Below, one piece after another: positions 1 through 64,000 of a stretch of 64,000 nucleotides of DNA (within the stretch, counting starts at the first letter, position 1; each line of letters opens with the position of its first letter). The translations under genes and the position numbers were made by a program. Under the pieces are notes generated by a model that was given only the letters and a program-made list of their open reading frames with translations, was not told the origin of the DNA and did not search any database. This DNA is from Candidatus Poribacteria bacterium (lineage in GTDB: Bacteria > Poribacteria > WGA-4E > WGA-3G), in assembly GCA_965205015.1 (NCBI GenBank), contig OZ242029.1, positions 1,248,001 through 1,312,000 of the forward strand, read 5' to 3'.

Positions 1-2786
1 GCAGCATTCCCCTGTTCGATCGCTGCCGCAATGAGCAGTAAATCCGCCGCATCTATTATACCATTGCCATTCATATCCGCTGTATTCTCGCCCGTCTGAC
101 CCAGACGATCCGCAGCTGCAACCATATCTTCAAGATTCACAATACCATCTTCGTTGACATCTCCCGCAAGCCGGGCGGGTTCTACCTCTTCCGGGTTTTC
201 AATCCGAACCTCTAAAAAGTCGGCATTGCTGTCAGCCAACTTCGCAGCTGATAACCGCGGTAGTGAAGGGTTAGCGGCGATCACTTCAAATGTGACAGTC
301 GCAAGCGTCCCACTCCCTTCACTACCACCGCTCAGAGATGTCGCCGCAAGTGTCACGTGATTGCCACTCACCGATGCCGGAACAACAAAAGCCCCTCCAG
401 GTAGATAATCGGCGTTCGCACTTGAGATATACCGTAGCGCGGAAACATCGAACTCAATTGTTATCTGATATCCCGCAATATCTACACCCCCTGCAATTGT
501 GACTGGCAGCGTCAAACGATCCCCTATAGCTGCTGGCGGTATCGAAAGCGGGAGACTGACTGTCGCAACATCCTCTCTAACAGAAAATACATCTGGCACC
601 TGCACTATGCTACCCGTCTCAACCCGGAACGTCTGTTTTGTGATGCTCCCATGCACATCAATTACCTGAAGCGTGACTTCCTGACCTACCTCCACTTGGG
701 GTTCAACAAACTCAACGGTGATACTTGTTTTACCGTCTAACGCCTGACTCCCATGCAGTTTGAGACCGCCAACTGGTTCCCCAGTCGTCGTTGGAATCAG
801 CAGCTGCGCTCGATGTAACCCATTCGCATCTGTTACCTTACACTTGAATCCAGACGCACTGGACGAGAACAACTCAAACGTTGTTTCTTGGTCGCGTTCA
901 GTTTGAGACGGATTGAAATAAGGGTGGACTGACAACCACTCGGCGGCATCCTGTGACAGCCGGACTTGGCTGCCATACGCCATGAGGTAATTATCGTCCC
1001 GGAAATCGTGTTCTAAGCTGAACGTGTGACCGAGTTCATGCGCCGTCACATACAAGTTAAAGCATCTACCGGAGGCAGGAATCACAGCAAAGCCGCCCGA
1101 ATCTCGCCGCCACGTTTTGTTGTCCCGTGAGATCCAATTGCCGCCCCCTATACCGCAGACGTCATTTTGATTCCCGTCGTTCACGAATTCACTACTGACA
1201 TCTACCGCAGCAAGATAGATATGCTTCGAGATATCAAACTGTTCCTGGATCTCTCCTCGGACCCTGTTAAACGTGTGATCCTGATAGTAAGCATCGGTGT
1301 TCCGTCCATTTATGTGATGTACGACAGCCTTGCCAGCCCCATCAGTTTCAAAGGTAAAGGTTTTTTGCATCTGTGTGGCATAGAAGGACTGGACATCCCT
1401 TATTAGCGTATCCAATTGCGCGTTTATATCTTGTCGGCGTGGGCGGTCGCTGGGACGAAAGTAGACGAGCCGAATGTTATCTCGCTTAAGTTGCGCTGAT
1501 CCAAGAACCTCACCGTTTTCAGTACTCACCGATAAAAAGTCGGCATTAACATCTGTCAGTTTGACCTCAGATAAGGTCAGCATCGAGGATTTGACGCTAA
1601 TGACCTCAAACGTGACGGACGCTAATGTGCCATCTCCTTGGCTCCCACCATTCACAGATGTCGCTGCAAATGTCACCTGATTCCCCTTAACAACCGGTGG
1701 GACGACAAAGGCACCTGCTGGGAGATAACTCCCGTTCGTACTTGAGACATAGCGGAGCGCAGTGGTATCAAACCGCACCGTTGCCTGATAGCCTGCGACG
1801 CTTTCACCCCCGGTAATGTTGAGATTGAGGACGAGCTGCCCACCGAGTGCAGGAGACTGGATCGGAGAAGGGGAAACGCTTACGATAGCGGTGCCAGCCC
1901 TGTCGGGCTGAGTGTCCCTCGAGATTGTTGCAATCTCGCCGTTTCCACCCACTGGCGTTGTAAGACGCCCGTGCTCGGTTAGCCAATTGGCAATAAATTC
2001 AATGACCCCACTTGCGCGTGGATCCTCACCGTCCCAGTTGGGTTGCATTTTTTGCCACATCGCGGCGATAATTCCGCCGTGTGTTTTATTAACAGCGACA
2101 GCCGGATCAGCGGTGTGCGTCCCATCGTCTGAGACAGCGAAAGGGATAACTTCCCAATCTGTGCCGTTGAACTGCTCAAGATTCCACGGCCTATGGGATC
2201 CAAACGCCTTTAATGATGGCAGATATTTTTTCCCTATCTCCGTCGGGAACATGAATATCCCGGGACGATTCCCTGGCGGCCAGAAATGGAGCAGAGGGAT
2301 ATCAAAGACATTCGCAGCACCTGCTTCAAAATTATCAGCACTCCGCAAGCCGCCTTCATAGCTCATAAACAAGATATAGTCCGCGACGTTAATGAAAACG
2401 TTGCCATCTTCAATGAACTTTTCGATGTTGGAACCGTCCGGGTGGGCGTTCGGGAATTGATAAATCGCGCTCGGTGAGGTCCCGGACGCAGCAATAAAGA
2501 CATCCTGTTGTCCGTTTCCGGTATGCGCTTGCATCCATCTGCCCAACGCGGAATTGTAACCGACTTCATCGCCATCCCCATAGTTTTCAATGTTTTCAAA
2601 AATGGCTTTCATCCGAGCATCGTTCATGATTGCCTCAGCATTTGCGAGGGCAGCCTCTTGTGAAATCCAATCGGGATTCGTGGGCCCCGAATAGATAGCA
2701 AGGTCCGCGGCAGAGGCATTTGTCAAAGCAAGTGTCAAAAACGATAAACTGAGCACTGAGAGTAGAGAAAGCCGTTTCATGATCAT
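1..2786 (-). CDS. Secreted multidomain protein (3' end outside window): signal peptide, unknown N-domain, cohesin, metzincin Zn-metallopeptidase, cohesin, dockerin
   Basis: Not in the ORF track because its stop lies beyond the left edge. Spot-checked manual translation keeps one frame: MIMKRLSLLSVLSLSFLTLALTNASAADLAIY..., cohesin start AIVSVSPSPIQSPA (~1890), HELGHTFSLEH...YLMAY (His codon at 1040), dockerin DVNEDGIVNLED/DMNGNGIIDAAD (~20-170). Start 2786 or 2780. Confidence 0.85.
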   Translation of the reverse strand, partial: MIMKRLSLLSVLSLSFLTLALTNASAADLAIYSGPTNPDWISQEAALANAEAIMNDARMKAIFENIENYGDGDEVGYNSALGRWMQAHTGNGQQDVFIAASGTSPSAIYQFPNAHPDGSNIEKFIEDGNVFINVADYILFMSYEGGLRSADNFEAGAANVFDIPLLHFWPPGNRPGIFMFPTEIGKKYLPSLKAFGSHRPWNLEQFNGTDWEVIPFAVSDDGTHTADPAVAVNKTHGGIIAAMWQKMQPNWDGEDPRASGVIEFIANWLTEHGRLTTPVGGNGEIATISRDTQPDRAGTAIVSVSPSPIQSPALGGQLVLNLNITGGESVAGYQATVRFDTTALRYVSSTNGSYLPAGAFVVPPVVKGNQVTFAATSVNGGSQGDGTLASVTFEVISVKSSMLTLSEVKLTDVNADFLSVSTENGEVLGSAQLKRDNIRLVYFRPSDRPRRQDINAQLDTLIRDVQSFYATQMQKTFTFETDGAGKAVVHHINGRNTDAYYQDHTFNRVRGEIQEQFDISKHIYLAAVDVSSEFVNDGNQNDVCGIGGGNWISRDNKTWRRDSGGFAVIPASGRCFNLYVTAHELGHTFSLEHDFRDDNYLMAYGSQVRLSQDAAEWLSVHPYFNPSQTERDQETTFELFSSSASGFKCKVTDANGLHRAQLLIPTTTGEPVGGLKLHGSQALDGKTSITVEFVEPQVEVGQEVTLQVIDVHGSITKQTFRVETGSIVQVPDVFSVREDVATVSLPLSIPPAAIGDRLTLPVTIAGGVDIAGYQITIEFDVSALRYISSANADYLPGGAFVVPASVSGNHVTLAATSLSGGSEGSGTLATVTFEVIAANPSLPRLSAAKLADSNADFLEVRIENPEEVEPARLAGDVNEDGIVNLEDMVAAADRLGQTGENTADMNGNGIIDAADLLLIAAAIEQGNA

Positions 2787-2833
2787 CGGGTATCCTTAAC
2801 GAGTTATAGACGTTCAAATAAACTTTACAACCT

Positions 2834-3562
2834 CTATCTTAGTATATCAAAGATTTGTCGGACAAAAGGGGCTTTATTCATTCCGCCGACGAACCGTCCA
2901 ATAATCTTTCCATTTCGGAACACGATGTAAGTGGGAATCGCCTCAATGCGATATTTTGCCGTCATTCGGGGATTAAAATCAACATCCAACACTGCAATAG
3001 TGAAGGTATCCTTGTTTTCCTTGGCAACTTCCTTGATGATAGGCTTCATAAACTTACACGGGGGACACCAATCTGCCGTAAAGTAGGCCATGACGGGTAG
3101 CGCGGAACCTTGCACGGTGCTCTCGAACGTCGCATCAGTTACATCGATCGGTCCATCAAGTGGAGCTGTCGAGGGCGCGACGGTTTGACCGAAGTATTTA
3201 GCGACTAACGTCAAATCTCGGATATTCACCTGTCCGTCTCTGTCAACATCGGGATTCGGAACCCCTTGATTCGGGCGTATGGTTTCATTAAAGTGCTTCC
3301 CAACAAGGGTCAAGTCTCGAATATCTATCTCGCCACTTCCGTCAACATCCGCGGCGGCTTTGAGGTCTTCTGCCGCATAAACCAAACGGCTGTTGTCCAA
3401 ACCGGTCCAAAGAATCAGTGATACACCGACGAGTAGCAGCCCACAAACAACTCTTGTGCGATAGGTTAAAACCGTGTGTCGCGTGGATATAGTGCTCAGG
3501 ATTTCCATAATTAATTCTCCTTTTGCAACAATGGGAATACCAAATAGATTTACACAAATCAT
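2834..3562 (-). CDS. Dockerin-thioredoxin fusion, probably exported
   Basis: Hydrophobic N-terminal segment, duplicated DVDGSGEIDIRDL/DVDRDGQVNIRDL dockerin loops, C-terminal thioredoxin fold with WCPPC. True start may be 3508 (MEILS). Confidence 0.85.
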   Translation of the reverse strand: MICVNLFGIPIVAKGELIMEILSTISTRHTVLTYRTRVVCGLLLVGVSLILWTGLDNSRLVYAAEDLKAAADVDGSGEIDIRDLTLVGKHFNETIRPNQGVPNPDVDRDGQVNIRDLTLVAKYFGQTVAPSTAPLDGPIDVTDATFESTVQGSALPVMAYFTADWCPPCKFMKPIIKEVAKENKDTFTIAVLDVDFNPRMTAKYRIEAIPTYIVFRNGKIIGRFVGGMNKAPFVRQIFDILR

Positions 3563-3647
3563 CTCATAACCAACGTAGCGTCATTCAGTTCTTTCGTATA
3601 CACAAATTCTGACCGAAAATAGCGCGTGCTGCTATGGGGCGAACATC

Positions 3648-5885
3648 CTACTTTCGAATGAGCAGCTTCCGCGTGGCAGCGAAATCACCTGCCGTGAGTG
3701 TGTAGAAGTAGATGCCACTGGCAACAGGTTCACCCAAACCGTTCCTGCCGTCCCAGTACGCCGCACGGCTCCGAGATTCATAGATACCCGCAGCTTGATG
3801 TCCTAACCATAACTTCCGAACTAATTTCCCATCTGCAGCATAAATGGAAATATGGACTGCCGCAGCGTGCGATAAATGATACGGGATCCACGTTTCCGGG
3901 TTGAACGGATTCGGATAGTTGGGCAGAACGGTTGTCTCCTTCGGTGTGAGTATCAACAAGATATGTTTCAGAAGTATCACGCCACGCTGATACTTCGCAC
4001 CTGTCAAACCGTGTTGATGCGCAAACTGAAGCCACTGCCGAACCTCCGTTGCCGTGAACATCTCAGCAATCGATTTTGGATACAGCGACGGCGCAGCATT
4101 CCCTTGTTCTACTGCCGCCGCAATGAGCAGTAAATCCTCCGCATCTACCACACCATCATTATTGACATCTGCCGTATTCTCACCCTTCTGATTCAGACGC
4201 GATGCAGCTAAATCCATATCCTCAAGATTCACAACACCATCACCATTGACATCTGCCGGGATTCGGACGGGTTCTACTACCTCGCCGTTTTCAGAACTCA
4301 CCGGTAAAACGTTGGCATCGCTATCTGTGAGGCTCACTTCAGAGAAACGCAGTGCTGAGGGTTTGACGGCGACCACTTCAAACGTAAGGGTTGCGAGCGT
4401 ACCTTCCCCTTGGCTCCCGCCATTCAGAGAGACCGCCGCAAGCGTGACCTGATTCTCATTGATGCGTGGCGGAATGACAAAAGCTCCCGTTAGCAGATAG
4501 TCAGCATTGCCGCTGGAGATGTAGCGGAGGGCTGTCGTATCGAACACCAGTTTGAACGCATATCCTGCGACGTTTTTTCCATTCACAATAGAGACGTTAA
4601 AGGTGAGTTGTTCTCCCAAAGCAGGAGACGCTACAGCGGAAGGGGTCAGGCTCACAACCATCTCCGTATCAGGCGTTTCGGTAGGTGTACCCGACCCAAC
4701 CACCTCGCCATTTTCAGAACTCACTGATAGAAAATCCGCATTCATATCTGTCAACTCGACCCCAGATAAAGTCAGTACTGACGGTTTAGCCTCAATCACT
4801 TCAAATGTGATGGTTGCTAAGGTGCCATCCCCTTGACTCCCACCCCTCAAAGACGTGGCTGCGAGCGTTACCCGGTTCCCAGCGGCAACAGGTGGTATGA
4901 AGAACGCTCCTGCCGGTAGATAACTCCCGTTCGCACTTGAGACATAGCGGAGCGCAGTGGTATCAAACTGCACGGTTGCTTGATAGCCTGCGACGTTTTC
5001 GCCCCCGGTAATGTTGAGGTTAAGGACGAGCTGCTCACCGGGTGCGGGGGACTGAATTGGAGATGGAAAAATGCTCACGGTTACCGACGTAGTAGACTCC
5101 GGAACGACCTCTGTGCCATCTGTTCCAACACCAATTCCTTTGTTAGCAGGTTCAACGGCGAGTGCTTGGGCATTGAGGAGTTTAGCATCACCAATTGCGG
5201 AGTGATCACAGCCGATTCCATCGCCGGCATCCCCCATGATAATTTCAAGTTCTCTCGCGTTGACAGGAATGTCAATTTCCACTTTGACGGCTTCAACGTT
5301 CCGCCCACCATCGGTACCTAAGAGTCTTCCAGATTCGAAAACCTCGTTTCCATCAATATTAAAGACGAAATGACCACTGCCACCGTGCCCACACTCACCT
5401 GGGTCCTTTTCATCTGACATGCCGATATAACCTTCAAATTTGAGGTAATCATCTCCACTTAAATCGTAGACGATGGTTGCGACCGCATGTGAGCCGATAC
5501 CCCGCTCAAAATAGACACCCCCGATGACGATTTCATTGCGGGTGCCTGCCCCTTCACCGATAGTGGCATTGTCTGTATCGAGCGGACCACCCCATCCCGT
5601 CCACTCAGCTCGCGAATTTTTGGGGTTAAGCCCGCACCTATTCGGTCTCGGTGTGCTACCGCCAATGAAGGTGAGATAGGTGACACCCGTTCGGTTATCT
5701 TCTCTAACAATCTCATCATAGTCGTTCTGGATGCCAACTTCTTCCCAACCAACCTCCCTGACAGGTTTCGCACCCCTACCATTTAAATTTGTGCAGTCGG
5801 CTTTACCGGCGTAGACGCTGAAAGCGAGTCCAACAGTAAGCATAACAAGGAGAACACAGAAATTAAGAGTTTTCAATTTTTTCAC
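3648..5885 (-). CDS. Secreted NPCBM/NEW2 + 2 cohesin + dockerin + FlgD-Ig/T9SS-like C-terminal domain protein
   Basis: Signal peptide; NPCBM motif FERGIGSHA...FEGYIG; two cohesin repeats (VAGYQATVQFDTTALRY); dockerin DVNGDGVVNLED; C-terminus LPNYPNPFNPETWIPY...WDG...GIYFY...TRKLLIRK. Confidence 0.85.
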   Translation of the reverse strand: MKKLKTLNFCVLLVMLTVGLAFSVYAGKADCTNLNGRGAKPVREVGWEEVGIQNDYDEIVREDNRTGVTYLTFIGGSTPRPNRCGLNPKNSRAEWTGWGGPLDTDNATIGEGAGTRNEIVIGGVYFERGIGSHAVATIVYDLSGDDYLKFEGYIGMSDEKDPGECGHGGSGHFVFNIDGNEVFESGRLLGTDGGRNVEAVKVEIDIPVNARELEIIMGDAGDGIGCDHSAIGDAKLLNAQALAVEPANKGIGVGTDGTEVVPESTTSVTVSIFPSPIQSPAPGEQLVLNLNITGGENVAGYQATVQFDTTALRYVSSANGSYLPAGAFFIPPVAAGNRVTLAATSLRGGSQGDGTLATITFEVIEAKPSVLTLSGVELTDMNADFLSVSSENGEVVGSGTPTETPDTEMVVSLTPSAVASPALGEQLTFNVSIVNGKNVAGYAFKLVFDTTALRYISSGNADYLLTGAFVIPPRINENQVTLAAVSLNGGSQGEGTLATLTFEVVAVKPSALRFSEVSLTDSDANVLPVSSENGEVVEPVRIPADVNGDGVVNLEDMDLAASRLNQKGENTADVNNDGVVDAEDLLLIAAAVEQGNAAPSLYPKSIAEMFTATEVRQWLQFAHQHGLTGAKYQRGVILLKHILLILTPKETTVLPNYPNPFNPETWIPYHLSHAAAVHISIYAADGKLVRKLWLGHQAAGIYESRSRAAYWDGRNGLGEPVASGIYFYTLTAGDFAATRKLLIRK

Positions 5886-6018
5886 CTCTATCTGCTTTCC
5901 GTATCATCTTATGACTAAAGCAGAACTATACCACATTTTCCAAAAGAGGCAAAGAAAAAAATTTACTTCGGCTTAGGCGCATTATAAGGAAAAAACGAGA
6001 CCGTGCTGGTCGTTCGGA

Positions 6019-7041
6019 TCAACCCACCAAGTATTTAAACACAGAGGAAAGGTTATCATCAGGCGAATAGAGTTGAGAGATACTCAATTCGTTTTCGATG
6101 AGAAGTTCAGGGAGCCGCGCGTAGAATGCATCAGGTTTGGCGGTTTCTATGATAATGTCGCCTGATTCTTTTTTTTCGGTAGGCACAAGACCTCCCCCTA
6201 CATTCGGAATATTATCGCCATCAACAAAGGTAACGCTCAAAATATCCTCAAAAGGGAGACAGACCTGCGCCAAACGACGCGGTTCATCTGTGCTCAAATA
6301 GACTTTGTGTGGGTGTTCGTCAATCAATTCTCGGATATCGGAGATGGTGCCTTCAGCGAGAATACGTCCTTGATGGATGAGCAGTATCGTCTCTGTCAAC
6401 GCCTCAATCTCATAGAGGATATGACTCGAAACGATGATGCTAATATCCTGCGCAGCAAGTTCTTGTAGCAGCGTAAGGACATGCCGTCTCCCATTCGGAT
6501 CTAAACCGGTAAGAGGTTCATCAAGGAAGAGAAGTTCCGGTTCATGTATCAAGGCCTGTGCGAGTTTGATACGCTGCCGCATTCCCTTACTATAAGAGGC
6601 GATAGGACGATCCTTTGCCGGTAGCATATCCACTGTTTCAAGAACGCGTAGACTCCGAGATTCAACTTCCAATTTATCGTATCCGCTCAACGTGGCGAAA
6701 AAAGTGATAAACTCAAAGCCGGTCATGAATTGATACGCCACCTCTATATCCGGGCAGTAGCCGACCCGTCTCGTGAGTTCTGGATTATTCCATACCGGCT
6801 GGCTCAACACTTTGATCTCGCCTTGGTTGGGTTTGAGTTGCCCCGTCATGAGTTTAATTAAACTCGTCTTTCCCGCACCGTTCGGACCCAGCAAGCCTGT
6901 TATTCCTGGATGAATTGTGAGGGTTACATCGTTGACCCCCATCACTTCGCCATACCATTTGGATAAATTTTCTGTTTCAACGATTTTTAATTTTTCCTTG
7001 CGGCGTAATTCAGTGGGTTTCATACTGAGAGTGCCTTCCAC
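6019..7041 (-). CDS. ABC-2-type exporter ATP-binding protein
   Basis: Walker A GPNGAGKT, signature YSKGMRQR, Walker B LLFLDEP, H-loop SSH. Confidence 0.92.
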   Translation of the reverse strand: MEGTLSMKPTELRRKEKLKIVETENLSKWYGEVMGVNDVTLTIHPGITGLLGPNGAGKTSLIKLMTGQLKPNQGEIKVLSQPVWNNPELTRRVGYCPDIEVAYQFMTGFEFITFFATLSGYDKLEVESRSLRVLETVDMLPAKDRPIASYSKGMRQRIKLAQALIHEPELLFLDEPLTGLDPNGRRHVLTLLQELAAQDISIIVSSHILYEIEALTETILLIHQGRILAEGTISDIRELIDEHPHKVYLSTDEPRRLAQVCLPFEDILSVTFVDGDNIPNVGGGLVPTEKKESGDIIIETAKPDAFYARLPELLIENELSISQLYSPDDNLSSVFKYLVG

Positions 7042-7121
7042 CTATCCGTCCTCCATTACATTACGGACTGCGGTTACGAAAATTAGATTAAGACAGCTAA
7101 TTGCTGACCGCCGACTGCCGA

Positions 7122-8048
7122 TTACTGACGGCTAATTTTCAGCGTCTCTTCAAGATTTTGGATGCCAGCAGTTGTACCGATGGCAGTAACACAGGCAGCC
7201 CCGGTTGCGGAAGCCAATTCCGCCGTTGCCTTTAGGTCCCAACCCATGATCGTCCCCGCAAGGAAACCGGCGACGTAGGCATCGCCAGCTCCGGTCGCAT
7301 CAACGGCATTCACAGGATATGCTGGTGCTATGTATTCCGCCTCTGGTGTAGAGGCGTAACTACCGTTTTCACCCATCTTTATGACGATGGTGTGGATACC
7401 ATAGTTACGCCTCAAAAATTGGACGATTTCTCGGTACCCAGATAGACCGGTGAGATGTTGTGCTTCGACGATGCTTGGCATAAACATGTCTACGTAAGGC
7501 AGGCAGGGTTCGAGGGTCTCCATCCACCTTCCTGTAGCATCATACGCTGTGTCGAGTGAGGTGGTTATCCCTAAAGTTTTTGCTTCTCTGAGGACATTCG
7601 CCATTGGTGCCCCATCAAAACGTGGCATGACAAGTGCCCCAGCGATGTGCAAAATTTTGACACTTTTGATGACGTCCCAATTCAGGTCTGCCTCACAGAG
7701 TTCGCCGTTCGCGCCGATGTAGTGATAGAAAGTTCGTTCGCCATCGGAGGCGACAGCGACGAAGGTAAAGGAAGTGCTGGCGCTTGCATCTTGGTGCATG
7801 CCGGCGGTGTCAATACCGTTATCCACAAGTCCCTGCAGGATTAGGTCGCCAAAAGCATCAGTGCCAACCTTCCCCATCGCACCAGCAGAGACACCTAAGC
7901 GCGTGAGGGCAATAGCCGTGTTGTTCGCACAGCCTCCCGTATGGATTTCGAGCTCATCAAAGAGGGCTAATTTTCCCTTTTCGGGGAACTGATCTATAGG
8001 TCGTCCCAACACATCAACGACATAAATGCCAAGCGATAGCACATCCAT
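7122..8048 (-). CDS. PfkB/ribokinase-family carbohydrate kinase
   Basis: GGCANNTA and DATGAGDAY PfkB signatures. Confidence 0.92.
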   Translation of the reverse strand: MDVLSLGIYVVDVLGRPIDQFPEKGKLALFDELEIHTGGCANNTAIALTRLGVSAGAMGKVGTDAFGDLILQGLVDNGIDTAGMHQDASASTSFTFVAVASDGERTFYHYIGANGELCEADLNWDVIKSVKILHIAGALVMPRFDGAPMANVLREAKTLGITTSLDTAYDATGRWMETLEPCLPYVDMFMPSIVEAQHLTGLSGYREIVQFLRRNYGIHTIVIKMGENGSYASTPEAEYIAPAYPVNAVDATGAGDAYVAGFLAGTIMGWDLKATAELASATGAACVTAIGTTAGIQNLEETLKISRQ

Positions 8049-8116
8049 TTTTTTAACTATGGCCTCCGCTGAAAACTAATGACTATTCCCTTCGTCATCT
8101 GTACCACAACTTTCCC

Positions 8117-10085
8117 TCAACGCCCAGCATCAAGACGAAAAATTACTAAAGTTTCATGGTTTGTGTCAATATTCTCATCTGCTATCGTACCCGTAAAATC
8201 CTGAGAAACCCATCCGATGAAATAGGGTGAAGGATTCAGGTTCGCCTCTGTCGCGAGATACCGTAGCACGTAATCTCGCTGTAGGATTTGCGCAAACGCC
8301 TTTCGGACCCCCTTCAATTCCGCATCAGGCGGCATTTTCGGTGTCATGCGCAATCGAAGCCGCGTCATTGAAGGCTCGAATGTAGGCGGGGTTTCCACCC
8401 CCAATGCTTCTCTTAACGCGATATTCCCTAAGTAAACTATCTCTTTTCCCGCAACGCGCCACGTGTTTTCAAGGGTGTTTGGTAGGGGCGCGGTAACCTC
8501 GCCCCTACGATCCAACGCCAAGAATCTTTCCTCTACATACGTCGTTGGATGCCACGGGTCCATCGATAAATCTCGCAGTCGAACGCGTGAATCTTGAACC
8601 AAGGTCCCAATCTTTTGAAGGCGTTCCCCTTTTGATGCCTCAACCTCCCGATGACGAACGAACGTCCCCTTTGCCAAGTCAACAGATGTTTCGACACGCG
8701 ACACCGCTCTGAGGGAAACATAACTCAATAAGTGGGTGCGCTGCCGTTCAGGATAAACCGATAAAATTGACAATCTATCTGCTTTGACGGTGTTCGGAAA
8801 CCAGACTGTTTGCGCTGCTGCAATTGTAATCACCGAAAGGAGTACGAAGAGACATCCGCCTATCCAATAGGTGCGTGATTTTTGCCCCGACTTCCCGAAA
8901 TAGAACAAGAAACTCCCAAAACCCAGCAGGTATATTGGTAGAAGTATCATCAACAGTTTAATGAGCGGTACCCGGGTAGGCATCTCCGATAGAAAATGCT
9001 TATGAATTTTCTTCTCATGTTGGAGTGCAAGTGCGTATCGGTCGGCGAGGTGGCGCGGAGATTTACCGTGCTTACCCAGCAATCCGTGCCAGAACGTTTC
9101 AGCGAGCGCATCATCAGCATTGGAAACCCCTCCTACACTGTTTTTGGAGTGGACCCCAAAGGGAGGGACATTGTAGTCAAACGCGAAACAGAGAATCTGT
9201 CCATCGCCAAAGTTCCGTTTTGCGACATAAATCTGTTCCGCTGTGCCAATCAATACCTCACACCCTGCTTTCGGCGCAAATTGGATATGCTCAAAATGGC
9301 TGTCGGCGGAATAGTTATCAGTTTTCTTCACACCCCTTAATTCAACAGGAAGAAAGGGTTCTATAAAACTGCCTTGCAGGTAGTTAAAACTGCTACCGCC
9401 GGAGACAATAAGCGTTCCACCACGTTGTATCCAATCCAGCATCGCCGTCTGTTGTGCTTTAAGGATACGCCGTTCGGTTAAACGGACCTCACGCACAACG
9501 AGTATATCAACGGCATTGTAGCCTATCCAGTCGCGCGGCAAAGCCCTCGAATTTGGAAGGTACTTGACATGTACCTGCGCGTCTCCAGGAACCGCCAACT
9601 GTTTCTTGTCAATAAATTGTTTCAACTTGTCGCCGCTCGGAGCTAATACCAACACGAAGTAATCCTTGCGTGCAACGGGTGTTGGAAGCAGTATATCTTT
9701 TACCCGCACCGACGCTGTACTGCCTAACCCTATCGTCTGTGATGGTGTAAAGGGTACAAGTCGGATGACAAGCTGCGTAGCGTTTTTTGGGCAATAAACA
9801 TAGAAATTTTTCTGTTGTATCTCAAGCCCAATAAGGTGCAGTGACGTAGCGTAACGCTCAATAGGGATGTCCGAAGCAAAGTTCCGTACCTCCACAACCA
9901 ACTCACCCCTAAACACAGTGCCCTCATTGTGATTTTGTACAGTTACAGTTAAGGGTGCCCATGTGCCTACCCTGTAACCATCGCTGAATCCGAATGTCAC
10001 ATCTTCAATCTCTACGGCACCAACAGCAGCAGATACCGCAAAAAAAGTCAGAATCAGGATTTTTATGATATGTTTGATTCCCATG
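8117..10085 (-). CDS. Membrane-anchored hypothetical protein with class I glutamine amidotransferase-like domain
   Basis: Signal peptide from MGIKH (10085); 'LDWIQRGGTLIVSGG' GATase-like motif; two TM helices mid-protein. The ORF track gives a longer start at 10141. Confidence 0.65.
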
Positions 10086-10194
10086 ATAAGACCGCCAATA
10101 ATCAAGGGAAAGCCAGAACTGTGATTTATGTGATTTACCATGATGATGAATTCTCCGCTAATCAGGATGAATCCTAAAAATCATAGGTCAGTCC

Positions 10195-11115
10195 TTATAC
10201 GAGCCGCGCTGGATTATGAACAAGCCTCGTTTCCACTGCATCCTCAAATGGATGCGTGCTGAAAACGCCGTTTCCTAACATAATCATGGAAGCGACACCG
10301 CCCTCCGCCTCAATTTGTTCGATTGTCTCTATGACGCGGGTATCACTGAGCAAGCCGCTCTCCACCGAAAACCGTTTTGATACCCTAAAACAGGTTTTTA
10401 ATTTATGTCCTCCTGACCTGCCTTCCATTTCATTTCGGACAGGCTTTTGGTTAATTCGTGCTTGGTTTTGAGGATTTGTGCCGAGTTCTTCTGTTTCACC
10501 GATAAGCGTTTGTAAAACGCCTAATGCAGCATCGGCGGCACGATTGATACGGATCGTCTGCTCTCTGTTTCCGAGGACCTCGCTGGTCTGAATCGGTCCG
10601 AAGTAGCGGTAATAGATAGGCTGTTCTGCTATCGGTAACCTATCGGCAACCAATGGCGCGCCTTCTCTCAACTTGACGAGCCACCCCCCGTGATATTGTG
10701 AACAGACATCACCCAATCCAGTACGATTTTCAACCTCTGCGACGTGCGCTATCATCGCCAGCGTCTCCACATCTTTACCCAGATGGAGCAGTCCATTGAG
10801 TGCGTATGCCGTCGCGAGTGACGCGGCCCCGCTAAGACCAAAGCCGCAACCGAGGGGTAATGGAGTCGTCAAGTCTACCTTCACACCTGCCACGCCTGCG
10901 TCTTGGGTGAGCCGATCCGTAACAGCCCGGACCGTCGGAAAATCTATGATCTGTCCGTTAAACAGCACGCTTGTTTCACGGTGCTCAGAGACGGTGACTT
11001 CTACACCCTCTTTAAGGGTAAACCCCATGCCGAGCGAGTGCATACGGGTTGCATCGGCGTGCGGAATAACTTTGAAAACACACGAAATGTTGCCAGGGGC
11101 AAAGGCTTTCACCAT
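10195..11115 (-). CDS. Archaeal-type pantoate kinase (GHMP kinase family)
   Basis: MVKAFAPGNISCVF...SLGMGFTL; GHMP motif PLGCGFGLSGA; AHVAEVENRTGLGDV; MIMLGNGVF, all typical of archaeal PoK. Start at 11115, just after the sulfatase stop. Confidence 0.8.
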   Translation of the reverse strand: MVKAFAPGNISCVFKVIPHADATRMHSLGMGFTLKEGVEVTVSEHRETSVLFNGQIIDFPTVRAVTDRLTQDAGVAGVKVDLTTPLPLGCGFGLSGAASLATAYALNGLLHLGKDVETLAMIAHVAEVENRTGLGDVCSQYHGGWLVKLREGAPLVADRLPIAEQPIYYRYFGPIQTSEVLGNREQTIRINRAADAALGVLQTLIGETEELGTNPQNQARINQKPVRNEMEGRSGGHKLKTCFRVSKRFSVESGLLSDTRVIETIEQIEAEGGVASMIMLGNGVFSTHPFEDAVETRLVHNPARLV

Positions 11116-11116
11116 T

Positions 11117-12520
11117 CTATACATCCCGTCGAGGTGAAGCATATCTCGGGTGGAAAGCACCTTCACCACATTGTCCTGCCTCAATCTTTGCCGCCTGTCC
11201 GCCACCGGTAACGGAACACCTTGCTCCATCTAACTCCGGTAAGACGTACCGCTGAAACCACGCCCCCATCTGCTGTTTCATGTCAGTTATACGGGCGTTC
11301 TGAGACTTGTCATCTATCAGATTTTTCCGTTCATCCGGGTCGTTTACCAAGTCGTACAACTCATGTGGACCATAAGGATACCTATGGACATACTTCCACT
11401 CCTGTGTTCGGATCATGCGGACGGGTCCGTATTCATCGAAGATAACGATCTCGTCTTTCGCGTCGTTTGTTTCCCCAGAAAGCGCGGGCACAAAACTCCT
11501 GCCGGGTGACATATCATCATTCGGATCGGGACATCCAAGATAATCGAGGAGTGTCGGCATGAAATCGTATTGGCTCACCATCGCTTCGCTGACACGACCT
11601 TCAGGAATACTGCCGGGTTGACTGACAATGAAGGGCACTTTGACGGAGTTTTCATACATATTCAGTGGGAATGTTCCGTTCCCTTTATGCCAAAATCCGT
11701 GATGTCCACACGAATAACCGTTGTCACTACTGAAGACAATGAGCGTATTCTCACGGATCCCTAACTCGGCAAGCCGTTCTAAAATGCGTCCGACGTTCAA
11801 ATCAAGTGCGGTAATCGCCGCGAAATAGCCTTTCAACGATTCACGATTGCCCATGTGCACAGCGGCACCTTGCACAGCCCACGGGTGCAATGCCTCCTGC
11901 GGACATGTTTTGAAGGGACAATCGTCATAGGAGTCAACAATGTCTTGAGGGTGTCCCGTAAAAGGTGTATGCGGCGCGTTATAGTTGACGCTGAGATAGA
12001 ACGGTCCCTCCCGATTCGCTGAGATAAAGTCCAACGCATCATCGGTGATGACATCGGTAAGATAGCCGGGTTGCATTTCAACTTGTCCGTCCCGGATCAT
12101 ATCTGCATCGTTGTATTGACTCCCGCCTGTAAGCAAAGTGAACCAGTGAGTGAACCCGTGTTGGGGTGTTAAACTATCGCCAAGGTGCCACTTACCACTC
12201 AGTCCGACAGTATAGTTATTATCAGCTAAAACATCGGTATAACATGTCAACCCATCAAGGTATTGGGCGGGGTCTGGCGGCATATTTCCGTCCCGGATCC
12301 AGTCGTGTACGCCGTGCGCTGAAGGGATACGCCCGGTCATGAGACTTGCGCGCGCCGGTGAACAAACCGGGCTTGTACAGAAGAAGTTGGGGAAGCGGGT
12401 CCCCTCCGAGGCTAACTGATCAAGATAGGGTGTTCGGACTTCATCGTTGCCGCAACAGCCTGCTGCCCACGGTCCTTGGTCGTCCGTTAAAATAAAGATG
12501 ACATTCGGTTTGTTTTCCAT
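11117..12520 (-). CDS. Sulfatase (FGly-dependent, choline-sulfatase-like)
   Basis: PNVIFILTDD, CSPARASLMTG (CxPxR), GKWHLG, SDNG. Confidence 0.93.
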   Translation of the reverse strand: MENKPNVIFILTDDQGPWAAGCCGNDEVRTPYLDQLASEGTRFPNFFCTSPVCSPARASLMTGRIPSAHGVHDWIRDGNMPPDPAQYLDGLTCYTDVLADNNYTVGLSGKWHLGDSLTPQHGFTHWFTLLTGGSQYNDADMIRDGQVEMQPGYLTDVITDDALDFISANREGPFYLSVNYNAPHTPFTGHPQDIVDSYDDCPFKTCPQEALHPWAVQGAAVHMGNRESLKGYFAAITALDLNVGRILERLAELGIRENTLIVFSSDNGYSCGHHGFWHKGNGTFPLNMYENSVKVPFIVSQPGSIPEGRVSEAMVSQYDFMPTLLDYLGCPDPNDDMSPGRSFVPALSGETNDAKDEIVIFDEYGPVRMIRTQEWKYVHRYPYGPHELYDLVNDPDERKNLIDDKSQNARITDMKQQMGAWFQRYVLPELDGARCSVTGGGQAAKIEAGQCGEGAFHPRYASPRRDV

Positions 12521-12556
12521 ATAGCATCCTCCAGTTTACTAATAAAGTGGGAGCGA

Positions 12557-13165
12557 TCAATTATTAGTTTCCTTTCGTAATTCCTCCAAGAGGCGGACAA
12601 TGTCCCGATAGCATTTATCAAATGAGTCGGCTTGACGGGCTTGTTCTATATCAAAGAGTGCTGCGAGTGCAGGTTGGTCGCGCTTTGGATGATACGTTCT
12701 GCCACTCTGCATTCGCTGGTTCAACCACTCCTTTGCCCCACGAATTGCCTCAGGGTTATTCGGAGGGTTAATATCGTTTTTTAACCCTCTTTGCCCGCGC
12801 AGCGACTCGGCTGCGGCAAGAAACCACGCCTCAAATTCATGTGCGGCAAGAACAACGGCAATAGGTACATCACGAAAAACTTGTGAGACTCGATAAAGCA
12901 ATGCGGGCCCTAATTCTGCTGGACAGTCATCATCGCTGTCAAGAATGATAAATACAGCACCTTGTCTCCCGATACTCCGAACTGCTAATCCGACTGCCCG
13001 CTCAAGTTCATCTGCCTTAAAGACCTTATTTCTGGGAATACGGATAGGGGTTGGAATGACAGTTATCAATTCAGGATAATGGCGTGCTGCCAAGCGTCGA
13101 ATCAAAATTGGTACGGCTTCCACTTCGCCGTGTCCTTCAACAATACATCCAATTTTGACCATCAT
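12557..13165 (-). CDS. DUF4276-family (TOPRIM-like) protein
   Basis: IVEGHGE, ILDSDDDCP, EFEAWFLA motifs; 4-nt overlap with the upstream ATPase. Confidence 0.75.
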   Translation of the reverse strand: MMVKIGCIVEGHGEVEAVPILIRRLAARHYPELITVIPTPIRIPRNKVFKADELERAVGLAVRSIGRQGAVFIILDSDDDCPAELGPALLYRVSQVFRDVPIAVVLAAHEFEAWFLAAAESLRGQRGLKNDINPPNNPEAIRGAKEWLNQRMQSGRTYHPKRDQPALAALFDIEQARQADSFDKCYRDIVRLLEELRKETNN

Positions 13166-14418
13166 TCACGTTTTCCTTTTTTCTTTTTTTGTTCAGTATC
13201 TTTTTTGTTGGAATGAAAAAGATCAAGCTGCTGAACTTTCGGGCGGTTAGTTAAAGATGTCTGATGTAGATCTGGTTGCAATTGATCAACACGTAGAAGT
13301 TCGCCGACTGTAAACAACCGATCTCGAACGACAGACTTGCCAACTTCATTGACTGGCGCGATGATCGTATTTCCATCACACATTTCGACCGCGAGAATTG
13401 AATCCACATCCAAATGTTTGTCCTCAAGAAGATCCGGACTGTGGCTGGTAACGATGACCTGTCTTCTGTGGGCAGCATCCCGAAGCCCGTCCAGCAACAC
13501 CCCCACTGCTGCTGGATGAAGTGCTATTTCTGGTTCTTCAATTCCAATGAGTGGTACGCGTTTCTGTCCCTCATGATTTTCTTGGAGCAGTGCCACCAGA
13601 ATGCCCAACGCGCGGAGGGTACCATCAGACATATTATTTGCAAAAAATCGTCCTCGGTAACTGTCCTCTGTGACTTTCTGTCTGAACACTAACGTCTGCT
13701 TGGGACCAAACGTTTTGACATTCACCTCACGAACACTAGGATCAACTAACGCTAAACATTCCTCAATGTCTTGCTTTACAATGGGTGATAACTGATTGAG
13801 AACACTGGTAAGGTTACTCCCATCACGCAGAAGCATATCTCCAAGATCCGGGTCTTGGAGGTCTCGGATTCTATCCAAATTGAGGTTATAAAATTCCATT
13901 CGAGAAAATGCTTCATAAACACGGCGAAATTCAGGCAGCCCAGACGCATTTACCAAATAGAGTCGATCCGTTGCAGCCGTCGGTGCGACTTCCACACTTG
14001 TGTCGGTTACAGTCCCATTCTTAACACGAAAGTATTTTTCTGACGTGCAGCCCAGCTCGTTTTGAACGCTACATTCTTCCGTCTGAACCTCGCACCCTCC
14101 TGGAGAACGCTTCCTAATTTGGAAAGCATAGTGTCCCGTTAAACCTTCAGGTAAAACGAATTCAAGGCGAATACTGAAATGGTTCGGGTACCTCCGAGAT
14201 CGATGGCAGACATTATTGATTCCACCTCGATCGCGTATGGCGTGATCCAGCGACATATTTAACGCATCGGCAACGAATCGGAGGGCATCCAAAAAATTGC
14301 TCTTGCCCGCGCCGTTGCGCCCCACAAGGAAGATCAAGGGTCCCAACCGGACATCACAGACGGCGATACTCTTATAGTTTTTCAGAACCACTCTTGTAAT
14401 AAACGTCGGATCTTTCAT
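13162..14418 (-). CDS. AAA_21/SMC-like ABC ATPase
   Basis: LKNYKS, Walker A GRNGAGKSN, signature MSDGT, Walker B IEEPE, TSHSP. Start MKDPT at 14418 has a GAGG RBS. Confidence 0.88.
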   Translation of the reverse strand: MKDPTFITRVVLKNYKSIAVCDVRLGPLIFLVGRNGAGKSNFLDALRFVADALNMSLDHAIRDRGGINNVCHRSRRYPNHFSIRLEFVLPEGLTGHYAFQIRKRSPGGCEVQTEECSVQNELGCTSEKYFRVKNGTVTDTSVEVAPTAATDRLYLVNASGLPEFRRVYEAFSRMEFYNLNLDRIRDLQDPDLGDMLLRDGSNLTSVLNQLSPIVKQDIEECLALVDPSVREVNVKTFGPKQTLVFRQKVTEDSYRGRFFANNMSDGTLRALGILVALLQENHEGQKRVPLIGIEEPEIALHPAAVGVLLDGLRDAAHRRQVIVTSHSPDLLEDKHLDVDSILAVEMCDGNTIIAPVNEVGKSVVRDRLFTVGELLRVDQLQPDLHQTSLTNRPKVQQLDLFHSNKKDTEQKKKKGKRE

Positions 14419-14469
14419 GTTATTAAACCTCACCTTGGTGCCTCGCTGGAGTAAGGATGCCATGTGCAG

Positions 14470-15321
14470 CTACGCTACTGGGAATCCGTCACCGACAAGC
14501 CGTTCACCATCGGCGACCTCGATGGTTGGCACGAGGACGTGGTTCGGGGATTGCGCGTTGTTATAACAGACATCTTGCGCCATGAAAATCATGACAAAGG
14601 CGCGGCGTTGACGCTCCGTGACATTCGGCGGCGTGCCGTGCCAGTTCAGGCAGTGATGAAACATGCATTCGCCGGCTTTCAGTTCCACCGGAATGCCGTG
14701 ATTGATGCTCAATTCCCGTCTTTCTGCCCACTGGTCAGGCGGCGGTTCTCGCCCTGCCTCGCGCGCCTTCGCCGCTGCTGCATTTGCTGCAGCCCTCGCG
14801 GCGACGGAAAAACGTTCGTCTTTGTGGCTCTTCGGCATAACGTGCATGCACCCGCTCTCCACCGTGGCATCGTCCAACGCGAGCCAGCAGCTCACAATAT
14901 TCGGTGGACTGAGGGGCCAAAAGAAAAAATCGTGATGGAATGCGAAATGCCCGTTATCCTCTGGAGGTTTGGAAATCACCTGATCGTGCCAGAGACGGAC
15001 CTCAGGTGTATCCAGCAGGGCGCGTGCTGTCCCAGCGATGAGTGGGTGATGAATGGCTGCCTCATAATGTGGCTCCCGCTTCCACATGTTAACGTACTGA
15101 TGAATCGCGCGCGGGTGCCCACTGCCCCGATTGAGTCGGTTCTCGCGTCGGTCGTGTCCGTATTTGAACTCCGGCGAGGAATCGTCGCCCTCGTTAAGTT
15201 CCAATTCAATCACTGCATCTAACCCCGCGCGCATGGCTGCAACGCCATCGCTATCTAAAACGCTCCCAAACTTGAGATAGCCGTTTTCCTGAAAAAAATC
15301 AACCTGTTCTTGTGTTACCAT
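14470..15321 (-). CDS. Phytanoyl-CoA dioxygenase (PhyH) family Fe(II)/2OG oxygenase
   Basis: FFQENGYL, HHD, WLALDDATVESGCM, HGTPPN...RRA. Confidence 0.9.
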   Translation of the reverse strand: MVTQEQVDFFQENGYLKFGSVLDSDGVAAMRAGLDAVIELELNEGDDSSPEFKYGHDRRENRLNRGSGHPRAIHQYVNMWKREPHYEAAIHHPLIAGTARALLDTPEVRLWHDQVISKPPEDNGHFAFHHDFFFWPLSPPNIVSCWLALDDATVESGCMHVMPKSHKDERFSVAARAAANAAAAKAREAGREPPPDQWAERRELSINHGIPVELKAGECMFHHCLNWHGTPPNVTERQRRAFVMIFMAQDVCYNNAQSPNHVLVPTIEVADGERLVGDGFPVA

Positions 15322-15382
15322 TTCGTTCCTCCATGTGTCAATTGTCCTACGCCTGAATTGGGGGTCTCCTTCTACTAACCCA

Positions 15383-16141
15383 TCAGATCGGAAATTGATG
15401 ATTGCCCGCCGTCAACCCACCATCAATGACGAAGATTGCCCCTGTTGCAAAACTGGCTTCATCGGAGGCGAGGAAGAGCGCGGCATTCGCGATGTCAATC
15501 GGTTGCCCAATCCGTCCTAACGGATACCAGGGCGTGATTTCGTCGAGAATCTGTGGGTTACGCTCCATCATCGGCTCCCAAACTTCGGTTTGAATCGTTC
15601 CGGGACAGATACAGTTGATACGGATGTTGTCTTTACCGTGTGCGACTGCCATTGAGCGGGTCAAAGCAATAACGCCACCTTTCGCAGCAGAATACGCATG
15701 GATCGCCTGTAACCCGATGAGACCATTGACAGAAGCGATATTGACGATACTACCGCCGCCAGCCGCTTGCATCACGGGGATAACGGCGTTGGAACAGTGG
15801 CTGGTGCCTTGGAGCGCGACCGCTAAGTTTGCTTCCCAGTTGTTGTTCAGCACATCGGCAGTGGAACAGATAGCGTTGTTCACCAAAATATCAACCGTGC
15901 CGTAGGCATCAACAGTTCTCCCAATCAGACCTTCTGCATCGGCAGTATCAGAGACATCGGCATTGACGAAGAGTGCTTCGCCTCCGGCATCGGTTATAGC
16001 AGCGACGGTTGCTGTGCCGAGGGCATCATTCACGTCATCAACGACAACTTTCGCTCCTTCTTCGGCGAACCGAAGGGCAACTGCCCTGCCGATACCGCGT
16101 CCAGCTCCTGTGACAATGGCTATTTTATTATCCAACCGCAT
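15383..16141 (-). CDS. Short-chain dehydrogenase/reductase (FabG-like)
   Basis: TGAGRGIG, NNA, YSAAK, IDGG. Confidence 0.93.
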   Translation of the reverse strand: MRLDNKIAIVTGAGRGIGRAVALRFAEEGAKVVVDDVNDALGTATVAAITDAGGEALFVNADVSDTADAEGLIGRTVDAYGTVDILVNNAICSTADVLNNNWEANLAVALQGTSHCSNAVIPVMQAAGGGSIVNIASVNGLIGLQAIHAYSAAKGGVIALTRSMAVAHGKDNIRINCICPGTIQTEVWEPMMERNPQILDEITPWYPLGRIGQPIDIANAALFLASDEASFATGAIFVIDGGLTAGNHQFPI

Positions 16142-16299
16142 TTTTTGTCCTATCTCTTTTTTGTGAGAATTGAGGATATTAAAGACGGCTTTTGAATTAT
16201 AGAATCTGCCGCGTTCACCCTCTGAAAAATCATATTTTGTATGGTATAATGAAGAGTGAATGAATATGCTGCGGAAGTATTCTATTCCGCGAGATTTAC

Positions 16300-17061
16300 C
16301 TAATGTTGTAGCGTCTGCGAGATGAAAAGTTTCGTGCGTTCGTGCTGTGGGTTGTCAAAGAAATCTGCGGGTGCTGCGTCCTCGACAATCGCCCCCTCAT
16401 CAAAGAAAAGGATCCGATCGGCGACCTCGCGTGCAAATCCCATTTCATGCGTCACGACAAGCATCGTCATGCCAGAGCGCGCAAGTTCACGCATCACGTC
16501 CAACACTTCCGTAATCATCTCCGGGTCCAGGGCACTCGTCGGTTCATCGAAAAGCATAATCTTCGGTTCCATTGCCAGTGCCCTTGCGATTGCGACTCGC
16601 TGCTGTTGACCCCCCGAAATTTCTGAGGGATACTTGTACGCCTGATCTGCGATATCCACCCGTTCTAAAAGCGATAAAGCGATCTCTTCGGCTTCACTTT
16701 TCGTCATCTTCCTGACCCGGATGGGACCTAAGGTGATATTCTGTAGGTTCGTCAGGTGGGGAAACAGATTGAACTGCTGGAACACCATACCGACTTCTTG
16801 ACGGATGAGATTGATATTTCGGAGATCATCGCTGAGCTCAACGCCATCAACGATAATTGTGCCACGCTGATGCTCCTCCAAACGGTTTAACGTTCGGATG
16901 AATGTAGACTTCCCGGAGCCAGAGGGACCGCATATCACCGCCCTTTCGCCTTTTTCAAATGAGGTCGTAATCCCTTTGAGGACGTGAAAATCGTCAAACC
17001 ATTTGTGTACATCCTCACAGACGATAATCGGATCGCTTGACGCGTTTTCAAGGTGTTCCAT
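16300..17061 (-). CDS. aapP: General L-amino acid ABC transporter ATP-binding subunit
   Basis: [35 protein letters not shown]; last gene of the aap operon. Confidence 0.9.
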
Positions 17062-17152
17062 TTTTTATTTTCCTTGTAGTGGCTGTGGACGTTATAGCCA
17101 TCAGCGATCAGGGATCAGCAGTGAGTCGGGATTGGAAATCCCGCCTACCGTG

Positions 17153-18334
17153 TTAGATTTCTCCGACGCCGAGGGCTGTTTCAATTTCCTGGCTGACATA
17201 GGACATCGAATAACTGAAAACGAAATAGATAATTGCAGCGAACAGATAGACCTCGGCTTGCAGTCCGAACCAATCTGGATTGGCGATAACACTTCTGGCG
17301 ACACCTAAGAGGTCGATAAGCCCGATGATAGCAACTAAGGATGTGTCCTTAAACAACGCGATGAATTGTCCAACAATCGCTGGAATGACCGCCCGGAGTG
17401 CTTGCGGTAAGACGATAAACAGCATTGTCTGCACGTAGTTAAGTCCTATCGCTTGTGCAGCCTCATGTTGTCCGCGCGGAATCCCTTGGAGTCCCCCACG
17501 AACGTTCTCTGCCATGTAGGCAGCAGAGAAGAAGGTGATTGCGAGCTCCATCCGTAAAACCTGGTTAATATCAAGCCCCGGCATGAAGATCGGTATCAAG
17601 ATATTCCCCATAAATAGGATTGTTATCAACGGCACACCGCGAACCATCTCAATATAAGCCGTCGAAACCCATCGGATAGCAGGAAGATCGCTCTGACGGC
17701 AGAGTGCTAAAAACACACCAAGCGGAAAAGAGACGACGATACCCACAACCGCTAAAATCAGGGTCAATAGCAGTCCACCCCAATTGCTTGTGAGAACACC
17801 ATTCTCCCCGAACCCGCGTAACACGATCATTATCAAGGGAAAGGAGAGCAACCACCCTCCCAAAATCCAAGGGCGTAACCCTGTTCTGCCACGCCCAAGC
17901 AAAAGCGCGGCTGTTGTTGTGACTACGGCACCTAAAAACCACCCTCGCGTCGAGAGTTCAAAGGGGAGCAGAGCCCCAATGAACCAAATACCGCCAAGCA
18001 CAACGGCAAATCGGAGAATCAAGCCACCCCACATTCCGGCACTCAAACCCACAAGCACGCACAAGATATAAATCACACTCCATACGCGCCATATCTGTTC
18101 CCGTGGATAAGACCCGACGCCAAAGAGCTGAAGGTTCGCCGGAATAACACCCCACTCTGCTTCTGTAAAAGCCCACGTCAAAAGTGCCTTAAAAATAAAA
18201 AAAAGGCATATAAGCGCCAAGCAACTTAAAAGCACGTTGTACCAAGTGTTAAATAAGTTGTCCTTCATCCATCGTACGGGACTTTTTGTATGGGCTGGGG
18301 GTTTAATTTCTTGCGTAAACTCTCGTTCTTCCAC
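17153..18334 (-). CDS. aapM: Amino acid ABC transporter permease
   Basis: WGGLLLTL, RGVPLI, AENVRGGLQ, FIALFKDTSLV. Confidence 0.9.
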   Translation of the reverse strand: MEEREFTQEIKPPAHTKSPVRWMKDNLFNTWYNVLLSCLALICLFFIFKALLTWAFTEAEWGVIPANLQLFGVGSYPREQIWRVWSVIYILCVLVGLSAGMWGGLILRFAVVLGGIWFIGALLPFELSTRGWFLGAVVTTTAALLLGRGRTGLRPWILGGWLLSFPLIMIVLRGFGENGVLTSNWGGLLLTLILAVVGIVVSFPLGVFLALCRQSDLPAIRWVSTAYIEMVRGVPLITILFMGNILIPIFMPGLDINQVLRMELAITFFSAAYMAENVRGGLQGIPRGQHEAAQAIGLNYVQTMLFIVLPQALRAVIPAIVGQFIALFKDTSLVAIIGLIDLLGVARSVIANPDWFGLQAEVYLFAAIIYFVFSYSMSYVSQEIETALGVGEI

Positions 18335-18423
18335 TGTGTGATGCGCCTTCCTTATTGGTTATCGGTTGTCAGTTATCAGTATGGGTCGGGAATCGGAGTT
18401 CCCTCCTACAAAGAGGTCGTTAG

Positions 18424-19608
18424 TTATCGTCCGATTCGGTTAATCCAACGGTTGTACCAATTCATGGCGGCTGATGTCGTCAAACTCATAACCAGATAAC
18501 TCGCCATAATCATCGCGAAAACCGGAATTGATTGTCCCGTCTGCGTCATCATTGTATTTCCGACGCTCACCAGATCGGGGAAACCGATTGCAATAGCCAA
18601 ACTTGAATTTTTCGTAAGGTTCAGGTACTGACTTGTCAGCGGTGGCACAATGATAGGGATAGACTGGGGTAGAACGATTAACCGTAATGTCTGCGATTCC
18701 TTCAAACCGACGGCTCTCGCGGCTTCCCGTTGACCCTTAACGACCGATTGTATACCGCTTCTCACGATTTCGGCAATAAAAGCCCCTGTATACACAGAAA
18801 GCGCAATTAAAAGGGCAGAAAACTCTGGTGAAAAGCGCATCCCCCCTTTGAAGTTAAAACCTTGTAACACCGGTAAATCCAGCGTAAACGGTCTGGTCGG
18901 TGCGAGAAACCATCCACAAAGTGCCACGATAAGGAAGGCAGGCAGTGCCCACTTGGCACGAAAACCGGGACGGTCCAACTGTTGGAGCTTCCGCCATCGC
19001 ACGACATAGAGAACCGCCGCCAGGAGTAAACCCGCGCCAAGAAAACCGAGCCAAATTCCCAGACCTGCGGTAGGTTCAGGCGACGGTAGGTATATCCCTC
19101 GGTTGTTAATGAACACGCCTCCGAACAGTGCTATACTCTCCCTAACTCTGGGGAGTTGACCGACTACGGCAGTGTACCAAAACAGAATCTGCAGCAGGAG
19201 GGGAATGTTCCGGAAACATTCAACATAAGCGGTCGCTATCGTTCGGATTAACCAGTTACTCGACAGTCGAGCGATGCCGAAAAGGAGTCCCAGCAACGTC
19301 GCACAGACGATCCCTATGATGCTGACTTTAAGGGTATTCAGGATCCCAACCCAGAACGCCTTGAGATACACATCCGAAGGTTCATACGGAATACCCTCCG
19401 AAATGTCAAACCCGGCTTCGTCCTGAAGAAAATCGAGGTTCAGTGTTAGTCCAAGCCCACGAAGCCCCTTGAGCATGTTCGTGTAAAGAATGACTAACAA
19501 CAGGATCACACCGAGCAAGAAAATAACCTGAAACAGGACCCGTAAAACTCGGATATCTCGCCAGAAGGGGATTTTTCCCGATACAACCTTAGGTGAATTA
19601 TTTTCCAT
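18424..19608 (-). CDS. aapQ: Amino acid ABC transporter permease
   Basis: RNIPLLLQ, AEIVRSGIQSV..GQ.EA, QYLNLTKNSSLA. Start MENNS at 19608. Confidence 0.9.
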   Translation of the reverse strand: MENNSPKVVSGKIPFWRDIRVLRVLFQVIFLLGVILLLVILYTNMLKGLRGLGLTLNLDFLQDEAGFDISEGIPYEPSDVYLKAFWVGILNTLKVSIIGIVCATLLGLLFGIARLSSNWLIRTIATAYVECFRNIPLLLQILFWYTAVVGQLPRVRESIALFGGVFINNRGIYLPSPEPTAGLGIWLGFLGAGLLLAAVLYVVRWRKLQQLDRPGFRAKWALPAFLIVALCGWFLAPTRPFTLDLPVLQGFNFKGGMRFSPEFSALLIALSVYTGAFIAEIVRSGIQSVVKGQREAARAVGLKESQTLRLIVLPQSIPIIVPPLTSQYLNLTKNSSLAIAIGFPDLVSVGNTMMTQTGQSIPVFAMIMASYLVMSLTTSAAMNWYNRWINRIGR

Positions 19609-19610
19609 CT

Positions 19611-20642
19611 TTAACGGAACGGCATCGAGTAGAGTAAACCGCCTTGCGTCCACGGCTTATTGACGCCACGCGGCAGGCCCAGTGGCGTCAGATTACGGTC
19701 AAAAATCTCGCCATAGTTGCCAACAGCAGCGATAACTTGGCGCGCCCAATCTTTCGAGAGCCCGAGTTTTTCACCCATGCCCCCACTTTCATCTAAACCC
19801 AAGAACCGTTTGATTTCGGGATTCTCTGTATTCTCTGGTTTAAAGGTGCTGACGTTGGCTTGCGTAATGCCGTGCTCCTCGGCGGAGAACGTGGCATAAA
19901 CGACCCAACTCACGACATCATTCCATTTGTTATCTCCATGGACGGTGACAGGCCCCAAAGGTTCTTTTGAAATGGTCACGTCAAGGATAATATGGTCATC
20001 CGGGTTTTTTAAGGATTGACGCCGGGAGACTAATTGCGACTTGTCGCTTGTCACCGCATCGCAACGTCCCTGATCGTAACTCTGGTAAAGCGTCTCAGTC
20101 TCCTCAAAGACAACAGGTTCAACTTCGATCCCTAAGGCGCGTGTCGTATCGGCGAGGTTTAACTCAGTCGTACTGCCAGCAGTGACACCGATAGTCGCAC
20201 CCGCCAGTTCCTTGAGTGATGTTACCCCCAGCTCCTTAGGGAGCATGAACCCCTGGCCGTCGTAAAAGGTCGGTGGACAGAAGTCAGCCCCGAGATCCGT
20301 GTCGCGAGTCAGGGTCCAAGTGGTGTTTCGGATAAGCACATCTATTTCGCCTGTCTGGAGAGCGGGGAAACGTTCAGCAGCCTTTAAGGGACGGAACTCA
20401 ACCTTATTCGGGTCCCCCAGAACGGCAGCGGCGATCGCCCGACCGTAATCCACGTCAAATCCCTTCCATTCACCATCCTGACCGAGGAAACCGAAACCGG
20501 GTAATTCTTTGTTTACACCACATATCAGTCGACCTCTATTTTTAACTTTGTCCAGAATCCCTTCCTCACCTTCGGCGAGTAGTGGAACTACCAATGCAAT
20601 TGCTAAAACCAATGCGGAAACGCGAAACAAAAATTTACGCAC
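19611..20642 (-). CDS. aapJ: General L-amino acid ABC transporter substrate-binding protein
   Basis: Signal peptide; GFDVD, RNTTWTLTRD, ISKEPLGP, VGNYGEIFDRN, GGLLYSMPFR. Confidence 0.92.
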   Translation of the reverse strand: MRKFLFRVSALVLAIALVVPLLAEGEEGILDKVKNRGRLICGVNKELPGFGFLGQDGEWKGFDVDYGRAIAAAVLGDPNKVEFRPLKAAERFPALQTGEIDVLIRNTTWTLTRDTDLGADFCPPTFYDGQGFMLPKELGVTSLKELAGATIGVTAGSTTELNLADTTRALGIEVEPVVFEETETLYQSYDQGRCDAVTSDKSQLVSRRQSLKNPDDHIILDVTISKEPLGPVTVHGDNKWNDVVSWVVYATFSAEEHGITQANVSTFKPENTENPEIKRFLGLDESGGMGEKLGLSKDWARQVIAAVGNYGEIFDRNLTPLGLPRGVNKPWTQGGLLYSMPFR

Positions 20643-20796
20643 AGAAATCCTCTCTTTTTAGTGTGATCCCTACCATTGGGATCGTTTAACGAAGTACCTT
20701 GATTGATTAAAGTTTGTTATAATTTGCTAACAATTTCACCAAAATCTCTTTTACGCCTTTCCCTAAAAAAGAAAAGCGGTCGCCATACTTTTATAC

Positions 20797-20825
20797 ATTT
20801 TATCAAACCGCCCCTATGTTGTCAA
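20797..20825 (-). promoter_or_regulatory. Sigma70-type promoter of the aap operon
   Basis: TTGACA-17nt-TAAAAT on the minus strand. Confidence 0.6.
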
Positions 20826-20993
20826 GAAAATTAAAGGTTTGTCAATTTGCCCCATTCCGTGCAACTAAACACAAAGTATGCCCTATATCGTGCAGTATTT
20901 TCTCGGGACTCGCCTAAAGATCACAGCAGTCGGTATGGCGCAGATCGGCACAAAATTTGCTACAGTAAAGATGGATTTTACTATAAACGATAC

Positions 20994-21022
20994 TTGACAT
21001 ATTTCGGAAACCTTGTTAGTAT
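20994..21022 (+). promoter_or_regulatory. Sigma70-type promoter of the TPR gene
   Basis: TTGACA-17nt-TAGTAT, followed by an AAGGAG RBS before ATG 21056. Confidence 0.6.
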
Positions 21023-21055
21023 AGTTTGAACCAATACTTGTCAAGGAGAAAAAAG

Positions 21056-22294
21056 ATGAAGAAGTTTATAATCGCAGAAATTTGCGTTGTGCTCGCGCTC
21101 GCCATCGGGTTTTGGCTCGGCCGCATCACGGGCACCGACACGAGTTACGAAAACTACTACGACAACGCCGACAAAGCATGGACAGCAGCACAACACATCG
21201 ACAATCCGCCAATAACACTTGATGAACCCGACAAAAACCGTTTACGCACAGTTCGAGCTGCATATCGCGAAGTTTTTGACAAATATCCTGACAGTTTATG
21301 GGCAGATGATGCCATCTACCAACTTGCTTCACGGATCCCACGGACTGATGAAGAGGCTTTCGCACTCTTTCGTCGACTTATCAACAATTATCCAGATAGC
21401 GAGTGGGCAGACGATTCGATGTACGCCATCGCTTTCGCCTCTTATCAGATCGCCGAGCAGTTAAAAAAGACGGGTACGCTTGAATCCGTAGATGCTTACT
21501 ATGACCGTGCGCTCGCGCTTTATAACCAACTGACTGTAATATACCCGGGCAGTGAACTCTCAGATCAGGCGGAGTTTAATAAAGCGATGTGTTACTATGG
21601 AAAGGGTGAATTGAACCTCGCGCTTGCTCAGTTTGATGCGCTCAGAGAACCGTTTAGCGACAGCCCATTGCTCTACCAGATTCTATACGTCACCGGCGAA
21701 ATTTACATTAAGAAGCAGGACTATGAAAGCGCGCGAGTGGAATTTACAAACGTCGTTGATTCCGGAGATCCCGACCTTTCACCGCTTGCGAGTTTCGGCA
21801 TTCCACAAACTTACCTTGCGGAAGGGAAATACCAAGAAGCGATCGACGGCTACCAGAGAGTCATAGACCTCTATCCAGACGCCAAGGTGGGTCAGGATGC
21901 GTACTTCTATATGGGGTGGGCGTATGAACGGCTTGGCAAATATGACGAAGCCATCGCTCGACTTGAGGAAGCTATCGACCTGTATCCGCGTAATGAAAAT
22001 GCTGCCAACTCACAGATTTATATCGGGCAAATTGCCTACGCCAATAACGACATGGCGAGTGCCATTGACGCGTATCAGAAGGTCGCAGATAACAGTACTT
22101 ACGATTACGATAACCGGCGACAGGCACAGTACTGGGTAGGCAAAATCCATGAGGACGGTGGCGATACGGATTCAGCAGTAGACGCCTACCAGAAGTTGAT
22201 CACAGAATTCCCGGAACCGCACAAAGAGGCAACCCATCCATCGAATAATATCAATGAGAACTACATCCAAAATTTAAGGAGTGCAGGCCTCTAA
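21056..22294 (+). CDS. Membrane-anchored tetratricopeptide-repeat protein (BamD/CpoB-like repeats)
   Basis: N-terminal TM helix; repeated YPDS.WADDA.Y and A...Y..G.Y..AI TPR motifs. Confidence 0.85.
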   Translation: MKKFIIAEICVVLALAIGFWLGRITGTDTSYENYYDNADKAWTAAQHIDNPPITLDEPDKNRLRTVRAAYREVFDKYPDSLWADDAIYQLASRIPRTDEEAFALFRRLINNYPDSEWADDSMYAIAFASYQIAEQLKKTGTLESVDAYYDRALALYNQLTVIYPGSELSDQAEFNKAMCYYGKGELNLALAQFDALREPFSDSPLLYQILYVTGEIYIKKQDYESARVEFTNVVDSGDPDLSPLASFGIPQTYLAEGKYQEAIDGYQRVIDLYPDAKVGQDAYFYMGWAYERLGKYDEAIARLEEAIDLYPRNENAANSQIYIGQIAYANNDMASAIDAYQKVADNSTYDYDNRRQAQYWVGKIHEDGGDTDSAVDAYQKLITEFPEPHKEATHPSNNINENYIQNLRSAGL

Positions 22295-23479
22295 CGCCTG
22301 TCCGAGGTCGGCGATAATATCTTCGGCATCTTCCAGCCCAACGGAAATCCTGACTAAGCCGTCCGTAATGCCGGTCCGCCGACGAATTTCTGCGGGAACA
22401 TGTGAATGCGTCGTTGACGCCGGATGGCAGATGAGGGTGCGTACGTCTCCCAAACTGACTGCCAACGAACAGAGCTGGAGGTGATCAACGAGGTGCTCGC
22501 CTGCGGTGCGTCCACCTTTCAACTCTAACGTTATCATGCCACCAAACGCATCCATCTGGCGTCTGGCGAGTTCATGTTGCGGGTGACTCGATAAACTGGG
22601 ATGCCGGACCCATGACACCGCCGGATGCGCCTCAAGAAACGCTGCGACACGTGTAGCGTTTTCACTGTGTCGCTCAAACCGTAGCGGTAGCGTAGCGAGA
22701 CCGTGAAGTGTTAACCATGCGTTGAACGGACTGATAACTGCTCCAAAATTTCGGAGTGCCCCCTCCTTGGCACGCACAACGAATTCTTTTTGCCCAATCA
22801 TCGCCCCCGCGATAACGGCACCAGAACCACTCATGTACTTCGTCATGCTGTGAACGACGACATCAATACCAAAGGTAATCGGTTGCTGACCGCATGGCGT
22901 GGCGAAGGTGTTGTCAATCATTGAGGTTACACCGTGCGCTTTTGCAATCTCGGCAGCTGCCTGTAAGTCAACCAGCTTTAGGAGTGGATTTGTTGGGCTT
23001 TCAAGGTAAAGGACTTTGGTGTCCGCTCGGATAGCGTGCGCAACTTGTGTAGCATCTGTGGCATCAACAAACGTCGTCTCAATCCCGAATCGTGGGAACT
23101 CCTCATTGAGGATTTGGAAAGTCGCAGAATAGAGGTTCTCCATGGCGACAACATGTCCACCCTCCGCCAAAGCCGTAAGGAGTGCCGTGCTGACGGCTCC
23201 CATCCCTGACGCGGTAGCGAGTGCGGCTTCACCGGCTTCTAGGACAGCGAGTTTCTGTTCTAACACCTCTTGTGTTGGATTCCCCCAGCGCGTATAGACA
23301 TAACCGCTCTCTTCATCTTGGAACGCCTCGGCGCATTCAGCGGCTGTTGCGAAACGGAACGTGCTGTTCTGATAGATAGGCGGTAACAAAGGAACCCCTG
23401 TTTTTTCGGTAGAGGATGCCCGCGTTTCGCCCGCATGGATGGCTTGGGTGGCTTTACCTAAATTTTTTTGAGATGCCAT
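22274..23479 (-). CDS. Cys/Met metabolism PLP enzyme (methionine gamma-lyase / cystathionine gamma-synthase family)
   Basis: YTRWGNPT, SGMGA, ESPTNP, DNTFATP, HSMTKY (PLP Lys), VSLGD, LVRISVGLED. Start MASQK at 23479. Confidence 0.9.
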   Translation of the reverse strand: MASQKNLGKATQAIHAGETRASSTEKTGVPLLPPIYQNSTFRFATAAECAEAFQDEESGYVYTRWGNPTQEVLEQKLAVLEAGEAALATASGMGAVSTALLTALAEGGHVVAMENLYSATFQILNEEFPRFGIETTFVDATDATQVAHAIRADTKVLYLESPTNPLLKLVDLQAAAEIAKAHGVTSMIDNTFATPCGQQPITFGIDVVVHSMTKYMSGSGAVIAGAMIGQKEFVVRAKEGALRNFGAVISPFNAWLTLHGLATLPLRFERHSENATRVAAFLEAHPAVSWVRHPSLSSHPQHELARRQMDAFGGMITLELKGGRTAGEHLVDHLQLCSLAVSLGDVRTLICHPASTTHSHVPAEIRRRTGITDGLVRISVGLEDAEDIIADLGQALEACTP

Positions 23480-23511
23480 GAAACTCCTTGGAGGTTTTGT
23501 ACTGGAAGAAT

Positions 23512-23643
23512 TTGTGGGCACCCACAAGGGGTGCCCCTACAAGACGCATACATATTTTGATAAATCACCTTAATTGATCAATTGCGGGCATCCACAAGGG
23601 GTGCCCCTACAAGACGCATACATATTTTGATAAATCACCTTAA
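23512..23643. repeat. Tandem duplication (two ~62-bp copies, period 70) containing a GTAG-type palindrome and the ogt 3' end
   Basis: gggcaYccacaaggggtgcccctacaagacgcatacatattttgataaatcaccttaa at 23512-23573 and 23582-23643. A related palindrome lies at 30011-30040. Confidence 0.9.
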
Positions 23644-24222
23644 GGACTCGATAGGATGACCTTCAAGTGCCAACAACTGACGTTTGCGTTCCAGACCGCC
23701 ACCGTAGCCACCTAACGCGCCATTACTCCTAACGACACGATGACACGGGTTGATAATAACCGCAGTGTTTGCCCCAACCGCGCCGCCGACAGCTCGAACT
23801 GCTTTCGGTTTTCCTACCTGTTCTGCAACCCATTTATAACTACGTACCTCTCCATAAGGAATCTGACGAATCGTCTCCCACACCCGGTTCTGAAAATCCG
23901 TCCCCCAGTTCACTCGGATCGGAACCGTGGAAAACTCCAGCGGCTGCCCAGCGAAATATTGGTCGAGCAGGTCCTGTGCATAAGTGAGTACAGGATATTG
24001 GCTTTGGATAGGTGATGGTTCACGGAACGGAAAATCATCGGTAAAGAAAACATGCGAAAGTCCCTCCGCATCCGCCGCAACTATGCCCATGCCCCCGAGC
24101 GGAGACTCGTAAGCAATCGTCCGAGAGGCAAAGTAATTTCGCGCATCTTCGTAAGCTTGCGCATCAAAAGGTATCTCCTTAGAGATTTCCTCACGAAACA
24201 GTTTGAATGGATTTATTTTCAT
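23635..24222 (-). CDS. ogt: Methylated-DNA--protein-cysteine methyltransferase
   Basis: GTDFQ..VW..I..IPYGE..SY, RAVG, PCHRVV, GYGGGLERK. Confidence 0.92.
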   Translation of the reverse strand: MKINPFKLFREEISKEIPFDAQAYEDARNYFASRTIAYESPLGGMGIVAADAEGLSHVFFTDDFPFREPSPIQSQYPVLTYAQDLLDQYFAGQPLEFSTVPIRVNWGTDFQNRVWETIRQIPYGEVRSYKWVAEQVGKPKAVRAVGGAVGANTAVIINPCHRVVRSNGALGGYGGGLERKRQLLALEGHPIESLR

Positions 24223-24229
24223 TTTTTAT

Positions 24230-24258
24230 TTGACTTCCAATTCCTTATACAGTATGCT
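24230..24258 (+). promoter_or_regulatory. Sigma70-type promoter of the SCP2-PhyH-VOC operon
   Basis: TTGACT-17nt-TATGCT, 12 nt upstream of ATG 24271. Confidence 0.5.
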
Positions 24259-24270
24259 ATATCGCAAACT

Positions 24271-24669
24271 ATGGCTATATTTGAAACACCCGATCAACTC
24301 TATAGTTACATTAGTGAACTGTTTGAAGAAATCGCTATGCTACCGGAAGCGAAAGAGGCACTGAAGTCGGTGACGCTGAATGTTCAATTTAACTACAGCG
24401 CGCCCGATTGCCAGATGACCCTAACGGTAGCAAATGGTGAATATACGATTGCCCGCGGTACTTGTGACGATACCTCTCCAGATGTCGAACTCACTATGAC
24501 AGGTGACGTTGCCCACAAATTTTGGACAGGCGAACTCAACGTTATGGGAGCGATAACAACACGCGAGATCGGCATCATCGGTTCTCTTGGTAAGATGATG
24601 CGGCTCGCGCCGCTCATCAAGACAGTAGTCCGTTACAACCGCGAGCGAGAAATAGGTTTGAATTCCTAA
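24271..24669 (+). CDS. SCP2 sterol-binding-domain protein
   Basis: PDVELTMTGD...FWTGELNVMGAITTREI.I.GSLGKMMRL SCP2 pattern. True start MAIFETP at 24271; the upstream extension overlaps ogt. Confidence 0.75.
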   Translation: MAIFETPDQLYSYISELFEEIAMLPEAKEALKSVTLNVQFNYSAPDCQMTLTVANGEYTIARGTCDDTSPDVELTMTGDVAHKFWTGELNVMGAITTREIGIIGSLGKMMRLAPLIKTVVRYNREREIGLNS

Positions 24670-24686
24670 GATTTAAGGAGGCGTCA

Positions 24687-25478
24687 ATGGAAACCGACAA
24701 TCTATTAGAAACGATCAAACCTCACGTTATACAACTACGGGAAGAGGGCTGGTGCGTCTTAGACAACGTTGTTCCCGCCGATGTGGTTGATGCGGTTCGT
24801 GAAGAGGTCGAAACCTCTGAAGCGGACTATAACGAGTTTAGAAAAGAGCACGGTGTATGGGGACGCAACGTCATCAGTTTCATGCCGAAATTCGCCGCAC
24901 ACCTTGCGAACGAGCGGCTCCTTACCACGATCCAGCAGTTACTCGGACCCCAAGTGCGTATTTCACAGACTGAGTATAAGATCCGACCTCCACATTACGA
25001 ATTGGTGCGTGCATACCACTCCGACTTTCCATACGATTTGAACCAGAAGTGGCATATCCCGCAGCCGTTTCCGACTGCTGTTATCGGTATCACGACCCTC
25101 TGGATGCTGTCCGAGTTCACAACAGAAAATGGAGGGACCTGGATTGTTCCCAAAACGCATGTGGACCTTCGAAATCCCAGAGGCAAAGCAGACAACATTG
25201 GTGACCGGAATCCGATTGATGGAGAAATGCAAGCCGTTGGCAGCGCCGGCAGTGTCCTCATCATGGACAGCCGGATTTGGCACTCCAACGCGGAAAACCC
25301 GAGTGCTGGCAAACGGACTGCGGTCGTCGTCAGATACGCGCCGTGGTGGTTGAATTTAGAACTTTTTGGTGCGAACACCGCCACGATTCCGGGCGAAACG
25401 TTCGATAAGTTACCGGATGATGTCAAATTGCTCTATGAGCATCGCGCAGAAAACCGGGAACCGACTGTCTGGATCTAA
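24687..25478 (+). CDS. PhyH-family dioxygenase
   Basis: LREEGWCVL, HSD, WMLSEFTTENGGTWIVP.TH, AGSVLIMDSRIWH...RT. Confidence 0.88.
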   Translation: METDNLLETIKPHVIQLREEGWCVLDNVVPADVVDAVREEVETSEADYNEFRKEHGVWGRNVISFMPKFAAHLANERLLTTIQQLLGPQVRISQTEYKIRPPHYELVRAYHSDFPYDLNQKWHIPQPFPTAVIGITTLWMLSEFTTENGGTWIVPKTHVDLRNPRGKADNIGDRNPIDGEMQAVGSAGSVLIMDSRIWHSNAENPSAGKRTAVVVRYAPWWLNLELFGANTATIPGETFDKLPDDVKLLYEHRAENREPTVWI

Positions 25479-25524
25479 AGTAGTAGGCATACGCCGTATG
25501 CCGTAATAAAAAAGGAGATATCCC

Positions 25525-25953
25525 ATGTCAACAACACTTGTACACATCGGTGTCCGTACAACCGATTTGGAAAAAAGCATCCGTTTCTGGCGCGATGCGC
25601 TCGGATTGCGGGTCTTCTCAACGATGAATGGATGTTATGACCTTACGGACGGTTATCACAACTTCCGCGTGTTTCAGCACCGAGGTCCCGATCGCCCGAA
25701 ACATGTCGGCGGGATGTTAGATTACCTCCACATCGGTGTTCGTGTTCCCAACCTACGAGAAGCAGCACAACGGTGTGAGGACCTCGGTTTCACAATCACC
25801 TGGGAAGGATTAGGGGGTGACAAACCTTACGACCCAAATTCGGATGCGTTGCCTTCAGAAGCCTTCAAGATAGAAGACCCGGACGGCATCGTCGTTGATA
25901 TTACCGAGCAAGACGACCAGTGGCCCGGTGTGGACATCGATAGCAAGAATTGA
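25525..25953 (+). CDS. VOC/glyoxalase-family protein
   Basis: HIGVRTTDLEKSIRFWRDALG; HIGVRV; EDPDG..VDI. Confidence 0.85.
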   Translation: MSTTLVHIGVRTTDLEKSIRFWRDALGLRVFSTMNGCYDLTDGYHNFRVFQHRGPDRPKHVGGMLDYLHIGVRVPNLREAAQRCEDLGFTITWEGLGGDKPYDPNSDALPSEAFKIEDPDGIVVDITEQDDQWPGVDIDSKN

Positions 25954-26012
25954 AGACGACAATTCACGGCAACATCGATAGACGCGGTTTTACGCCGCGT
26001 CCTTTCACATAA

Positions 26013-26708
26013 TTACTCGTCACCGCCACCCAACAGTCCCAATCGGAACAGGTAATAGAGCAGTGTCAGGAGGCTCGTCACTGCCGCCGCGAGATACGTC
26101 AAAAATGCGGCATTGAGCACCTTACTGGCGTGTTGATTCTCTTCTTGCGTGAGCATCCCTGCTTCCGCCATTGCGACTTTGGCGCGTTTGCTTGCATCCC
26201 ACTCAACGGGAAGCGTTATCAACGAAAAAACGACACTTACTGCGAAAAGTCCAACACCGAACAGCAGAAAGGGTTGAATAAAGAAACCGACCATTATCAG
26301 GATATAAGAGAACATCGAACTAAAGTTCGTCGCCGGAACGAGGGCAGTCCGTAGGTTCAGCATTGCATAGCCGTGTGCATCCTGCATCGCATGTCCGGCT
26401 TCATGGCAGGCAACCCCTATTGCGGAAAGCGATTGACTTGAATAGACGTCATCGGATAACCTGAGTGCCTTCTCGCCCGGATCATAATGGTCGCTTAACC
26501 ATCCACTTGAGCGTTCGATCCGTACGCCGCTCACACCGTGCCTTTTCAACATCAGATCGGCGGCTTGCGCGCCCGTCATTCCGCTACGCGACCCGACCTG
26601 TGAATATTTTGAGAACGTCGATTTTGTGCGAAACGTCGCGTAGAGGGACAGAGCAAGTCCCGGTGCGAGAAACACGAAATAGAGCGGATCAAAGAAACCC
26701 AAAAACAT
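26013..26708 (-). CDS. Membrane zinc metallopeptidase (YugP/Zn_peptidase_2 family)
   Basis: LSDHYDP, ACHEAGHAMQ, LITLPVEWDASKRA, VLNAAFLTY. Confidence 0.9.
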   Translation of the reverse strand: MFLGFFDPLYFVFLAPGLALSLYATFRTKSTFSKYSQVGSRSGMTGAQAADLMLKRHGVSGVRIERSSGWLSDHYDPGEKALRLSDDVYSSQSLSAIGVACHEAGHAMQDAHGYAMLNLRTALVPATNFSSMFSYILIMVGFFIQPFLLFGVGLFAVSVVFSLITLPVEWDASKRAKVAMAEAGMLTQEENQHASKVLNAAFLTYLAAAVTSLLTLLYYLFRLGLLGGGDE

Positions 26709-26947
26709 GATAGACACCTCCAAATTTTTAATTTTTAATTATACCTTGCGGAGAAATGACGTGCGTTTAGATTCTTACGGGCATCCCTTAAATCCGCACT
26801 CCATTCCATTACGTGCTAACGTTTTTGAAACCTTTTTAGACTAAAAACCTATCGTATCTTATGACTGTCGTTAAATGTGTGTCAGGTTAAGAAATTATAC
26901 AGGATATTTTGACGAAATTCAAATCATTTTTAGGCGAGGAACAATAG

Positions 26948-27796
26948 ATGCTTAGAATAATTGATACCCACCAACACCTCTGGGATACCTCTAATTTGGA
27001 ATATCCTTGGTTAGAGGGGTTCGACCTATTGGGAAAGCGATACACGGCAGAAGATTACCGCGAGGCGATTGGGGACCTTAATGTCGTCAGATCGGTGCAC
27101 GTTGAAGGCGACCCCGCTGAAACGGATGTTGTCAAGGAGGTCGAGTGGCTCACACATATATCCGAGACAGATGGGATGATAGGTGCGATAGCGGCAGCGG
27201 CACCGCTTGAAAAACCGAATGCCGAGGCGATTCTTGAGCAACTCACAGGATTCGGGCTTGTCGTCGGCGTGCGTCGGATGGCGTGGCATCATCCCGATCC
27301 GCAGTTTTACGCCACACCTGAACTGATTAACGGCGTGAAACTGCTGACGAAATTCGATCTCTCTTTCGAACTCTGTGCGAATCATGCGCAGCTGCCGGCG
27401 GCAATCGAACTCGTCAAGGCGACACCGGATGTTCGGCATGCCCTTAACCACTGCGGGGGACCCGACATAAAGGGCGGGCAATTCGAGCCGTGGGCAACGC
27501 ATATCAACGCACTCGCCGCCTTCGAGAACGTTCACTGCAAGGTATCGGGGATTGTGACGACTGCAAGTGAGAATTGGACGCGTGAGGAACTGAAACCGTA
27601 TATCCAGCATCTGATAGAGGCTTTCGGCTATGAACGGCTGATGTTTGGGAGTGATTGGCCCGTGTGTACCTTGGCGGCGACATATCAGGAATGGGTCGCG
27701 GCACTTTTAGGGACCGTTGCGGATGCGTCCGATGCCGAAAAGAATAGACTCTTTTATGAAAACGCTGCGGAATTTTATTCTATTTCGTTTGAATAA
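26948..27796 (+). CDS. Amidohydrolase_2 family (L-fuconolactonase-like)
   Basis: IDTHQHLW, NHCGGP, CKVSG, MFGSDWPV. Confidence 0.88.
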   Translation: MLRIIDTHQHLWDTSNLEYPWLEGFDLLGKRYTAEDYREAIGDLNVVRSVHVEGDPAETDVVKEVEWLTHISETDGMIGAIAAAAPLEKPNAEAILEQLTGFGLVVGVRRMAWHHPDPQFYATPELINGVKLLTKFDLSFELCANHAQLPAAIELVKATPDVRHALNHCGGPDIKGGQFEPWATHINALAAFENVHCKVSGIVTTASENWTREELKPYIQHLIEAFGYERLMFGSDWPVCTLAATYQEWVAALLGTVADASDAEKNRLFYENAAEFYSISFE

Positions 27797-27932
27797 TTGT
27801 TTTATCAAAATCTTCAGCGTCAAAACTCCATGCATTCCTTCAATGGGAAAGGGCGAGGTTAGAAACCTCGCCAGCACGGAAGAACCCCAGTAACGGAAAT
27901 TGACCGTTGACAACTGACTGCTGCCAGCCATG

Positions 27933-29879
27933 TCATTGGAGCATAATCAGTACCGGTTCGACTTCGAGGGTCTCTTGAATGCGTTGCTTCAACTCCATTG
28001 ATTCAGCCCGCGTGCCGAATTCACCGATCGTTACGCGGTGCACTGTTTTGCCATCAACAGTAGCGACACGGAGAGCGACTGTCTGATCTGGATTCTGCAA
28101 CTGTAATCTTTCTCCCATGGCTTCAGCGTAGGAGCGTTCCACAAATGAACCTACCATGAGTGTCAACTTGCTGGATACCGACGCGCTTTTTTGCTGATCC
28201 CTTATTCCAAACTGTAACGTCGCCTGTTCCGTGCTCCGATTGCCAGCAATGTCTTGAACGTGTAACTTGCCAGTGTAAACAGCATTCGGATCCACTTGGA
28301 CTTTGCTCAAAACGACCTCGGCAGGCGGCGAACCGTTTCCCTCTGCCTGCTCAATCAGCGCGTTTTTCGTGTCGAACAGCTCAAATTTCCACTGCGCAAG
28401 CGGATTGATGTCCCACACCTTCACACCAACAGTTGTGGGTGTTTTCGCGAAAAGTTCCAACGTCGTTGGAATGAGGTCTACGGTCACCTTCTCAGTATCT
28501 ACGAAGTGTCGTGTGCCTTGCGCGTCAAGAATGTGGAGTTGAACCTCGTAATTTCCATCAGGCACCAAGTTGCCGGTATCAGCGATACCATCCCAGACGA
28601 TACCTTCCGCTGGCACCCCCGTCCCAGACTTTCCCCAAATACTTTCGGTATATTCATCGAGGATGTTCAACTGCCACTGGAGGGGGGCGGTGCCGTTTTC
28701 TCCGAGGTGTAAACGAAATGTGGTGTTATCTGAAACACCATCACCATTCGGCGAAATTGCAGGTTCGGAGGGATTCAACTTTCCATCAATGGTTTCAGGA
28801 TCTATTTCGAGCGTTGTCGGCATTAAGATCGTGGGCATCTCATCGGCATCAGAGGCCTCGCTGGAGGTTGCCACCGATACGGGTGCTGTATCGTTCCCGC
28901 CCCAGCGTAACGTCGCCGAGATCCAATGCACACCTTGCTCCAATTCAGTGCCACTCACATAGGCATAATCGAGTTGTCCCGAGGAATTTCGGAAACTCAG
29001 TCCCCGTGCCAATTCACCACTCCAGAACCTTTCAGAAGCGGTCAAGGCGGTATAACCGAAGCGCAGCCCGATGTGCCCATCTATGAACCAATGCTCTGCC
29101 CCGAAGTGCAACCGGAGGCGCTCCCCCCAGTTCACGTCATTCTTACCCCGGACGGCGAGATCCGCTGAAAAGAGTGTATTCCCGGCTACCTCATAAGTCG
29201 TTCCGAAGCGTGCGGCTAAGGGTGCACTCTCAAGAAGTACGCCGTTCTCACGAATGCCACTGCTTAATTCGGAGAAGTTGACACCTAACTTTACCGAATC
29301 CCCCCATTTTTGCAACGGATAGGCGAACTGCATCCCTAAGTCCACACTCCACAGAAAATTGGTTCTGATGGGTGTGTTGTTCTGATAGTAGCGTAGGTTC
29401 GCACCTGCCGAGGCACGCTGTCCAAGCGCAAATCCGTATCCGAGAAGGACGATCTGTGTAGACTCCGTCGTGTTATTTTTCCACCCATCAAGCCATGTGG
29501 CAAAGGAAACATTCCCTAAATTCCTGCTCGTCACACCGAAGGTCTGTGGATTCGCGGCGACTGAAAACGCCTGATCGCGGCTTGAGAAATTTCCTGGAAA
29601 CGGCATCCCCCCCATGTTGACTTCCACACCATCCATAAATCCTAATGAAGACGGGTTCCATAGAAAACCGTTGGTCGCGGAAGGACCTGCGGTGAACGCA
29701 CTGCCCATCCCGACGGCGCGGGCACTTGCCCCCACAAAAATATCCCGTTGGCTTATGCTCGAAGTCCCGGCAGAAACGGATACGGCTGCCAACATCATCC
29801 CGACGATACTGATGTGTTGGACGATTCGCAGTAGGCATTGCCTACTCCCTCGAAAAAAATTGAACTGCATCGGATACAC
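27933..29879 (-). CDS. PorV-like beta-barrel + FlgD-type Ig domain + C-terminal SPOR domain protein
   Basis: GASARAVGMGSAF...WNPSSL (PorV/FadL-like N-terminus); ISPNGDG...WDG.ADTG..VPDGNY (FlgD-Ig); VGSF.ERSYA...HRVTIGEF.TRAE (SPOR). Start uncertain. Confidence 0.65.
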   Translation of the reverse strand: MYPMQFNFFRGSRQCLLRIVQHISIVGMMLAAVSVSAGTSSISQRDIFVGASARAVGMGSAFTAGPSATNGFLWNPSSLGFMDGVEVNMGGMPFPGNFSSRDQAFSVAANPQTFGVTSRNLGNVSFATWLDGWKNNTTESTQIVLLGYGFALGQRASAGANLRYYQNNTPIRTNFLWSVDLGMQFAYPLQKWGDSVKLGVNFSELSSGIRENGVLLESAPLAARFGTTYEVAGNTLFSADLAVRGKNDVNWGERLRLHFGAEHWFIDGHIGLRFGYTALTASERFWSGELARGLSFRNSSGQLDYAYVSGTELEQGVHWISATLRWGGNDTAPVSVATSSEASDADEMPTILMPTTLEIDPETIDGKLNPSEPAISPNGDGVSDNTTFRLHLGENGTAPLQWQLNILDEYTESIWGKSGTGVPAEGIVWDGIADTGNLVPDGNYEVQLHILDAQGTRHFVDTEKVTVDLIPTTLELFAKTPTTVGVKVWDINPLAQWKFELFDTKNALIEQAEGNGSPPAEVVLSKVQVDPNAVYTGKLHVQDIAGNRSTEQATLQFGIRDQQKSASVSSKLTLMVGSFVERSYAEAMGERLQLQNPDQTVALRVATVDGKTVHRVTIGEFGTRAESMELKQRIQETLEVEPVLIMLQ

Positions 29880-30159
29880 CCCATTGCTGTTTTGAAGTTA
29901 GTGATATATTCATCTACAACGTTTAACGCTGAATCTATGAAAATGGGTACAGATAGGATGGTTTGGTTTTCTGTAGATAGGGAGATCCGACGAATGTAAA
30001 GAAAAAGCGTTTGCAGGCACCCACAAGGGACGCCCCTACGAGATGTAAACTGGGTAGATATTAGATAGCATTAATTAGACCTTCCCGAATGATCCCTCAT
30101 GTCGGTTAGCGTCCTTGGGACTGGTGCAGACTCACAGTCTACGCGACAAATAGGTCTAT

Positions 30160-31956
30160 TTATTTTTCGGTTCCACCAGAGTTCGTTGGTTGCGTGGCAT
30201 ATTTGAGAATCCCATCTGCGTCTGTGAACCGCAAATAGAGTCCCCACGACCAACCGAGATCGACTTTTTGGCACAGCACCGTGTTCCATCCTGCTTTCAG
30301 CTGGCACGGAACCGCATCCGCATCCGCCGTTGCGCCAGCGTCAATACTTTTCCGATGAATTTCAGTCCCGTTTAACCAAACGGCGATTTGGTCATCGCTT
30401 CCAATTAACATCACAGCATCGGTTGCTTTGGGCGCGTGGACGTACACCAACATGTATCCGACAGTCATTGGGGCAGGACTGAAGTCTTTGCGTAAATCAA
30501 GATAACCGTCCGCTCTTGCATTCGCCGCCTGCCAGCGGACAGGTTTTCCATCAATGCCTGTATAAGTTTTCTCCACGTCCAATCGACTGATAGACTGTAG
30601 CAGTTGGTCAATCGTAGCAACATCCGTTTTGGGAAACGGACCTAAAACCGCGTAGCGTTTCACATAAGGCGAGGCGTGTAACACTTGATAGGAATCGACA
30701 CCAATTTTATAGCCTGTGGCTTCGGCAGCCTTTCCAACAACACTGAACATAATCTGATTTTCACCGGCATTCAAGGGGGCAGTCCCGAATGAAACCAACG
30801 TCCCAGCTACCGGCTCAGCAGAATAGCAATCGTAAGGGACACCGACCGTTGTGCCGTCTACAGACAATTGGATGTGCGCATATTCGCGTCCACGCATTAA
30901 AATGGAACGAATTTCATAAACATCTCTATAGGGAACCTCAATTGGAATGGTCAGGGATCCCGTTTTCTCTACAGTTTCCGATGTGAGGGTAACATGGCTG
31001 CCCCCAATATCAATGCCTTCCGCTCGGTAACTTGCTACCTGGACTGTCGCGTTATGTGTTGTTGTCTTAGGTAATAGGTCGATTGCCGACTGGGTGCCCT
31101 TCGGTGGTAAGTTCCACTGCTTCTCATACCAAAATTGTGGGAGATAGAAGATGTCTCGCGCCTCGTTTGTTAAGACGAGATCGTAACCATCAAAACAGAC
31201 GGCTTCCCCATAAAAATTGTGAGGCAAGGTCCACGATGTCCCCTGAATCATTTGTGCTAAATTACCCGTTGTGCCGTGATATACCCAGAGCGCGTCGTAA
31301 GTACAGACAGCAAGACGCGTTCCGTCTTCAGACACTCCAGCACCCGTCACGAACTTCGCTCCCCTGAATTCGCCAACCTTTTCTAATACCTGCTTCGTAT
31401 CTGGCTTCAGCGTCGGAAATCGGTAAAGCACGGCGCGTTCTCGCTCTTTAGAGACGATATAGGGGATACCTTCAACAATAAAGAGTCCTTCAGCATCTAC
31501 ATTTTCATTGGGGTATCGATACGGGTAACTTGCGATAACCTCCGCCTCCGTTTCAACGAACGGGTCTGGCTCTGCGATGACAACGACCTTTAGATCGAAT
31601 CGCAACCTGCTGTTATTCCCGATCTCACCGATCCAGAGTTGATTTTTGTCATCAATCCCGAGTGCTTCCCAATCGAAGTTCCGGGAACCGTTGATTTCGA
31701 TCTTTTGGATTAATTCGCCGTTGTGTTTCGTGGCGTAGAGTGCCGCGGGGTTGCCTGAGTCGTTGAGGGTCCAATAAACGCCTTCAAACTGTCGACTTGC
31801 GACGATGCCGGAACTCTCTTGGATATCGGGATGTGTGTAGTGTCCTGTGGGTTGCCACGGGGGTGTGTCAATTGCGTCTTGGGGGGCTGCCGCTACAGCG
31901 GTGCAAAATCCGAGGGTTATCGCGAAAATCAGTAGAAGGGACGGTAATTTCATCAA
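30160..31956 (-). CDS. Secreted hypothetical protein (beta-propeller-like N-domain plus beta-sandwich/PA14-like C-domains)
   Basis: Signal peptide; ESSG, WTLNDSGN, DWE, GEIGNN, DAEG motifs; GSDD..AVWLNG...LKAGWN at the C-terminus. Confidence 0.65.
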   Translation of the reverse strand: MMKLPSLLLIFAITLGFCTAVAAAPQDAIDTPPWQPTGHYTHPDIQESSGIVASRQFEGVYWTLNDSGNPAALYATKHNGELIQKIEINGSRNFDWEALGIDDKNQLWIGEIGNNSRLRFDLKVVVIAEPDPFVETEAEVIASYPYRYPNENVDAEGLFIVEGIPYIVSKERERAVLYRFPTLKPDTKQVLEKVGEFRGAKFVTGAGVSEDGTRLAVCTYDALWVYHGTTGNLAQMIQGTSWTLPHNFYGEAVCFDGYDLVLTNEARDIFYLPQFWYEKQWNLPPKGTQSAIDLLPKTTTHNATVQVASYRAEGIDIGGSHVTLTSETVEKTGSLTIPIEVPYRDVYEIRSILMRGREYAHIQLSVDGTTVGVPYDCYSAEPVAGTLVSFGTAPLNAGENQIMFSVVGKAAEATGYKIGVDSYQVLHASPYVKRYAVLGPFPKTDVATIDQLLQSISRLDVEKTYTGIDGKPVRWQAANARADGYLDLRKDFSPAPMTVGYMLVYVHAPKATDAVMLIGSDDQIAVWLNGTEIHRKSIDAGATADADAVPCQLKAGWNTVLCQKVDLGWSWGLYLRFTDADGILKYATQPTNSGGTEK

Positions 31957-32129
31957 AATGTTCTCCTTTGATATACATTTTATAGTTTTTGTGGTGAGAA
32001 ATCAAGTAGGTTTTTTACTGTACTCAGGGTCATTTATGGTATAAGACGCTTCGCTGCTGAAACCGTAAGTTGGGTTGAACAAAACATAAAATATTAAACT
32101 CACTTCACACAGCAACCTTCAAAAAAATA

Positions 32130-32158
32130 TGGACAAACCTGATATTTTGTGGTATCAT
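32130..32158 (+). promoter_or_regulatory. Sigma70-type promoter of rpsT
   Basis: TGGACA-17nt-TATCAT. Confidence 0.5.
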
Positions 32159-32302
32159 TAAGTACATATATTTATATTAACTGTCAACCATCGGAAACCG
32201 TCAGGGGTCAGCAAGAGGACTTTGGTTTATCAGAAAACCCCTTTACTGACCATCAAAAGCCGATACCTATAAAAACTGACAACCTATAAGGGAGTATGAG
32301 TT

Positions 32303-32575
32303 TTGCATCGACGATCTGCCAAGAAACACGCACGTGCGGATACAGCGAAACGGACACGCAACCGACACCGTAAAGCGACCCTGCGGACAGTACTGAAACA
32401 AACAGAAACAGCCCTTACGGAAGGGAACGTGGAAACAGCACAGGAATTGTGCCGAACCATGGCAAGCCTTTTAGATAGGGCTGCCAGTAAAGGTGTTATC
32501 AAAAAAGGGACAGCGAACCGTCAAAAATCTCGACTCACTCGCAAATTGCATGCCCTCACTGCAGAAGCAGCGTAA
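32303..32575 (+). CDS. rpsT: 30S ribosomal protein S20
   Basis: SAKK..R....R..RN..RK..LRT..K; LDRAASKGVIKKGTANRQKSRL; TTG start with GGAG RBS. Confidence 0.93.
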   Translation: MHRRSAKKHARADTAKRTRNRHRKATLRTVLKQTETALTEGNVETAQELCRTMASLLDRAASKGVIKKGTANRQKSRLTRKLHALTAEAA

Positions 32576-32668
32576 TTTCGGTTTTCTGTTAGACGAATTG
32601 CTGTCAAAGCAAAGGAGACTCGCGAGGCATCGGGACAGCGAACCCGAAACCTCGTGTTATTGCGAGAT

Positions 32669-34144
32669 ATGAACGCGCGCAGCGTCGCCTTAGAATGTCT
32701 GTTGACCCTCTCTCACAGCAGCGCGTCAATAGCATCCGTTGTTGACAAGGCATTCAGACGGTACGCAATTGACGGGCGGGAACGCCGATTGGTAAACGGG
32801 CTCGTCTACGGCGTCGTTCGGTGGCAGAAGCAACTGGACTGGGTGCTCGATCAGTTTATCAATCCCAAATTTCAGTTAGACGCGAGGCATCGTAATATCC
32901 TACGACTCGGTGCGTTCCAACTGCTACATCTCGATGGGATACCTGCACACGCAGCGATCTTTGAAACCGTCCAACTCGCCACTTCGTCCCCACGCAAATC
33001 TTCAGGGAGACGGAAGACCGCGGGGTTTATCAATGCAGTACTCCGCTCCATCCAACGCGAAGGCACAAGAGCCACCTATCCACCACTCGATACAAACCCA
33101 ACTGAACACATCGCGTTCTCACTGTCCTATCCAACCTGGTTAGTAAAGCGATGGCTTCAAACACGCGGCGTTTCGTGGACGCTGGCGTTCTGTCGTGCAA
33201 GCAACCAAATCGCACCGCTCGCGTTCCGTGTCAATACCCACCTGACACGACGCGAAGAGGTTTGCCAATTTTTGGAAACGAAAGGTTTATCGGCGTCCCT
33301 TTCCAAAATCGCACCCGACGGGATAGCAGTTGAAAATGGCTATCGGAAACCATCAGTCGTCGGCAGTCAGGAAGAGGGTTCTGATACACAGATGGCGTCT
33401 CTTTCCGATAGCCGACAATCGAAGGAAACCGATGGCTGTTCCGCCCCTTTCGGCACCGCTGGTGAACTGACCCTGAAGGATATCCTTAACCGAAATAACC
33501 TCTATGTTCAAGACGAGAGTGCCATGTTAGTGGCACATCTACTCTCACCGGAGGATGCAGGATTTATAGTAGACCTGTGCGCCGCCCCGGGTGGGAAAAC
33601 GACGCATTTGGCGCATCTCATGAGGAATACCGGAAAAATTATCGCCGTGGATGCCTCAGCCAAAAAAATAGCGTTGTTGCAAAAGAACTGCCGACGCCTG
33701 GATGTACACAACGTTGAGACCCGTGTAATGGATGCAACGAAAGCCGACTTGGCGTTTATCAAAACAGCGGATGCTGTGCTTATCGATGCCCCGTGTTCAG
33801 GATTTGGAACGCTGCGGCGGCATCCTGACATCCGATGGAACAAAACGCGCGAGCAGGTTCGCGCCCTCAGCGAGATACAATACAACCTGCTGAAGAACGC
33901 AGCACCACACATCAAACCGGGAGGCATTCTCGTCTATAGTACATGTAGTATAGAACCGATGGAAAACGAGGAAGTCATCCAACGATTTTTGGCAGATTTT
34001 CCGATGTATACAGTGGAAAACGCCCGACGTTTCCTGCCGGACGTTCCGCCGAGTGCGATAACACCACAAGGCTTTGTCCAGACGTTTCCACATGAACACG
34101 GGGTTGATGGAGCGTTCGCGGCACGTCTCCGAAAAGAAGTTTAG
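32669..34144 (+). CDS. rsmB: 16S rRNA m5C967 methyltransferase (NusB-like + SAM domain), with a repeat-derived insertion
   Basis: LVYGVVRW, LRLGAFQL, GFINAVLR, VQDESA, DLCAAPGGKT, DAPCSGFG, YSTCS. Confidence 0.93.
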   Translation: MNARSVALECLLTLSHSSASIASVVDKAFRRYAIDGRERRLVNGLVYGVVRWQKQLDWVLDQFINPKFQLDARHRNILRLGAFQLLHLDGIPAHAAIFETVQLATSSPRKSSGRRKTAGFINAVLRSIQREGTRATYPPLDTNPTEHIAFSLSYPTWLVKRWLQTRGVSWTLAFCRASNQIAPLAFRVNTHLTRREEVCQFLETKGLSASLSKIAPDGIAVENGYRKPSVVGSQEEGSDTQMASLSDSRQSKETDGCSAPFGTAGELTLKDILNRNNLYVQDESAMLVAHLLSPEDAGFIVDLCAAPGGKTTHLAHLMRNTGKIIAVDASAKKIALLQKNCRRLDVHNVETRVMDATKADLAFIKTADAVLIDAPCSGFGTLRRHPDIRWNKTREQVRALSEIQYNLLKNAAPHIKPGGILVYSTCSIEPMENEEVIQRFLADFPMYTVENARRFLPDVPPSAITPQGFVQTFPHEHGVDGAFAARLRKEV

Positions 34145-34148
34145 AAGT

Positions 34149-34814
34149 ATGCGAAACCCGCCTGACCGAACCGCAAGGAAAATTAAAAAAGTCGATTTCA
34201 GGTTGTATGCCATTACTGATAGACACCAGTGTGCGCCCACGCCATTGGTCGATGTTGTCTCGGAACTACTGGACACAGGCGTCACCGCTTTCCAATTACG
34301 TGAGAAAGATTTAAGCGATACTGCCTTGATTAAATTGGCACAACCGATTGCAAAATTGTGTCATAATTACGAAGCAAAGCTTTTTATCAATACACATACG
34401 AGCATTGCCTGCGACGTGGGTGCCGCAGGGATTCATCTTCCAGCGAATGCAGAATCCGTAGGTTCCGTAAAGGAAACCGAGACAGACGATAATTTCTATG
34501 TTGGGTGCTCGGTGCACTCTTTTGAGGCGGCAAAAAAGCGGGAAGCAGAAAGGGCTGACTTTGTGACTTACAGTCCTATCTATCCGACAGCAAGCAAACC
34601 CGGATACGGTCCCGCTGTCGGCACAGCGCGCCTCGCTGAGGTGGTCAGAGGTGTGGAACTGCCGGTCTTCGCATTGGGAGGAATTACACCTACACGAGTA
34701 TCTGAATGTTTAACTGCCGGCGCTTTCGGGGTGGCTGTGATGTCAGGTGTTATGTCATCCAAAGGTGCACATATACAAGCGAAATGTTATCTTGACGCTT
34801 TATGCGAACATTGA
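34149..34814 (+). CDS. thiE: Thiamine-phosphate synthase (ThiE/TenI family)
   Basis: LYAITDR, QLREKD, GIHLP, SVHS, SPIYPTASKPG, ALGGI; adjacent to thiD. Could be TenI-like. Confidence 0.75.
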   Translation: MRNPPDRTARKIKKVDFRLYAITDRHQCAPTPLVDVVSELLDTGVTAFQLREKDLSDTALIKLAQPIAKLCHNYEAKLFINTHTSIACDVGAAGIHLPANAESVGSVKETETDDNFYVGCSVHSFEAAKKREAERADFVTYSPIYPTASKPGYGPAVGTARLAEVVRGVELPVFALGGITPTRVSECLTAGAFGVAVMSGVMSSKGAHIQAKCYLDALCEH

Positions 34815-34876
34815 AATTCTTCCTTAAATTGACACTGATGTATTAAAAGTAGTGAATTTAAGAGTAGGCTGAGAAT

Positions 34877-35659
34877 ATGAAACAGATTTTAACGATTGCA
34901 GGATCAGATTCAGGTGGGGGCGCGGGGATACAGGCGGACATCAAGGCGATCTCGGCGAATGGCGGCTTCGCTATGTCAGCGATTACCTCCGTTACAGCAC
35001 AGAACACAGTCGCTGTTACAGACGCTTTCGACTTGCCTATTTCGCTGATTGAAGCACAATTAGACGCTGTTTTCACGGACTTTGAGGTCGCCAGCGTCAA
35101 AACGGGGATGCTCTCCTCGTCAGCGATTGTCGAGGCGGTTGTGGGGAAATTGAGAGAATACACACCACCAGCCATTGTTGTAGACCCCGTGATGATTTCC
35201 AAAAGCAAATTTCCACTGTTAAAAGAGACGGCAATTGAAAGCCTCAAAACAGCGTTGATTCCGCTTGCGACAGTGATTACGCCTAACGTTTATGAGGCAG
35301 AACTCCTCGCGCAACAGGACATCCGAAACACAGACGATGCCAAAAGCGCTGCAAAAGCGATCGCGGCACTCGGTTGTCAGGCTGTTCTTGTCAAAGGGGG
35401 GCATCTTACTGGAAACAAGGCAACCGATGTACTTTACTACGATGGTCAATGGCGTTTTTTTGAGGCGGAACGGATCGAGACAGAAAACACGCACGGCACA
35501 GGCTGCACCTACTCAGCGGCAATTGCAACGCAACTCGCACATGGCGAAGATTTGGGGGACGCTATCAATACAGCAAAGACATATATCACTGGTGCCATCC
35601 AGCACGCCTTGGACCTCGGGCATGGACACGGTCCGACGAATCACTTCTTCCAGACGTAG
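34877..35659 (+). CDS. thiD: Hydroxymethylpyrimidine/phosphomethylpyrimidine kinase
   Basis: [44 protein letters not shown]. Confidence 0.95.
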
Positions 35660-35682
35660 AGGCTGGGTAACCCAGCCCCTAC
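35656..35682. repeat. GTAG-family REP-like palindrome between convergent genes
   Basis: GTAGAGGCTGGGTAACCCAGCCCCTAC. Confidence 0.8.
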
Positions 35683-36059
35683 AACGGCTGTCGTCCTTCA
35701 AATCCGTCTTCAATTTCATGCCAGTAGCGGATCTCCTTTTCACCCATCCGCCAACAGAGATAGACCTCTCTACCGTTGCGGAGGTGTGGGAAATCGACTA
35801 ATCCTGGATCGAGTCCTTTCAGATGACACCCGCGTGCTTCAATCCGATCTAGAATTTCTTGAAAGCGTTCAATTGATTTGAGTAGGGCGGGTGTATGCTT
35901 ACTGCCCCCGTTGGAGGAAACCACCTCCAGAAGTGGGGTAATTTCTGCGTGGAGTGCCGAGAGTTGCGCTCTTATTGCTCTTAACAGTGAAATTTCATCA
36001 ACTAATTCGGGGATGCATTGATTTGCTTCTTCGAGTGTAAAATATCGTTTTTCCTGCAT
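35679..36059 (-). CDS. DUF2203 family protein
   Basis: FTLEEAN...KGLDPGLVDFP...EVYLCWRMGE..IRYWHEIEDGFEGRQP. Confidence 0.88.
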   Translation of the reverse strand: MQEKRYFTLEEANQCIPELVDEISLLRAIRAQLSALHAEITPLLEVVSSNGGSKHTPALLKSIERFQEILDRIEARGCHLKGLDPGLVDFPHLRNGREVYLCWRMGEKEIRYWHEIEDGFEGRQPL

Positions 36060-36249
36060 CTTTTGGTCTCCTTATGTTCGTAGTGAGAATGTGTATTAAA
36101 TTTATGCTGGCACTGCTCTAAAATTTACACTAAATTACGAGCGATGTCAAGGAGAAGTGGTTGTTAATCTTCGGTTTTCGGTTAAGAGGTTTCGTTTAAA
36201 GCCCTCTCCTTCCGATAGCGGAAAACTGGTAACCGATAGCCACTATAAA

Positions 36250-37893
36250 ATGGAAAACGAAACCAAATCTACAGAGCAACAGCATCAAAATGTCACTCGT
36301 GCAGCGGGAATTGTCAGCATTGCCGTGATGATGTCTCGGGTATTGGGTCTCGCCCGCGAAACGGCGATCGGGTACTACTTCCCTTCAAAGACTATTGCGG
36401 ACCCGTTTTATCTTGCCTTCCGCATACCGAACTTCCTACGCGATATGTTCGGCGAAGGTATTTTGAGTAAGGCGTTTATCACGACATTCCTGGCGACAGA
36501 AGCTGAAGACGGCGAAGAAGCGGCGTGGAATCTTGCGAACCGTATCTTCAATCTGACGTTCCTCGTCTTAATCGGTATCACAGGCCTCGGCATCACTTTT
36601 GCCCCCGTTATTGTTGATGTGCTGGCACGAGACGGCTTTGACAAAAGCTTAGACCCTGTTGAACACTTCGGATTTGACCGCAAGATTGAATTGGCAATTT
36701 ATCTCACGCAATTGATGTTTCCGTATCTACTGTTCGTGTCATTTGCGGCAATTGCCATGGGATTATTGAACAGCAAGGACAAATTCGGCATCCCTGCGTG
36801 TGCGTCTGCCTTCTTTAACGTGAGTTCTCTTGCTGTCGGGATAGGCGGCTACTATTTGTGTCCACTGGTAGAGATTCACCCGATAACAGGCATGGCTATG
36901 GGTGTAATCGTAGGGGGTATTGCCCAATTCTTAATTCAGGTGCCGTCTATGTACCGGGTCGGCTTTCGATACCGTCCACTGCTGAGCCTGCGAGATCCGA
37001 GAGTACTCCAAGTTGTTCACCTCATCGGACCTGCCGTGTTAGGGGTCGCGGCAGTGCAGGTGAATCTACTGACGAACACATTCTTTATTACCTCAGATTC
37101 CGGATGGTTGACGTGGATTAGCAGAGCCTATCGCGTGATGCATCTCCCGATTGGGATATTCGGCGTCGCGATTTCAACGGTGGCATTGCCACAACTCGCG
37201 AGGTTTGTAGCAGCGGGGGAGACAGAGAATTTCCGCAACGCACTTTCGTATGCCCTTCGCTTAATGCTTGCCCTGACCATTCCCGCTGGAATTGGACTCA
37301 TGGTCCTCTCAGAACCGATCTGCCGTTTGCTTTACGAATGGGGTGTAACCGTCGAAGAAGACACACTCGAAACAGCAGGACTTCTGTTCGTTTATGCGTT
37401 CGGATTGTGCGGGTTCTCAACGCTGAAAATTGTCACAGATGGTTTTTACGCCTACAGAGATATTCGCGCCCCGGTTATTGTTAGTATCTGTGCCGTTGTG
37501 CTCAATATCTGCCTCAACTATCTGTTTATCTATCGTGGACTCTTCTTGGACCCGCGCGCTGTGGTATTTTCAACAGTCTTGACCGTGACGTTGAACTGTG
37601 CCGTTTTATTGCGACTGCTCCGCCGCAAAGTTGGACGATTGGGACTCCGATCATCCCTCCCATTAATGCTTAAAATCCTGATCGCTTCAGCAGTCATGGG
37701 GTTTGTTTGTTGGGTGACAAACGGTGTCATTGAAGACGACTGGCTCGGAACGGTCGGTATCATCCCACGTGCTACTGGCGTGTTTGTACCGATAGGCGTG
37801 AGTCTGTTGATACTTGCGGCAATGTATAAGCTTTTGAAAGTCTCGGAATTTGACGGTATTTTGAACATATTCAAGCAGCGATTTGGAAATTAA
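36250..37893 (+). CDS. murJ: Lipid II flippase MurJ
   Basis: [24 protein letters not shown], ~14 TM helices, [15 protein letters not shown]. Start MENET at 36250. Confidence 0.93.
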
Positions 37894-37916
37894 TCAGTTT
37901 TTCACAGGAGGACGTC

Positions 37917-38696
37917 TTGCTAACGAAAAGAATAATTCCATGTTTAGATGTACGCGCGGGGAAGGTCACCAAAGGCATCGCTTTCAAAGGCAATGTCGAT
38001 GTCGGGGATCCAGTCGAGATGGCACGATTTTACTACGAAGGCGGTGCCGATGAACTCGTCTTTTACGACATCACAGCGAGCAATGAGCGACGTGATATAA
38101 TGATTGATGTCGTCTCTGCAGTCGCCGCCGAAATTTTTATCCCATTCTCTGTCGGCGGTGGATTGCGCACACTTGAGGATATGCGCCGCGTCCTGCTCGC
38201 AGGGGCAGAGAAGGTGAGTATAGACTCTGGTGCCGTGCGGAACCCTGAACTCATTGCGGAGGGTGCACGAGCGTTCGGGAGTCAATGCGTCGTATTGAGC
38301 ATGCAGGTGAAACGGGTCCCGAAAAGCGAACAGATCCCAAGCGGTTATGAAATTTACATAGACGGCGGGAGAACACCCGTCGGTTGGGATGCCTTGGAAT
38401 GGTCTGCGCGTGGGATCGATTTAGGTGCAGGCGAAATTGTCGTCAATAGCATCGATGCTGATGGCACGAAAGCCGGGTATGAACTCGAATTGACGGGTGC
38501 GATCGCTGATCTGGTGCCGGTGCCAGTAATCGCCTCCGGGGGGGCAGGAAACCCACAGCACCTACGAGATGTCTTCGTTGAGAGCAACGCCGATGCCGCG
38601 ATTGTCGCCTCTATTACACACTACGGCGAATTCACCATTGAGAACATCAAAACCTATCTGATGGACGAAGGTGTGAGCGTCCGAGATACATGGTAG
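37917..38696 (+). CDS. hisF: Imidazole glycerol phosphate synthase cyclase subunit
   Basis: [46 protein letters not shown]. Confidence 0.95.
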
Positions 38697-38735
38697 GATT
38701 GGTTATCAACTGACACCTATTAAAATGGAGGAGAT

Positions 38736-39638
38736 ATGGTGCCTAAATTACCTGATTCAAGAAATGAAAACATTTTAATCCACGTTAACGGTGAACTGTT
38801 ACCCCGCGAAGACGCGAAGATCTCCGTCTTCGATAGCCTCGTCCAAGGCGGGGACGGTGTATGGGAAGGCTTGCGTGTCTATAACGGAAAGATATTCGCA
38901 CTGGACCCACATCTGGATCGACTCATAGATTCCGCACACGCCATGGCGTTCGCTGGCATTCCGACGCGCGATGCGATCAAACAAGCGATCTTTGAAACGC
39001 TCGCCGCCAACGGCATGCGGGACGGTGTTCACATCCGTCTAACGCTGAGTCGCGGGAAAAAGGTCACCTCCAGTATGGACGCACGCGTTAATCAATACGG
39101 GACCACCCTAATTGTGCTTGCGGAGTGGAAGCCGCCCATCTACGCCAAGAGCGGTATCCGATTAATCACCTCAGCGATCCGACGGAATCCGCCGCAGTGC
39201 GTTGACTCTAAGATCCATCACAACAACCTGATTAATAACATCCTCGCCAAAATTGAGGCGAACGTCGCTGGTGTGGACGATGCGATTATGCTCGATATCC
39301 ACGGATACGTCTCGGAGACGAACGCCACGAATATGTTTCTCATAAAGCGTGGGCATGTGTTGACACCACACGCCGATAGCTGCCTACCGGGGATTACACG
39401 CGGTATGGTCATCCAAATCGCTCGCGACGCGGGTATCCCACTAACGGAACGAAATGTTTCATTGACCGAGGTTTACACCGCGGACGAGGTTTTCACGACC
39501 GGCACTGTGGGTGAATTGAGTCCTGTTTTAGAGGTCGATGGCAGAAAAATTGGCGACGAAGGTATCCGTCCCATAACGACTCGCCTACAGGAACTTTACG
39601 CAGAATTGACTGCCAACGAAGGTGAACCGCTGCCATAG
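38736..39638 (+). CDS. Class IV aminotransferase (branched-chain amino acid aminotransferase-like)
   Basis: GDGVWEGLR, HLDRL, KIHHNNL, ETNATN, LPGITR, ADEVFTTGT. Confidence 0.9.
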   Translation: MVPKLPDSRNENILIHVNGELLPREDAKISVFDSLVQGGDGVWEGLRVYNGKIFALDPHLDRLIDSAHAMAFAGIPTRDAIKQAIFETLAANGMRDGVHIRLTLSRGKKVTSSMDARVNQYGTTLIVLAEWKPPIYAKSGIRLITSAIRRNPPQCVDSKIHHNNLINNILAKIEANVAGVDDAIMLDIHGYVSETNATNMFLIKRGHVLTPHADSCLPGITRGMVIQIARDAGIPLTERNVSLTEVYTADEVFTTGTVGELSPVLEVDGRKIGDEGIRPITTRLQELYAELTANEGEPLP

Positions 39639-39874
39639 AACAATATTTTGAAATAAGTCATAAAACGCGCCAGGATCGAATCTCGTTTGTGTGTCCCCCA
39701 TCAGGCATGAGCGCGGGAGGTGCGATCTCGGCGAATTCGAGTCGCAGTATCCGTTTGTTGATTTTCTGATGAAGGGGTTTGTGAAGTGCATACGCTTATT
39801 TAGACCACAATTTCGCAAAGTTAAGACAAGTGTTGTTGTTCAAATTCAAGAGGTGTCAAATACCCTAACGCCGA

Positions 39875-40372
39875 TTAAGCTGACTCAAAAATTGTGGTTG
39901 TGGATCGGAATTTGAGAGAATCTTTCGTCTCAATTTCAGTGATGACTTGTCTCACATCAGACTCTGTCAAAATTTTTAACTCCCAGAGTGCTCGTAGAAT
40001 TTCATCCAGATTGGTGCAACGAATACCGTTTGCTTGACAATGGTGCATCACTCGGCGTTCGTTGCTCGCCAAAAATGCTGTGAGACGTTTACATATTGCC
40101 ATAGATTCACGTTCACCAGCACCTAATGTATCTGGCAAAGACGACATAAATTCTTGGTCTGCAGTTGTTAGATGATGCGTCTGAAGCAGTTTTTGTGTTT
40201 GCAATTCCATGAGGGCATTGGCAAAAGGGAATCCCTTTGAAACACCAACAGCGATTTCATTTTCTACGGCAGCGGCAATGTTAAGTATATCTTGCTCAAA
40301 AACTGCGAACAATAATGGTAAACGCTGAATCTTGGAAAAAATTGAAAGGATATCAGTATCCACAAAGACCAA
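39875..40372 (-). CDS. PIN-domain (DUF3368-like) putative toxin
   Basis: VDTDIL, LGAGERESMA, ASNERR; directly downstream of a UPF0175 gene. Confidence 0.75.
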   Translation of the reverse strand: MVFVDTDILSIFSKIQRLPLLFAVFEQDILNIAAAVENEIAVGVSKGFPFANALMELQTQKLLQTHHLTTADQEFMSSLPDTLGAGERESMAICKRLTAFLASNERRVMHHCQANGIRCTNLDEILRALWELKILTESDVRQVITEIETKDSLKFRSTTTIFESA

Positions 40373-40378
40373 AGTCGA

Positions 40379-40744
40379 CTATTCCTCTGTTTTACTGTTT
40401 TCTCTGTGAAGACTTTTGATGAGCGAAACGCCCGCCTTTAGTTTTTCTACCGATCCAACCTCAACGATTTTCAAGATGCCTTTCGCTTTTAAAACCTCTT
40501 CAAATTCAAAACGGTGCATCCCAGCCAGTTCCGAAGCTCTCCCAAGTGTCACTTCCCCTGCTTGATAGAGCTGGATTGAAGCATCAAGACGAGATTTCTT
40601 TTTATTTTGGACGAGTCTTTCAAGAGCATCAATGATCAAGGTATGGGAATCAGGATAAAGTCCAGCACAAATCAGAGCATTAACCTCTTTCTCAAGAGTG
40701 GGTGAGTGAATTTTAATCTGTAGCATTCGGATAACCTCCTCCAT
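40379..40744 (-). CDS. UPF0175-family putative antitoxin
   Basis: LYQAGEVTLGRASELAGMHRFEFEEVLKAKGI. Confidence 0.8.
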   Translation of the reverse strand: MEEVIRMLQIKIHSPTLEKEVNALICAGLYPDSHTLIIDALERLVQNKKKSRLDASIQLYQAGEVTLGRASELAGMHRFEFEEVLKAKGILKIVEVGSVEKLKAGVSLIKSLHRENSKTEE

Positions 40745-40864
40745 TGCTGTTCCCTTGTTGGTAGGTTTCGAGTTTACTTATCGTAAAGTATACACGAAAA
40801 ATTTTGAAAAAACAAGGGATTCAGATTCCTAAGCAGCAGCATTCAGTTTTCCGTATTACCCCAT

Positions 40865-42265
40865 TCAAATCTCAAGGCGTATAAAAGCGAGATACCCACC
40901 TGATACAAGGACTGCAAGAAATAGCACCAACAGTAATAAATCCGTCGCTGCGGTATTGAAATCGCGGTTGAGGCTGAGTGTGTCTTTAAATTTGGGGATC
41001 GCCTCTGGGCTGACAGGTTTCTGCGACATACCCTCCTGAATCCCAACGACATGAAGACTCTCTGGATCTGCCCTATCCGTATCAATAACAAATTCTCGGT
41101 ATTCACGGGCGTAACGCTGCACATTCTCAATAAATTGCAGATGCCGTTCAAACCCCGTCCCGGCAAAAGATTCAAAGAGGCGTTGGACAATCGCTGTTGG
41201 TGAAATACGGGTTATCGCACGCGCCCGTTTCCCTTGTGCGATCTGCTGCTTCAAATATGCTTCGTTGAAGTGTTCGTATGCTTCTGCTTCTGAGGTAACA
41301 TACTCCCCGAGTACATGCACTGATGGCGTAGTTTGTGAATCTCCGTATTTATCCCGATAGGCTTCGCGTGCCTCATCTGCGAGTTGAATACGCCGATTCC
41401 AGAATTCCACATACGCGATCGGGACCGAGGTCCGACTGCCGATGGATGCTAATGTGTTCGGCATAAACACCACGAAACTCACCCAGATTAACAACAGAAC
41501 GACAAGACTTACACCACTCTCTCGTACCGCTGCAGAGATTAGAAGTCCCAAAGCGATAAAGAGACAGGTATAAAGAATAACAATACCGTACAAGATACCT
41601 AAGCGTCCCCACGCTTCGGTATTGAGTTGGACTGCGTCTGAGGTAGAAATCAGGAGTAGATTCATCAACACCGCAATCGCGAACGGAATGTTAACACTGA
41701 TAAACGCGCCTAAAAACTTCCCTGCCAGGACGGTGTGCCGCGGGATAGCGTTTGCCAATGTCAACCGCAATGTGCCGCGTTCCAATTCGCCAGAGATCGA
41801 ATCGAAAGTGAACAAAAGTGCAATAAAACTCAGCACATAACCGACGATGAACGCCCAATCGAGTGTTGTGAAATCGGGACGAATGTTAAACAGATTTGGT
41901 GTCTCTTGGGGATACCCCATCCGCCAGATAGGTGTCATGTCAGCGATCCTGCGAGCGAAGTTTGCTCCGTTGGCGTGTGTCGGTAGGAACGCCTCATCAC
42001 CCTCTGCACAGAAACGGAGGGGTGAGGGTGCTTTATGGAGATCACCCGGTCCTTCTGTCGCGAGGCGATATAAGTTGGTGCTGCGCGCTTCTAAGGTCTT
42101 TATAGCACCGGCAGCGGCGTTGTGATATGTCTGTGCCCGCGCTGGATGTTCGCGCAGATACACACTGGCATTGGTCAGCAGCAATGCCAGCAGCAACACC
42201 GTCGCTAATGCGAAACGGAGGCTATTCAGGTTGTCGTAGAGTTCACGCTTTGCAATATGCCACAT
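40865..42265 (-). CDS. ABC-2 exporter permease, type B copy 3
   Basis: MWHIAKRELYDNLNSLRF; FDSISGELERGTLRLTLAN; 6 TM helices with two large extracytoplasmic loops. Confidence 0.88.
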   Translation of the reverse strand: MWHIAKRELYDNLNSLRFALATVLLLALLLTNASVYLREHPARAQTYHNAAAGAIKTLEARSTNLYRLATEGPGDLHKAPSPLRFCAEGDEAFLPTHANGANFARRIADMTPIWRMGYPQETPNLFNIRPDFTTLDWAFIVGYVLSFIALLFTFDSISGELERGTLRLTLANAIPRHTVLAGKFLGAFISVNIPFAIAVLMNLLLISTSDAVQLNTEAWGRLGILYGIVILYTCLFIALGLLISAAVRESGVSLVVLLLIWVSFVVFMPNTLASIGSRTSVPIAYVEFWNRRIQLADEAREAYRDKYGDSQTTPSVHVLGEYVTSEAEAYEHFNEAYLKQQIAQGKRARAITRISPTAIVQRLFESFAGTGFERHLQFIENVQRYAREYREFVIDTDRADPESLHVVGIQEGMSQKPVSPEAIPKFKDTLSLNRDFNTAATDLLLLVLFLAVLVSGGYLAFIRLEI

Positions 42266-42369
42266 TGGTTGTCGGTTATCGGTTGTCAGTTGTCAGTTTT
42301 TAATGCGTTGGGTTTCACGTTGTTCAACCCACCCTACCACCTGCTGACTGCTGATCGGTGCCAGCCATT

Positions 42370-43863
42370 CTATACTTCGCTTCTGGTGAAAATAAGAACG
42401 ATCCCCATAAACAAAACGAGGTTGGCTATAAGCAGTAGAAACAGATCCGGTAATGCCCGTTTTGCATTCGTCCCGACATCACCTCTCTGAAAAGTAAACT
42501 GAGGGAGTGTGCTCCAATCTACGGTGCCTTTATCGGCGACAAACCACTCCCGTGACGCAAACGCGTCTTTTGCATAGAGATCGTCAATTATAATTTTCCG
42601 GTAACGTCGCGCTGCCTCGAAAAAATCTCTGAGTCCTAATAAGTCAGTCCCTGCCCACGCCTGCGTCGCAGCATCATATATGCCGACGGGTGAGAGTTTC
42701 AACAGTGTTCTATCCATTGTGGCTTGTCGGACGTAAATTTCATCAAGTGCCTGCTTGCGGATGCGCCACGCTTTTTCTGCTGTTCGGGTAGCCAACGGTT
42801 CAACGAAATTGTAATACCGCTTAGCGACAGGGACGTACTTCTCAAAGTCCGGGCGGATCTCTGAAACAACACTCATATTTTCAATATAAGTCGTCAGGGT
42901 TACGGAATCCACATCCGCTTGGTGATAAAACCCCAACGCCTTGCTGAACTCCGAGGTCTCGCCAGCGATTCCCTCGTTTTCAAGGAACTTTTGACGTTCT
43001 CTTTCATATTCATCTACAATTTGTTGAATCTTGTTGTGAGCAGTTTTCACACGTACTTGGAGGTCGCCCCCTGGATTCACCATTGCCCGAATCAAATTCG
43101 GATACACGAGTATCAGAAACCCCCATACAAACATCGCAAGCATTAACGCCGTGCCGGTTCTACGCGTCGCTACAGAAATCAGTAACCCAATGAGGTAGAA
43201 CAGAGATAGATACGCGAACGAAGCGAAAATAATTCCCGCAATGCGGAAAAAATCAGCCGTTGACAGTGGAATTGAACGCGTTAACAACAGCAGTGCAAAA
43301 AGCAGACTCAATATCAGCGGAACCAACAGACACGCCATCGCACTGATATATTTCGCAAGCAAAATCTGCCCGCGTCCGATAGACTGTGCCAGAACGAGAC
43401 GCAATGTGCCGCGTTCATGTTCTCCTGCAATCGCATCGTAAGCGAATATTAATCCCATTAGGCTGAGAATAACCTCAAAGACAAAGACAATATCGATTGA
43501 AGAGAAGAACGCGATAAACGGGTTGTCCGTGCCGTGCATTTGGGCATCCCAGAGTGTCGGCATAAATCCGTGATAGATACCAATGAGGTTGCCCAAACGT
43601 TTATCTAACCCGACATTGAAAATACTCAACGGATTCGGTGCCCGGTCAAGGAACAGATACGAATTAGAATAGGTTTTGGAATTGTGTAAATCCTGATAAT
43701 GCATTTTGACGGCATTATTGTAACTCTCCAAACGTTGTTCGTAATCTTGGACAAGCACGATCGTATTTGCAACAACGAGCAGCAGCGTGATGAGCAGGAC
43801 GGCTGCGAAACGGAAGGTCATTAGATTGTCAAGGAGTTCCCTGCGAATAAGTGTTAGTAGCAT
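42370..43863 (-). CDS. ABC-2 exporter permease, type A copy 3
   Basis: MLLTLIRRELLDNLMTFRF; YDAIAGEHERGTLRLVL. Confidence 0.88.
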   Translation of the reverse strand: MLLTLIRRELLDNLMTFRFAAVLLITLLLVVANTIVLVQDYEQRLESYNNAVKMHYQDLHNSKTYSNSYLFLDRAPNPLSIFNVGLDKRLGNLIGIYHGFMPTLWDAQMHGTDNPFIAFFSSIDIVFVFEVILSLMGLIFAYDAIAGEHERGTLRLVLAQSIGRGQILLAKYISAMACLLVPLILSLLFALLLLTRSIPLSTADFFRIAGIIFASFAYLSLFYLIGLLISVATRRTGTALMLAMFVWGFLILVYPNLIRAMVNPGGDLQVRVKTAHNKIQQIVDEYERERQKFLENEGIAGETSEFSKALGFYHQADVDSVTLTTYIENMSVVSEIRPDFEKYVPVAKRYYNFVEPLATRTAEKAWRIRKQALDEIYVRQATMDRTLLKLSPVGIYDAATQAWAGTDLLGLRDFFEAARRYRKIIIDDLYAKDAFASREWFVADKGTVDWSTLPQFTFQRGDVGTNAKRALPDLFLLLIANLVLFMGIVLIFTRSEV

Positions 43864-43866
43864 CTA

Positions 43867-45264
43867 TTACACCTCAACGCGCACAAATGCCAGATACGCT
43901 CCTGAGGAAAGAACAACGAAAAACAGCACCAACAGCAATAAATCTATCGCTGCGGCGTTGAAGTCTTTACTTAGGCTGATTGTATCTTCAAAGATCGGGA
44001 TTGATTCCGGACGCACGGGTTTCTGAGACATGGCTCTCCGAACACCTATGAGATGGAGGCTTTCTGGATCCCCCCTATCGGTGTCAACGATAAATTTGCG
44101 ATATTCGCTGGCGTAGCGCTGGGCGTTCTCTAAAAATTGTAGATGTCGTTCAAAACCGGTTCCGGCAAAGGATTCAAGGAGATGCTGGAGAACTGCAGTC
44201 GGTGAGATGCGAGTTATAGAACGGGCATGTTGAACCTGTACGATCTGCGCGTCCAACCGTTTTTCAATCAAGCGCTCCTGCTCTGCTGCTTCATGTGTGA
44301 CATACTTGCTCCCTGCATGCAAAGCTTCTGATCTGGATCTGCCCAACACGCGACGGTATTCCTCAAGGTGTTTGTCATTAATTTGTTTTTGGAGTACCCG
44401 TAATTGATCTTTCGACATGGGCGAGGAGAAGCCGCTGGCAATTAGCGCGAGAACACTGGGCATAAAAACCACAAGTGTAACCCACGTCAGCAGAAGCATG
44501 ACCAGACTTACGGCGCTGCGCTGCACACGCGTAGACACAAGCAAACCCAACGCCAGAAACAGACAGATGTAGAGGAGCGCGACAAAGAAGATGATGCCTA
44601 AGCGTCCCCATGCATCAGCATCGAGGTAGACTGTACTTGATGTGGACAGCACCAGAAGATTTATCAACACAGCCAGCGCGAAAGGGATACTAATGCTCAT
44701 CAACGCCCCTAAAAACTTGCCGATCAGGATGGTGTGGCGCGGCACTGAATTGGCTAACATCAATCGAAGTGTGCCACGTTCACGTTCACCAGCAACAACA
44801 TCGAAGGTAAACAGAAGTGCTATCAGACTCAACACATAACCGATCACAAATGCCCAATCTATTTTCGTAACGTCCGGACGAATATTTGTCAGATTTGCGG
44901 TCGCCTCTGGATACCGCATCTGCCAGAAACTTTTTAGATCTCCGTTTTCCCAAAAGTAGTGCTGTGCCTCAACAGCCCCTGACAGAAAGGGATCGCCGCC
45001 TTCGACACAGAAGTAAAGATCGGAGGGTTTTTTGTAAAGCTTTCCGGGTCCCTTTTGTGCGAGTTCATACAGACTCCCCACCCGTGCCTCTAAAGTATTA
45101 CGCGCATCTCTGACAGCGGTGAGATACCTCTGTACCCTTACTGGCTGCTCTTGGAGATGCACAATCGCATTGGTGAGCATCAAGCCCAATAGTAACACGG
45201 TTGTTAGGGCAAACCGGAGGCTATTTAGGTTATCGTAGAGTTCACGTTTTGCGATATGCCACAT
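43867..45264 (-). CDS. ABC-2 exporter permease, type B copy 2
   Basis: MWHIAKRELYDNLNSLRF; GERERGTLRLMLAN. Confidence 0.88.
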   Translation of the reverse strand: MWHIAKRELYDNLNSLRFALTTVLLLGLMLTNAIVHLQEQPVRVQRYLTAVRDARNTLEARVGSLYELAQKGPGKLYKKPSDLYFCVEGGDPFLSGAVEAQHYFWENGDLKSFWQMRYPEATANLTNIRPDVTKIDWAFVIGYVLSLIALLFTFDVVAGERERGTLRLMLANSVPRHTILIGKFLGALMSISIPFALAVLINLLVLSTSSTVYLDADAWGRLGIIFFVALLYICLFLALGLLVSTRVQRSAVSLVMLLLTWVTLVVFMPSVLALIASGFSSPMSKDQLRVLQKQINDKHLEEYRRVLGRSRSEALHAGSKYVTHEAAEQERLIEKRLDAQIVQVQHARSITRISPTAVLQHLLESFAGTGFERHLQFLENAQRYASEYRKFIVDTDRGDPESLHLIGVRRAMSQKPVRPESIPIFEDTISLSKDFNAAAIDLLLLVLFFVVLSSGAYLAFVRVEV

Positions 45265-45266
45265 TT

Positions 45267-46784
45267 TTACACTTCACTCTTGACGAAAATCAGCAATATG
45301 ATGATGAACAGGGACAAATTGATCATTAACAGTAAGGACAGATCTGGTAAGGCGCGTTTTGCATTTACGCCTATATCACCACTCTGAAAAGAGAACCGAG
45401 GAAGTGTGTCCCAATCCACCTTCCCCTTGTCCGCAGCGAACCACCGTCGAGAACCGAACGCCTTCCTATCGTATAGATAGGCGACTACTGCTTGCCGGTA
45501 TTCTCGAATTGCGTGGAAAAAATCTTGAATACCTCTCAAATCGGTGCCTGCCCACGCCTGTGTTGTGGCATCGTACATCCCGACCGGCGACAGCTTTAGC
45601 AATATTCTATCAACGAACGCTGGCTTTACGAAGATTTCCTGTAGCACCTGTTTTCGGATAAGCCATGCCCGGTTTGCCGTATCAACCATGCGCGGTCCGA
45701 GGAAACCGTAGTAATTTTGGGCGTGTGGCACTTGCGGGAGATGTCTGTCATAGAAGTCGTTATAGGATATAACACTCCAATACCAATACAACAAGGTCAA
45801 TTGGTTCTCTATAAATCCATCGCCGCTTGACCACCCACTGGGACCCTCCATATTAAACATCGGGTCCTCTCCTGAAACAGGGTCATTAGCCAAGAAGTTT
45901 TTTCGCTCTCTATCGAATTCTTCATATATCTGCTTTATTTCATTGAGAGCAGATGCCCCGCGCGCGCTTGAGGTGTCTTGTGGAACAATCGTGGCAAGAA
46001 TCATATTCGGATAGACCAATACCAAGAACCCCCAAACAAACATTGACAGCATCAGCGCTGTGCTGGTGCGGTGCGTTACTGATGAAATCAGTAGCCCTAT
46101 GAGGTAAAACACTGAGAGATATACAAGCGATGATAGAACGATCCCACCGATACAGAGAAAATCATCGGTCCTCAAGGAAATTGAAGTGGATATCGTTAGC
46201 AAAATTACAGCGAGGAGCAGACTCATCAGCAACGGAATAAGTAAGCAGAGCATCGCACTGATATACTTTGCAAACAGGATATGCCCACGTCGGACAGGGT
46301 GCGTTAGGACGAGACGTAAGGTGCCACGCTCGCGTTCCCCGGCAAGGGCATCGTAGGCGAATATGAGTGCAAGTAGACTGAGGACGCCCTCGAAAATAAA
46401 GACGATATCAATGGAAGAAAAGATATTGAGAAACGAATTATCCGAACTGTCCATTTCGGCATCCCACAGTGACGGGACAAACCAAGGGGACACCTGAATT
46501 TTGTTACCCAGCCGCTTATCCAACCCAACATTGAACAGACTCAAGGGGTTGGGTGGACGATCAACGTACAATCTCAGCATCCCGGGCGAATAGGTTTGCC
46601 ACTTATGCAATCTCTGCCGATGTGTCTCAATGGAGGTGTTGTAACTCTCTAATCGACGCTCATAATCCTCGATGAGTACAGCGGTGGCGGCAACCACAAG
46701 CAAGAGTGTAATGAAAACAGCTGCAGCGAACCGGAATGTCATGAGAGTGTCGAGGAGTTCTCGACGGATGAGTGTTATGAACAT
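45267..46784 (-). CDS. ABC-2 exporter permease, type A copy 2
   Basis: MFITLIRRELLDTLMTFRF; YDALAGERERGTLRLVL. Confidence 0.88.
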   Translation of the reverse strand: MFITLIRRELLDTLMTFRFAAAVFITLLLVVAATAVLIEDYERRLESYNTSIETHRQRLHKWQTYSPGMLRLYVDRPPNPLSLFNVGLDKRLGNKIQVSPWFVPSLWDAEMDSSDNSFLNIFSSIDIVFIFEGVLSLLALIFAYDALAGERERGTLRLVLTHPVRRGHILFAKYISAMLCLLIPLLMSLLLAVILLTISTSISLRTDDFLCIGGIVLSSLVYLSVFYLIGLLISSVTHRTSTALMLSMFVWGFLVLVYPNMILATIVPQDTSSARGASALNEIKQIYEEFDRERKNFLANDPVSGEDPMFNMEGPSGWSSGDGFIENQLTLLYWYWSVISYNDFYDRHLPQVPHAQNYYGFLGPRMVDTANRAWLIRKQVLQEIFVKPAFVDRILLKLSPVGMYDATTQAWAGTDLRGIQDFFHAIREYRQAVVAYLYDRKAFGSRRWFAADKGKVDWDTLPRFSFQSGDIGVNAKRALPDLSLLLMINLSLFIIILLIFVKSEV

Positions 46785-46787
46785 CTA

Positions 46788-48200
46788 TTACACCTCAACG
46801 CGCACAAAGGCGAGATACGCCCCCGATAGAAGCACGATGACGAACAGTGTTAGCAACAGCAAGTCGATTGCTGCTGCGTTGAAATCTTTGCTAAGGCTGA
46901 GTGTATCCTCAAATTTGGGAACTGCTTCTGGACTGACAGGTTTCTTGGACATACCTTCACGAATGCCGATGAAATGGGGACTCTCCGGATCGGCTCTGTC
47001 GGTGTCATCAATGAATACTCGAAATTGTTGGGCGTAAACTTTAACGTTCTCTAAGAACTGTAAATGCCTCTCAAACCCTGTTCCTGCAAAGGCTTCAAGG
47101 AGATGCTGGAAAATCGTGACAGGCGAAAGCCGGGTGATGGCACGTGCTCGTTTCACCTGAGAAATCCGTTGGTTTAAGCGTTCTGCGTGCAAGCGTTCCT
47201 GCTGTTCAGCATCTTTGATAACGTACTCGCCTGACAATTGTATGCTTTTCATCGAATCGTCACGCGGCCCATACCGATAATCACTGTATTCTTCTCCAAG
47301 TTCATTGTGAAGTTGCCAGGAGCGTTCCGAAAATCCAAAAGTAGGTCTGGGCGACGCGGATCCGCCTGCAATAGAGGCAAGGGTGCTCGGCATAAAAACA
47401 ACAAGGGTGACCCAAACCAGGAGGAGGACCACAAGACTGACTGCGCTCCGTTGCACCCGCGTCGACACTAATAGCCCTAAAGCGAGAAACAGACATGTGT
47501 ATAGGAACGCGATACCGAAGATGATACCTAAACGTCCCCACGCGTCTGCCCCGAGATGAACATCGCTCGACGTGGAGATCACCAACAGATTGACCAACAC
47601 GGCGAGTGTAAACGGGATGTTAACACTTATCAATGCCCCCCAAAATTTGCCAATCAAGACAGTATGCCGTGGAATGGAATTCGCCAAGGTCAGTCGTAAG
47701 GTGCCACGTTCGCGCTCACCGGAAATGGAATCGAAGGTAAATAGAAGCGCGACGAGACTTAAGACGTAGCCGATGATAAATCCCCAGTCTACTTTGGTAA
47801 CGTCTGGACGAACATTATCCCGATTCGGGGTAGCAGATGGGTATACCAATATCCAGAAACTTTTTAATCTGTCGGTGCTCCAACGATGGTATCCGCCTTG
47901 TGCCTGATTTGACAAAAACGCTTCACCGCCCTCTATACAAAAACGGAGATCGGAAGGCTTTTTGTAAAGATTGCCAGGTCCCTGCTGTGCCAGATCATAT
48001 AAACCGTTCCCGGCATGAGATGCGATGCGATTCTGATGTTTGGCAACATCGTCACGATATCGCTGGACCCGCTCTGGATGTTCCCGTAGATGCAAAACGG
48101 CGTTCGTCAGCATCAACCCAAGCAACAATACCGTTGCCAGCGCGAATCGGAGGCTATTGAGATTATCGTAGAGTTCACGTTTCGCTATATGCCAAATCAT
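46788..48200 (-). CDS. ABC-2 exporter permease, type B copy 1
   Basis: MIWHIAKRELYDNLNSLRF; FDSISGERERGTLRLTLAN. Confidence 0.88.
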   Translation of the reverse strand: MIWHIAKRELYDNLNSLRFALATVLLLGLMLTNAVLHLREHPERVQRYRDDVAKHQNRIASHAGNGLYDLAQQGPGNLYKKPSDLRFCIEGGEAFLSNQAQGGYHRWSTDRLKSFWILVYPSATPNRDNVRPDVTKVDWGFIIGYVLSLVALLFTFDSISGERERGTLRLTLANSIPRHTVLIGKFWGALISVNIPFTLAVLVNLLVISTSSDVHLGADAWGRLGIIFGIAFLYTCLFLALGLLVSTRVQRSAVSLVVLLLVWVTLVVFMPSTLASIAGGSASPRPTFGFSERSWQLHNELGEEYSDYRYGPRDDSMKSIQLSGEYVIKDAEQQERLHAERLNQRISQVKRARAITRLSPVTIFQHLLEAFAGTGFERHLQFLENVKVYAQQFRVFIDDTDRADPESPHFIGIREGMSKKPVSPEAVPKFEDTLSLSKDFNAAAIDLLLLTLFVIVLLSGAYLAFVRVEV

Positions 48201-48230
48201 TTTATAGTTATCAGTTGACCGAAAACCATT

Positions 48231-49742
48231 CTACACTTCGGTTTTGACGAAAATCAGGAATATTACGATGAAAAGTGCGACATTCATCATGAGTAAAAGG
48301 CACATATCCGGTAAGGCGCGTTTGGTATTTTTGCCGATATCTACTGTTTGAAAAGAGAATTGCGGCAGACCGCTCCAATCTGCCGCCTCCTTGTCCGAAG
48401 AGAACCATTGTCGAGATCCAAACGCCTCTTTATCGTAGAGATAGTCAATCACCTGCTGTCTATAGTGTCTTGCGGTGTCGAAAAAATCTCTGACCCCGCG
48501 CAAATCTGTGCCTGCCCATGCTTGTGTTGTTGCATCATAGAGTCCGACTGGCGAAAGTTTCAAATAGAGTCTTTCCACATTCGCCGGGTGAATATAGATA
48601 TCTTCCAGTGCAGGCTTGCGAATGAGCCATGTCCGGTCGGCTGCACCGATAATCTGGGATCCGAGGAAACGGAAATGCTTCTGTGCGTGGGGCATTTTGG
48701 GTTCATCTTGCTCACCAAATCCATCAAACTCCATGACACTTTCATAGGTGTACAGGAGTGCGCGGGGGTTATCCCAAAAGTAAGCGTGGCGGGATCCCCA
48801 TCCTCTGAGTTCAAGTCCCCAATCCTCCCCTGGAAAATCATCAGTGGCAAGGAAATGCTTCCGTTCTCTGTCGAATTCCTCCCACATCTGTCTGATTCGA
48901 TTGAAATTGGAGGTCGTGCGCGCTTGTAGGTCATCATGCCGCGGGATCACAGCCAAGATCACATTCGGATACACCAGCACCAAAAATCCCCAGACGAACA
49001 TGGAGAGCATCAAGGCGGTGCTGGTTCTACGCGTCGCCGCCGAAATCAGCAGTCCGATGAGGTAAAATACGGAAAGATACGCGATAGATGCGAAAATAAT
49101 ACCGCCGATGCGTAGGAAATCATCGGTATTCAGGGAGATCGCGGTAGACATCGCCAGCAGCATCACAGAGAGCAGTAAGCTCATCAGCAGTGGCACCAAT
49201 AGGCAGAGCATTGCACCGATGTATTTGGCAAACAGGATATATCCACGTCCAATGGGATGTGTCAGGACTAAACGTAGCGTTCCCTGCTCGTATTCTCCCG
49301 CCAGTGCGTCGTAGGCGAAGATCAGTGCCATTAGACTCAGGATAACCTCAAGGATAAAGACAATATCCATTGAGGCGAACATATCCATGAACGGATTATC
49401 CGAGCCGTGCATACCTGCATCCCAGAGGGTCGGAACAAATCCGTGTGTCACTAAAACTTCGTTTCCGAGCCGTTTATCGAATCCAGTATTGAGGATGCTC
49501 AATGGATTCGGGGGCCGATCGACCCGCAATTTCTCCATCCCTGCGGAATACGTCTTTTTCTCCTGCAGTTGCCGTTGATGCATTTTGACAGCGGTATTGT
49601 GGCCTGCCAAGCGCCGCTCATAATCCTCTATAAGCACAACGGTATTCGCGACCACAAGCAGCAACATAATAAAAACCGCTGCAGCGAATCGGAATGTCAT
49701 GAGATTATCAAGGAGTTCTCGACGGATGAGTGTTGTTAGCAT
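48231..49742 (-). CDS. ABC-2 exporter permease, type A copy 1
   Basis: MLTTLIRRELLDNLMTFRF; YDALAGEYEQGTLRLVL. Confidence 0.88.
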   Translation of the reverse strand: MLTTLIRRELLDNLMTFRFAAAVFIMLLLVVANTVVLIEDYERRLAGHNTAVKMHQRQLQEKKTYSAGMEKLRVDRPPNPLSILNTGFDKRLGNEVLVTHGFVPTLWDAGMHGSDNPFMDMFASMDIVFILEVILSLMALIFAYDALAGEYEQGTLRLVLTHPIGRGYILFAKYIGAMLCLLVPLLMSLLLSVMLLAMSTAISLNTDDFLRIGGIIFASIAYLSVFYLIGLLISAATRRTSTALMLSMFVWGFLVLVYPNVILAVIPRHDDLQARTTSNFNRIRQMWEEFDRERKHFLATDDFPGEDWGLELRGWGSRHAYFWDNPRALLYTYESVMEFDGFGEQDEPKMPHAQKHFRFLGSQIIGAADRTWLIRKPALEDIYIHPANVERLYLKLSPVGLYDATTQAWAGTDLRGVRDFFDTARHYRQQVIDYLYDKEAFGSRQWFSSDKEAADWSGLPQFSFQTVDIGKNTKRALPDMCLLLMMNVALFIVIFLIFVKTEV

Positions 49743-49951
49743 GATGTTTAACTCTTTACAAGTTTACCAGTTTTATCCCTTTTCGGCAAAGGCAAGGCAA
49801 GATATGATACTGTCTTAAGCGAAAGACAATCTGAATCCACGGTACTAACCCATTATAACCGAATCGGCTTCTTCTGCTTCATTAAATTTGCTTTCTACTC
49901 ATAACATGAGTAACGAGTTGAAGTGAGTGGGAAAAGAGGAGCGAAAAGAAA

Positions 49952-50028
49952 TGGTGGGCTTACCTGGAATCGAACCAGGGACCTCGCGCTTATCAGGCGC
50001 GCGCTCTAACCGTCTGAGCTATAAGCCC
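49952..50028 (-). tRNA. tRNA-Ile (GAT)
   Basis: GGGCTTATAGCTCAGACGGTTAGAGCGCGCGCCTGATAAGCGCGAGGTCCCTGGTTCGATTCCAGGTAAGCCCACCA: cloverleaf, GAT anticodon, encoded CCA. Confidence 0.97.
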
Positions 50029-50089
50029 ACAAAAAGGAGAGATATTCACGAAAAACGGTTTCGCTTTCGTTTGTCAATAAGCACTATTA

Positions 50090-50118
50090 AGTATACACCC
50101 TAAAAGCAGATTTGTCAA
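50090..50118 (-). promoter_or_regulatory. Sigma70 promoter immediately upstream of tRNA-Ile
   Basis: TTGACA-17nt-TATACT. Confidence 0.7.
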
Positions 50119-50471
50119 ATTAATTTGTTAAAATTGGGTTTTGATGACTCCCCACGCCGTTGCTAACTTAAGACGGGGTGAAACAGGACGAACCTTATCA
50201 ATATCGGCAATACTTTCGACAACAACCATATTATCGAAGTAACTGACACGAAAAATTGGGACACGAAAAAATTAGACTTAAAATCCTTTTTTGTAAATAG
50301 AACCTTAAGGAAATTCAGATTGGATGTAAAAGGAAAATTGGATTGATTCGTATAGCAAAAGGCTTGCTGTATCCTGTAAGAAGATGTTCTTGAAAGTTAA
50401 ACAGTTTGGGTGCGTGTCTTATAAGGTAAAGAGCTGAACATAAGCACTGTGTGAGAGTTCTTATGTTAATG

Positions 50472-52029
<1,558 letters not shown>

Positions 52030-52148
52030 AGTATTGAAGTACATCTTCAAAGAATCGAAGTGCACTCACAAGCTATTAATAGGCACGTCACGTTCACTAT
52101 TTAACTTTCAAAGAACAAAATCACCTTTCTTGTCAAAAGGTAATGTTA

Positions 52149-52177
52149 ATTATACACGCTAAAAAAAAGTTTGTCAA
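52149..52177 (-). promoter_or_regulatory. rRNA promoter; boxA-like leader downstream
   Basis: Perfect TTGACA-17nt-TATAAT; boxA-like TGTTCTTTGAAA at ~52106-52117. Confidence 0.85.
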
Positions 52178-52436
52178 ATAAAATTGTAAAAAAAAAGGGT
52201 AATTTTGCCCCAAAAGCCCATCTTTATAACAATTTTATGACTTTTTTTCCATAAAAACGTCTCTTTTAGCGGTCTTTGGCATTTTTGCCTAATTTTTACG
52301 TGATTTCGCGCTGCACACGCATCGTTTATTCCATACACCTGCCGATGTGTAAACATTTTGTCAAAAGGAACAGAGTTGGGATAAACATGCCGCCTTTACA
52401 GGGCTTGAGTGTTGTTTTGAACGTTTTTCTGGGCTT

Positions 52437-53225
52437 TTATGGCCAATACGTTATGCTTTTCCCAACTGTTTCTGATGGGTCAACATATTTAGCCAGATCG
52501 CGCAACGCAACAACGGTACAACCGCTGTCCCGAAGATAATCCATGTAGGTCTTAAACTGCTCAGGTGAAACATCAACCCACGGATGCTCAAGCGCAGGTA
52601 CACCGTGAAACGTCAGGACTGCGATTTTTCCGTCCTGTGCCTGTTCAACCGCCCAGACCAAATCCTCAAATCCGTAGTTCGGACCGGGAACACCTGTTGA
52701 CGGAACAACCAATGGATGATGGACATTCGGATCGTAAGCCGGTCCGCGCCCGCCCTCTGGATGAAATGGAAACTCCGGTCCAATGCCACGCCGCGCGAAA
52801 CGATATCCTTTCTCCGTCAGCGCTTCTAACGCTTCCGGTCCGCGACAATCCGCAGGATAGCCAAAGGTCTGAGGGATGGGAATACGGTATTCCTCACATC
52901 GTTTATCAATGTGTATCAGGTCCGCCAGCAACTCCTCTTTCGATTGTGTGTTGGCGTGTTTATGATGACGGGTGTGGTTCCCTATCTCGAAACCCGCCTC
53001 GTGCAATTGACGGATCTCCTCCCATGTGACATAGTGCGCCTTGCTGTTGAGAAAATTGAGACCTTCAGTGATGAAAAATGTCGCCCCAAAACCGTAACGC
53101 TTCAATAGTGGTCCAACATAAGCATAATCCGACTTGTTACCGTCATCAAAGGTGAGGACCACCAACCCGTCGGGGATGGGTTGCAGGGTTTCAACTTTAG
53201 ACAATTCCTGATTTTCTTTTTGCAT
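52437..53225 (-). CDS. Polysaccharide deacetylase (CE4/NodB family)
   Basis: VLTFDDG, ATFFI, EIGNHTRHH, FGYP, LTFHG. Start MQKEN at 53225. Confidence 0.88.
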   Translation of the reverse strand: MQKENQELSKVETLQPIPDGLVVLTFDDGNKSDYAYVGPLLKRYGFGATFFITEGLNFLNSKAHYVTWEEIRQLHEAGFEIGNHTRHHKHANTQSKEELLADLIHIDKRCEEYRIPIPQTFGYPADCRGPEALEALTEKGYRFARRGIGPEFPFHPEGGRGPAYDPNVHHPLVVPSTGVPGPNYGFEDLVWAVEQAQDGKIAVLTFHGVPALEHPWVDVSPEQFKTYMDYLRDSGCTVVALRDLAKYVDPSETVGKSITYWP

Positions 53226-53233
53226 TTTTCCAC

Positions 53234-54124
53234 CTAACGATTTGCAGGTTCTCTCCTGCGGCGATGGTAAGCTGGTTGGACATCCATGTCGATTGCGTTC
53301 CAATAATACTTCAGCGGATCGTCCGTCTCCCACTCCGAATAGACCTCTTCCCATTTTGCACAACCGAGATGGACGGTGAGGGCATCTTCATCAACGGGTT
53401 CATTGACCGACTGGTAACGGGCACTCGTTGCGAGCCGTATGCGGTTCTCGGTCATATTGTTACGACCTCGGTGAATCGTTAAACTGTGAAACATGAGAAC
53501 ATCTCCGCACTTGAAGGGGTTCCAAGCCCATTCCGTACTTTCTTCGATCAACTGCCACGAACGGACATCGTTGTCCTTTAAGAATCCGCGACGGTTCGAT
53601 CCACGTGCGATCGCCAAGCCACCCAACTCGGCATCACAGTCTCCCAAGGGTGTCCAAACGGTCCACGTATCCTGTGCACCGCGAACTGGATGGAAGTCCT
53701 GATGCGGAGGTGTGGTATACTGATGTTCCCCGGGGAAGATAGCGTGACAAATGTGACGTGGGTGAATGAAAACAGAGTTGCCAAACAGGACCTCCAGAAC
53801 ATGCACGATATGCTCGTGATGGGGAAGGGCGTGGAAAAGTCGGAGTTTCTGGATGTCAATGTAGAAACGTCTGAAGGTTTCGGATCCGTCCTGTTCGCAG
53901 ATGAAAACGCCTTTTCTCCGGATAGCGGCATTGGGGTGGGTGCCGGGTTCAAGGAGTTCGTGCTGCTCTGCGACACGGAGCACCTGTTGACGGAGTTCAA
54001 GCACGGGTTCAGTCGGGAGCAGCCCGCGGAAGAAGAGATAGCCGTTCTGGCGGCTGTGCTCAAGAAGTCGAGGACGGTCTCCGATGAAGTCTGTGCAGTC
54101 TACAAACGGCAATTCGATGTGCAT
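53234..54124 (-). CDS. PhyH-family dioxygenase
   Basis: NGYLFFRGLL, TPPHQD, WTPLGD, GDVLMFHSLTIH...RL. Start MHIEL at 54124 with a GAAGGAG RBS. Confidence 0.88.
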   Translation of the reverse strand: MHIELPFVDCTDFIGDRPRLLEHSRQNGYLFFRGLLPTEPVLELRQQVLRVAEQHELLEPGTHPNAAIRRKGVFICEQDGSETFRRFYIDIQKLRLFHALPHHEHIVHVLEVLFGNSVFIHPRHICHAIFPGEHQYTTPPHQDFHPVRGAQDTWTVWTPLGDCDAELGGLAIARGSNRRGFLKDNDVRSWQLIEESTEWAWNPFKCGDVLMFHSLTIHRGRNNMTENRIRLATSARYQSVNEPVDEDALTVHLGCAKWEEVYSEWETDDPLKYYWNAIDMDVQPAYHRRRREPANR

Positions 54125-54147
54125 TAAAATTGCTCCTTCTGAACCTA

Positions 54148-54825
54148 TCATCTCATCTTGAGTTTTCCCCATGTGACCGGTAGGGCATCAGCGGGATCCA
54201 CGGCAAAACTGTGTCCCACGGTTGTAACTAACAGATTGTCATACAGAGAATGTTCACCGGCACTTGCTCTGAAACCTATACCGCCTTTATTATGGGTATC
54301 ATCCTCCCATGTGCAAGATAATTCCAATTCCTCACCCTGTTCACCCAGATAGAGGTCGTAACGCTTACCTTCGGCAACGATCTTTATCGTATACCATTCG
54401 CCAAGCTGAGCGTGCACACCTGATTCATTGTCCAATTTATCGTCATCATTCACAATATAGTTACCGCCGACTCTTGTAAACCACCAAAATTGATTACGAT
54501 TATCTGCGACAATTTGAACCAACGTGCAATTGTTTGGGTCTTCCGCCCGCACGACCCAATTCGATGCCCAGAGTGGGTTTATCATGTGAAAATCGACATA
54601 GAACTCAAAGTCAGCGAAGTCATCTTTGACACTCATCCCAACTTCTCCGCCGTTAACTTCCAGTGTCCCGCCATCCAAGTCCCAGCCTGCCGTAGGTGCC
54701 CATTTACTCTTGTCAATTTCGTTCTTCTCAAAGTCATCCTCAAACAGTACCTCGCCCATACAAAGCGGCGCGTATACTGAGATGAGTATGAATGAAAAGA
54801 GTGTGGGGATCCTGAATTTCATCAC
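54148..54825 (-). CDS. Secreted DUF1080/concanavalin-like beta-sandwich protein with C-terminal AVxP...TWGxLK motif
   Basis: Signal peptide; LFEDDFE, DFEFYVDF, WYTIKIV, GGIGF...YDNL; ends AVDPADALPVTWGKLKMR. Confidence 0.7.
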   Translation of the reverse strand: MMKFRIPTLFSFILISVYAPLCMGEVLFEDDFEKNEIDKSKWAPTAGWDLDGGTLEVNGGEVGMSVKDDFADFEFYVDFHMINPLWASNWVVRAEDPNNCTLVQIVADNRNQFWWFTRVGGNYIVNDDDKLDNESGVHAQLGEWYTIKIVAEGKRYDLYLGEQGEELELSCTWEDDTHNKGGIGFRASAGEHSLYDNLLVTTVGHSFAVDPADALPVTWGKLKMR

Positions 54826-54902
54826 AATTTCTCCTTTCTGGAAAGATTAGGTTTCTCCTGATCCAGAGCCATTCAGTTTAAGATTTCAAATGTTATAGAA
54901 CT

Positions 54903-55184
54903 TTAGTGCGGTGGTTCTGCAACACCGCCGCCGATGGCAGGAAGGAAATGAATTTCCGCGTCCGCGTCAACGCGTTCGAGGATGGATCCCCGAGTGAGGA
55001 GGCCATTGATATATACAGCGATGCCGGGCTTAAGACGATCTTCTTCATATAACCGCTCTTTTATACCCGGATGGCGACTTTCTAAATTATCAATCACTTC
55101 ACGAACAGTCGCACCAGGGAGAACAATGTTCTCTTCGCCGCCTGTGAATTTACGCATGAGGGGTGGAATGACTACGGTTGGCAT
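54903..55184 (-). CDS. MoaD/ThiS ubiquitin-like sulfur carrier
   Basis: GATVREVI..LE..HPG...VYING...FLPAIGGG, followed by a short extension (VAEPPH). Confidence 0.85.
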   Translation of the reverse strand: MPTVVIPPLMRKFTGGEENIVLPGATVREVIDNLESRHPGIKERLYEEDRLKPGIAVYINGLLTRGSILERVDADAEIHFLPAIGGGVAEPPH

Positions 55185-55270
55185 TTTTAATGGTTATCAG
55201 TTATCGGTTGTCGGTTGTCAGTTAAGAGAGAAAGGCGCGCTTGGAAAGCGCGCCTACCCGTGTTTGGGTT

Positions 55271-57529
55271 TTAGATTTTGTCCATGGCTTTCAGGAGCCG
55301 ACCGGGCGACATTGGGAGTTCGGTCATCCGAACACCGATTGCATCATAGATAGCATTGGCAATGGCAGCCATCGGTGGCACAATTGGCACTTCACCGACC
55401 CCACGCACACCATACGGATGCCCCGGATTCGGGACTTCAACAATGACGGCATCGATCATCGGTAAATCCAAGCAGGTCGGCATCCGATAATCGAGGAAAC
55501 TGGCGTTGGTCATGGTGCCTTCGTCATTGTAGATGTATTCCTCATTCAATGCCCATCCGATACCTTGAACAGCACCGCCCTGTATTTGTCCCTCAACGTA
55601 ACTCGGATGGATGGCTCTTCCGGCATCCTGGACTGCGGTATAGCGGAGAATCTCGACCTTACCGGTCTCCTCGTCCACTGCGACATCTACGATGTGTGTT
55701 GCGTAGGCACCACCCGCCCCCCCGGGATTCACTGTCCCACTACCTACAACCGGACCGCCGGTTTGACCGAGCCGTCCACAGAGGTCGCGGAAACTAATCT
55801 GCTCCTCTTTGCCGTTGATGCATGAAAATTCGCCATCTGCGAACTGCACGTTGGCTTCGTCAACTTCCCAGAGTTTTGCGGCGCGAGCAATCATCTTCTG
55901 CTTGACATCCTGTGCGGCTTCATAAGCGGCGTAGCCGGTCGCGTAGGTTGTGCGACTCCCGCCCGTTACAGCGGTGTAACCGACAGAATTGGTATCAACG
56001 ACGCTTGGGTTGACCGATTCAGCGGGGATACCGAGAACTTCTGCCGCCTGCATAGCGATCGAAGCGCGCGTGCCGCCGATGTCTGTGGAACCCTCAATGA
56101 GGTTAATTGTGCCATCGGAGTTGACATTAATTGTCACGCTCGACTCCAAGCCGATATTGAACCAGTAACCGGAAGCGACACCGCGCCCGTGGTGTTTTTT
56201 CCCATTCGGAGCGGAATAGTGTGGGTGCGCTTTTGCGGCTTCAACTGTCTCAATACAACCGATGCGCGGGTGAACGGGTCCATCTGCGCGTCGGTCGCCC
56301 TCTTTTGCACCGTTGAGCAATCGGATCTCAAGTGGATCGATGCCGAGTTTTTCCGCGAGCTCGTCAACCACTGTCTCTGAACCGAAAGCGGCGTTTGGTG
56401 CCCCGGGGGCGCGGTAGGGTGCGGTTTTCGGTTTATTGACAACGACATCGTAACCGTCAATGATAACGTTTTCAATGTTGTAGGGTGCAAAGATACACAT
56501 GGCACCAGGTCCAACGGGGGCACCCGGGTAGGCACCCGCTTCAAAAGCGAGATACGCTTCGGCGGCGGTTATCTTACCCTCTTTGGTTGCACCCATCTTG
56601 ACACGGATGTAGGAGGCAGGTGTCGGTCCTGTGCCTTCAAACACATCCGGGCGGCTCATGAGCACCTTGACCGGCTTACCGGTTTTCCTTGCCAGCAACG
56701 CGGCGACAGGTTTGATGTAAACGCTAATTTTGCCACCAAAACCACCGCCAATTTCCATCGGAACAACCTTAATTTTGGAAATAGGATATTGGAGAATTTC
56801 GGCGACCTGTTCACGCACAGTAAACGCGCCCTGTGTGCTACACCAAATGGTCAGTTGACCATCTTGGTTAAAATGCGCCGTGGCGTTGTGGGGTTCAATA
56901 TAGCCCTGATGGACAGTGCCTGTAACGAAATCCCGTTCAACAACGATATCCGCTTCGGCGAAGCCTTTCTCAGGGTCCCCCAACTGATGCTGGATATGAC
57001 TTGCGACGTTGCTCGGTTCATCAGCCGTCTCGCCCATTGAGGTGGTTTTCAGGGTTTCGTGCAGGAGGGGTGCATCCGCTTCCATTGCTTGGCGCACCTC
57101 TAAGACGGGGGGTAGCACCTCGTATTCGACATCAATGAGTGTGCAAGCTTCTTCTGCGATATGCGGACTTGTCGCAGCGACAGCGGCAACGGCGTGTCCC
57201 TTGTATAGCACCTTATCGCTTGCCAAGATGTTATCGCAGAGATATTTGAGATTGACCGCACCTTCGCCGAGGTCCGCGATTCTGTCCTCAGCAACAGGCA
57301 AGTCTTGCGCGGTGACAACGCCTTTAACGCCGGGATAAGCTTCGGCACGGCTGGGGTCAATCGATATGATTCGCGCATGGGCGTGTGGACTCCGCAGGAC
57401 CCTCCCGTGCAGGAGTCCGGTCATTTGGAAATCTGCCCCGTAAAGTGCGCGACCGGTGACTTTGTCGACCCCATCATGGCGGATAGGACGGGTGCCAATG
57501 ACTTTATATTCTTTCTTTTCGGTTGCCAT
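55271..57529 (-). CDS. Xanthine dehydrogenase-family Mo-hydroxylase, large molybdopterin subunit
   Basis: KVTGRALYGAD, LRSPHAHARI, IGGGFGGK, YRAPG, GGSR, VEGQIQGG, GVGE. Confidence 0.92.
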   Translation of the reverse strand: MATEKKEYKVIGTRPIRHDGVDKVTGRALYGADFQMTGLLHGRVLRSPHAHARIISIDPSRAEAYPGVKGVVTAQDLPVAEDRIADLGEGAVNLKYLCDNILASDKVLYKGHAVAAVAATSPHIAEEACTLIDVEYEVLPPVLEVRQAMEADAPLLHETLKTTSMGETADEPSNVASHIQHQLGDPEKGFAEADIVVERDFVTGTVHQGYIEPHNATAHFNQDGQLTIWCSTQGAFTVREQVAEILQYPISKIKVVPMEIGGGFGGKISVYIKPVAALLARKTGKPVKVLMSRPDVFEGTGPTPASYIRVKMGATKEGKITAAEAYLAFEAGAYPGAPVGPGAMCIFAPYNIENVIIDGYDVVVNKPKTAPYRAPGAPNAAFGSETVVDELAEKLGIDPLEIRLLNGAKEGDRRADGPVHPRIGCIETVEAAKAHPHYSAPNGKKHHGRGVASGYWFNIGLESSVTINVNSDGTINLIEGSTDIGGTRASIAMQAAEVLGIPAESVNPSVVDTNSVGYTAVTGGSRTTYATGYAAYEAAQDVKQKMIARAAKLWEVDEANVQFADGEFSCINGKEEQISFRDLCGRLGQTGGPVVGSGTVNPGGAGGAYATHIVDVAVDEETGKVEILRYTAVQDAGRAIHPSYVEGQIQGGAVQGIGWALNEEYIYNDEGTMTNASFLDYRMPTCLDLPMIDAVIVEVPNPGHPYGVRGVGEVPIVPPMAAIANAIYDAIGVRMTELPMSPGRLLKAMDKI

Positions 57530-57571
57530 TACGATTATGCCTCCAATTCATGAGACTGTGTTTGTATGAAG

Positions 57572-58048
57572 TTAAGCAGAGGTTTCCTTAGCGGCCTCCA
57601 TTACTGCTTTGACGATTTTATCATAGCCGGTACAGCGACACAGGTTCCCCGCTAACCAGTACCGAATTTCATGTTCGGTTGGATTCGGGTTGCTATCCAA
57701 CAATGCCTTGGCACTCATAATAAAGCCGGGTGTGCAAATACCGCACTGGAGTGCGGCGTTTTCCAAGAACGCGTCTTGGATCGGGTGCAGCTTGTCGGGT
57801 TCCGCGAGACCTTCTATAGTTTCGACAGATTTGCCTTCAGTTTCTACACCGAGGACGAGACATGAATTGACGAGTCTGCCGTCGAGGATGACACTGCAAG
57901 CCCCGCAATTCCCGTTGTTGCACCCCTCTTTAGCACCCGTAAGATAGAGTTCGTCCCTGAGAACTTCGAGTAGGCTTTGCCGGGATTCGCAGAGAAATTC
58001 TACTGTTTCGCCATTGATAGTGGTTTGAACGTGCGATTTTCTTGCCAT
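57572..58048 (-). CDS. Mo-hydroxylase 2Fe-2S small subunit (CoxS-like)
   Basis: GCNNGNCGAC, QCGICTPG, GNLCRCTGY. Confidence 0.93.
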   Translation of the reverse strand: MARKSHVQTTINGETVEFLCESRQSLLEVLRDELYLTGAKEGCNNGNCGACSVILDGRLVNSCLVLGVETEGKSVETIEGLAEPDKLHPIQDAFLENAALQCGICTPGFIMSAKALLDSNPNPTEHEIRYWLAGNLCRCTGYDKIVKAVMEAAKETSA

Positions 58049-58095
58049 AGTATAGTTCCTTCCAGGAGTAATAAATTAAAAAATGGACAAAAAAC

Positions 58096-58974
58096 TTATG
58101 CTGCGTCTCGAATTCTCTGGATGGCGCCGTTGAGTGCGCGCCGCGTCAGCACACCGACGAGGTGTGTCCGTTGCTCGGCAGACCCACGCATATCGCTAAT
58201 CGGGCGTGCAATGGCTCGCGCAGCTTCTGCAGCAGCATCAATCGCGGCATCAGAAACCCTGCGACCGGCGAGCAGTGCCCCTGCTTCCTCCGCAAAGAGC
58301 GGCGTGGGCGCAACCGCAGCGAGTGCGATACGAGCAGAGACGATTGTCTGTTTTGCGTCATCAAGTGTCACAGATGCCCCGGCACCAACGACAGCGATAT
58401 CCATCTCATTGCGCGGGATAAACCGGAGATAGAAGGAACTGGAATTGCTTGCGGGTGCTGGTATTTTCAGAGAGACGAGCATCTCACCTTTTTCCAGAGC
58501 AGTTTGCCCCGGTGCCGTACAGAACTGTTCGACGGGGAGTTCACGCTCACCGTTTGGACCGGCAATGACACAGGTAGCACTTAGTACAATCAGTGGCGGT
58601 ATGCAATCCGCAGCGGGTGAAGCGTTACACAAATTACCGCCAACACCGGCGCGTCCTTGGATGGCAGTGCCACCAATAATTTTGGTTGCATCGATCAAAC
58701 CGGGATAGGCATCGCAGATGGCATCAACGGCGTAAATTTTATAACACTCGACTGCAGCACCGAGCGTCAAGCCGGCGTTCGCATCGTAATCCAAGACGTT
58801 CACCTCTGGAACGGATTTGACATCAATCATCAAGTCAACGTCTCGCCGTGCTTCTCGGACTTCAACGATGAGGTCAGTTCCACCCGCCAAGATGCGAGCT
58901 TTTTCTCCGTTTTCATCAAGCAGTGCAACGGCTTCTGGGACCGTTTTCGCGGAAACATAGGAAAAATCTTGCAT
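58096..58974 (-). CDS. Mo-hydroxylase FAD medium subunit (CoxM-like)
   Basis: LAGGTDL, GGNLCNASPAAD, PISDMRGSAEQR. Confidence 0.92.
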   Translation of the reverse strand: MQDFSYVSAKTVPEAVALLDENGEKARILAGGTDLIVEVREARRDVDLMIDVKSVPEVNVLDYDANAGLTLGAAVECYKIYAVDAICDAYPGLIDATKIIGGTAIQGRAGVGGNLCNASPAADCIPPLIVLSATCVIAGPNGERELPVEQFCTAPGQTALEKGEMLVSLKIPAPASNSSSFYLRFIPRNEMDIAVVGAGASVTLDDAKQTIVSARIALAAVAPTPLFAEEAGALLAGRRVSDAAIDAAAEAARAIARPISDMRGSAEQRTHLVGVLTRRALNGAIQRIRDAA

Positions 58975-59144
58975 AAACGGAATCTCCTTTCATTACTATT
59001 AAATAAGTGGAATTCACATTTCATAAAGTGTTGGGGGCTGAGGCGCGGAACCCCCGCCACAGAAATCGGTATTGATGAGATAGGTTTTAGAAATATTTAT
59101 TTTGAATCCTACTATATCAAAAATTCGATTTTAAGGCAAGTTTT

Positions 59145-60293
59145 TTATCTTTTGGAAGGGTGCATCTCAGCAATCAACGCGTCCAAATTCATAAACTTAA
59201 CTTGGATACCGTTGTAATTGCTTGTGAAAGAACGATCTACATCGTGGGCTACGACGAAATTCTCGCCATCCGGATATTGTTTACGGAATGCAAGTAGGGA
59301 ACGCGGTGAAAATCCAGAGGCAGCCCACTTGCACTCGATAGCAATTGGTAGACCCCGTGCACGTGTGAGTACAAAATCGACCTCTTGTCCCCTTTTGTTA
59401 CGCCAATAGCGAATATCGCGGGATTGCGTATGTGCCATAATTTCATTGAGAACAAAATGTTCCCACAATGAACCGAGATCTTCCTGTCGGAGTTGCAACC
59501 ACCCTCGGTAATAACAGACGAATCCGGTGTCGAATCCGTAGACTTTCGGTGCAGCGACAATCTCGGTGGCACGATGAGAACTGAAGGGACGGATGACATG
59601 CACGACGAAGGTCGCCTCCAGAATAGAGAGATAGTTTGATATGGTAGTCCGACTCACCTCACAGGGACGTGCGAAACGGGAGGCTTCAAAAACCCCACCG
59701 CTCTGCGCCATAAGAAGTTCAGTAAATCTCTGAAAGGAGTAGCGGCGTTCAAGTCGAAAAAGTTCCTGGATATCTTTTGCCCAATAAGCATCTATCCATT
59801 CTTGGAAATCAGGTTCGGGAAGTTCAGCCTCAAGGAAAAACGGGGGCAGTCCGCCGTGCAACAGACGATGGTGAATGTCCATTCGGTTGAAATCCGCCAA
59901 GTCCGCCTGTATCAGCGGCGTCAACCATAATTCAGATTTACGCCCAGCAAGCGTATCCCTAAATTTAGCACTGGCACCGAGTGTTGATGAACCCGTCGCG
60001 ACAATCTGAATCTGTGGATAGTGATCCGCCGCAATTTTTAACAATTCGGATGGGTTCGGTAGCCGATGGACTTCATCGAGCACAATCCGCCCAGTGCCTA
60101 CACTATCCAGAAATGCCTGTGGATCTTCCATCAAGCGTCTGACACGCGGCAGTTCACAATCAAAATATTCAATATCGGAAAGTGTCTGGCACAAGCATGT
60201 TTTTCCAACACGCCGGACCCCGGACAACCATACGATTGAACGGTGTTCCCAAGCAGTTTCAATGCGATTGCGCCAAAATTGTCTATCTACCAT
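59145..60293 (-). CDS. AAA_14 ATPase + DUF4143 with C-terminal PD-(D/E)xK-like motif
   Basis: GVRRVGKT, LDEVH, TGSS, HGGLP, PKVYGFDTG, EVDFV...IECK. Confidence 0.88.
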   Translation of the reverse strand: MVDRQFWRNRIETAWEHRSIVWLSGVRRVGKTCLCQTLSDIEYFDCELPRVRRLMEDPQAFLDSVGTGRIVLDEVHRLPNPSELLKIAADHYPQIQIVATGSSTLGASAKFRDTLAGRKSELWLTPLIQADLADFNRMDIHHRLLHGGLPPFFLEAELPEPDFQEWIDAYWAKDIQELFRLERRYSFQRFTELLMAQSGGVFEASRFARPCEVSRTTISNYLSILEATFVVHVIRPFSSHRATEIVAAPKVYGFDTGFVCYYRGWLQLRQEDLGSLWEHFVLNEIMAHTQSRDIRYWRNKRGQEVDFVLTRARGLPIAIECKWAASGFSPRSLLAFRKQYPDGENFVVAHDVDRSFTSNYNGIQVKFMNLDALIAEMHPSKR

Positions 60294-60299
60294 ACATTT

Positions 60300-60380
60300 A
60301 TAGTAGCATATAGTGTACTATTTGTCAAGTTCGTTTGCATATAGTAGCACTATATGCCAATCTGTTTGCATATAGTAGCA
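60300..60380 (-). promoter_or_regulatory. Promoter giving a probable leaderless transcript, with operator-like repeats
   Basis: TTGACA(60328-60323)-17nt-TACTAT(60305-60300)-6nt-ATG; repeated TGCTACTAT and a perfect 9-bp inverted repeat at 60337-60357. Confidence 0.6.
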
Positions 60381-60382
60381 AT

Positions 60383-60592
60383 TTAAGGATCGCCTTCAAG
60401 GGACACGCGCCGAATACTGTCCAATTCTTCAGCACTAAAGACACCCGCTTGATAGAGATTCCGATATTCCTCGGAGACGCTCTGACCGAATATCATCAGA
60501 TCGTCTGTATTAATTGTCACGCCGACACCGTTATCAAATAAGATGCGGATCGGGCGAGGTTCGGAAACCTCACCAGTAGAGAAATAGACCAA
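60383..60592 (-). pseudogene. C-terminal remnant of an adenosine-deaminase-family gene
   Basis: PIRILFDNGVGVTINTDDLMIFGQSVSEEY resembles the ADA C-terminal (V/L)(T/S)INTDD motif; the N-terminal part is missing and replaced by a palindrome. Confidence 0.6.
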
Positions 60593-63500
60593 CTAAACCT
60601 GTTCAACGCTTAAGGTTGCGGGTTCGCCGTTCAGTTTTTGGGCGAGGGTGAAAGCGTTTTCACCCGGCGTATCTACGACGGCTGTCGTAAGGGTCTCGCG
60701 GAGGATGTAGTCTCGATGTGCCTGAAACGCCTCATCCAGAAGTGGAGACGTATCACTGAGACTGAGTTTAATCCGATCGGAAACGTTAAAATCGGCATTC
60801 TTCCGCATATTCTGGATTTTATTGACGAACTCGCGCGCCAAGCCTTCCAGTGTCAACTCGTGCGTCAATTCCGTTGACAGTGCGACGAATTTCTTCGCGT
60901 CTACTTCTACGAAGAAACCCTCTCGATTCTGGGTCTGCACATCAACTTCAGATGGCTCCAGGGTGTATGCCTCTCCCGAGACCTCAACCTGTAAACTACC
61001 CGTAGCTTCCAATTCCGCCTTCAACGCGACTGCGTCTGCGGAGGCGAATGCTTTGGCGATGGCTTGCACGCCCTTGCCGTATTTGGGTCCCAATACCCTG
61101 AAGTTGGGTTTGAGTGTCACCTGTGCGAAAGCCTCCAAGCTCTCTGTGAAGCCGATCGCTTTGACATTGAGTTCATCGTGGATGAGGTCTGCCAAACGAT
61201 TCACAGCCGCTTTCTCAGTGTCGGAGAGTCCACCGAGGGTGATTTCTCCCAAGGGTTGGCGTGTTTTAATGCCGGAACGGTTGCGAGCGGCATGCCCCAT
61301 GCGAATCACTTCGCGTGTGAAATCCATATCTGCTTCTAACTGAGTGTCTTTGAAGGCGGCATCCGCAATCGGATATTTCGCAAGATGAACACTCAGAGGT
61401 GCCTCGTCATCCAATGAACACACCAAATTACGATAGAGTTCATCCGCCCAAAACGGAACGAAGGGGGCAGCGAGTTTCGCAACGCTTACGAGGACCTCAT
61501 AAAGCGTGGCGTAGGCGGCATGCTTGTCAGTTCCGGCTTCCGCGCCCCAGAAGCGGTCGCGGGAGCGGCGGACATACCAGTTGCTGAGGTCGTCCACAAA
61601 CGCCTCAATGGCGCGCGGAGCATTCGTGAGATGATAATTTTCCATCTCGGCGCGCACCTTGTCAATGAGGGTGTGGAGACGCGACAAGATCCACCTGTCT
61701 ATCGTGGCGCGTTCTGAAACAGGTGGCGCGTCTCGCAAGACATCGACCTGCTCAAGGTTGGCATACATGACGAAGAAACTATAGACGTTCTGGAGCGTTC
61801 CCATGAACCTCTTCAAGGCTTCATCAATGCCCTCTATTTTGAAAGCGCGGGGTGTCCAGGGTGTGGTTGCGGTGAACATATACCAGCGCATCGCGTCTGC
61901 GCCTTGTTCGTTCAGAATTGTCCACGGATCGATGGTGTTGCCTCGGCTCTTACTCATCTTCTGGCCGTCGGGTCCCATAATCAGTTCAAGACAGAGACAG
62001 TTTTTGTAAGCGGGCTTGTCATAGAGGAGTGTGCCAGTCGCTAAGAGACTATAGAACCACCCACGGGTCTGATCGATGGCTTCGGAGATGAAATCGGCGG
62101 GGTAGGCTTGCTCCAGCATTTCCTGATTCTCAAAGGGATAGTGCCACTGCGCCGTGTGCGCACAACCGGAGTCAAACCAGCAATCAATGACATCTTGCAC
62201 GCGATGCATCGTGCCACTGCATTTCTCACACGCAAGAACAACATCGTCTACATAAGGACGGTGGAGTTCAATATTATCCGGCACATCCGTCCCGAGTTCA
62301 TGCAATTCGGCGATACTGCCGACACAGTGTTGATGTCCGCAGTCGTCACACACCCAAACCGGCAAGGGGGTGCCCCAATAGCGTTCACGACTCAATCCCC
62401 AGTCGATATTGTTTTCCAACCAATTGCCGAAGCGTCCGTCTTTGATATGCTCGGGATACCAGTTGATCTGCTGGTTGTGCTGATGCATCTGATCTCGGAT
62501 AGCGGTCGTCTGGATAAACCACGATTCACGGGCATAGTAGAGCAAGGGGGTATCACACCGCCAACAGAACGGATATTGGTGGGTATACTCGGCAGCCTTG
62601 AATAACAGTCCACGCCCATCCAAGTTTTCGATGATCTTTGGATCGGCGTCTTTGACGTATTCACCCGCCCAGGTGTCTTTAACTTCTGGGACAAATCTAC
62701 CGTCGGGACCGACCAATTGTACGAGGGGCAAACCGTGTTTCTGTCCGATCTCGTAGTCGTCCTGTCCGAAAGCCGGAGCGATGTGAACCAAGCCACTCCC
62801 CTCCGTTGTCGTCACGAAATCGCCGGTGACGATGTAGTGTGATTTTTCCGGATGCTGTCCACCATCGAACAACGGTTCGTATTCCCAGTCTTGGAGGTCA
62901 CTGCCTTTATAGTTTTCGACGATTTGTGGGGGTTCATCTCCGAATAAACTGGGTATACATTCTTTTGCGAGAATGAGGTGCTTCCCATCGCTTTCTTCAA
63001 CGGAAACGTAATCGTAATCCTCACCGACAGCGACAGCGACGTTAGAGGGTAATGTCCACGGGGTCGTCGTCCAGACGAGGAGGTAGGTATTCTCTCTGTT
63101 TTTCAGCGGGAAGCGAACGAAGATAGATGGATCGGAGACTTCTTGGTAACCCTGCGCGACTTCGTGGCTCGCTAAGGTTGTGCCGCACCGATAGCAATAG
63201 GGTTGGACCTTATGCCCTTGATAGAGGAGTTCCTTGTCCCACGCTTGCCGGAGGACCCACCAAACGCTTTCAATGTAATCGTTCGACAAGGTGATATAAG
63301 CATCATCGAGATCAACCCAATATCCGATGCGTTCCGTCATCCGCCGCCACTCCTGCTCGTATTGGAAGACGTTCTCCTTACATTTTTCGATAAAGTTTTG
63401 AACGCCGTAAGCCTCGAGTTCGGCTTTGTTTTTAATATCGAGTTGCTTTTCGACCTGATATTCAACGGGCAGTCCGTGTGTGTCCCAACCTGCCTTACGA

Positions 63501-63739
63501 TGGACGTAATGTCCCGTCATCGTTTTGTAACGACAGACGGCATCTTTCATGATACGCGCGAGGACGTGATGCACACCCGGCGGGGCATTCGCAAACGGAG
63601 GTCCTTCGAGAAAAACAAAGGGCGGATCGCCTTTGTGGACATCCATACTCTTCTGAAAGATGTCGTTTTCACGCCAGAATTCTAAGATCTGTTTTTCCCT
63701 CTCAGCAAATGTGAATTGGGATGATACCTCTTCAAACAT
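60593..63739 (-). CDS. ileS: Isoleucine--tRNA ligase, type 2 (eukaryote/archaea-like), GVHH motif
   Basis: GPPFAN..GVHH, GWDTHGLPVE, WTTTPWTLPSN, SRERYWGTP, DQTRGWFY, KMSKS; long type-2 C-terminus (EGLAREFVNKIQNMRK) without a C-terminal Zn finger. Confidence 0.96.
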   Translation of the reverse strand: MFEEVSSQFTFAEREKQILEFWRENDIFQKSMDVHKGDPPFVFLEGPPFANAPPGVHHVLARIMKDAVCRYKTMTGHYVHRKAGWDTHGLPVEYQVEKQLDIKNKAELEAYGVQNFIEKCKENVFQYEQEWRRMTERIGYWVDLDDAYITLSNDYIESVWWVLRQAWDKELLYQGHKVQPYCYRCGTTLASHEVAQGYQEVSDPSIFVRFPLKNRENTYLLVWTTTPWTLPSNVAVAVGEDYDYVSVEESDGKHLILAKECIPSLFGDEPPQIVENYKGSDLQDWEYEPLFDGGQHPEKSHYIVTGDFVTTTEGSGLVHIAPAFGQDDYEIGQKHGLPLVQLVGPDGRFVPEVKDTWAGEYVKDADPKIIENLDGRGLLFKAAEYTHQYPFCWRCDTPLLYYARESWFIQTTAIRDQMHQHNQQINWYPEHIKDGRFGNWLENNIDWGLSRERYWGTPLPVWVCDDCGHQHCVGSIAELHELGTDVPDNIELHRPYVDDVVLACEKCSGTMHRVQDVIDCWFDSGCAHTAQWHYPFENQEMLEQAYPADFISEAIDQTRGWFYSLLATGTLLYDKPAYKNCLCLELIMGPDGQKMSKSRGNTIDPWTILNEQGADAMRWYMFTATTPWTPRAFKIEGIDEALKRFMGTLQNVYSFFVMYANLEQVDVLRDAPPVSERATIDRWILSRLHTLIDKVRAEMENYHLTNAPRAIEAFVDDLSNWYVRRSRDRFWGAEAGTDKHAAYATLYEVLVSVAKLAAPFVPFWADELYRNLVCSLDDEAPLSVHLAKYPIADAAFKDTQLEADMDFTREVIRMGHAARNRSGIKTRQPLGEITLGGLSDTEKAAVNRLADLIHDELNVKAIGFTESLEAFAQVTLKPNFRVLGPKYGKGVQAIAKAFASADAVALKAELEATGSLQVEVSGEAYTLEPSEVDVQTQNREGFFVEVDAKKFVALSTELTHELTLEGLAREFVNKIQNMRKNADFNVSDRIKLSLSDTSPLLDEAFQAHRDYILRETLTTAVVDTPGENAFTLAQKLNGEPATLSVEQV

Positions 63740-63788
63740 TTTTTTAACTATTCGCCTCCTGGACCTGTTTCGTTAGAATGATTTAGAA

Positions 63789-63814
63789 GTCGGGAATCGG
63801 AGTTCCCTCCTACA
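63789..63814. repeat. GTAG-family REP-like element, identical to the copy at 18385-18410
   Basis: GTCGGGAATCGGAGTTCCCTCCTACA, 26/26 identical in both places. Confidence 0.85.
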
Positions 63815-63849
63815 GAAAAGCTAAAGGTTCTGAATCTGCTACCTACGTT

Positions 63850-63896
63850 AAAAAAAAACACCCTCACTGAAATCGTCTGCTTCAGTGATGGGCGTT
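63850..63896 (-). terminator. Intrinsic terminator (attenuator) in the ileS leader
   Basis: Minus strand AACGCCCATCACTGAA-GCAGACGAT-TTCAGTGAGGGTG followed by 9 T. Confidence 0.85.
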
Positions 63897-63925
63897 GTTA
63901 TGGAGACTTTTTTCTCTGCTCGTGA

Positions 63926-64000
63926 TTAGCCCACCACAGCACGACGAATAGCAATAATAATAATAATGGATATGGCGCGCGAAGCCGAGACAGCCCGAAG
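63926..64000 (-). CDS. Ile-rich leader peptide of ileS (start lies beyond the window edge)
   Basis: Minus frame reads ...LRAVSASRAISIIIIIAIRRAVVG* with five consecutive ATT codons (63967-63953); stop TAA at 63928-63926. Confidence 0.75.
   Translation of the reverse strand, partial: LRAVSASRAISIIIIIAIRRAVVG

What the first reader, a model, noticed from the sequence alone, without database searches (positions are those of the whole stretch)
63740..64000. Leader-peptide transcription attenuator controlling isoleucyl-tRNA synthetase
Seen: directly upstream of ileS on the minus strand is a short ORF ...RAISIIIIIAIRRAVVG* with 7 Ile codons in 9 positions (1 ATA, 5 consecutive ATT, then 1 ATT). 30 nt after its stop is a strong hairpin with a U9 tail (63896-63850). 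The last leader codons GUGGUGGGC (63937-63929) can pair with GCCCAUCAC (63893-63885) in the terminator's 5' arm (8 Watson-Crick pairs + 1 GU), giving a mutually exclusive antiterminator. Known: this is the geometry of trp/his/ilv/pheST-type ribosome-mediated attenuation, whereas ileS regulation is classically by T-box riboswitches (Firmicutes, Actinobacteria). Inference: a ribosome stalled on the Ile run leaves GUGGUGGGC free and ileS is read through; a ribosome reaching the stop masks it and transcription terminates. The ATT+ATA mix could sense both tRNA-Ile isoacceptors. I do not know of this being described for Poribacteria ileS.
Basis: partly seen in the sequence, partly recalled or inferred. 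Interest (0 to 1): 0.85.

Follow-up and report, generated by a model that had tools for sequence, protein, structure and literature searches.

The report
Isoleucine leader-peptide attenuator before ileS
Just upstream of the isoleucyl-tRNA synthetase gene of this sponge-associated bacterium lies a short isoleucine-rich reading frame followed by a transcription stop signal, an arrangement kept throughout its phylum that most likely switches the gene on when charged isoleucine tRNA runs low.

Summary
On the minus strand the window holds ...RAISIIIIIAIRRAVVG* (7 Ile in 9 codons), a -21.4 kcal/mol hairpin with a U9 tail, and a 9-bp antiterminator pairing at the stated coordinates. A covariance model built from relatives finds the element once upstream of ileS in the window and in 75 of 80 related loci. 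Three of the five misses are contig breaks; two are Anaerolineae. An exact-pattern scan of 185,579 species genomes gave 67 stretches, 66 titled Poribacteria. Relatives supply what the window lacks: a conserved TTGACA/TATCAT promoter and an in-frame ATG giving 28-50 aa leaders. The functional blocks are as conserved as ileS codon positions 1-2, while the spacer and loop drift like third positions. In 19 of 76 cases ileS starts within 30 nt of the element. Rfam finds no T-box here, but the same genomes have T-boxes on pheS and an acetolactate synthase gene. Best reading: pheST-type ribosome-mediated attenuation. It is a new member of a known kind, supported only in silico. Weak points are a poor Shine-Dalgarno at the conserved ATG, almost no covariation, and no RNA 3'-end data.

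The parts
63926..64000 (-). 3' part of the leader ORF (5' end lies beyond the window): ...LRAVSASRAISIIIIIAIRRAVVG*, stop TAA at 63928-63926
   Evidence: Full-length homologues of 28-50 aa with an in-frame ATG occur in relatives.
63971..63980 (-). Region 1 (GCGCGCCAUA), candidate anti-antiterminator strand that pairs with region 2. A ribosome stalled on the Ile codons would cover it.
   Evidence: Coordinates. The pairing is kept in 93.0% of cells, against 28-58% when slid. The duplex median is -13.5 kcal/mol.
63947..63973 (-). Regulatory Ile codons: ATA, (TCC), ATT x5, (GCT), ATT
   Evidence: The pattern I-x-I-I-I-A-I is conserved. Leader Ile codons are ATT 284, ATA 69 and ATC 11, whereas ileS itself uses ATC 29, ATT 14 and ATA 3.
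63929..63942 (-). Region 2 (GUGCUGUGGUGGGC; core GUGGUGGGC at 63937-63929), the last leader codons and the 5' strand of the antiterminator
   Evidence: The mean major-base frequency is 0.949.
63916..63926 (-). Segment 2' (AUCACGAGCAG), which can form a local hairpin with region 2 with the stop codon in the loop
   Evidence: The pairing is kept in 92.0% of cells, against 28-60% when slid.
63873..63894 (-). Region 3 (CGCCCAUCAC, 63894-63885) plus the terminator's upper 5' arm and loop. This is the 3' strand of the antiterminator, extended to 63873 in this window.
   Evidence: The mean major-base frequency is 0.973.
63857..63896 (-). Rho-independent terminator hairpin (3:4)
   Evidence: -21.4 kcal/mol, z -5.47. 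The pattern scan also found it. It is present in all 75 full relatives at -14.0 to -25.3 kcal/mol.
63850..63858 (-). U9 tract of the terminator
   Evidence: At least 6 U in 9 nt occur after the hairpin in 75 of 75 elements.
63786..63814 (-). Dispersed repeat copy inserted in the spacer between terminator and ileS. It is not part of the switch.
   Evidence: A second copy lies at 18382-18410. The same sequence occurs in the spacers of 4 relatives. Metatranscriptome contigs show a depth spike at 63775-63825.
63755..63760 (-). AGGAGG Shine-Dalgarno-like motif upstream of ileS
   Evidence: ileS starts have strong SD complementarity in 94% of 64 loci.
60593..63739 (-). ileS, isoleucine--tRNA ligase (1048 aa), the regulated gene
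   Evidence: TIGR00392 at 960.9 bits. PF00133, PF08264 and PF19302.

Best explanation
This is a classical ribosome-mediated (leader-peptide) transcription attenuator controlling ileS, with the same logic as the E. coli pheST attenuator.

Proposed sequence of events:
- A sigma-70-type promoter, seen in relatives, starts a leader transcript that encodes a 28-50 codon peptide. Its C-terminal part carries I-x-I-I-I-A-I; in this window it is I-S-I-I-I-I-I-A-I.
- The last codons (GUGGUGGGC, region 2) can pair with region 1, just 5' of the Ile codons, or with region 3, the 5' arm of a strong terminator 30 nt past the stop codon.
- When charged tRNA-Ile is plentiful, the ribosome runs to the stop codon and covers region 2. 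If the leader is not translated, region 2 is held by region 1. In both cases the 3:4 terminator forms and transcription ends at the U tract before ileS.
- When charged tRNA-Ile is scarce (little isoleucine or too little IleRS activity), the ribosome stalls on the Ile codons. It covers region 1 and leaves region 2 free. Region 2 pairs with region 3 as it emerges, the terminator cannot form, and RNA polymerase reads into ileS.

Shown: the sequence elements, their complementarity, their geometry, their phylum-wide conservation and their exclusive linkage to ileS.

Inferred: translation of the leader, stalling, and the effect on termination.
For: - Anatomy in the window.
- Linkage to ileS: model R1 matches once per locus, always upstream of ileS and in the same orientation, in the window and 75 of 80 loci.
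  - Of the 5 misses, 2 are Anaerolineae and 3 have 0, 151 or 501 nt of upstream DNA.
  - For two of those isolates the element lies at the end of another contig.
- Copy number: five whole genomes have one strong copy each, at ileS.
- Coding signal: the promoter regex hits 65 of 67 loci. An in-frame ATG gives leaders of nine different lengths, 28-50 aa, in 64 of 67, so indels keep the frame.
- Ile run: at least 4 Ile in 7 codons in 71 of 75 elements. Codon choice is ATT/ATA, opposite to the ATC preference of ileS itself.
- Terminator: present in 75 of 75, with a median of -19.1 kcal/mol and at least 6 U in 9 nt.
- Antiterminator: the complementarity is kept in 99.7% of 603 cells, against 33-70% when slid. 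For 1:2 the figure is 93.0% against 28-58%.
- Co-transcriptional fold: on transcripts that end before the terminator's 3' arm, the minimum-energy fold is the antiterminator.
- Selection: major-base frequency is 0.968 for the Ile run, 0.949 for region 2 and 0.973 for region 3. The spacer is 0.735, the loop 0.750 and ileS third codon positions 0.729.
- No separate promoter possible: in 19 of 76 cases ileS starts within 30 nt of the element's end. In those genomes ileS can only be transcribed through this terminator.
- No T-box.
Against: - There is no experimental or RNA 3'-end evidence. The RNA runs on offer are assembled contigs only.
- The conserved upstream ATG has no better Shine-Dalgarno complementarity than random sites (median -3.0 against -2.8 kcal/mol). 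Only the internal NTG in 43 of 67 loci has one (median -5.1).
- The helices rest on conserved complementarity, not on compensatory change. Only 3 cells show a double change in the antiterminator, and the shuffles are not clearly exceeded.
- At equilibrium the terminator fold wins even when region 2 is free (-33.7 against -21.5 kcal/mol forced). The switch therefore has to be kinetic.
- Region 2 has four conserved candidate partners. The local 2:2' hairpin could trap it in the stalled state.
- Four lineages keep the terminator but have only 2-3 Ile codons (L028, L047, L029, L053).
- The leader is long (42-50 codons) compared with classical leaders (my recollection of those lengths).
- The window's own start codon is not visible.
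Confidence: 0.8

Rival explanations
1. The terminator is conditional but is controlled by something other than a translating ribosome: an RNA-binding protein (for example IleRS itself, as ThrRS does on thrS), a small molecule or an sRNA. On this view the open frame and its Ile codons are by-products of conserved RNA sequence.
For: - The conserved ATG lacks a Shine-Dalgarno motif.
- Much of the 'peptide' conservation is explained at the RNA level. The LTT codons form a block complementary to region 2, and the AIRRAVVG codons are the antiterminator strand.
- Four lineages have few Ile codons.
Against: - The frame stays open across nine leader lengths with an in-frame ATG in 64 of 67 loci.
- ATTATTATT is invariant or nearly so, yet no helix tested here includes it.
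- The Ile codons sit exactly where a stalled ribosome would cover region 1 and free region 2.
- No Rfam family matches.
Confidence: 0.08
2. The small ORF is an independent gene for a small hydrophobic protein with its own terminator. Its position next to ileS has no regulatory meaning.
For: - The ORF is conserved, and a promoter and terminator flank it.
- The peptide has a hydrophobic Ile-rich C-terminal half.
Against: - In 19 of 76 cases ileS begins within 30 nt of the element, so there is no room for a separate ileS promoter.
- The linkage to ileS is universal.
- The N-terminal residues vary freely apart from blocks explained by RNA pairing.
- The last codons are complementary to the terminator arm in 99.7% of cells.
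Confidence: 0.05
3. A T-box riboswitch, or another tRNA-binding leader, controls ileS as in Firmicutes, Actinobacteria and Chloroflexi.
For: - ileS is a classical T-box target (PMC1262725, passages read).
- The nearest non-poribacterial ileS locus, L077 from Anaerolineaceae, has one at 94.4 bits.
- Poribacteria do possess T-boxes.
Against: - RF00230 gives no match even at E up to 10 in the window's last 1 kb.
- It gives none in the full 900-nt upstream region of L004.
- It gives none at gathering score in five further poribacterial ileS loci.
- The two T-boxes per genome in 5 genomes lie elsewhere. The 8 of 10 matches whose downstream gene I read are upstream of pheS and an acetolactate synthase gene.
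Confidence: 0.01

Closest known systems
E. coli pheST attenuator (pheM leader peptide; Rfam Phe_leader)
   Same: A leader-peptide transcription attenuator in front of an aminoacyl-tRNA synthetase gene. A run of codons for the cognate amino acid is followed by alternative antiterminator and terminator hairpins, so the enzyme's own product (charged tRNA) feeds back on its synthesis. pheST is named as the precedent in PMC1262725 (passages read); the details are my recollection.
   Different: The amino acid and gene differ (Ile/ileS, not Phe/pheST), as does the phylum. There is no sequence similarity. The leader is much longer (28-50 codons). In Poribacteria pheS itself carries a T-box instead.
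E. coli thr, ilvGMEDA and ilvBN leaders (Ile-containing leader peptides; Rfam RF00506 Thr_leader)
   Same: Ile codons act as regulatory codons in a ribosome-stalling attenuator with a four-region RNA. The only Rfam hit in the window is a sub-threshold Thr_leader match over the whole element (18.3 bits, E 1.2).
   Different: Those leaders control biosynthetic operons and mix Thr/Ile or Ile/Val/Leu codons (recalled). Here only Ile is enriched and the target is the synthetase. The score is far below the gathering score of 55, so this is not a member of the family.
Caulobacter crescentus 'ileS leader CDS' (CCNA_03934)
   Same: A small translated ORF upstream of ileS, named as an ileS leader in a ribosome-profiling study (PMC4117421; I read only the passages holding the terms).
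   Different: That paper uses it only as a control construct. The passages I saw describe no Ile run, terminator or mechanism. I could not compare sequences. The poribacterial pattern occurs in no genome outside the poribacterial set.
ileS T-box leaders (Firmicutes, Actinobacteria, Chloroflexi; RF00230)
   Same: The same regulated gene, the same physiological signal (uncharged tRNA-Ile), and in many cases the same output of terminator against antiterminator.
   Different: The sensor is direct tRNA binding by a structured RNA, not a translating ribosome. The covariance model does not match here.
Leader peptides upstream of trpS and leuS in Streptomyces, and the His leader upstream of hisS paralogues in bacilli
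   Same: These are predicted leader-peptide attenuators of synthetase genes outside Proteobacteria (PMC1262725 and PMC2965389, passages read).
   Different: They involve other amino acids, genes and phyla, and are not homologous in sequence.

Membership tests
Ribosome-mediated (leader-peptide) transcription attenuator, trp/his/pheST class | Short ORF with a start codon upstream of, and co-oriented with, the regulated gene | tested here: met
   The window shows only the 3' 24 codons. In relatives an in-frame ATG gives 28-50 aa leaders in 64 of 67 loci. The frame is kept across nine length classes.
Ribosome-mediated (leader-peptide) transcription attenuator, trp/his/pheST class | Ribosome-binding site for the leader ORF | tested here: inconclusive
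   The conserved ATG has a median anti-SD duplex of -3.0 kcal/mol, against -2.8 for random sites and -6.2 for ileS starts. An internal in-frame NTG with an SD-like motif (median -5.1) occurs in 43 of 67 loci, including the window's closest relatives.
Ribosome-mediated (leader-peptide) transcription attenuator, trp/his/pheST class | Cluster of codons for the amino acid that matches the regulated gene | tested here: met
   7 Ile in 9 codons in the window. At least 4 Ile in 7 codons in 71 of 75 elements. It is the only such cluster in the 64-kb window.
Ribosome-mediated (leader-peptide) transcription attenuator, trp/his/pheST class | Intrinsic terminator between the leader ORF and the structural gene | tested here: met
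   -21.4 kcal/mol, z -5.47, with a U9 tail. Present in 75 of 75 relatives.
Ribosome-mediated (leader-peptide) transcription attenuator, trp/his/pheST class | Antiterminator that excludes the terminator, with its 5' strand placed so that a ribosome at the stop codon masks it and a ribosome on the regulatory codons does not | tested here: met
   The 9-bp core pairing shares 63893-63885 with the terminator and is kept in 99.7% of cells. Region 2 is the last three codons before the stop and begins 10 nt 3' of the last Ile codon. The ribosome footprint sizes are taken from general knowledge.
Ribosome-mediated (leader-peptide) transcription attenuator, trp/his/pheST class | Anti-antiterminator (1:2) that a stalled ribosome disrupts | tested here: inconclusive
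   Region 1:2 complementarity is kept in 93.0% of cells. There are also two further candidate partners. No covariation shows which one is used.
Ribosome-mediated (leader-peptide) transcription attenuator, trp/his/pheST class | Read-through rises when the cognate charged tRNA is limiting | not testable with these tools
   Only assembled contigs of RNA libraries were on offer, and there is no cultured host.
T-box leader (Rfam RF00230) | Match to the T-box covariance model (Stem I with specifier loop, T-box sequence, antiterminator bulge) | tested here: not met
   No hit at E up to 10 in window 63000-64000 or L004 2200-3100. None at gathering score in L027, L028, L029, L047 or L053. Controls: L077 at 94.4 bits and 10 T-box matches in 5 poribacterial genomes at other loci.
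Thr operon leader (Rfam RF00506) | Score at or above the gathering score of 55 bits | tested here: not met
   18.3 bits, E 1.2.

The most novel reading that the evidence does not exclude
Poribacteria independently invented a phylum-specific leader-peptide attenuator for ileS while keeping T-boxes for pheS and an acetolactate synthase gene. That is the reverse of the textbook assignment (E. coli: leader peptides on pheST and ilv; Gram-positives: T-box on ileS).

The design is also unusual. One G-rich strand has four conserved competing partners, one of them encoded 35-40 codons upstream in the leader's own LTT codons. This could make termination the default when the leader is untranslated.

The abundant terminated leader RNA might in addition act in trans, as rnTrpL does in Sinorhizobium.
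Probability: 0.4. Interest if true: 0.6.

Novelty: new member of a known kind. Interest (0 to 1): 0.5.

Why it matters
- It adds a well-defined cis-regulatory RNA, absent from Rfam, to an uncultured sponge-symbiont phylum for which I found no paper that pairs Poribacteria with attenuation, leader peptides, riboswitches or T-boxes among the 15 listed of 2,906 hits.
- It shows that leader-peptide attenuation of a synthetase gene is not confined to Proteobacteria, Actinobacteria and Firmicutes.
- It gives a clean natural example of one organism using both a T-box and a ribosome-based sensor for different aminoacyl-tRNA pools.
- In practice, the 28-50 codon ORF should be annotated as a leader rather than a hypothetical protein, and the element can serve as a marker of poribacterial ileS loci.
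- It does not open a new mechanism.

Tried and rejected
- **Whole genome of the window:** none is held, so the window's own leader start could not be read.
- **Rfam:** only a sub-threshold Thr_leader hit and three chance hits in the window. L004 gave only chance hits.
- **Covariation:** counts on five candidate helices showed kept complementarity but almost no compensatory change.
  - The model-fitted alignment exceeded the shuffles (7 pairs with double changes against 1.6). That alignment leans towards the structure, and its lower stem is out of register for two sequence variants.
- **Extended antiterminator:** the 9 extra pairs in the window are kept in only 76.8% of cells, so this is a lineage feature rather than a general one.
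- **Equilibrium folding:** it does not by itself give a switch, because the terminator fold wins.
- **RNA evidence:** all 21 RNA runs offered hold small shares and are kept as contigs. I laid four of them.
  - One 4594-nt contig of X1, with 109 differing letters, spans 62502-64000.
  - One X6 contig joins the leader to ileS with a different spacer.
  - Contigs cannot show ends, strand or level, and DNA may be present in such libraries. This neither supports nor opposes attenuation.
- **Second copies:** one weak paralogue in G002 (L086, 43.4 bits) has no Ile run and precedes an unrelated secreted-protein ORF. It is not a second member of a regulon.
- **Literature:** searches found no description of an ileS leader-peptide attenuator apart from the name 'ileS leader CDS' in PMC4117421.
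  - Lopatovskaya et al. 2010 (Mol Biol 44:128; cited in PMC4833913) is the survey most likely to bear on prior art. It is not held and I did not see it.
Full report
**What is in the window**

On the minus strand, ileS (63739-60593, 1048 aa) is an isoleucine--tRNA ligase. It matches TIGR00392 at 960.9 bits (cut-off 621.4) and has Pfam tRNA-synt_1, Anticodon_1 and DUF5915.

Upstream, a frame that runs off the window's end reads ...LRAVSASRAISIIIIIAIRRAVVG* with the stop at 63928-63926. Its Ile codons are ATA, then five ATT, then one more ATT, at 63973-63947.

Twenty-nine bases after the stop, a hairpin at 63896-63857 folds at -21.4 kcal/mol. Its z-score is -5.47 and none of 200 shuffles fold as well. 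A U9 run follows at 63858-63850.

GUGGUGGGC (63937-63929) is complementary to GCCCAUCAC (63893-63885) by 8 Watson-Crick pairs and one G-U, and that target is part of the terminator's 5' arm.

In all six frames of the 64-kb window, this is the only place with at least 5 Ile codons in 7 (127,956 windows examined).

**Relatives**

No genome is held for the window, so I fetched ileS loci from one genome per species.
- 125 stretches matched and 113 were confirmed; the best 80 were kept.
- 78 of the 80 have IleS 76-95% identical. Of these, 76 are titled Poribacteria and 2 'uncultured bacterium'.
- The other 2 are Anaerolineae at 47-51% identity.

A peptide regular expression found the leader in 67 of the 78 loci. 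A covariance model (R1) was built from the window plus those 67.
- It matched exactly once in the window and in 75 of the 80 loci, always upstream of ileS on the same strand.
- The five loci without a match are the two Anaerolineae and three loci with only 0, 151 or 501 nt of upstream DNA.
- For the isolates of two of those three, the element lies at the end of another contig (L124 and L156).

In five whole genomes, R1 finds one strong copy each, at ileS. There is also one weak paralogue with no Ile run in front of an unrelated ORF.

An exact pattern joining region 2, the stop and region 3 was scanned over the collection of 185,579 species genomes. It gave 67 stretches: 66 titled Poribacteria and one 'uncultured bacterium' contig that also carries a poribacterial-type ileS. 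By sequence, the element is specific to this phylum and to ileS.

**What the relatives add**

- **Promoter.** A TTGACA, 17-18 nt spacer, TAT(C/T)AT promoter is found in 65 of 67 loci. In L004 the upstream gene is divergent, so the promoter lies in a divergent intergenic region.
- **Start codon.** An in-frame ATG downstream of the promoter gives leaders of 28, 36, 37, 42, 45, 46, 48, 49 or 50 aa in 64 of 67 loci. The many indels all keep the frame, which argues for translation.
- **Weak point.** This ATG has no better complementarity to a generic anti-Shine-Dalgarno motif than random sites (median -3.0 against -2.8 kcal/mol; ileS starts -6.2).
- **Internal start.** In 43 of 67 loci, including the window's closest relatives, an internal in-frame GTG, ATG, CTG or TTG follows an AAGGAG-like motif (median -5.1). 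It would give a leader of 26-34 aa (32-34 in 39 of the 43 loci) in the same frame.

**The Ile signal**

Among 75 full-length elements, the largest number of Ile codons in any 7-codon stretch is:
- 5 in 57 elements
- 6 in 1 element (the window)
- 4 in 13 elements
- 3 in 2 elements
- 2 in 2 elements

The usual pattern is I-x-I-I-I-A-I-R-R-A-V-V-G-stop.

The leaders use ATT 284 times, ATA 69 times and ATC 11 times. The window's ileS gene uses ATC 29, ATT 14 and ATA 3. The regulatory codons are thus the less-used ones, as in some classical attenuators. An AT-rich, unpaired stretch would have the same effect.

**RNA switch**

All 75 elements have a terminator hairpin (-14.0 to -25.3 kcal/mol, median -19.1) followed by at least 6 U in 9 nt. 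Complementarity of region 2 to its four candidate partners, counted across sequences against partners slid by 1-3 columns:

| Partner of region 2 | Cells paired | Slid control |
|---|---|---|
| Region 3 (core antiterminator) | 99.7% of 603 | 33-70% |
| Region 1 (CGCCAUA, just 5' of and overlapping the first Ile codon) | 93.0% | 28-58% |
| Local 3' segment 2', stop codon in the loop | 92.0% | 28-60% |
| Distal 5' block GCUUACCAC (the conserved 'LTT' codons) | 94.4% | 35-57% |

- Compensatory changes are almost absent because the strands are nearly invariant, so covariation cannot prove any helix.
- Conservation does speak. Major-base frequency is 0.968 for the Ile run, 0.949 for region 2 and 0.973 for region 3. 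That is close to ileS codon positions 1 and 2 (0.963 and 0.986).
- The spacer (0.735) and the terminator loop (0.750) drift like ileS third positions (0.729).

**Energetics**

- With the whole RNA free, the terminator conformation is the minimum, even if region 2 is unmasked (-33.7 kcal/mol, against -21.5 with the antiterminator forced).
- On transcripts that end before the terminator's 3' arm has been made, the minimum is the antiterminator. In the window it extends to 13-18 bp. The extension is kept in only 76.8% of cells elsewhere.
- As in the trp operon, the decision must therefore be kinetic and made while the polymerase is between region 3 and the U tract.

**Geometry**

This uses the usual ribosome footprint of about 12-15 nt on either side of the decoding site, which is general knowledge and was not tested here.
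- A ribosome with any of the Ile codons in its A site covers region 1 (63980-63971) and leaves GUGGUGGGC free, or all but one base of it.
- A ribosome at the stop codon covers region 2 completely.

**Coupling to ileS**

The distance from the end of the element to the ileS ATG is at most 30 nt in 19 of 76 cases, with a minimum of 7 nt. The median is 113 and the maximum 742. Where it is short, only a Shine-Dalgarno motif fits, so ileS must be transcribed through the terminator. Longer spacers hold insertions. In the window this is a dispersed repeat, also present at 18382-18410.

**Exclusion of a T-box**

- RF00230 does not match the window (E up to 10).
- It does not match the complete upstream region of L004.
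- It does not match five other poribacterial ileS loci at gathering score.
- The method works. The Anaerolineaceae ileS locus L077 has a T-box at 94.4 bits.
- Each of five poribacterial genomes has two T-box matches. For the 8 of 10 matches fetched as loci, the downstream ORFs form two look-alike groups.
- One member of each group was scanned. One is an acetolactate synthase large subunit (TIGR00118, 690.6 bits). The other is PheS (PF01409 and PF02912).
- The phylum thus uses T-boxes, but not for ileS.

**Comparison with what is known**

- Leader-peptide attenuation of synthetase genes is established for pheST and predicted for trpS and leuS in Streptomyces (PMC1262725, passages read).
- A His leader precedes hisS paralogues in bacilli (PMC2965389, passages read).
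- A Caulobacter study names an 'ileS leader CDS' without describing it (PMC4117421, passages read).
- ileS T-boxes are described for Actinobacteria (PMC1262725).
- My six library searches found no description of an ileS leader-peptide attenuator with its RNA switch, and none for Poribacteria.
- The 2010 survey by Lopatovskaya and colleagues is not held and may contain predictions for other phyla.

I therefore file this as a new member of a known kind. The mechanism is textbook. The gene, the phylum, the co-existence with T-boxes and the multi-partner design are the new parts.

**Verdict**

- All support is comparative and thermodynamic. Translation of the leader, stalling and regulated termination remain to be shown.
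- Interest is moderate (0.5).

Noticed in passing
window 63786-63814 (-) and 18382-18410 (-); also L004, L005, L012 and L074 at about 2926-2955: A 29-nt dispersed repeat with an internal inverted repeat sits in the spacer between the terminator and ileS. A second copy with 3 mismatches lies elsewhere in the window. Metatranscriptome contigs pile up on 63775-63825 (summed depth above 2000 in two runs) with loose ends on both sides, as expected for a REP- or MITE-like element common in these communities.
   Followed up: partly
L030, L043, L057, L010, L039, L052 and L073: spacer between the terminator and ileS (seen in the alignment): Tandem heptamer repeats of the AGTTATC/AGTTTTC type fill the variable spacer in many relatives. 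This accounts for spacers of up to several hundred bases. Their function is unknown.
   Followed up: no
L087-L094 (genomes G001-G005): Each of five poribacterial genomes has two T-box matches (10 in all). The 8 fetched as loci lie upstream of an acetolactate synthase large-subunit gene and upstream of pheS. The specifier codons were not read.
   Followed up: partly
L086 (G002:C1:1574923-1575080, -): A diverged paralogue of the leader element (43.4 bits) has a similar promoter, a similar peptide start (MFYLSL...) and a similar terminator, but no Ile run. It lies upstream of an ORF for a protein with a signal-peptide-like N-terminus. It may be a duplicated, decayed or re-used attenuator.
   Followed up: partly
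A3 columns 68-76 (for example L010 at about 2665-2673); beyond the window's end: The conserved 'LTT' codons near the leader's 5' end (GCUUACCAC) are complementary to region 2 in 94.4% of cells. In the window's own clade one position is a mismatch (GCUUACGAC). This could be a distal anti-antiterminator.
   Followed up: partly
L028, L029, L047 and L053, leader region: Four lineages keep the terminator and region 2 but have only 2-3 Ile codons. L047 and L053 also have insertions. The sensor may be degenerating or changing there.
   Followed up: no
L077 514-776 (+): The Anaerolineaceae ileS locus, the nearest non-poribacterial relative fetched, carries a T-box at 94.4 bits. The other Anaerolineales locus (L079) has no match at gathering score.
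   Followed up: no
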